Shown here piece by piece: positions 1-25,923 of a stretch of 25,923 nt of DNA. Each line of letters begins with the position of its first letter. Position 1 is the stretch's first letter. The stretch is taken from positions 1 through 25,923 of the forward strand of contig JANNXQ010000184.1 of assembly GCA_031409655.1 (NCBI GenBank), read 5' to 3'. The position numbers and the translations under genes were made by a program. The DNA is from Chthoniobacteraceae bacterium. GTDB taxonomy: Bacteria > Verrucomicrobiota > Verrucomicrobiia > Chthoniobacterales > Chthoniobacteraceae. The notes under the pieces are model-generated. The model did no database searches. It saw nothing but the letters and a program-made list of their open reading frames with translations, and was not told where the DNA came from.

Positions 1-141
1 CGAATAAGTCAGCTGCTTTCAGGCGCCGCTTCTCTTGCCGCTCACGGCGTCCGGTCACTGTTTTGGTTGATCTTCTTGCCATCAACCGTAACTAACATAA
101 CTCGGCATCTGATGTGAAGCTGTTTTGGAGGGCTCAGTAAA

Positions 142-867
142 TCAAAGCGCCTCCCCGAGGTTCGCGCGGAACTGCGCCTCCAGGCGCTGCGGGGCGAGGA
201 CGCGGATGCGCTTGCCCTCCACTTCGATCTGGCCTGCGTCGCGCAGCCGCGCGAGAGCGCGGGAGAGGGTCTCGTTGCGGGTGCTGAGTTCGGAGGCAAG
301 GACGGTCTTCGTCACGTCGAGCGCGATTTCGAAAGGGCTCGTCGGTCGCGGTTGCGGGCAGCGTTTGAGCAGCCAATGGATGAGCCGCGTCTCGACATCC
401 TTGCCCTGCAAATCCTCAACGGCATTTACAAGGAGGCGGAGGTGCTGGCTCATCGAGCCAATCATCCGCAGCGCGAGTTCCGCGTGGGATTTGATCAGCG
501 AGAGGAATTCGGCGCGCGGGACAAAAAGCAGGTCGCAATCTTCGACCGCTCGCGCGCTGGCCGGATAGCCCGCGTCGCCCGCGAGCGCGCCTTCAGCGAA
601 GGACTGCCCCTGGCGAAAGACGTGGATCGTTTTCTCCGCCCCATCCGCACCGAGTCGGTACACGTTCACGGCCCCCTGGCGAATGATGAAGAAGCCTCGC
701 ACCGCATCGCCTTCGCTGAATAAACGTTCTCCCCGACTGGCGCGCCGCACCTCGACAAATTTCGCGATGCGCTCGAGATCCTCCGCCGGCAGATCGGCAA
801 ACATGCTACAGCCGCGCAAGGCCGCTGTTTGTGCAGCGAGCCGGAGTTCGAGAAATTTTTCGGGCAC
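142..867 (-). CDS. Crp/Fnr-family transcriptional regulator (no Fe-S cysteine cluster; DNR/HcpR-like)
   Basis: cNMP-binding-like domain (LFSEGD..GFFII..G.V; FAEGAL..YPASARA) and C-terminal HTH with LASELSTRNETLSRAL. Start placed at GTG 867; the upstream part of the ORF-track ORF does not look conserved. Confidence 0.9.
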   Translation of the reverse strand: MPEKFLELRLAAQTAALRGCSMFADLPAEDLERIAKFVEVRRASRGERLFSEGDAVRGFFIIRQGAVNVYRLGADGAEKTIHVFRQGQSFAEGALAGDAGYPASARAVEDCDLLFVPRAEFLSLIKSHAELALRMIGSMSQHLRLLVNAVEDLQGKDVETRLIHWLLKRCPQPRPTSPFEIALDVTKTVLASELSTRNETLSRALARLRDAGQIEVEGKRIRVLAPQRLEAQFRANLGEAL

Positions 868-925
868 GTGGCCAGCATGCCGTGAGGCCACCCCGATGCG
901 TAAGCGAAAAGGCGCAGCACGTGTT

Positions 926-1108
926 TCATTTTGCGACTGCGGATTTTGATCGAGGAGGGGTCGGCAGCGGGCCCCAGATTTCTGCAAGGAGGGTGAAAAT
1001 TTCTGGCTCGGCCTGTTACCGTTCGCCGGTCAGGAATGGGTAGAAATCGTCCGCGCCAAAGTAAGCTTCGGTCAACTCAGCGAAGCACTCCTTCTGGTTG
1101 TTCAACCC
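926..1108 (-). pseudogene. C-terminal remnant of a putative zinc metallopeptidase, with an internal stop
   Basis: Manual translation: GLNNQKECFAELTEAYFGADDFYPFLTGER*QAEPEIFTLLAEIWGPLPTPPRSKSAVAK*. In-frame TAA at 1016-1018. Resembles the N..E.FAE.TEAYFG..DFYPF....L....P....LL..IWG tail of PVC/Bacteroidota metallopeptidases. N-terminus and HEXXH absent. Confidence 0.65.
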
Positions 1109-1120
1109 TGGTTCGCAGAC

Positions 1121-2224
1121 TTACTCCACGACCACCACTGGCTTGCCTAAGACTCCCATCTTCGGCGTGATGCCGAGGCCGGGCGCGGTGCTCGCGGTCA
1201 TAAAGCCATCCACGCGCTGCGGGGCCCCATCGGCGGTCGAGACCGTCACGTAGCTGTTGAAGTCGGTGCTGGTGAAGCGGAATTCCTCCGGCGTGCTCTG
1301 CGCGAGATGCGCAATGGCGGCCGTGGTGATATCGCCCCCCCAGCTATCCTCCAGCGTCATGGCGATACCCATGCTCACGCAAAGGTCGCGGGCCTGTTTG
1401 ATTCTCGTGAGGCCGCCGAGCTTGCTGATTTTCAAATTCACCACGTCCATCGCGAGATCCGCTTTGGCGCGCAGCAGCATGTCGAGCGAGTCGATGTTTT
1501 CATCGAGCACAAAGGGATGCGCGCACTGCCGGCGCACCGCGAGGCATTCCTCATAAGTGAGGCAGGGCTGCTCGATATACACATCCACATCCCGCACCGC
1601 CTTCGCCACCCGCACAGCTTCGTGCTGCACCCATCCAGTGTTGGCATCCGCCACGAGTCGGTCGCCGGCCTGGAGCTTGGCGGCGACGGCGAAGATGCGC
1701 GCGATGTCCGTATCCGGATCGCCGCCCACTTTAAGCTGGAAGCGGGTGTAACCCTCGGCGCGATAACCCGCGACCTTCGCCGCCATGTCCTCTGGCGACT
1801 CCTGCGAGATGGCTCGATAGAGCCGCACCTTCTCGCCGTAACGACCGCCCATTAGCACGCACACGGGCAGGCCCGTCGCTTGTCCGAGGATATCCCAGCA
1901 GGCGATGTCGATCCCCGACTTCACATACGGATGCCCCTTCAAAGCCGCGTCCATGCGCTGATTCAGCTTCGCGAGTTCCCGAGGATCCTGCCCGAGGAGA
2001 TGCGGTCCGAGTTCCCGCAACCCAGCGCGAACACCATCGGCATAAGCCGGAAGATAAAACGGTCCGAGCGGGCAAACCTCGCCATGACCCACGAACCCGT
2101 CGTCCGTTTCCACCGCCACGATGGTGCTGTCAAAGACGGTGACGGATTTTCCACCGGACCATTTGTAAGTGGTCTCGTGCAACGGGAGTTCGACGCGATA
2201 AGCAAGAATGCGGGTGATTTTCAT
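1121..2224 (-). CDS. Enolase-superfamily (MR/MLE) enzyme, cis-3-hydroxy-L-proline dehydratase-like
   Basis: QLKVGG, metal ligands in ADANTGW / IEQP / LDE, plus [19 protein letters not shown] and TDFNSY. The [12 protein letters not shown] segment matches my recollection of the cis-3-hydroxyproline dehydratase subgroup. Confidence 0.85.
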
Positions 2225-2415
2225 GATGGGAGGTCGGCTCGATTCATTCGATTTTCGGAGGACACTATTCGTTCCCCGCCCTTTCGTCTTGGTGGGAAAA
2301 TGCGCGAGATGCGGAAACTCAGCACAACCCCCACGCAGGCGGCAAGGCCACGGCGCGGATGGTTCAAAATCCCGATCTGCTTGCGGCCCGCTTTTAGTTC
2401 CTGTTCCCTCTGTCC

Positions 2416-3171
2416 GTGCCCCCCTCCACCCTCGCGCTTCTTTTTCTAGCTGGCCTCGCGAGTGGGTTCATCGACGCCATCGCGGGCGGCGGAGGCCTGA
2501 TCTCGGTGCCCGCACTTCTCGCCGCCGGGTTGCCGCCGCAGATCGCGCTGGGCACGAATAAGTTTCAATCGTCCTTCGGCACCATCCTCGCCGTGGTCCG
2601 TTACGCCCGCGCAGGGATGATGAAAACGCCCTGGCTTTGGCTGGCGGTCGCAGGCTCCTTCTTCGCCTCCATGGCCGGGGCGCACGTCGTCACGCTCGTG
2701 GACAATGCCGTCCTCAAGAAACTCATCCCCTGGATGCTCGCCGCCGTCGCCATATACACGGCGATCAATCCGCGCTTTGGCTTGCACGCTGGCCGCGCGC
2801 ACTTTCGACCGGTGGTGTTCGCCCCACTCTTTGGCAGCGTTATCGGATTCTACGACGGCTTCTTCGGTCCTGGGACCGGATCCTTCTGGACCATCGCCTG
2901 CGTCGCCCTGCTCGGTCTCGATCTGCGTCACGCCACCGGCTACACCAAGGCAGTCAACCTCGCGAGCAACCTCGGCTCACTCGCGATTTTCCTGCCAAGC
3001 AAGTCCGTCCACTTCCCCGCGGGAGCGGCGATGATCGCCGGCCAACTCATCGGCGCGCAACTCGGCTCCGGCTTCGTCATCAAGCATGGCGCGAAATTTA
3101 TCCGGCCCGTGTTCCTCGCGGTGGTGTCTGCGCTAACCTTAAAGTTAATCTGGGATGGATTTCACCACTAA
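2416..3171 (+). CDS. TSUP (TauE/SafE, YfcA-like) membrane transporter
   Basis: [28 protein letters not shown] and [14 protein letters not shown] motifs; highly hydrophobic, 251 aa. Confidence 0.92.
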
Positions 3172-3256
3172 CAGCCTGTTGAAACATACTGTGACAGGGC
3201 GGAGCACAGCCGTCCCGGCTGTGCTCCGCTGAGCAATTGGGTTTTTCAAGAGGCTG
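3172..3256. repeat. Nested inverted-repeat element (MITE/REP-like; possible bidirectional terminator)
   Basis: Outer IR CAGCCTGTTGAAA (3172-3184) / TTTCAAGAGGCTG (3244-3256) with 1 mismatch. Inner perfect 14-bp hairpin GCGGAGCACAGCCG-TCC-CGGCTGTGCTCCGC (3199-3229). Lies between convergent genes. Confidence 0.7.
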
Positions 3257-3305
3257 CTCAGAAGATGGGAAAGGCGCAAGAGATCATGGTTATAGCAGTG
3301 CGCGG

Positions 3306-4787
3306 CTATTTTACCCCATTGCCTTTCGATTCTACGCCTTTCGATTTCACTGGTTCCAATCCGATTGCCGGACCGTTGTCGGCCGGCATCGATTGGTGCC
3401 ATGCGAGCACGGCCTTGGACAGCCGTGCGACGATGCCGGGATACTGCGCTGCGAGGTTGTTCGTTTCGCCGCGATCTTTGGCGAGATCGTAGAGTTGGGG
3501 TTTCGTGCCGTCGTATTCCGCCAGGAATTTCCAATCCTGATCGCGCACGGCAAGATCGGGAAGCGGCTCGAGGATGGTCGCGGAAGCGGTCTTACGATCC
3601 GGTGGACGACGCCAGAAGATCGGCGCAGCGCGAGACGCGGTGCTTTGGCCCAGCAAGACAGACGCGAGATTTTCGCCATCAAAAGTAACTCCATCCGGCT
3701 TCTCGACCTGTGCGATCGCGAGCATCGATGGCGCGAGATCGAAGGCGGCAAAGACGGAGGTATCGTTCGGCTTACCGACTTTACTTTTCTCAATGAGGCC
3801 CGGCCCCCACGCGATCAGCGGGGAACGCGTGCCGCCTTCATACAGGGTGGTCTTGGTGCCGCGGAAGGGACCGGCACTGCCAGCGCCCGGCTCCGGGCCA
3901 TTGTCGGAGCAGACGAGGATGAGGGTTTGGTCGCGGAGCGCGGGCGTGTCCCGGATGTGATCGAAGAGTCTGCCCAACTGCCGGTCCATCTCGACGAGCA
4001 CCGCATGATACATCTCACGCTTGGTCTTGCCCCACTTCTCGACGGGCGGCCACCACGGGCCATGGACATCGTCCGGCCACAGGTTCACGAAGAAGGGTTT
4101 CTTCGCAGCGACAGCTTTGTCGATGAAAGGAATTGCCGCGTCGATGAAGCCGCTGGTGATCTTCGAGCGGAGCATCCACGTCACTGGCTGACCGAGACGC
4201 TCGGCATCGGCCCAGATTTGGCCGGGCTCTTGGTCGCCTGGCTTTAAGGTGAGCGGCAAAAGCTTCGGACCCATGCCTTCGAAGTTGGTCAGCGATTCGT
4301 CGAAGCCATAGGCAGTGATCGGTGGCGCGTCATCGACATCGCGCTGACCGCCGAGATGCCACTTGCCGAAGTGGCCGGTGGCATAACCTGCCTGCTGGAG
4401 GATGCGGGCGAGCGTCGGCGCTTGCGGGTCGAGCCAGTGGGCTACGCCGCGCCGTTCATTGTCCGCGCGGTGGCTGAGGAAGGAAGTGATCCGCCAGCGC
4501 TGCGCATACTGGCCGGTCGTCAGTGCGCATCGGGAAGGCGAGCAGATCGGTGAGTTCACATGGAACTGCGAGAAGCGGATGCCCTCCGCCGCGAGCCGAT
4601 CCACGTTCGGCGTCTTTGCCTCCCTATTTCCGAAACACGAGAAATCGCCCCAGCCCAGGTCGTCGATGAAGACCATCACGAAGTTTGGCCGCGACTCCGC
4701 GGCTTGGGTGGCACCACAGACGACGCCAAGGAATAGAGCGGGGAGCAAAAGGGATCGGAGCAAGCTGGTGGAGGGTTGGTGTTTCAT
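3306..4787 (-). CDS. Secreted formylglycine-dependent sulfatase
   Basis: Signal peptide; RPNFVMVFIDDLGWGD, CSPSR (CxPxR), GKWHLG and SDNG motifs. Confidence 0.95.
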   Translation of the reverse strand: MKHQPSTSLLRSLLLPALFLGVVCGATQAAESRPNFVMVFIDDLGWGDFSCFGNREAKTPNVDRLAAEGIRFSQFHVNSPICSPSRCALTTGQYAQRWRITSFLSHRADNERRGVAHWLDPQAPTLARILQQAGYATGHFGKWHLGGQRDVDDAPPITAYGFDESLTNFEGMGPKLLPLTLKPGDQEPGQIWADAERLGQPVTWMLRSKITSGFIDAAIPFIDKAVAAKKPFFVNLWPDDVHGPWWPPVEKWGKTKREMYHAVLVEMDRQLGRLFDHIRDTPALRDQTLILVCSDNGPEPGAGSAGPFRGTKTTLYEGGTRSPLIAWGPGLIEKSKVGKPNDTSVFAAFDLAPSMLAIAQVEKPDGVTFDGENLASVLLGQSTASRAAPIFWRRPPDRKTASATILEPLPDLAVRDQDWKFLAEYDGTKPQLYDLAKDRGETNNLAAQYPGIVARLSKAVLAWHQSMPADNGPAIGLEPVKSKGVESKGNGVK

Positions 4788-4911
4788 GACACGGAAACGT
4801 CACCGTGACGCGCTCGGCGCGACCCTTCAAGGCTTCCGCGACTCCCTTTCTCCTTCGCTCATAGACTCGCCGCTGCGCCGCGAAGTTTGCGTCTTTGCGC
4901 CAGGCCGTGCG

Positions 4912-5509
4912 TTACGCGTAAGGCGTGCCGTCACCCTTGAGATAAGTGCGCGTGGCGCGGTCCTGGAAGAAGTTCGCGTCGTTGCGATGGTCGCCAAGGA
5001 GTTTGCAGAGGAAGAGGCCGACGATGGAGAGGCGGTCAAAAGCGTCGGTGATGAACTTCGCCGCGTCTTCGATGGATTCCTTGAAGCTGGGCGGTTGCCG
5101 CCGGGTGTCGCCGCCCGCGATGCCAGTGCTCAGGCTCAGGAGCTGGCGGATGGTGATTGCGGCTTTGAGCGGATCGTCCTGCCACTCGGTGATGGTGGCG
5201 CTGACCTTTTCGTCGAGATCGAGCAGGCCAGCCTGCGCCGCGCAGACCGCCAGGGCTGCGGCGAAACCCGTCATCCCTTCCGCGAGCAGGTGCAGCTTAT
5301 CCGCGATCCAGATGGGCGCGTCGTCTTCGAAGATGATCTCGCCTTTCCGCAGCACCAGTAGGGCGACGCCGCGCGAGGCCCTGGAGAACTCGGCGCCGGC
5401 CTTGAAGCGCAGCATTTCCTCCGGGGAAATTCCAGCCGGCGCGTCCGCTGCGGCGCAAAAAATCCGGGCGGCGAAGAGCGCGCAGCGAGTGGGCAGGCGG
5501 GAGCTTCAT
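4912..5509 (-). pseudogene. Degenerate, truncated/chimeric tandem paralog of the neighbouring serine hydrolase
   Basis: About 120 aa align by eye with the 5643-6722 protein (RGVALLVLRKGEIIFED..PIW; LDEKVS; ITIRQLL.LS.GI.GGD). SATK is replaced by EGMT. ATG 5509 is out of frame with a signal-like segment (SRLPTRCALFAARIFCAAADA). The C-terminus is unrelated. Confidence 0.7.
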
Positions 5510-5642
5510 CGTGGCCGGGAGACAAGGCAGGAATGGGTGTGCCGCATCCCGAGCGGCGGTCGCAAGAGCGGAAGCCAGCCGCCCTCGGCGCCGGGCCGCA
5601 AATCAGCCGCAGCGCACTCCGGCTAACTCGCTCGGGCAGTGT

Positions 5643-6722
5643 TCACTTCACCTTGGCGACTCGCTGAACGAGTTCCTTGCCGAGGATTTTGGCGAGGAAA
5701 TGGTTGTCGGAGAAATCGCGTCCTTCGCTGTCGCCGAGGCGCACGATGACGAGCTTTTGCGAAGGGATGATGTAGCAGCCCTGGCCGCCCTTGCCGATCG
5801 CCGCCAGGGTGTCTCGGGGGATGTGAAAACCAAGCGCCTTGCGGTCTTCGATCTCCCGTCTCTGCCGCTCTGCGCTCCGGCTCTCGAGCCCGACCACCGT
5901 GGCCTCGTCGTCCAGCCCGAGCAGCCACCAGCCGAAGGCGTAGGCGGGGTTCGTCGGGCTCGGCTGCAAGCAGTGGGAGAGCGGCCCGGGGCTGACGAGC
6001 AGGCGAGTGTCCCAGCGTCCGCGCAGCCGCACGAGTTCGCCAAATTTTGCCCACTCCCGGGCCGTCAGGAAGGCGCCAGTGGGCATGTTCATCTCCTCCT
6101 TGGAATCGCGCCGCCAAAAGCCCACGCGCAGCCCGATGGGAGCAAGGACGCGGCGATCGAGATACTCGTAGAGCGTTTCATTGGTGGGCTGGAGTTTGCG
6201 GCTCATCAGCGCGCCGAAGCATTGGAAGGGGATCGGCCCGTAGGAAAAGGTGGTGCCCGGCTCCGCGACCGCGTTGGCCATCTCCACGGCTTTCTGAAAG
6301 ATCGGCGTCGCCACTGGATTGTCCCCACCTTCGATCCCGCTGCTCAGGTTCAGGAGCTGCCGGATGGTGATCTGCTCCTTGAGCCCTCCATCTTTCCACT
6401 CGTGGAGCGTGTCGGAGACTTTTTCATCGAGCGCGATGAGGCGATCCTGGACCGCGCACGCGGCGATCACGGCGACAAAGCTTTTGGTGGCGCTGCCGAG
6501 GAGGTGGGGCTTGGCCTCATTCCAGATCGGCGCGTAGTCCTCGAAGATGACCTCGCCATTCCGCATGATCAGCATGGCGACCCCGCGCGCAGCCTTCGAG
6601 TAGTCGGCGGCGCCTTTGAAGCGTTGCTCCTCCTCGGGCTTGAGCTTGGAAGCGGAGGGCTGCGCCGCGACGGGAGCCAGTGAGCCGAGCAGCACGCAGA
6701 GGGCGATTTTGAGGAACTTCAT
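5643..6722 (-). CDS. Secreted serine hydrolase, beta-lactamase-related (family VIII esterase/AmpC-like fold)
   Basis: Signal peptide MKFLKIALCVLLGSLAPVAA; SxxK motif (GSATKS), ITIRQLL, PGTTFSY and AIGKGGQ. Start at ATG 6722. Confidence 0.88.
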   Translation of the reverse strand: MKFLKIALCVLLGSLAPVAAQPSASKLKPEEEQRFKGAADYSKAARGVAMLIMRNGEVIFEDYAPIWNEAKPHLLGSATKSFVAVIAACAVQDRLIALDEKVSDTLHEWKDGGLKEQITIRQLLNLSSGIEGGDNPVATPIFQKAVEMANAVAEPGTTFSYGPIPFQCFGALMSRKLQPTNETLYEYLDRRVLAPIGLRVGFWRRDSKEEMNMPTGAFLTAREWAKFGELVRLRGRWDTRLLVSPGPLSHCLQPSPTNPAYAFGWWLLGLDDEATVVGLESRSAERQRREIEDRKALGFHIPRDTLAAIGKGGQGCYIIPSQKLVIVRLGDSEGRDFSDNHFLAKILGKELVQRVAKVK

Positions 6723-6809
6723 ACGATGGCCTGAGGCCACTGAGAAGATGCCCCAGACCACCCGGCCTCCGCAAGGTCCGTGCGTGGGCTCCACAAACCT
6801 GGGCCGCTC

Positions 6810-8234
6810 TCAGATCGACGCGGCGGAGTATTCCCAACCTTTCCGATACGCGGCGCGCTTGATGAATTTGTTCGCGGTCGCATTGCCGATGGCTTCGAGC
6901 TTCTCCGAATCCCACTCGAGGCGCTGGCCTGCCACGCGCATCGCGAGACCGCCGACGAGGGTGAGTTCCGTGAGCGGTACCGAGTAGTCAAACTGGGACA
7001 TGAAGGGAAACGGTTTCCCGTTTTTGATCGCGAGCGTCCACTCTTCCTGCGGCGCGCCGGCTTTCGGGCTGCGCTCCAGGGTCTTCGCGACCGGGCTGGC
7101 CAGGATGGCCTCGCGCCGCGCGAGGGGCCAGATCTGCGGGTTTTTCGCCTGGTCGGCCTTGTTAAAGATCACCCCTTCGGTGCCGACGATGAACCAGCCA
7201 CCGATCGGCATGACGCCGTTCTTTTTCGGGGACTCGTCTTTGAGCGCCTCGGCTTGATCGATGACCGACGGCAGCTCCGGCAGATACTGCGTGCCGTCCG
7301 GCTTCTTGCCTTCGTACCACGTGAGCAGCACGTCGCCGTGCCCTTTCACGCCGGGGAATTCCATCTTCACGATCGCGCCCGTCGGCCAGGCGATGTCCGA
7401 GATGTCATCGACCTGCGTCGCCGTGACAAACTTCGGCACGCCGAGATCCAGACCCCAGGAAGGTGCATCGATGAGATGGCAGCCCATGTCGCCGAAGGCG
7501 CCGGCGCCCCACTCGAGGAAGCCGCGCCATTTGAAAGGATGAATGTCCGGCGAATACGCGTGCTCGGGCGTGGCCGCGAGCCACTGCTCCCAATCGAGGT
7601 TCGCTGGCTTTTCGCCCGTCTTAAGGGACGCCGCGCCGCCCTGCGGCCAGATCGGCCGGTTCGTCCAGACGTGGACTTCCTGCACCTTGCCGATCACCCC
7701 CGCCGCGAGCCATTCCTTGACCACACGATTGTCATCGTAGGTGTGTCCTTGGTTACCCATCTGGGTGATCACGCCCTTTTTCTTTGCCGCGAGATGAAGC
7801 TGACGCCCTTCCCAAAGGGTATTCACGAGCGGCTTCTGCACGCAGACATGCTTGCCGAGCGCGATGGCATGCATCGCAGCCGGATAGTGCGCGTGGTCTG
7901 GAGTCGAAATGGTCACCGCTTCGATCGACTTCACCTCGTCGAGCATCTGGCGGAAGTCGGTGAAAGTTTTCGCGTTCGGAAATTTAGCGGCCGCTTTGGC
8001 GAGGTTGTTGGCATCGACATCGCAGAGCGCGACGACTTCGTTCTCGCGGGACGCGCCTTCCAGGTCCGAAGCGCCCTTGCCGCCACAGCCGATCGCCGCG
8101 ATGGCGAGTTTCCGGCCGGCGGGGGTGCCGTCCTGCGCGATCAGGATATTCGGCAGGATGATGCCGCCAGCAGTGGTGGCAGTGAGACCTTTGAGGAAGG
8201 AACGACGGGTGGAGCGGAACGGGCGGAGGGACAT
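6810..8234 (-). CDS. Tat-exported Gfo/Idh/MocA-family oxidoreductase
   Basis: Twin-arginine motif STRRSFLK; IGCGGKG, STPDHAH, HVCVQKPL, QMGNQG and GAFGDMGCHLID motifs. Confidence 0.93.
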   Translation of the reverse strand: MSLRPFRSTRRSFLKGLTATTAGGIILPNILIAQDGTPAGRKLAIAAIGCGGKGASDLEGASRENEVVALCDVDANNLAKAAAKFPNAKTFTDFRQMLDEVKSIEAVTISTPDHAHYPAAMHAIALGKHVCVQKPLVNTLWEGRQLHLAAKKKGVITQMGNQGHTYDDNRVVKEWLAAGVIGKVQEVHVWTNRPIWPQGGAASLKTGEKPANLDWEQWLAATPEHAYSPDIHPFKWRGFLEWGAGAFGDMGCHLIDAPSWGLDLGVPKFVTATQVDDISDIAWPTGAIVKMEFPGVKGHGDVLLTWYEGKKPDGTQYLPELPSVIDQAEALKDESPKKNGVMPIGGWFIVGTEGVIFNKADQAKNPQIWPLARREAILASPVAKTLERSPKAGAPQEEWTLAIKNGKPFPFMSQFDYSVPLTELTLVGGLAMRVAGQRLEWDSEKLEAIGNATANKFIKRAAYRKGWEYSAASI

Positions 8235-8372
8235 GGGTGGAAGTTTTGGGGCCTGAAGGCAGTTTGCATCACCCGCGGGCGGAATCTCTCTTAGCAGCGA
8301 CCGCGACCAAAACCGCCCGGCGCCGCGCCGGCGGTCGCTTGCAGGTAAATCCCGGGCTCCGCATCAAGACGA

Positions 8373-8399
8373 TTGACTTCACGCATAAACCGCTAGGAT
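8373..8399 (+). promoter_or_regulatory. Possible sigma70-type promoter for the DeoR gene (possibly leaderless)
   Basis: TTGACT (8373-8378) and TAGGAT (8394-8399). The spacer is only 15 nt. GTG start lies 6 nt after the -10. Confidence 0.35.
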
Positions 8400-8405
8400 G
8401 CCGGG

Positions 8406-9272
8406 GTGAAAGTCCCCCTGCATGTGGTCCTCGCCCGCCGCGAAAAGCTGGCGCAGCTCCTCCAGCAGCACCGCTACCTGCCGATTCAGGAACTTTGCCG
8501 CCGTCTCGGCGTCTCCGAGGCCACGGCCCGGCGCGACCTCGCCGCACTGGTCCAGGAGAAGAAGATCACCCGCACCTACGGCGGGGCCCTCCACGAGTTT
8601 AATGATCGGTTCCCGTCATTCCGCGAACGGCAGGGCGAGGCCGCGCGCGCCAAGCGGAAAATCGCCCAAGCCGCGCTCGCGCTCTTCGAGCCGGATCGCA
8701 CCTATTTCTTCGACTCCGGCACCACGGTCTTCGCCATCGCCGAAGCCTTCCGGGAGCACCCCGTGACCCCGGCGACCGTCGTCACCTCGAATCTTCCCGT
8801 GGGCGAAATCCTCGCCACCATTCCCGGCGTCCAAGTTTTCCAGGTCGCCGGCCAGCTCCTCCATCTCCAATCCACGCTCCTCGGCGAAACCGCGCAAAAG
8901 AGTCTGGAGTTCTGGCACTTTGACATGGCCTTCCTCTCCGCGGAGGGCATGAACGCTGAGGGCCTCTGGAACTCCCAGGCTGCGATCGTCGAGCAACAGA
9001 AGGTCGTGCTCCGCCGCAGCACCCGCAGCATCTTCTGCCTTGATGGAGGGAAGCTCAACCGCCAGCCGCCTTTCCTCCTTCTCCCCTGGCCAGAAGTGGA
9101 TCTTCTGCTCACCGATATCCCCTTGGAGAAGCTCCGCACCGCCGGCCTTCCGATCCGGGAACCGCAGTACTTTTCTCCCCGCACCGGGGTGACGAAAACC
9201 CAAAAAGGCTCTCCGCCGGCCAAGTCGCTACCCGCACCTCCAGACGACCATCTCCCCGTGCATTTCTTATGA
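8406..9272 (+). CDS. DeoR/GlpR-family transcriptional regulator of the microcompartment locus
   Basis: HTH LGVSEATARRDL..L, RTYGGA; sensor domain K.KIAQAA, FFDSGTT, VVTSNL, FDMAFLSAEG. Confidence 0.95.
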   Translation: MKVPLHVVLARREKLAQLLQQHRYLPIQELCRRLGVSEATARRDLAALVQEKKITRTYGGALHEFNDRFPSFRERQGEAARAKRKIAQAALALFEPDRTYFFDSGTTVFAIAEAFREHPVTPATVVTSNLPVGEILATIPGVQVFQVAGQLLHLQSTLLGETAQKSLEFWHFDMAFLSAEGMNAEGLWNSQAAIVEQQKVVLRRSTRSIFCLDGGKLNRQPPFLLLPWPEVDLLLTDIPLEKLRTAGLPIREPQYFSPRTGVTKTQKGSPPAKSLPAPPDDHLPVHFL

Positions 9273-9305
9273 TCGGCATCGTTCGTAAAAATCGAAATTT
9301 TCCTA

Positions 9306-9350
9306 TTGACCACCCTCCTGAAACTTATATGATCGCGTCCAGTCATATAA
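9306..9350 (+). promoter_or_regulatory. BMC operon promoter with overlapping palindromic operator
   Basis: TTGACC (9306-9311)-16 nt-TATGAT (9328-9333). Perfect IR TTATATGA-N10-TCATATAA (9325-9350) in an AT-rich patch. Confidence 0.65.
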
Positions 9351-9366
9351 ATCTTCTCCCCGAATC

Positions 9367-10041
9367 ATGAGCGCCATCCCTGCCCCCAGCCGCCCCGTCG
9401 TCGAGGCGCTCGTGCGCACCTCGCTCTTTCGGCAGCTCGGAAAAGCCGCGCCCGCTTCTGCAGCCCCGGTCCTCATGGTGAATAGCTCGGCTCGGCACAT
9501 GCACATCTCCCCGGAGAATCTCGAAGTGCTTTTCGGGCCCGGCGCCAAGCTCACCGTTCACAAGTGGCTTTATCAGGAAGGTCAGTTTGCCTCCGAACAG
9601 ACGGTGACGCTGATCGGCCCGCGCCGCCGGGTCATCCCGAGCCTGCGCATCCTCGGCCCCTGCCGGAATCTCACGCAGATCGAACTCGCGATCACCGACT
9701 CCATCCAGCTCGGCGTGGATTTGCCGGTGAAAATGTCCGGCGACATCAAGGGCACCCCCGGCGGCTACGTCATGGGTCCGAAAGGGATGCTGGAGATGCC
9801 GGACGGCCTCATCCGCGCCGCCCGGCACGTCCACATGAGCCCCGCCGACGCCGCCTTCTATTGCGTGAAGCACCTCGACCGCATCACTCTCAAAGTGACC
9901 TCGCCTTTCTGCAACACCCGCTTCGACGACCTGATCGTCCGCGTCGATCCCAGCTTCAAACTCGAAGTCCACATGGACACGGATGAAGCCAACGCCTGCG
10001 ACCTCGAACGCGCCACGAAGGTCGAGCTTTTCAAAACCTAA
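9367..10041 (+). CDS. pduL: PduL-type phosphotransacylase with N-terminal encapsulation-like helix
   Basis: SARHMHIS, GQFASEQTV, RILGPCR..TQIE, ARHVHMSP and EVHMDTDEANA motifs. Confidence 0.95.
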   Translation: MSAIPAPSRPVVEALVRTSLFRQLGKAAPASAAPVLMVNSSARHMHISPENLEVLFGPGAKLTVHKWLYQEGQFASEQTVTLIGPRRRVIPSLRILGPCRNLTQIELAITDSIQLGVDLPVKMSGDIKGTPGGYVMGPKGMLEMPDGLIRAARHVHMSPADAAFYCVKHLDRITLKVTSPFCNTRFDDLIVRVDPSFKLEVHMDTDEANACDLERATKVELFKT

Positions 10042-10065
10042 CCCAACCCATAACCCACAAACACA

Positions 10066-10335
10066 ATGAGCGAAGCAATCGGACTAATCGAAACTCGCGG
10101 CTACGTCGGCCTGGTGGAAGCCAGTGACGCCATGGTCAAAGCCGCGAACGTGCAACTAATCAAATCCATCCCCATCGGCGGCGCGCTGATCACCACCATC
10201 GTGCGTGGCGACGTCGGCAGCGTCAAAGCCGCCGTGGAAGCGGGCAAGGAAGCCGCCAAACGTGTCGGCAACCTCGTCGCCTCCCACGTCATTGCCCGGC
10301 CCTCGCCGGACCTCCTGAAACTCTTCATCGGCTAA
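10066..10335 (+). CDS. BMC shell hexamer (BMC-H)
   Basis: [42 protein letters not shown]. Confidence 0.96.
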   Translation: MSEAIGLIETRGYVGLVEASDAMVKAANVQLIKSIPIGGALITTIVRGDVGSVKAAVEAGKEAAKRVGNLVASHVIARPSPDLLKLFIG

Positions 10336-10371
10336 TTCCTCCACACTCCACTCTCTACCTCACCTACTTAT

Positions 10372-10668
10372 ATGGCCGGACAAGCAATCGGAATGATCGA
10401 AACCAAGGGTCTCGTCGCGCAGTTTGAAGCGACAGACGCCATGCTCAAAGCAGCTAACGTCGAAGTCGTCGGCTGGGAAAAAGTCGGCTCGGGCTACGTC
10501 ACCGTCTTTGTCAAAGGCGATGTCGCTGCCGTCAAAGCCGCTGTTGAAGCCGGCGCCACCGCCGCGAGTGCGATCGGCGAAGTCGTCGCCGTCCACGTGA
10601 TCCCACGTCCGCACGACGACCTCCAGGGTCTCGGCAAATTCCTCGGTGGCAAGCCCGCCACGAAGTAA
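10372..10668 (+). CDS. BMC shell hexamer (BMC-H)
   Basis: [23 protein letters not shown] pore loop, [20 protein letters not shown]. Confidence 0.96.
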
Positions 10669-10673
10669 TCCAA

Positions 10674-10709
10674 GGAGCGGCGATTTGTAATCGCCGACCC
10701 AAACGCTCC
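10674..10709. repeat. REP-like intergenic hairpin
   Basis: GGAG followed by CGGCGATT-TGT-AATCGCCG (10678-10696). GGAGCG can alternatively pair with CGCTCC (10704-10709). Confidence 0.55.
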
Positions 10710-10742
10710 CTCGCGCAGCGACCACTCCGTCTCCTCGGTCAG

Positions 10743-11927
10743 ATGTCACCCAACAAAATCCTCGTCGCCAATATCGGCAGCACCTCCTTCAAGTTCCGCT
10801 TGATCGAGATGCCGACCGAGCGCGTCCTGGCAAAGGGTGGCGTCGAGCGGATCGGCAGCCCAGACGCTCCGTGGAAAGCGCAGATCGGTTCCGAGCCCGA
10901 GCAAAAGGGTACAGCCGCCCTGCCTGACCACGGCGCCGCCATCGCGCTCGTCGAGCAGTTACTCGGTGGATTCGAGGGCCTCGCCGCCGTCGGCTTCAAG
11001 CCCGTGATGGCCCGCGGCATCTCCGGCACGCAGTTACTCGCCGAGCCGGTGCTCCAGGCGATGGAGGAAATCAACACCCTCCTCCCCGCGCACAATCCTC
11101 CTTACGTCGCGGCCGTCCGCAGCTTCCACCAGTCGCATCCGAAGCTCCCGTGCATCGGCACTTTCGAGACCGCCTTCTACGACGACGTGCCGGTGGAAAA
11201 CACCCGCTACCCGATCCCGCGCGAATGGGAAACCAAGTACGGCATCCGCCGCTATGGCTTCCACGGTGCGAGCCACCGCTTCGTCTCGCAGCGTTGCGCG
11301 GAACTCCGCGGCACGGATCAGTTGCGCATCATCTCCTGCCATCTCGGAGGTAGCTCTTCCATCGCCGCCGTGCGCGATGGCAAGGCGATCAACTCCAGTT
11401 GGGGTATGACCCCGCAGAGCGGCCTCCCGCAAAATAACCGCGTCGGCGATTTCGACTGCTTCGCCCTCATCTATCTCGCCCGCGACCTCGGCCTCGGTCT
11501 CGACGCCGTGGAAAAGGCCCTCACCTCGCAGTCCGGTCTCAAAGGCATGTCCGGCCTCGCCACAGGGGACATGCGCGACGTCCTCGCCGCCGCCCAGAGC
11601 GGCAATACCGACGCGCAGATCGCCGTCGATGTTTTCGCCGGTGCGATCCGCAAATTCATCGGCCAGTTCCTCGTCGAGATGAACGGCGCGGATGTCCTGA
11701 TTTTCACTGCCGGCATCGCCGAGAACAACCCGGCTCTGCGCGAACAAGTCTGTGCCAACCTCGACTTCTGCGGCCTCGAACTCGACCGCGACGCCAACGC
11801 TCGCACCGGTGCCGAGGAGGCCATCATCTCCACGCCACGCTCGAAGATCGAAGTGCGCGTCCTCCCCACCAACGAAGAACTCATCATCGCCCGCAACGCC
11901 TGGGCCAAACTCTCAACACTCCACTAA
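10743..11927 (+). CDS. ackA: Acetate/propionate kinase family protein (divergent, BMC-associated)
   Basis: NIGSTSFK, PAHNP, RRYGFHGASH, CHLG, DMRD, FTAGIAEN and PTNEEL motifs. Confidence 0.93.
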   Translation: MSPNKILVANIGSTSFKFRLIEMPTERVLAKGGVERIGSPDAPWKAQIGSEPEQKGTAALPDHGAAIALVEQLLGGFEGLAAVGFKPVMARGISGTQLLAEPVLQAMEEINTLLPAHNPPYVAAVRSFHQSHPKLPCIGTFETAFYDDVPVENTRYPIPREWETKYGIRRYGFHGASHRFVSQRCAELRGTDQLRIISCHLGGSSSIAAVRDGKAINSSWGMTPQSGLPQNNRVGDFDCFALIYLARDLGLGLDAVEKALTSQSGLKGMSGLATGDMRDVLAAAQSGNTDAQIAVDVFAGAIRKFIGQFLVEMNGADVLIFTAGIAENNPALREQVCANLDFCGLELDRDANARTGAEEAIISTPRSKIEVRVLPTNEELIIARNAWAKLSTLH

Positions 11928-11943
11928 CAACCCACCACCTATT

Positions 11944-12225
11944 ATGGCACAACAAGCAATTGGACTCATCGAAACCCGCGGCCTCATCGCCTTGGTCGAA
12001 GCAACTGACGCAATGCTGAAGTCGGCAAACGTCGAACTCGTCGGACCCATGACCCAAGTCGGCAACGCGATGGTGACCGTCTGCGTCACCGGCGACGTCG
12101 CCGCCGTCAAGGCCGCCACCGAAGCTGGCAAGAACGCCGCGCAGTCGCTCGGCGAAATCGTCAGCGTTAGCGTCATCGCCCGTCCGCACAACGACCTCCC
12201 CGCCGTCCTTCCAAAGGCAAAGTAA
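11944..12225 (+). CDS. BMC shell hexamer (BMC-H), third copy
   Basis: Starts at ATG 11944: [37 protein letters not shown]. Confidence 0.95.
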   Translation: MAQQAIGLIETRGLIALVEATDAMLKSANVELVGPMTQVGNAMVTVCVTGDVAAVKAATEAGKNAAQSLGEIVSVSVIARPHNDLPAVLPKAK

Positions 12226-12253
12226 GAAGGTCTAAGGATGAAGGATGAAGGAC
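12226..12253 (+). repeat. Heptamer tandem array, left arm
   Basis: GAAGGTC-TAAGGAT-GAAGGAT-GAAGGAC, starting immediately after the BMC-H stop and containing the ATG at 12245. Confidence 0.9.
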
Positions 12254-12604
12254 TTCGAGTCGCCGGATTTGGTCGAAAGAACGCGCGCATTTGCGTTGCG
12301 GATCATTCGCCTGTCGGCGTCGTTGCCTCGGACGAAGGAAGCTTCGGTCCTCGGCCACCAAGTTCTTCGATCCGGCACTTCCGTAGGGGCGAACTATCGA
12401 GAGGCGCAACGCGCCCGAAGCAAGGCCGAGTTTTGCGCCAAGATTGGTGACAGCCTCAAGGAACTCGATGAAACCCTCTACTGGCTGGAACTCATTCTCG
12501 GTGCCGATTTGATCAAGCCAGTCCGGCTTCACCCGCTGACCACCGAATGCAATGAACTCCTCGCTATTTTCACCACTATCCACAAACGAGCGAAAGGCGT
12601 CTGA
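12245..12604 (+). CDS. Four-helix-bundle protein (23S rRNA intervening-sequence protein / Avd-like family)
   Basis: RTRAFALRIIRL, QVLRSGTSVGANYREAQRARSKAEF..K....LKE.DETLYWLEL and ECNELLAIF form the family signature; 119 aa. Confidence 0.93.
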   Translation: MKDFESPDLVERTRAFALRIIRLSASLPRTKEASVLGHQVLRSGTSVGANYREAQRARSKAEFCAKIGDSLKELDETLYWLELILGADLIKPVRLHPLTTECNELLAIFTTIHKRAKGV

Positions 12605-12611
12605 GCGGGTG

Positions 12612-12644
12612 CCTTCATCCTTCATCCTTCATCCTTCATCCTTA
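12612..12644 (-). repeat. Heptamer tandem array, right arm (inverted relative to the left arm)
   Basis: (CCTTCAT)x4 + CCTTA, running into the ATG at 12644. Confidence 0.95.
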
Positions 12645-12952
12645 TGATCTTGGCCCGCGTAGAAGGCAGCGTCGTCGCGACGAAGAAGAACGCGAAGATG
12701 ACGGGGAATAAGTTCCTCCTCGTGCGTCCACTCGTGATCGACTCCGCAAAAGGCGGCGACTGGAAGCCCGGCACGAGCACACTCGTCGTCGTTGACAGCC
12801 TTGGCGCGGGCGAAGGTGAGATCGTCCTCATCGTGCAAGGCAGCTCCGCGCGATTGGCCGCCGATGACAAAGACTCACCCGTCGATGCCGTCGTAGTCGG
12901 CCTCGTGGACACCGTCGATATCGGCAAACACATCCTCTACAAGGCGAAATAA
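12644..12952 (+). CDS. BMC vertex pentamer (BMC-P, EutN/CcmL family)
   Basis: MILARVEGSVVATKK, VVDSLGAGEGEIVL..GSSAR, PVDAVVVGLVD. Confidence 0.95.
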   Translation: MILARVEGSVVATKKNAKMTGNKFLLVRPLVIDSAKGGDWKPGTSTLVVVDSLGAGEGEIVLIVQGSSARLAADDKDSPVDAVVVGLVDTVDIGKHILYKAK

Positions 12953-13006
12953 CCTGCCCGGCACTTTGCCTGGTCCTTTCTCCAAATCTTCTGCGGCTAA
13001 CTTAGT

Positions 13007-14437
13007 ATGACCAACATTGATGACAAACTTGTCTCCCGCGTCGTGAGCGAAGTGCTCGCGCGGCTCCAGACGCAGATCAAGGTGACTTCCAGCGGATCGA
13101 GCCAGTTTGGCGTCTATGAAAAGATGGAGGATGCCTGCGAGGCGGCGCATCGCTCGTTTGAAAAGTTGCGTGAACTTGGCGTCTCTGCGCGGCGCAAAGC
13201 AATTCAAGTCATCCGCAAGATGTGCGTGGCCAAGGCTCAGGAGTGGGGAACGATTGAATTCAACGAGACGAAGATCGGCCGACTGGATCACAAGATCGAG
13301 AAACTCAAAATCTGCGGCGATCTCGTGCCGGGCGTCGAGTTCCTCGAACGCATGGCTTTCAGTGGGGACTTCGGACTCACGATCATCGACTTTGCGCCGT
13401 GGGGTGTCATCGGTGCGGTGACGCCCTCGACTCACAGCGTCCCGACGCTCACCGGCAATGCGATCAACATGATCGCAGCGGGTAACTCGGTCGTCTATAA
13501 CACGCATCCCGCCGCCGCAAACTGCGCGGCGATTGCGATCAAGGCTTACAACGAAGCCATCTTTGCGGAGATCGGCATCTCCGACTTACTCACCACGGTG
13601 GTGAAGCCGACGCTCGATACCTTCGACGTGATGTGCAAGCACCCGAAGGTGCGTCTCCTTTGTGTCACTGGCGGTCCTGCCGTCGTCGCCGCGGCGATGA
13701 AAACGGGCAAACGCGCAGTGTGTGCGGGTCCCGGGAATCCTCCGGTGGTCGTCGATGAAACCGCCGACCTCGAGGTCGCGGCAAAGTCGATCATCCAGGG
13801 CGCGAGCTACGACAACAACCTGCTCTGTATCGGCGAGAAGGAAGTGTTCGTGGTGGAAGCCGTGGCCGACAAACTCATCGCCGCGCTCAAGCGTGCCGGT
13901 GCCGTGCAACTCGACGCCAAGCAGATCGAGGCACTCTCAGACAAGGCGTTCGTTTTCCCGCAGGGCAAAGGCGCGGGCTGCCCGCATCCAGTGGTAAATC
14001 GCGACCTCGTCGGCCGCGACGCAGCGGTGCTCGCGAAAGCCATCGGTCTCGACGTGCCACCGGCGACGCAACTCCTCTTTGGCGAGACCAAGGCCGATCA
14101 CATCTTTGTCGACGAAGAGCAGATGATGCCCTTCATCCCGGTGGTGCGCGTACCCAATGTGGACGCTGGTATCGCCGCCGCGATCCACGCCGAACACGGT
14201 TACAAGCACACCGCGGTGATGCATTCGCAGAACATCCGCAATCTCACCAAGATGGCGCAGATCGTCGATACCACCCTCTTCATCAAGAACGGTCCGTGCA
14301 TGACCGGCCTCGGCCTCGGTGGCGAAGGATTCCTCAGCTTCTCGGTCGCCACGCCGACCGGCGAAGGCGTGACCACGCCGATGACCTTCACCCGCTCCCG
14401 CCGCTGCGTGATGGTCGAAAACTTGAACCTGTTCTAA
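13007..14437 (+). CDS. CoA-acylating aldehyde dehydrogenase (EutE/PduP type)
   Basis: PWGVIGAVTPSTH, TGGPAVV, AGPGNPP, catalytic DNNLLCIGEKE, EQMMP, TPTGEGVT; N-terminal amphipathic helix. Confidence 0.96.
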   Translation: MTNIDDKLVSRVVSEVLARLQTQIKVTSSGSSQFGVYEKMEDACEAAHRSFEKLRELGVSARRKAIQVIRKMCVAKAQEWGTIEFNETKIGRLDHKIEKLKICGDLVPGVEFLERMAFSGDFGLTIIDFAPWGVIGAVTPSTHSVPTLTGNAINMIAAGNSVVYNTHPAAANCAAIAIKAYNEAIFAEIGISDLLTTVVKPTLDTFDVMCKHPKVRLLCVTGGPAVVAAAMKTGKRAVCAGPGNPPVVVDETADLEVAAKSIIQGASYDNNLLCIGEKEVFVVEAVADKLIAALKRAGAVQLDAKQIEALSDKAFVFPQGKGAGCPHPVVNRDLVGRDAAVLAKAIGLDVPPATQLLFGETKADHIFVDEEQMMPFIPVVRVPNVDAGIAAAIHAEHGYKHTAVMHSQNIRNLTKMAQIVDTTLFIKNGPCMTGLGLGGEGFLSFSVATPTGEGVTTPMTFTRSRRCVMVENLNLF

Positions 14438-14701
14438 ATGCGCCTCGCGACGATCAAAGGCCACGTCACATCGACGGTGAAGCACAAAAGCCTCGATGGC
14501 TGGCGGCTGCTCCTGGCGATGCCGGAGAGCCCTGACCTCGCGCCACAGATCGTCCTCGACTCACTCGGTGCAGGCATCGGGCAGAAGGTGCTCATCTCGA
14601 GCGATGGCAGCGAAGCGCGTAAGATGGTCGGCGACGAACGCAGTCCGGCGCGGTGGACGGTGCTAGGGATCATTGATCCGGAAAGGGATCTCGCGCTATG
14701 A
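14438..14701 (+). CDS. BMC vertex pentamer (BMC-P)
   Basis: G.VTSTVKH.SL.G, DSLGAGIGQKVLISSDG, PARWTVLGIID. Confidence 0.93.
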   Translation: MRLATIKGHVTSTVKHKSLDGWRLLLAMPESPDLAPQIVLDSLGAGIGQKVLISSDGSEARKMVGDERSPARWTVLGIIDPERDLAL

Positions 14702-14976
14702 GAATGGGCACCGTCATCGGTCGCGTGACTCTTTCCGTCCGCCATAAGCGCTACTCCGGCGAGCGTCTGCTGCTCACGCTCCCTTGGAAGACCGATACCT
14801 TCAACGGCGCGGACAAACATGACCCCGCCATCGTCGTCTATGACCAACTCGGCGCTGGCGTCGGCCAGGACATCGCCATCAGCGAAGGGCGCGAAGCTGC
14901 CTGCCCCTTTCGAACCCCAACCCCCGTCGATGCCTACTGTGCGGCATTGGTGGATGAATTTTTCTACAAGGAGTAA
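14698..14976 (+). CDS. BMC vertex pentamer (BMC-P)
   Basis: MRMGTVIGRVTLS, YDQLGAGVG..IAISEGREA, PVDAYCAALVD; ATGA overlap with the previous gene. Confidence 0.93.
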   Translation: MRMGTVIGRVTLSVRHKRYSGERLLLTLPWKTDTFNGADKHDPAIVVYDQLGAGVGQDIAISEGREAACPFRTPTPVDAYCAALVDEFFYKE

Positions 14977-14979
14977 CCC

Positions 14980-16047
14980 ATGACACTAATCGCTCAGAAA
15001 GAAGCCTCGGACTTTGTCAAGACCGGAGCCAAAGAGTTTCGCCAGAACGCCGAGATCCGGCTCACACCCGGCGCGAAGGACATCTTCACCGAAGCAGGAA
15101 TCAAAGTTGTCTATGACGACGGCGCGCCGGCTCCGACCACGACTTCGGCGGCACCGACGGCGGGTGCTTCCACCAGCGGCTACAGCGCGGAGGACGTGCG
15201 GCTCTTCAACTCGAAAGAAGCGAACGAGATCAAGGAACAGATCTGCGATATCGGTCGCCGCATCTGGATGCGCGAATATTGCGATGGCAATGGTGGCAAC
15301 ATCTCCGCGCGGCTCGGCCCGGATCGTTTCATCTGCACGCCGACCGGCGTCAGCAAAGGATTCATGAAGCCGGACATGATGTGCATGGTCGATGGCAAGG
15401 GCACCCAGTGCGGCGGCACTTGGAAACGATCCAGCGAGATCACGACCCACATGGCGATCTTTCACTCGACGCCCGAAGCGGCGTCCGTCTGCCACGCTCA
15501 TCCGGTCCACGCGGGAGCTTTCGCGATCAAAGGCATGCAGCCACCGCCGCGGTTGATCCCCGAGTTGGAAGTCTTCGTCGGCACCGTGGCTTACACCCCT
15601 TACAAGACTCCCGGCAGCCCCGAGATCGCCGCCGAGATCTATCCGCTCGCGCCGAAGCACCAGTCCATCCTCATGGGCAACCACGGCGTCATCTGCTGGG
15701 GTAAGTCCGTTGAGGATGCTTACTTCAAAATGGAGATCACCGATGCGTATTGCCGCACCGTGATCCTCGCGCAGGCCATCCCCGGCAATGCCTCGATCCC
15801 GTGCGACAAGCTCCCCGAGTTGCTCACCATCAAGAAGAGTCTCGGCCTGCCGGACGATCGCTACGACCTCAAGCCGGCCGGCCTCTGCGATGTCGATCCG
15901 TGGACCCAGATGTGCGGCTCGCACGGCTGCTCGTCACCTGTCACGCCCTTCAATCCCATGACCAACGGCGCATCTTCCAGCGACGCCGATGTCGAGGCCC
16001 TCGTCCAGAAACTCACCGACGAAATCGTCGCCAACCTCTCCAAGTAA
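14980..16047 (+). CDS. Class II aldolase (fuculose/rhamnulose-phosphate aldolase-like) with extra N-terminal domain and C-terminal encapsulation helix
   Basis: GNGGNIS, TPTGVSKG, SSE..TH, HAHP and NHG (Zn ligands); C-terminus DVEALVQKLTDEIVANL. Confidence 0.92.
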   Translation: MTLIAQKEASDFVKTGAKEFRQNAEIRLTPGAKDIFTEAGIKVVYDDGAPAPTTTSAAPTAGASTSGYSAEDVRLFNSKEANEIKEQICDIGRRIWMREYCDGNGGNISARLGPDRFICTPTGVSKGFMKPDMMCMVDGKGTQCGGTWKRSSEITTHMAIFHSTPEAASVCHAHPVHAGAFAIKGMQPPPRLIPELEVFVGTVAYTPYKTPGSPEIAAEIYPLAPKHQSILMGNHGVICWGKSVEDAYFKMEITDAYCRTVILAQAIPGNASIPCDKLPELLTIKKSLGLPDDRYDLKPAGLCDVDPWTQMCGSHGCSSPVTPFNPMTNGASSSDADVEALVQKLTDEIVANLSK

Positions 16048-16048
16048 C

Positions 16049-16972
16049 ATGAAAGTAGCCATCATCGGCGGCGGCGGCCGCGTCGGTTCCTGCGCAGCGT
16101 TTGCCCTCCAGTGTTCGGGGATCGTGAAAGACATCATCGTCCTCGACGCCAATCAGGCCACGGCCGAAGGCGAAGCGCTCGACTTACTCCACGGCGCCGC
16201 CTTTTGCGCGGATCAGAATATCTACGCCGGCACCTATGCCGACTGCGCGAGTGCGGATATCATCTGCATCACCGCTGGCCTGCGCCGGAAGCCGGATGAG
16301 TCGCGCCTCGACCTCATCAATCGCAACGTCAGCCTCTTCGTCGGCATCCTGCAGAGCCTCAAGCAAGCCGGGCTCAAGAAGGACGCGATCGTCTTCGTCG
16401 TCTCGAACCCAGTCGATATCCTCACGCAACTTGCCGTCGAGCAGACCGGCCTACCCGCCGCGCAAGTGCTCGGTCTCGGCACCGTGCTCGACACCTCGCG
16501 CTTCTGCTCGCTCATCGCGCAATCGCTCAAGCTCCCGCCGACGCAGGTCCGCGCGATGATCCTCGGCGAACACGGCGACACCATGTTGCCCGTGTGGTCC
16601 TCCGCGAGCGTCGATGGCTTTCCTCTGCTGAAATTTCCCGGCGTCACGCCCACCTTCCAAACGCAGATCTTCGAACGCACGCAGAAGAGCGGCTCCGAAG
16701 TCATCTCCCGCAAAGGCGGCGCCGGCTGGGCCGTCGGCGTCGCGATCCGCGAAGTCATCGACTGCATCGCCCTCGATCGCCGCCGCATCCTGCCCGTCTC
16801 CAGCCTCGTCCGCGGCCCTTACGGCATCCGCGACGTCTGCATCAGCGTCCCCACTGTGGTCGGCCGCGGCGGTGCCTTGCAGCACATCGAACTCGAACTC
16901 TGGCCCAAGGAACGCCAGGCGCTCGAGACTTCCGCCAAAGCGCTCCAGGACACGCGGGCGAAAATCAAGTAG
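16049..16972 (+). CDS. Lactate/malate dehydrogenase family protein
   Basis: Starts at ATG 16049: MKVAIIGGGGRVG, GEALDLLH, VSNPVD, GTVLDTSRF, GEHGD. Confidence 0.93.
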   Translation: MKVAIIGGGGRVGSCAAFALQCSGIVKDIIVLDANQATAEGEALDLLHGAAFCADQNIYAGTYADCASADIICITAGLRRKPDESRLDLINRNVSLFVGILQSLKQAGLKKDAIVFVVSNPVDILTQLAVEQTGLPAAQVLGLGTVLDTSRFCSLIAQSLKLPPTQVRAMILGEHGDTMLPVWSSASVDGFPLLKFPGVTPTFQTQIFERTQKSGSEVISRKGGAGWAVGVAIREVIDCIALDRRRILPVSSLVRGPYGIRDVCISVPTVVGRGGALQHIELELWPKERQALETSAKALQDTRAKIK

Positions 16973-17057
16973 GCGGCGGGCAACCCGAAACGAGATGTTT
17001 CTGCGGTGAACGAATCCACATCGAGTTCGATCGCTTCGCAGCAAGCTTGATCGACCC

Positions 17058-18245
17058 TCACGTCTCCCGCAGCGCCGCGGCGATGGGGAGGCGGGAGGCT
17101 CTGATCGCGGGGAAGAGACCGCCGAGCAGGCCGAGGACGGCGGCCGAGATCATGGCGCGCACGAGCAGTTCAGGGGTGACGGCGAAGGCGAAGGTGACCT
17201 GGCTGAAGGTTTGGAAATTCATCGTCGTGGCGGTGAAGCCATTGAAGACGAAGTAGGAGATCGCCGCGCCGATGGCGCCGCCAGCGAGCGCGAGGACGAG
17301 CGACTCGGTGAGCACGGAGATGACCACCGGCCCGGAACCAAACCCCAGCGCGCGCAAAGTGGCGATCTCGCGAGCGCGCGCGGAGACGGCGCCGTACATC
17401 GTATTCAACGCCCCAAACAATGCGCCGAGCGCCATCATGACGGCGACGAAGACGCCGAATTTCGTGATGAAATCCGCGGTCATCGTGGACTGCTCAGCGT
17501 AGTGGTCGGACAGACGGGCGACCTTGACCTTGAGTTGCGGATTGGTGGTGAGGGCATCTTTGAAAGCGGTGAAGGCGGCGGCAGACGTGAGCCTGGCGTA
17601 GATGGATTGGAACCCTTCCGGACGGTTATACGCAGGCTGGAGCACGGCAGCATCGGTCCAGATCTCGGACTCCGCGAGCCCGCCGCCGGAGGTGAAAATG
17701 CCCACGATCTCCCAGGTGTTTTGCCCGATCTTGATCCGCTGCCCGAGGTCGAGTCCGGAAAAGGCACGCGCGGCGCCGGTGCCGACGATGACTTCATTTT
17801 TCCCCAGTTCAAAGCGCCGCCCCTGGACCATCGTGAGGTCGCCCCGCACGTCGAAGGCCGCCAGGCCGACGCCCCGCAGCGGGACATTCGCACTCGTGCC
17901 GGTCGAGCGCTTGGGAAGGTCGATGATGACGAAAAGTTCCGCCGAAGCCAGCGGTCCACTCGCGCCGCTCGCGATCCCCGGGGCGTCGCTGACGAGCCGC
18001 GCCTCTTCCCTCGAGAGGCCGCTGGTCATCTCGCTATCCGCGCCGCTGCGCATGATGATCGCAGTATCCGGCGTCCCGGAGACCGTCATCGCGCGCCGAA
18101 AGCCCTGGGCGATCGCAAGCACGCCGACGAGCACCGCGGTGACTCCGGCGATTCCGACCGCGGCGGAGAGGGCCGCGCCTTTGCGCTCCGGCAGACTGCG
18201 CAGATTGAATCCGGCGATGGCGAGGACTTGGGCGAACCAGTTCAT
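17058..18245 (-). CDS. ABC transporter permease (MacB/FtsX-like)
   Basis: N-terminal TM segment, periplasmic domain, LNTMYGAV..R.REIATLRALGF, LGGLFPA.RA. Confidence 0.92.
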   Translation of the reverse strand: MNWFAQVLAIAGFNLRSLPERKGAALSAAVGIAGVTAVLVGVLAIAQGFRRAMTVSGTPDTAIIMRSGADSEMTSGLSREEARLVSDAPGIASGASGPLASAELFVIIDLPKRSTGTSANVPLRGVGLAAFDVRGDLTMVQGRRFELGKNEVIVGTGAARAFSGLDLGQRIKIGQNTWEIVGIFTSGGGLAESEIWTDAAVLQPAYNRPEGFQSIYARLTSAAAFTAFKDALTTNPQLKVKVARLSDHYAEQSTMTADFITKFGVFVAVMMALGALFGALNTMYGAVSARAREIATLRALGFGSGPVVISVLTESLVLALAGGAIGAAISYFVFNGFTATTMNFQTFSQVTFAFAVTPELLVRAMISAAVLGLLGGLFPAIRASRLPIAAALRET

Positions 18246-18266
18246 GAAAGTGGGCAGGGAGCGGGG

Positions 18267-19424
18267 TTATCCATTCCGGCGCAGCGCCTCCGCAGTGCGC
18301 AGAGTCATGGCGGAAAAGGCGGGGATCGCGCCGGCGATGAGACCAAGCAGCAGCACGAGACCGGAACCGAGGACGAGCGCGCGCATAGGCACGAAGAACG
18401 TGGGCAGCATTTGCGGCACCGGATTCCCCGCCGCCAGGGTGCCCCACGCGAGGCCCAGGCCAAGCAGGCCGCCGAGGATGGCGATGAGGCAGGACTCGGC
18501 GAGCACGAGCACGAGCACCAGGCCATTGGAGAAGCCCATCGCTTTCAGCACGCCGAGCTCTTCGGTGCGTTCGCGAACGGCCTGGTTCATGGTATTTCCG
18601 GCGACGAGCAGGATGGTGAAAAAGACGGCGCTGAGCACCGCAACCATGATCTTCCCGATGTCGCCGATCTGCTGCGCAAAGCCGGCGGCGAAGGCGCCCT
18701 CCGGTTCGGCCTTGGTCTCGTAGGGGGAGTTTGCAAATTCGGCGTCGATCCGCGCGGCGACGGCGGCCGCTTCGTCGGCGTTTTTCACCCGCACGGTGTA
18801 CCATCCGACCTCGCCTTTGTTCTGGGTCCGCGCTTCGTCAAAGTAGTCGTAGCGAAAGTAAAGGCTGCTCAGATCGGAGCCTTTCTTGGTCGAGTCGCAG
18901 ATCCCGCTGATTTCAAATTGCCACGCGGCTTGGTTCGCGGGTTCGCCGTAGATCGGGGAGGTCAGCGGAACGCGGTCGCCGACTTTCCAACCGAAGCGTT
19001 TGGCAAGATCCCGTCCGATGATCGCGCCGTTGCGCGTCTTCGCCCAGCGCGCCTTCGCCTCGGCATCGAGGGTGTACTCCGGGTAAAGGTCGAAAAATTT
19101 CTCCGGCTCGACGGGCATGTTGGCGAAAAAATTTTTGGGATCCTGATAGATCCCACCGAACCATGTCGCGTGCGTGGCGGCCTCGACCCCGGGGACGCCC
19201 GCGAGTCGCTGGCTGTAGCTCACGGGCAGGGTTTGGATCAGCGACACCTTATGCCGCACGATGAGGCGGTCGGCGTCGGCGATCTCGACCCCGGCGGCAA
19301 AGGCTTCACGGATCGCAAAGAGGAAACCGAAGAGCGCGAAGGCGACAAAGATGGAGAGCACCGTGAGGAGGGTGCGCAGCTTCTTCCGCTTCAGACTGCT
19401 CCAGACGAGGCCGAAGTATTTCAT
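18267..19424 (-). CDS. ABC transporter permease (MacB/FtsX-like)
   Basis: RKKLRTLLT, NTMNQAVRERTEELGVLKAMGF, AGAIPA. Confidence 0.92.
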   Translation of the reverse strand: MKYFGLVWSSLKRKKLRTLLTVLSIFVAFALFGFLFAIREAFAAGVEIADADRLIVRHKVSLIQTLPVSYSQRLAGVPGVEAATHATWFGGIYQDPKNFFANMPVEPEKFFDLYPEYTLDAEAKARWAKTRNGAIIGRDLAKRFGWKVGDRVPLTSPIYGEPANQAAWQFEISGICDSTKKGSDLSSLYFRYDYFDEARTQNKGEVGWYTVRVKNADEAAAVAARIDAEFANSPYETKAEPEGAFAAGFAQQIGDIGKIMVAVLSAVFFTILLVAGNTMNQAVRERTEELGVLKAMGFSNGLVLVLVLAESCLIAILGGLLGLGLAWGTLAAGNPVPQMLPTFFVPMRALVLGSGLVLLLGLIAGAIPAFSAMTLRTAEALRRNG

Positions 19425-20119
19425 TCCGGCTGGGTGTTGGAGAGCTGCCCCTTATCGAGGTGGACGGTGCGGCTGGCGCGCGCGGAAGCGTGCGGATCAT
19501 GCGTGACCATCACGATGGTCTTGCCCTGCTCGCGGTTGAGCGTCTGGAGTAAGGTTAGGATTTCATCGCCGGATTTGCGGTCGAGGTCACCGGTGGGTTC
19601 GTCGCAGAGGAGGATCGTCGGATCGGTGACGATGGCGCGGGCGATGCCGACGCGCTGCTGCTCGCCGCCGGAAAGGGTGCGCGGGTAGTGCTTCAGGCGA
19701 TGGCTGAGGCCCACGATCTTGAGTGCGGTCTCAGCGTGTTCGCGGCGCTGCTGCTTGCTGAGCTGCGTGAGGAGCAGCGGCAGCTCCACATTGCGCTCCG
19801 CATTCAGGACGGGCAGGAGATTGTAGAACTGGAAGACGAAGCCGATGTGCCGTGACCGCCAGGCCGCGAGGGAGCGATCGGAGAGCTGGTCGATGCGATC
19901 TCCACCGATGCTCACGCTGCCACCCGTCGGCCGATCGAGCCCGCCGATGAGATTGAGCAACGTGGATTTGCCCGAGCCGGACGGGCCCATGAGCGCGAGG
20001 AATTCGCCCTTCTGCACCGCGAGGTCGAGTCCGGCAAGCACCTGGATTTCCTCGGAACCGCGGCGAAAAGTGCGGTTGACGTTTTCGATCTGAATCAGGG
20101 CGGGGGCATCGGTGCTCAT
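19421..20119 (-). CDS. ABC transporter ATP-binding protein (LolD/MacB-type)
   Basis: Walker A GPSGSGKST, LSGGEQQRV signature, DEPTGDLD, VTHD. Confidence 0.96.
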   Translation of the reverse strand: MSTDAPALIQIENVNRTFRRGSEEIQVLAGLDLAVQKGEFLALMGPSGSGKSTLLNLIGGLDRPTGGSVSIGGDRIDQLSDRSLAAWRSRHIGFVFQFYNLLPVLNAERNVELPLLLTQLSKQQRREHAETALKIVGLSHRLKHYPRTLSGGEQQRVGIARAIVTDPTILLCDEPTGDLDRKSGDEILTLLQTLNREQGKTIVMVTHDPHASARASRTVHLDKGQLSNTQPE

Positions 20120-21336
20120 GGCGTTTTGTCGGAAATTTTCGCGCCCTCACCGAGATCGGCGGGCGGATTGAGGACGACTTTCTCGCCGCCGCTCAGGCCA
20201 GCGGCAATCGTGGATTCATCGCCGCGCGACTGTGCGACCGTGACGGCGCGCCGCTCCACGCGTCCATCGCGCACGATCCACACGATGTCGCGGTCGTTGC
20301 TACTTTGAATCGCGGCTCTCGGGACGATGACCTGACTGGAAGCTGGAGCCGCCTGGTCCTCGGCAGCGCTTTGAAAGGCGACCTTCACGCCCATGTCGGG
20401 CAGGATGCGCGGGTCGAGTTGATCGAACCCAATGCGCACTTTCACCGTCGCCTTCTGCCGGTCGGCCGTCGGGATGATCGCGATCACTTTCGCCGGGATG
20501 CGCCAGTCCGAGTACGCGTCGAGCGTCGCCTCCACGCCCTGCTTCGGCTGGATGCGATTGATGTAGCTCTCATTCACGTCCACCTCGATCTCGAGCGAAC
20601 TCATATCGACGATCGTGCAGATGCCGGTGCGGGTGAATCCGCCGGCCGACATCGTGGAGATCATCTCTCCGGGTTGTGCATTCTTCGCCGTGACCACGCC
20701 GGCGAAAGGCGCGCGGATGATATTGTCGTCGAGTTGCTGCTTCCACTGCTCCACCTCCCGTTCGCGGATGGTGATCTCGGACGCCTGTCGCACCAGCCGC
20801 GCCTCCAGCGACCGTGCCTCCATCTCTGCTTTCCGCAGATCCGAATCGCTCACCACTTTCGTCTTTGCCAGATCGCTGAAACGCGTCAACTCGCGCTGCG
20901 CAAAGTCCAGGTTCGGCTTGGTCTCCTCCCGCGCCGAGCGGGCCGCCTCCAACTGCGCCTCCGCAAGCCGCAAGCCCGCCTCGACATTCGACGCATCGAG
21001 CCGCGCGAGCACCTGCCCCTCCTCGACCTTCTTGCCCTCCTCCACCAGCACCTCCATCACCTTGCCCGTGACCTTCGAGGAAACGGTCGCCGCGCGCCGT
21101 GCCGTGACATAGCCCGAGGCATTGAGCAGCGTCTTCGCCGAGCCACCGCCGGATTGCGCCCGCGCGATCACCGTCTGCACCGGCGTCGCCTGCGGACGCT
21201 TCATCCACCAAAACCCCGCCGCCGCGAGCAACACCACGACGATCAAAATAGGCACCAACCAGGGCGACCGCTGCCGGGTGGCCGGACGACCGCGTTCAAT
21301 GCGCAGACCGTCGAGGGTGGATTTTTCGGAACTCAT
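20116..21336 (-). CDS. Efflux periplasmic adaptor (MacA/HlyD-like membrane fusion protein)
   Basis: N-terminal TM anchor, lipoyl halves VSSKVTGKV..V.EG..V / IRAPFAGVV, coiled coil, GLSGGEKVV. Confidence 0.93.
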   Translation of the reverse strand: MSSEKSTLDGLRIERGRPATRQRSPWLVPILIVVVLLAAAGFWWMKRPQATPVQTVIARAQSGGGSAKTLLNASGYVTARRAATVSSKVTGKVMEVLVEEGKKVEEGQVLARLDASNVEAGLRLAEAQLEAARSAREETKPNLDFAQRELTRFSDLAKTKVVSDSDLRKAEMEARSLEARLVRQASEITIREREVEQWKQQLDDNIIRAPFAGVVTAKNAQPGEMISTMSAGGFTRTGICTIVDMSSLEIEVDVNESYINRIQPKQGVEATLDAYSDWRIPAKVIAIIPTADRQKATVKVRIGFDQLDPRILPDMGVKVAFQSAAEDQAAPASSQVIVPRAAIQSSNDRDIVWIVRDGRVERRAVTVAQSRGDESTIAAGLSGGEKVVLNPPADLGEGAKISDKTP

Positions 21337-21456
21337 GAAAGTGATACGTCAGCGCGAGCCGCGAGGATCGTCGCACCACCGTTTGCTGACAAGAGCGGGA
21401 AAGTTGCTCCTTCGACTCACGCGCGCACTTCGTCGCGCCCGCACCTTCCCGACGGC

Positions 21457-22872
21457 TTACTTCCGCTCCTTGAAGGCGAAGAGCTTCGTCTCGGTGCGGA
21501 CGTAGAGCGTGTCGTCCGCGAGAGCGGGCGTGGCGGCGATGCGCTCCTGGAAGTCGGTGCGCCAGCGGACTTCCGGCTTGGGGCCAGCCGCGAGGGTGCC
21601 GGCTTTGCCGTCGAGGTTCACGAGGTAGATGTGGCCATTGGCGGCGACAGGCGAGGCGTAGAAGGAACCGGGGAGATCGAGGCGCTGTAACTCGTAGTGC
21701 GCCGTGCCCGTCGCGGCGTCGAAGCACGAGGCAAGGCCGCCGTCTTTGATCATGAAAAGCGCGCCGCGATAGAGCAGCGGGCTCGGGACGTAGGGCAGCC
21801 CTTTGCTTTTCTCCCAGGCAACGTGCGTGGCAGTGATGTCGCCGCTGCCGCCGGGTTTCACGGCGATGAGCCGGTTCTTGCCCCGCTTTAGGTAGCTGAT
21901 CTGCGCGTCCCATTCGGCTTGCGTGAGCAGTCCGTCTTTGTCCGTGTCCTGCGCGGAGAAGAAGTCTTTGAGAAAGGTCTCCTGCGCTTCGGCTCGGGAG
22001 ACTTTTCCATCGGCGTCGGTGTCGGCTTTGAGCAGATCCGCAAAAGCGGGCATTGGCGCGTCCTCGCCCGCGGGCGACCAGCCGGCAAAGTAGAGAAGGT
22101 TGTCACCCACGACCGGCGAGGCGCAATTGACCGCCGCCAGCTCGCGGATGAGCCACCGCTCGGTGCCGGTGTGCAGATCGTATCCTTTCATCGCCAGGCC
22201 GCCGGGAGCGATCAGTTCCTTCCGTCCGTCGTGCTCCCAGATCACCGGTGTGGAGTAGCCCGTGAACATGCCGGAACGCTCAGTCTTCCACACGGGTTTG
22301 CCCGTCACGGCGTCGAGCGCGAAGACGGCGGAGTCGGCTTTCAAATCGCGTACGAGGATCACGAGGCCATCGACGAGAATGGGCGAGGTGCCGCTGCCAA
22401 AGTCGTTGTTTGTCTCCGCGCACGGGAGCGCGTGCCGCCACAGTTCCGCGCCGGCAAAGTCGTACGCGATGAGCCCGCAGGAGCCGAAATAAACGATCAC
22501 GCGCACGCCGTCCGTCGCCGGCGTCGCCGCCGCCGGGCTGCCCTGTTTCACCATGAAGGCCTCGATCTTTTCCGCCCTCGCATCGCGCCGCCACAGCTCC
22601 CGGCCCGTCGTTCGATCGAGACACAGCGTCCACAGCTTTCCAGCGTCAAAGGCGGTCAGAAAAATCCGCCCGCCCCAGATGCACGGCGACGATGGCCCCG
22701 AAGGTGTCGGGGCCTGCCAGAGCACATTTTTTTCCGGTCCGAATTCCACCGGCGGCTTCTCCCCATCCGCCACGCCCGCGCCCGCCGGCCCACGAAACCG
22801 CGGCCACTGCGCATCGCCAGCGAAGACGGGCAGCGAGGTGAAAAAGAGGACCGCGGAGACGAGCGTTTTCAT
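21457..22872 (-). CDS. Secreted PQQ-like (BamB-type) beta-propeller protein with EF-hand pair insert
   Basis: Starts at ATG 22872 with a signal peptide; WPRFRGP, repeated SP....G / G...W blades; DTDADGKVSRAE and DTDKDGLLTQAE loops. Confidence 0.88.
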   Translation of the reverse strand: MKTLVSAVLFFTSLPVFAGDAQWPRFRGPAGAGVADGEKPPVEFGPEKNVLWQAPTPSGPSSPCIWGGRIFLTAFDAGKLWTLCLDRTTGRELWRRDARAEKIEAFMVKQGSPAAATPATDGVRVIVYFGSCGLIAYDFAGAELWRHALPCAETNNDFGSGTSPILVDGLVILVRDLKADSAVFALDAVTGKPVWKTERSGMFTGYSTPVIWEHDGRKELIAPGGLAMKGYDLHTGTERWLIRELAAVNCASPVVGDNLLYFAGWSPAGEDAPMPAFADLLKADTDADGKVSRAEAQETFLKDFFSAQDTDKDGLLTQAEWDAQISYLKRGKNRLIAVKPGGSGDITATHVAWEKSKGLPYVPSPLLYRGALFMIKDGGLASCFDAATGTAHYELQRLDLPGSFYASPVAANGHIYLVNLDGKAGTLAAGPKPEVRWRTDFQERIAATPALADDTLYVRTETKLFAFKERK

Positions 22873-23050
22873 GACCGAGCGGTTTAAGGCGAATCCGCCG
22901 CGCTGGCGAGTGACGATCTTGCGACAGCGAAAATCGCCAATTGCGCGCCGCCCGAGCCTCCTGAAATCAGCGTCGTGAGTCCGCGTGCCACTCCTCTCCG
23001 GGTTGCCGGCCCGCTTGCTAGCGATCGCACCCGCCGCTACCAATTTCGGG

Positions 23051-24991
23051 ATGGATTTGAAGACGGCACTCCAGACGCACTTTGGTCACGACGAATTCCG
23101 CGGCGGACAGGAGTCCGTGATCCGTGCGCTGCTTGACGGGGAATCGGCGCTCGCACTTTTTCCCACGGGCGCGGGGAAGTCGCTCTGCTACCAGCTCCCG
23201 GCGGTGCTGCGCGAGGGGACGGCGCTCGTCATCTCACCGCTCATCGCGCTGATGAAAGATCAGGTCGATGCGCTGCGGGCGCGCGGCATCGCGGCGGCGC
23301 GGCTCGACTCCAGCCTCACGGCGGAGGAGACGCAGCGGGTGTATGCGGACTTGCGCGAGGGGAAGCTGAAGTTGCTCTACGTCGCGCCGGAGCGGCTCTC
23401 GGGCGAGGCGTTTGTCGAGCGATTGCGGCGGGTGAAAATCTCGCTGCTGGCGATTGATGAGGCGCATTGCATCTCGGAGTGGGGTCACAACTTTCGCCCC
23501 GAATATCTGCGCCTCGCGCGCGTCGCCGAGGAGCTGGCGCTGCGGCCCGTGCTCGCGCTCACCGCCACGGCGACGCCCGACGTCGCGCGCGACATCTGCA
23601 AGGCCTTCGGCATCGCGCCGCAGCGGCATGTGCAGACTTCCTTTCGCCGAAAAAACCTCCACCTGCGCGTGACGCCGTGCGCCGCCAGCGAAAAGCTGGC
23701 CGTGCTCACGAAGCGTCTCGCCAGCGCGAAAGTCCGGCCCGCGGTGGTCTATGTGACTTTCCAAAAAACTGCCGAGCAAGTGGCCGCGCACCTCGCGCAG
23801 GCGGGGCTGGCGGCGCGGGCCTATCACGCAGGGATGACCGCCGAGGATCGCGACGCGACGCAGGAGGCGTTCATGCGCGGCTCGTGCGAGATCATCGTGG
23901 CGACGATCGCCTTCGGCATGGGCATTGATAAGGCGGACATCCGCAGCGTCATCCATTTCAACCTGCCGAAGACGCTCGAAAACTATCAGCAGGAAATCGG
24001 GCGCGCGGGCCGCGACGGGCAGCCCGCGCTCTGCGAGCTGCTCGCCTGCGCCGACGACGCCGTGCCGCTGGAAAACTTCACCCTCGGCGACACGCCATCG
24101 CCCGTCGCCGTCGAGGCGCTCGTGAGAAAAATGCTCGGCGCGGGCGAGGAATTCGACGTGAGCCGCTACGACCTCAGCCAGGAAACCGACATCCGCCCGC
24201 TCGTCGTCGAGACCGTCATCACCTACCTCGAACTCGACGGCCTGCTCCGCCCCACGCGCGCCTTTTACGAAAGCACGCAGGTGCAGTTCCTGAAACCCGA
24301 GAGCGCCATCCTCAGTCCGCTGAACGACGACCGCCGCCGCTTCCTCACCGCGCTCTTCGCCGCGGGACGCCGCGGTCCGAAATATCTCACGCTCGAACTC
24401 GAAGCCGCCGCGCAAAAACTCGGCGAACCGCGCGACCGCATCGTGAAAGCGCTCACCTGGCTGGAGGAAACCGGTGCCATCACGCAAAAGCCCGCCGGCC
24501 TGCGCCACGGCTTCCGCCTCACCGGCGACGCCGCCCTGCGCGACCCCGCCGCCGTCGCCGCACACCAGGCCGAACTCTTCGCCCAACGCGAAACCCGCGA
24601 CTCCCAGCGCCTCGCACAAATCCTCGACTTCGCCAGCGCCTCCGGCTGCATCACCCGCCGCCTCCTCGGCTACTTCGGCGAAGCGCTCCCCGACGAAAAC
24701 TGCGGCCACTGCCACCACTGCCGCACCGGCGAACCCGCCGCCCCCATCACCCTCCCCGCCACCCCCATCGCCGAGTTCACCGAGTCCGACAACGAAGAAA
24801 TCCGCGCCCTCATCTTCGAGGAAATCCCCTCCCTCTCCACCCCGCGCCAACTCACCCGCTACCTCTGCGGCCTCACCAGCCCCGCGACCTCACGCGCCAA
24901 ACTCACCCGCCGCCCCGAGTTCGGCCGCTACGCCGCAGTGCCCTTCCGCACCGTCCTCGCGCAAGTAGAGGCGTGCTCCGCGGAGGAGTGA
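23051..24991 (+). CDS. recQ: RecQ-family ATP-dependent DNA helicase
   Basis: PTGAGKSLCYQLP, IDEAHCISEWGHNFRP, ATIAFGMGIDK, QEIGRAGRDG and Zn site C...CGHCHHC. Start at ATG 23051. Confidence 0.95.
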   Translation: MDLKTALQTHFGHDEFRGGQESVIRALLDGESALALFPTGAGKSLCYQLPAVLREGTALVISPLIALMKDQVDALRARGIAAARLDSSLTAEETQRVYADLREGKLKLLYVAPERLSGEAFVERLRRVKISLLAIDEAHCISEWGHNFRPEYLRLARVAEELALRPVLALTATATPDVARDICKAFGIAPQRHVQTSFRRKNLHLRVTPCAASEKLAVLTKRLASAKVRPAVVYVTFQKTAEQVAAHLAQAGLAARAYHAGMTAEDRDATQEAFMRGSCEIIVATIAFGMGIDKADIRSVIHFNLPKTLENYQQEIGRAGRDGQPALCELLACADDAVPLENFTLGDTPSPVAVEALVRKMLGAGEEFDVSRYDLSQETDIRPLVVETVITYLELDGLLRPTRAFYESTQVQFLKPESAILSPLNDDRRRFLTALFAAGRRGPKYLTLELEAAAQKLGEPRDRIVKALTWLEETGAITQKPAGLRHGFRLTGDAALRDPAAVAAHQAELFAQRETRDSQRLAQILDFASASGCITRRLLGYFGEALPDENCGHCHHCRTGEPAAPITLPATPIAEFTESDNEEIRALIFEEIPSLSTPRQLTRYLCGLTSPATSRAKLTRRPEFGRYAAVPFRTVLAQVEACSAEE

Positions 24992-25126
24992 AAGTAGTCC
25001 CCGACTTCAGTCGGCTAAAACTCCCGAGCGCAGAGGTCGTGTTCGATTCCGCAAAAAGCGGCCCTCGTGAAATGCGACGCCTACTCTGAACGCCACCCCG
25101 AACCGACTAAAGTTGGGAACTACTTT
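24991..25126. repeat. Inverted GTAG-type REP doublet (REPIN-like)
   Basis: AAAGTAGTCCCCGACTTCAGTCGG (24991-25014) and inverted copy CCGACTAAAGTTGGGAACTACTTT (25103-25126), 21/24 match; each carries an internal palindrome. Confidence 0.75.
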
Positions 25127-25279
25127 CCCGCCCCTTGCCCGCCTCCCGCGCGTGGATGGCCTGGAACCGGAGATCCCCCGCGGGCCGTAAGGCCGCGCGG
25201 CGCTGCCGCAGAATCACCCGCCCGCCGCCATCACTGCGCTCTTCTTCGCTCTGGTGAAAATGTCGGGCATCGCCCGATG

Positions 25280-25765
25280 CTACGGGCGCCGCCGGGCGCC
25301 GTCTCGCTGGAGCGCGTTTGCGATCAAGTCCTCGGTGAGAAAACACGAAGTGCCGCGCAGCTTCTCCAAGGCCACGGGCAATGACACGAGTTCACGCGCC
25401 GCCGCCACTTCGAGGATGCCGACCGTTCCCATTGTCACCACGCCCAGCGCTGCGGCCCAGCGCCGTCCTTCCCGGTCATCCATCAGCAGAATCGCGGCCC
25501 CGAGTTCCTTTGCGAGGGCGATGGCTTCAGCATCTGCCACCGAGACATCCCCCACCTCGATCTTTTGCGCCGCCGTGCGAATCTCCACCCATGGCGGCAG
25601 TGCGGCAGCCCATGCCCGCACCGCCTCTGGCGCCGCCCGATGCAGTAACTCGGCATGCACGGATGCCGGCAGCACCGTCTTCTCCGCGAGCCGAGCCAGC
25701 AGCCCGATGCACCCGATCTGGATGAGATAGTTGACCGGTCCGGTATCGGCGACGATCAGGATCAC
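25280..25765 (-). CDS. PIN-domain toxin-like protein (DUF3368/VapC-like)
   Basis: IVADTGP, P.SV..EL, EAIALA, LLMDDREGR and GTVGIL motifs. Confidence 0.88.
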   Translation of the reverse strand: MILIVADTGPVNYLIQIGCIGLLARLAEKTVLPASVHAELLHRAAPEAVRAWAAALPPWVEIRTAAQKIEVGDVSVADAEAIALAKELGAAILLMDDREGRRWAAALGVVTMGTVGILEVAAARELVSLPVALEKLRGTSCFLTEDLIANALQRDGARRRP

Positions 25766-25923
25766 GAACCGGGAAATCTTTCAGCAGCCAGCCGGTCCGC
25801 CTCGAGATCCTCGACCGAGTAATTCAACGGCACCTTGTGCTGCACCCGGAAATTCTCCGCCGACCAGTAGTCCCCGCCCACCCCGGCCAGTTCACCCATC
25901 CGGCGCAGCGAGATTTTCCCCTC
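25762..25923 (-). CDS. UPF0175-family antitoxin-like protein (5' end outside the window)
   Basis: Manual translation ..EGKISLRRMGELAG..YWSAENFRVQHKVPLNYSVEDLEAD..S*; GTGA overlap with the PIN gene start. Confidence 0.8.
   Translation of the reverse strand, partial: EGKISLRRMGELAGVGGDYWSAENFRVQHKVPLNYSVEDLEADRLAAERFPGS

Follow-up and report, generated by a model that had tools for sequence, protein, structure and literature searches.

The window, a stretch of 25,923 nt from the genome of a Chthoniobacteraceae bacterium (G000), carries a bacterial microcompartment (BMC) operon in which a gene for a 119-aa protein lies between those for the BMC-H and BMC-P shell proteins (Table 1). Acetate kinase, aldehyde dehydrogenase, a class II aldolase and a DeoR regulator are also encoded in the operon. 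Profile matches confirmed that the small gene belongs to the PF05635/TIGR02436 family, as an earlier note made from the sequence had claimed, and its two neighbours are undisrupted, full-length genes. The gene is framed by two arms of heptamer repeats. In the left arm three degenerate units are followed by two copies of AAGGATG and one of AAGGACT; Tandem Repeats Finder placed 2.7 copies of AAGGATG at 12234-12252 and 4.6 copies of CCTTCAT at 12612-12643. The two stem strands are exact reverse complements, giving the perfect 20-bp inverted repeat described in the note, with a loop of 372 nt. Both arms run into the coding sequences. The last codons and stop of BMC-H extend into the left arm, which also overlaps the first 8 nt of the PF05635 reading frame, so that its ATG falls within a repeat unit; the right arm ends on the A of the BMC-P ATG.

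Table 1. Features at the BMC-H/BMC-P junction, in window positions
Feature	Position	Strand	Basis
BMC-H shell protein gene, 93 aa	11944..12225	+	PF00936, E 4e-24; intact in all relatives
Left arm, full period-7 register	12213..12254	+	Sequence; Tandem Repeats Finder; reverse-complement check
Stretch in place of native 17-nt spacer, approximate cassette limits	12227..12643	.	Relative's contig; homologous spacers
Perfect stem strand within left arm	12233-12252	+	Reverse-complement check
Four-helix-bundle gene, PF05635 (23S_rRNA_IVP)/TIGR02436, 119 aa	12245..12604	+	Profile matches; AlphaFold model
Right arm, 4.6 copies of CCTTCAT (five CCTT cores)	12612..12644	+	Tandem Repeats Finder; reverse-complement check; folding
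Perfect stem strand within right arm	12625-12644	+	Reverse-complement check
BMC-P (EutN/CcmL) vertex protein gene, 102 aa	12644..12952	+	PF03319, E 5e-28

Folding of 12200-12670 as RNA, a check proposed in the note, closed the 20-bp stem with a z of -3.1, and 0 of 100 shuffled sequences were as stable. A perfect flanking inverted repeat of at least 14 bp was found at 5 of 755 short genes in the host genome, two of them PF05635 genes and the other three Y1 transposases. Contigs from three public runs span 12138-12640 with 0 differences, which shows that the cassette is real DNA. Its gene is atypical overall in codon usage, with a CAI of 0.54 that falls in the 6th percentile of 637 short genes, against 0.63-0.75 for the neighbours. 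The earlier note had singled out particular codons that look rarer in the flanking shell genes; CGA, GTA and TTG are present in BMC-P too, which limits the diagnostic value of these codons.

The protein matches PF05635 with an E-value of 1e-19 (71 bits against a cut-off of 33.8) and TIGR02436 with 1e-25 (90 bits against 24). Its AlphaFold model is all-helical, with four helices and a pLDDT of 94, and aligns with 2RLD (Z 17.7) and 2GSC (Z 16.6) with rmsd values of 2.1 and 2.5 over 110-112 residues; each of these structures contains five chains. The next structural match was Avd (Z 13.6; TM 0.75 to 4DWL; 16% identity), at a Z-score equal to that of generic helical bundles. No nuclease or transposase was among the top fold matches, a result still compatible with catalysis. 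Close homologues are mostly from Verrucomicrobiota, and at least 90% of 63 sequences share the residues Q39, R42, S46, E73, E76 and W80. The protein is under strong purifying selection, with dN/dS at 0.05-0.10 in five within-clade pairs of same-site copies and 0.16 against L036. Two structures have been solved for PF05635, the function of which is unexplained, and the family is present in 43 of the 61 genomes searched, with up to 12 copies.

The earlier note had suggested looking for empty BMC-H/BMC-P junctions in related loci. Of 61 genomes searched, 24 had a BMC-P match, and all 23 besides the host genome lacked a PF05635 gene at this junction. The same-genus genomes G001 and G003, with shell proteins 94-99% identical, have a spacer of 21-24 nt there, and related spacers of 20-24 nt are found in G001, G003, G012, G022, G028 and G036. 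A relative's contig from a public run connects 12226 to 12644 through 17 letters of native spacer. This contig and the homologous spacers show the native sequence, and therefore the spacer has been replaced by the cassette and not duplicated, in agreement with the absence of a target duplication reported in the note. On these comparisons the gene and its two AAGGATG arms are a discrete IVS-type cassette that has taken the place of the native spacer. The two empty joints in public-run contigs derive from organisms about 85-89% alike; none of the DNA-contig joints shown gave an empty or excised cassette allele in the same strain, in contigs that drop rare variants.

We also found the same cassette at the same junction in six of 80 homologue loci (L036-L039, L042 and L059; 65-71% identical), which counts against a unique insertion. 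The filled state requires 3 changes on a host-gene tree of 27 rows, from which three loci were left out for missing genes. Since the spacer of the closest relatives is in addition shared with more distant genomes, G000 is placed by the sequences as having gained the cassette. The seven same-junction cassettes form one group (support 87/90), within which the G000 copy groups with those of more distant hosts; a host-congruent cassette tree was not rejected (p-AU 0.23). The G000 flanks stay G001-like to within about 12 nt of the junction, where no co-conversion tract longer than this was seen, and within clades the protein divergence follows that of the hosts. We read this pattern as repeated gain of a cassette lineage that would be loyal to its site, and stepwise exchange between close relatives is possible. 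The idea of a mobile element settling at operon junctions thus stands as far as a discrete acquired element and empty junctions are concerned; the lineage at this junction, with six other genomes filled, is site-loyal.

The host genome contains 10 PF05635 genes, and a search with an in-house profile gave no extra diverged copies. Seven have an inverted-repeat score of at least 14, and the other three, one of them frameshifted, have degenerate arms. The arm units are AAGGATG (four genes), ATTTAGG, AACATCG, GTGATTG, a GGAGTCG-like unit and the hexamer TCGTCC. Similar arrays occur throughout the genome, with 547 of period 7 against 44-69 for periods 5, 8, 10 and 11. They form 137 inverted pairs, of which 117 are gene-less with spacers under 100 nt, and which we refer to as doublets; all six inverted heptamer pairs spaced 300-500 nt apart enclose a PF05635 gene. 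Motif-based calling gave 161 doublets, a few possibly counted twice, in seven unit families. One of these, AAACGCC, has 29 doublets yet no G000 gene of that exact unit. The window cassette is an IVS-type element to which a REPIN-like, genome-wide doublet family is attached, and within this family it is the member that carries the gene.

The doublets are depleted between convergent genes and enriched between divergent ones. Using a simple in-house gene caller for the context, we observed 105 between co-oriented, 35 between divergent and 9 between convergent genes, against an expected 106, 22 and 21 (p 6e-4), with a further 9 inside called genes and 3 at contig ends. A start codon (ATG) lies no more than 20 nt beyond the right arm in 45 of 105 sense cases, compared with 21 of 108 antisense controls. 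Open frames were co-oriented in 58/64 upstream and 53/64 downstream, against 45/64 and 23/64 in the antisense control; this control is high, and the one observation that we therefore use on co-orientation is that starts cluster within about 10 nt of the stem. Each arm unit combines a short invariant core with 2-3 variable positions. Arm length is specific to the family, with six cores in 66 of 108 paired AACATCG arms and five in 15 of 28 AAGGATG arms; in hexamer arms the core number varies. Because arm length is fixed per family, the arms are not products of ordinary microsatellite growth, and the microsatellite-derived stem of the earlier note has to be given up. A match of one repeat per pentamer subunit was considered and not adopted, the core number being 5 for AAGGATG, 6 for AACATCG and variable for hexamers. 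The loops of about 30 nt are nearly all unique, with one clearly similar pair 4 kb apart, and so give little sign of recent copying. No sense-strand G-U bias was seen in the arms (99 G-U against 111 A-C, p 0.45), so selection on an RNA stem is not supported by the pairing.

We also looked for enzymes that might act on these repeats. The genome has a gene for RNase III and 13 Y1 transposase matches, at loci separate from the PF05635 genes. Y1 transposases were rejected as carriers of the arms, 12 of the 13 loci having no heptamer array nearby. The earlier note saw no reverse transcriptase, and we likewise obtained no RVT_1 match in the 95%-complete genome. Adenine mutagenesis of the kind found in diversity-generating retroelements was set aside on this result and on the unit variants, which include T and C changes and not adenines only.

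The enrichment of arms around homologues, proposed as a check in the note, was clear. An arm score of at least 14 was reached at 63 of the 76 homologue loci with enough flank, from a set of 80, and at 2 of 440 control windows. The periods are mostly 7, with one octamer clade. On a tree of 118 proteins and 117 columns, arm family requires 35 changes against a shuffled mean of 73, a clustering signal that is inflated by relatedness. The AAGGATG protein clade occupies many unrelated junctions, and close homologues of the window protein lie in many unrelated operons. Doublet units track the resident gene in G000, G001, G002, G003, G012 and G030, with gene and doublets agreeing on AACATCG in G000, AACATCC in G003, an AACGTTC-type unit in G030, AATGACG in G002 and AATGACC in G001. 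In a survey of the 61 genomes that summed three patterns with overlapping hits, at least five doublet-pattern hits were found in 14 of the 43 genomes with PF05635 and in 0 of the 18 without, although kin among them are not independent; 3 of these 18 have one to three hits. The pairing is imperfect in both directions. Genes with AAGGATG arms occur without any doublet hit in G054, G008 and G039, whereas in G003 and G025 AAGGATG doublets are present and none of the genes inspected has arms of this unit.

Orthologous junctions show that the elements have been gained, lost and exchanged, as far as sequence comparison can tell. We took 29 PF05635 loci from five relatives and mapped 20 to G000. The same gene is present at 8 of these sites, and 6 are empty; the others carry a doublet with a different unit (2 sites), a two-gene module (2), a remnant arm (1) or another hairpin (1). 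The two modules (G000:C208:23564-24339 and C196:30195-30722) look to us like toxin-antitoxin pairs. These two junctions hold PF05635 cassettes in G012 and G030. From 22 doublet loci of same-genus genomes, 16 mapped to 15 G000 sites, of which 8 carry the same family, 2 another family and 5 none. The presence of a doublet at 10 of the 15 sites indicates that most copies are inherited. At four of the 8 same-family sites the unit changed from AACATCC to AACATCG, and the loops are unalignable.

A related arrangement is seen around XCC0516, the S23p protein crystallised as the pentamer 2GSC. Scanning metagenomes for no more than a GGGAATC left arm and a short coding motif returned 18 loci, at least two pairs of them duplicates, all of which match the PF05635-family profile, and in 17 of 17 readable loci an inverted arm closes the gene just before the next start codon. 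The gene that starts after this right arm is presumably accC-like, judging from its N-terminal sequence. Heptamer arrays are a recognised and unexplained excess in bacterial genomes, and in Xanthomonas campestris 186 GGGAATC arrays have been described, mostly of four units; 70 cases belong to inverted pairs, and the sites are junctions between co-oriented genes (PMC4692102). Row 15 of supplement S2 places a 4-unit array 6 nt after bccP, overlapping the XCC0516 start, with no partner arm given in that table (PMC4692102). At sequence level the published doublets match the arm in front of XCC0516, a link that is not drawn in the accessible parts of PMC4692102, where the repeats are read as G-quadruplex sequences without a protein partner. 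They resemble the cassette family in having unit arrays, inverted pairs and co-oriented junctions, with one array at an S23p start, whereas the units of the window genome are mostly not of the G-tract type.

A close known relative of the cassette is the intervening sequence (IVS) of 23S rRNA, as the earlier note had recognised. Such an IVS is removed from the transcript by RNase III, and the cut ends are not religated. According to the part of PMC4990558 available to us, the Coxiella burnetii IVS has a gene of the same family, heptamers before its ATG and a terminal stem of 28 bp, and RNase III cuts at the first heptamer repeat. Both elements are about 430 nt long, the window stem being 20 bp and perfect. 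The window cassette lies between protein genes, unlike the Coxiella IVS, which sits in a helix of the 23S rRNA gene. Its protein is under purifying selection, whereas the Coxiella S23p is decaying, with no synthesis in vivo found in the account available to us (PMC4990558), and, as a further difference, it comes with genome-wide gene-less doublets. In this last respect the cassette is closer to REPIN-RAYT systems, in which a gene lies within inverted cognate repeats and many gene-less doublets are intergenic (PMC3337134), with several groups per genome, unique spacers, two arm orientations and mostly vertical inheritance in the portions of these sources that we could consult (PMC3337134; 10.1101/2021.07.10.451892). 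In contrast to the palindromic REPs of REPIN arms, the arms here are tandem units of 6-8 nt, and the protein is a four-helix bundle that matches only PF05635 and not the HUH/Y1 tyrosine transposase fold of RAYTs. The doublets also avoid convergent junctions and show no excision intermediate in DNA contigs of the same strain, unlike REPIN-RAYT as described in the available text. With no Y1 transposase and no REPs, the cassette is not a member of that class.

The likeness to Avd, the accessory protein of diversity-generating retroelements, lies in a related four-helix fold and in the pentameric ring of its relatives. Avd binds flipped-out RNA bases between protomers, as reported in the accessible part of 10.1101/2023.10.23.563531. 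Unlike such a retroelement, the window gene has no reverse transcriptase, template or variable repeat pair nearby, and the cassette differs from a classical MITE or insertion sequence in lacking a target-site duplication and a conserved internal sequence among copies. Arrays of TAACTGA before start codons in Beggiatoaceae, Cyanobacteria and Bacteroidetes (PMC4679880) are similar in being short heptamer arrays that end beside start codons; these are almost wholly single, and no four-helix-bundle gene is named in the sections of PMC4679880 open to us. Our literature search, which had most subscription papers outside its range, found IVSs, heptamer repeats and REPINs treated separately and nothing that joins PF05635 genes to intergenic doublets.

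Our best reading of the locus is an IVS-type cassette that is organised like REPIN-RAYT, with an Avd-like ring and no recognisable transposase. We infer every step beyond the anatomy of the cassette. The protein would form a ring like its pentameric relatives, and this ring would read a core of 3-5 nt every 6-8 nt. We consider it likely, from the many gene-less copies of the same repeats in this genome, that the protein recognises the heptamer repeats and helps to spread them; it probably binds the repeated arm cores and probably serves both to maintain and slowly to spread the cassette and the gene-less doublets. Having no recognisable catalytic fold, it would be an adaptor through which a host enzyme of recombination or repair is brought in, much as Avd assists a reverse transcriptase. 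Copying would be rare and at the DNA level, as for REPINs. RNase III would likely cut the stem in the operon transcript, leaving both neighbours intact, and through such cleavage the insertion would be tolerated in the way that it is in 23S rRNA. For this combined scheme, in which a ring that reads the periodic cores would enlist a host enzyme to copy or replace elements on rare occasions, while RNase III makes insertions tolerable, we judge the chances to be about even. A broader proposal is more tentative and to our minds somewhat doubtful, namely that PF05635 proteins drive transposase-free replicators and that the heptamer repeats in excess across bacteria, including the Xanthomonas GGGAATC arrays, and ORF-bearing 23S IVSs may be one system. 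Each Avd-like ring would then read its own code of 6-8 nt, home to junctions and rewrite hundreds of doublets, which we hold with the same reserve.

Several of these observations could also be explained if the protein served the host as a regulator. An RNA-binding ring, of which TRAP and Hfq are familiar examples, might control translation or mRNA processing at operon junctions and regulate its own synthesis, with the doublets as selected binding sites. The depletion of doublets at convergent junctions (9 against 21) and their enrichment at divergent ones (35 against 22; p 6e-4), the start codons within 20 nt of the right arm (45/105 sense, 21/108 antisense) and the strong purifying selection all point this way, and a similar proposal has been made for the TAACTGA arrays before start codons, in the part of PMC4679880 available. 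We nevertheless think it rather unlikely, since close relatives differ in what occupies one and the same junction, be it a gene cassette, an unrelated module, a doublet built from other units or nothing, the arms have no G-U bias, and a genome may have up to 12 paralogues or, in 18 of 61, none. It also offers no route to more than 100 doublets of fixed length. Another explanation makes the gene passive cargo, with arms that are spread or homogenised by homologous recombination or another enzyme, and the gene persisting as a long-lived presence/absence allele that close relatives exchange through conserved flanking genes. This would leave unexplained why the units follow the resident gene and why doublets are nearly absent from genomes without the family, and the proteins of the AAGGATG clade are encoded at many junctions that are unrelated. 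It would account for the site loyalty of the seven cassettes (87/90), the lack of a target duplication or long co-conversion tract and the tracking of host by protein divergence within clades. The 13 Y1 transposase matches could act in trans, but 12 have no heptamer array nearby. We regard this explanation as unlikely.

It is also conceivable that the element moves as RNA, its loop being excised or circularised from the mRNA and re-inserted by reverse transcription with the help of the Avd-like ring. The fold relationship to Avd, the stable predicted stem and the excision of the Coxiella IVS by RNase III described in the available part of PMC4990558 are consistent with this. Against it are the lack of an RVT_1 match in G000, unit variants that include T and C changes and not adenines only, and pairing without a strand bias, and we consider it improbable. 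Least credible of all, to the point that we give it almost no weight, is that the protein is an accessory component of this microcompartment; the earlier note had already described the family as not a recognised BMC component. It is co-oriented within the operon in seven genomes, but it is absent from 23 of 23 other sampled loci, including those of the same genus, its close homologues are in many unrelated operons, and the corresponding operon of G012 carries, at another of its junctions, a PF05635 cassette distinct from this one.

If the preferred reading of a protein-assisted repeat cassette is correct and the protein is needed for spread, this would be a system that moves with no transposase or reverse transcriptase that can be recognised, and the long-standing problem of how IVSs with an ORF spread would be solved. 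Should the doublets be regulatory, more than 100 gene junctions in each genome would carry a processing signal that has gone unrecognised. In either case the pairing of protein clades with arm units offers a putative first obvious ligand for the PF05635 family.

Other repeats were observed within the microcompartment operons. At the BMC-H/BMC-P junction, L014 and L016 have a different hairpin of about 105 nt with a unit of about 10 nt, which belongs to a parallel repeat family, and one genome has a heptamer array there. In G001 (L148) a gene-less AACATCC doublet lies between BMC-P2 and BMC-P3, where G000 has none (window 14697-14701); the two genes overlap by four bases in the window, and in G001 this overlap stands on both sides of the insert. 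The G012 cassette (L141) has degenerate arms with AAC cores and occupies the junction of the aldehyde dehydrogenase and BMC-P genes (window 14437-14438), and G046 has a PF05635 match about 1.6 kb beyond its BMC-P.

Further observations concern the wider family and the host genome. The octamer-armed PF05635 clade in Opitutaceae (L061, L066, L073 and about 20 related loci) sits at two junctions, which from the N-terminal sequences we take to be atpA/atpG and atpG/atpD. The frameshifted gene at G000:C179:3975-4439 (L010) has a complete small hairpin on each side, and such double-hairpin flanks are also present at L040, L041, L064 and L090-L095. At G000:C82:7140-7269, and likewise in G001, a doublet fills nearly the whole gap between two genes that appear to be divergent, so that promoters would have no obvious place. 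Several of the Y1 matches (L207-L214) lie inside very long open frames of 328-1374 aa. Within the window, a REP-like 30-nt inverted repeat, 83% complementary and 88 nt apart, follows a helicase-like gene (24985-25132) and has one partial second copy on C294, and an 85-nt imperfect hairpin at 3172-3256, single copy in the genome, lies between convergent genes.
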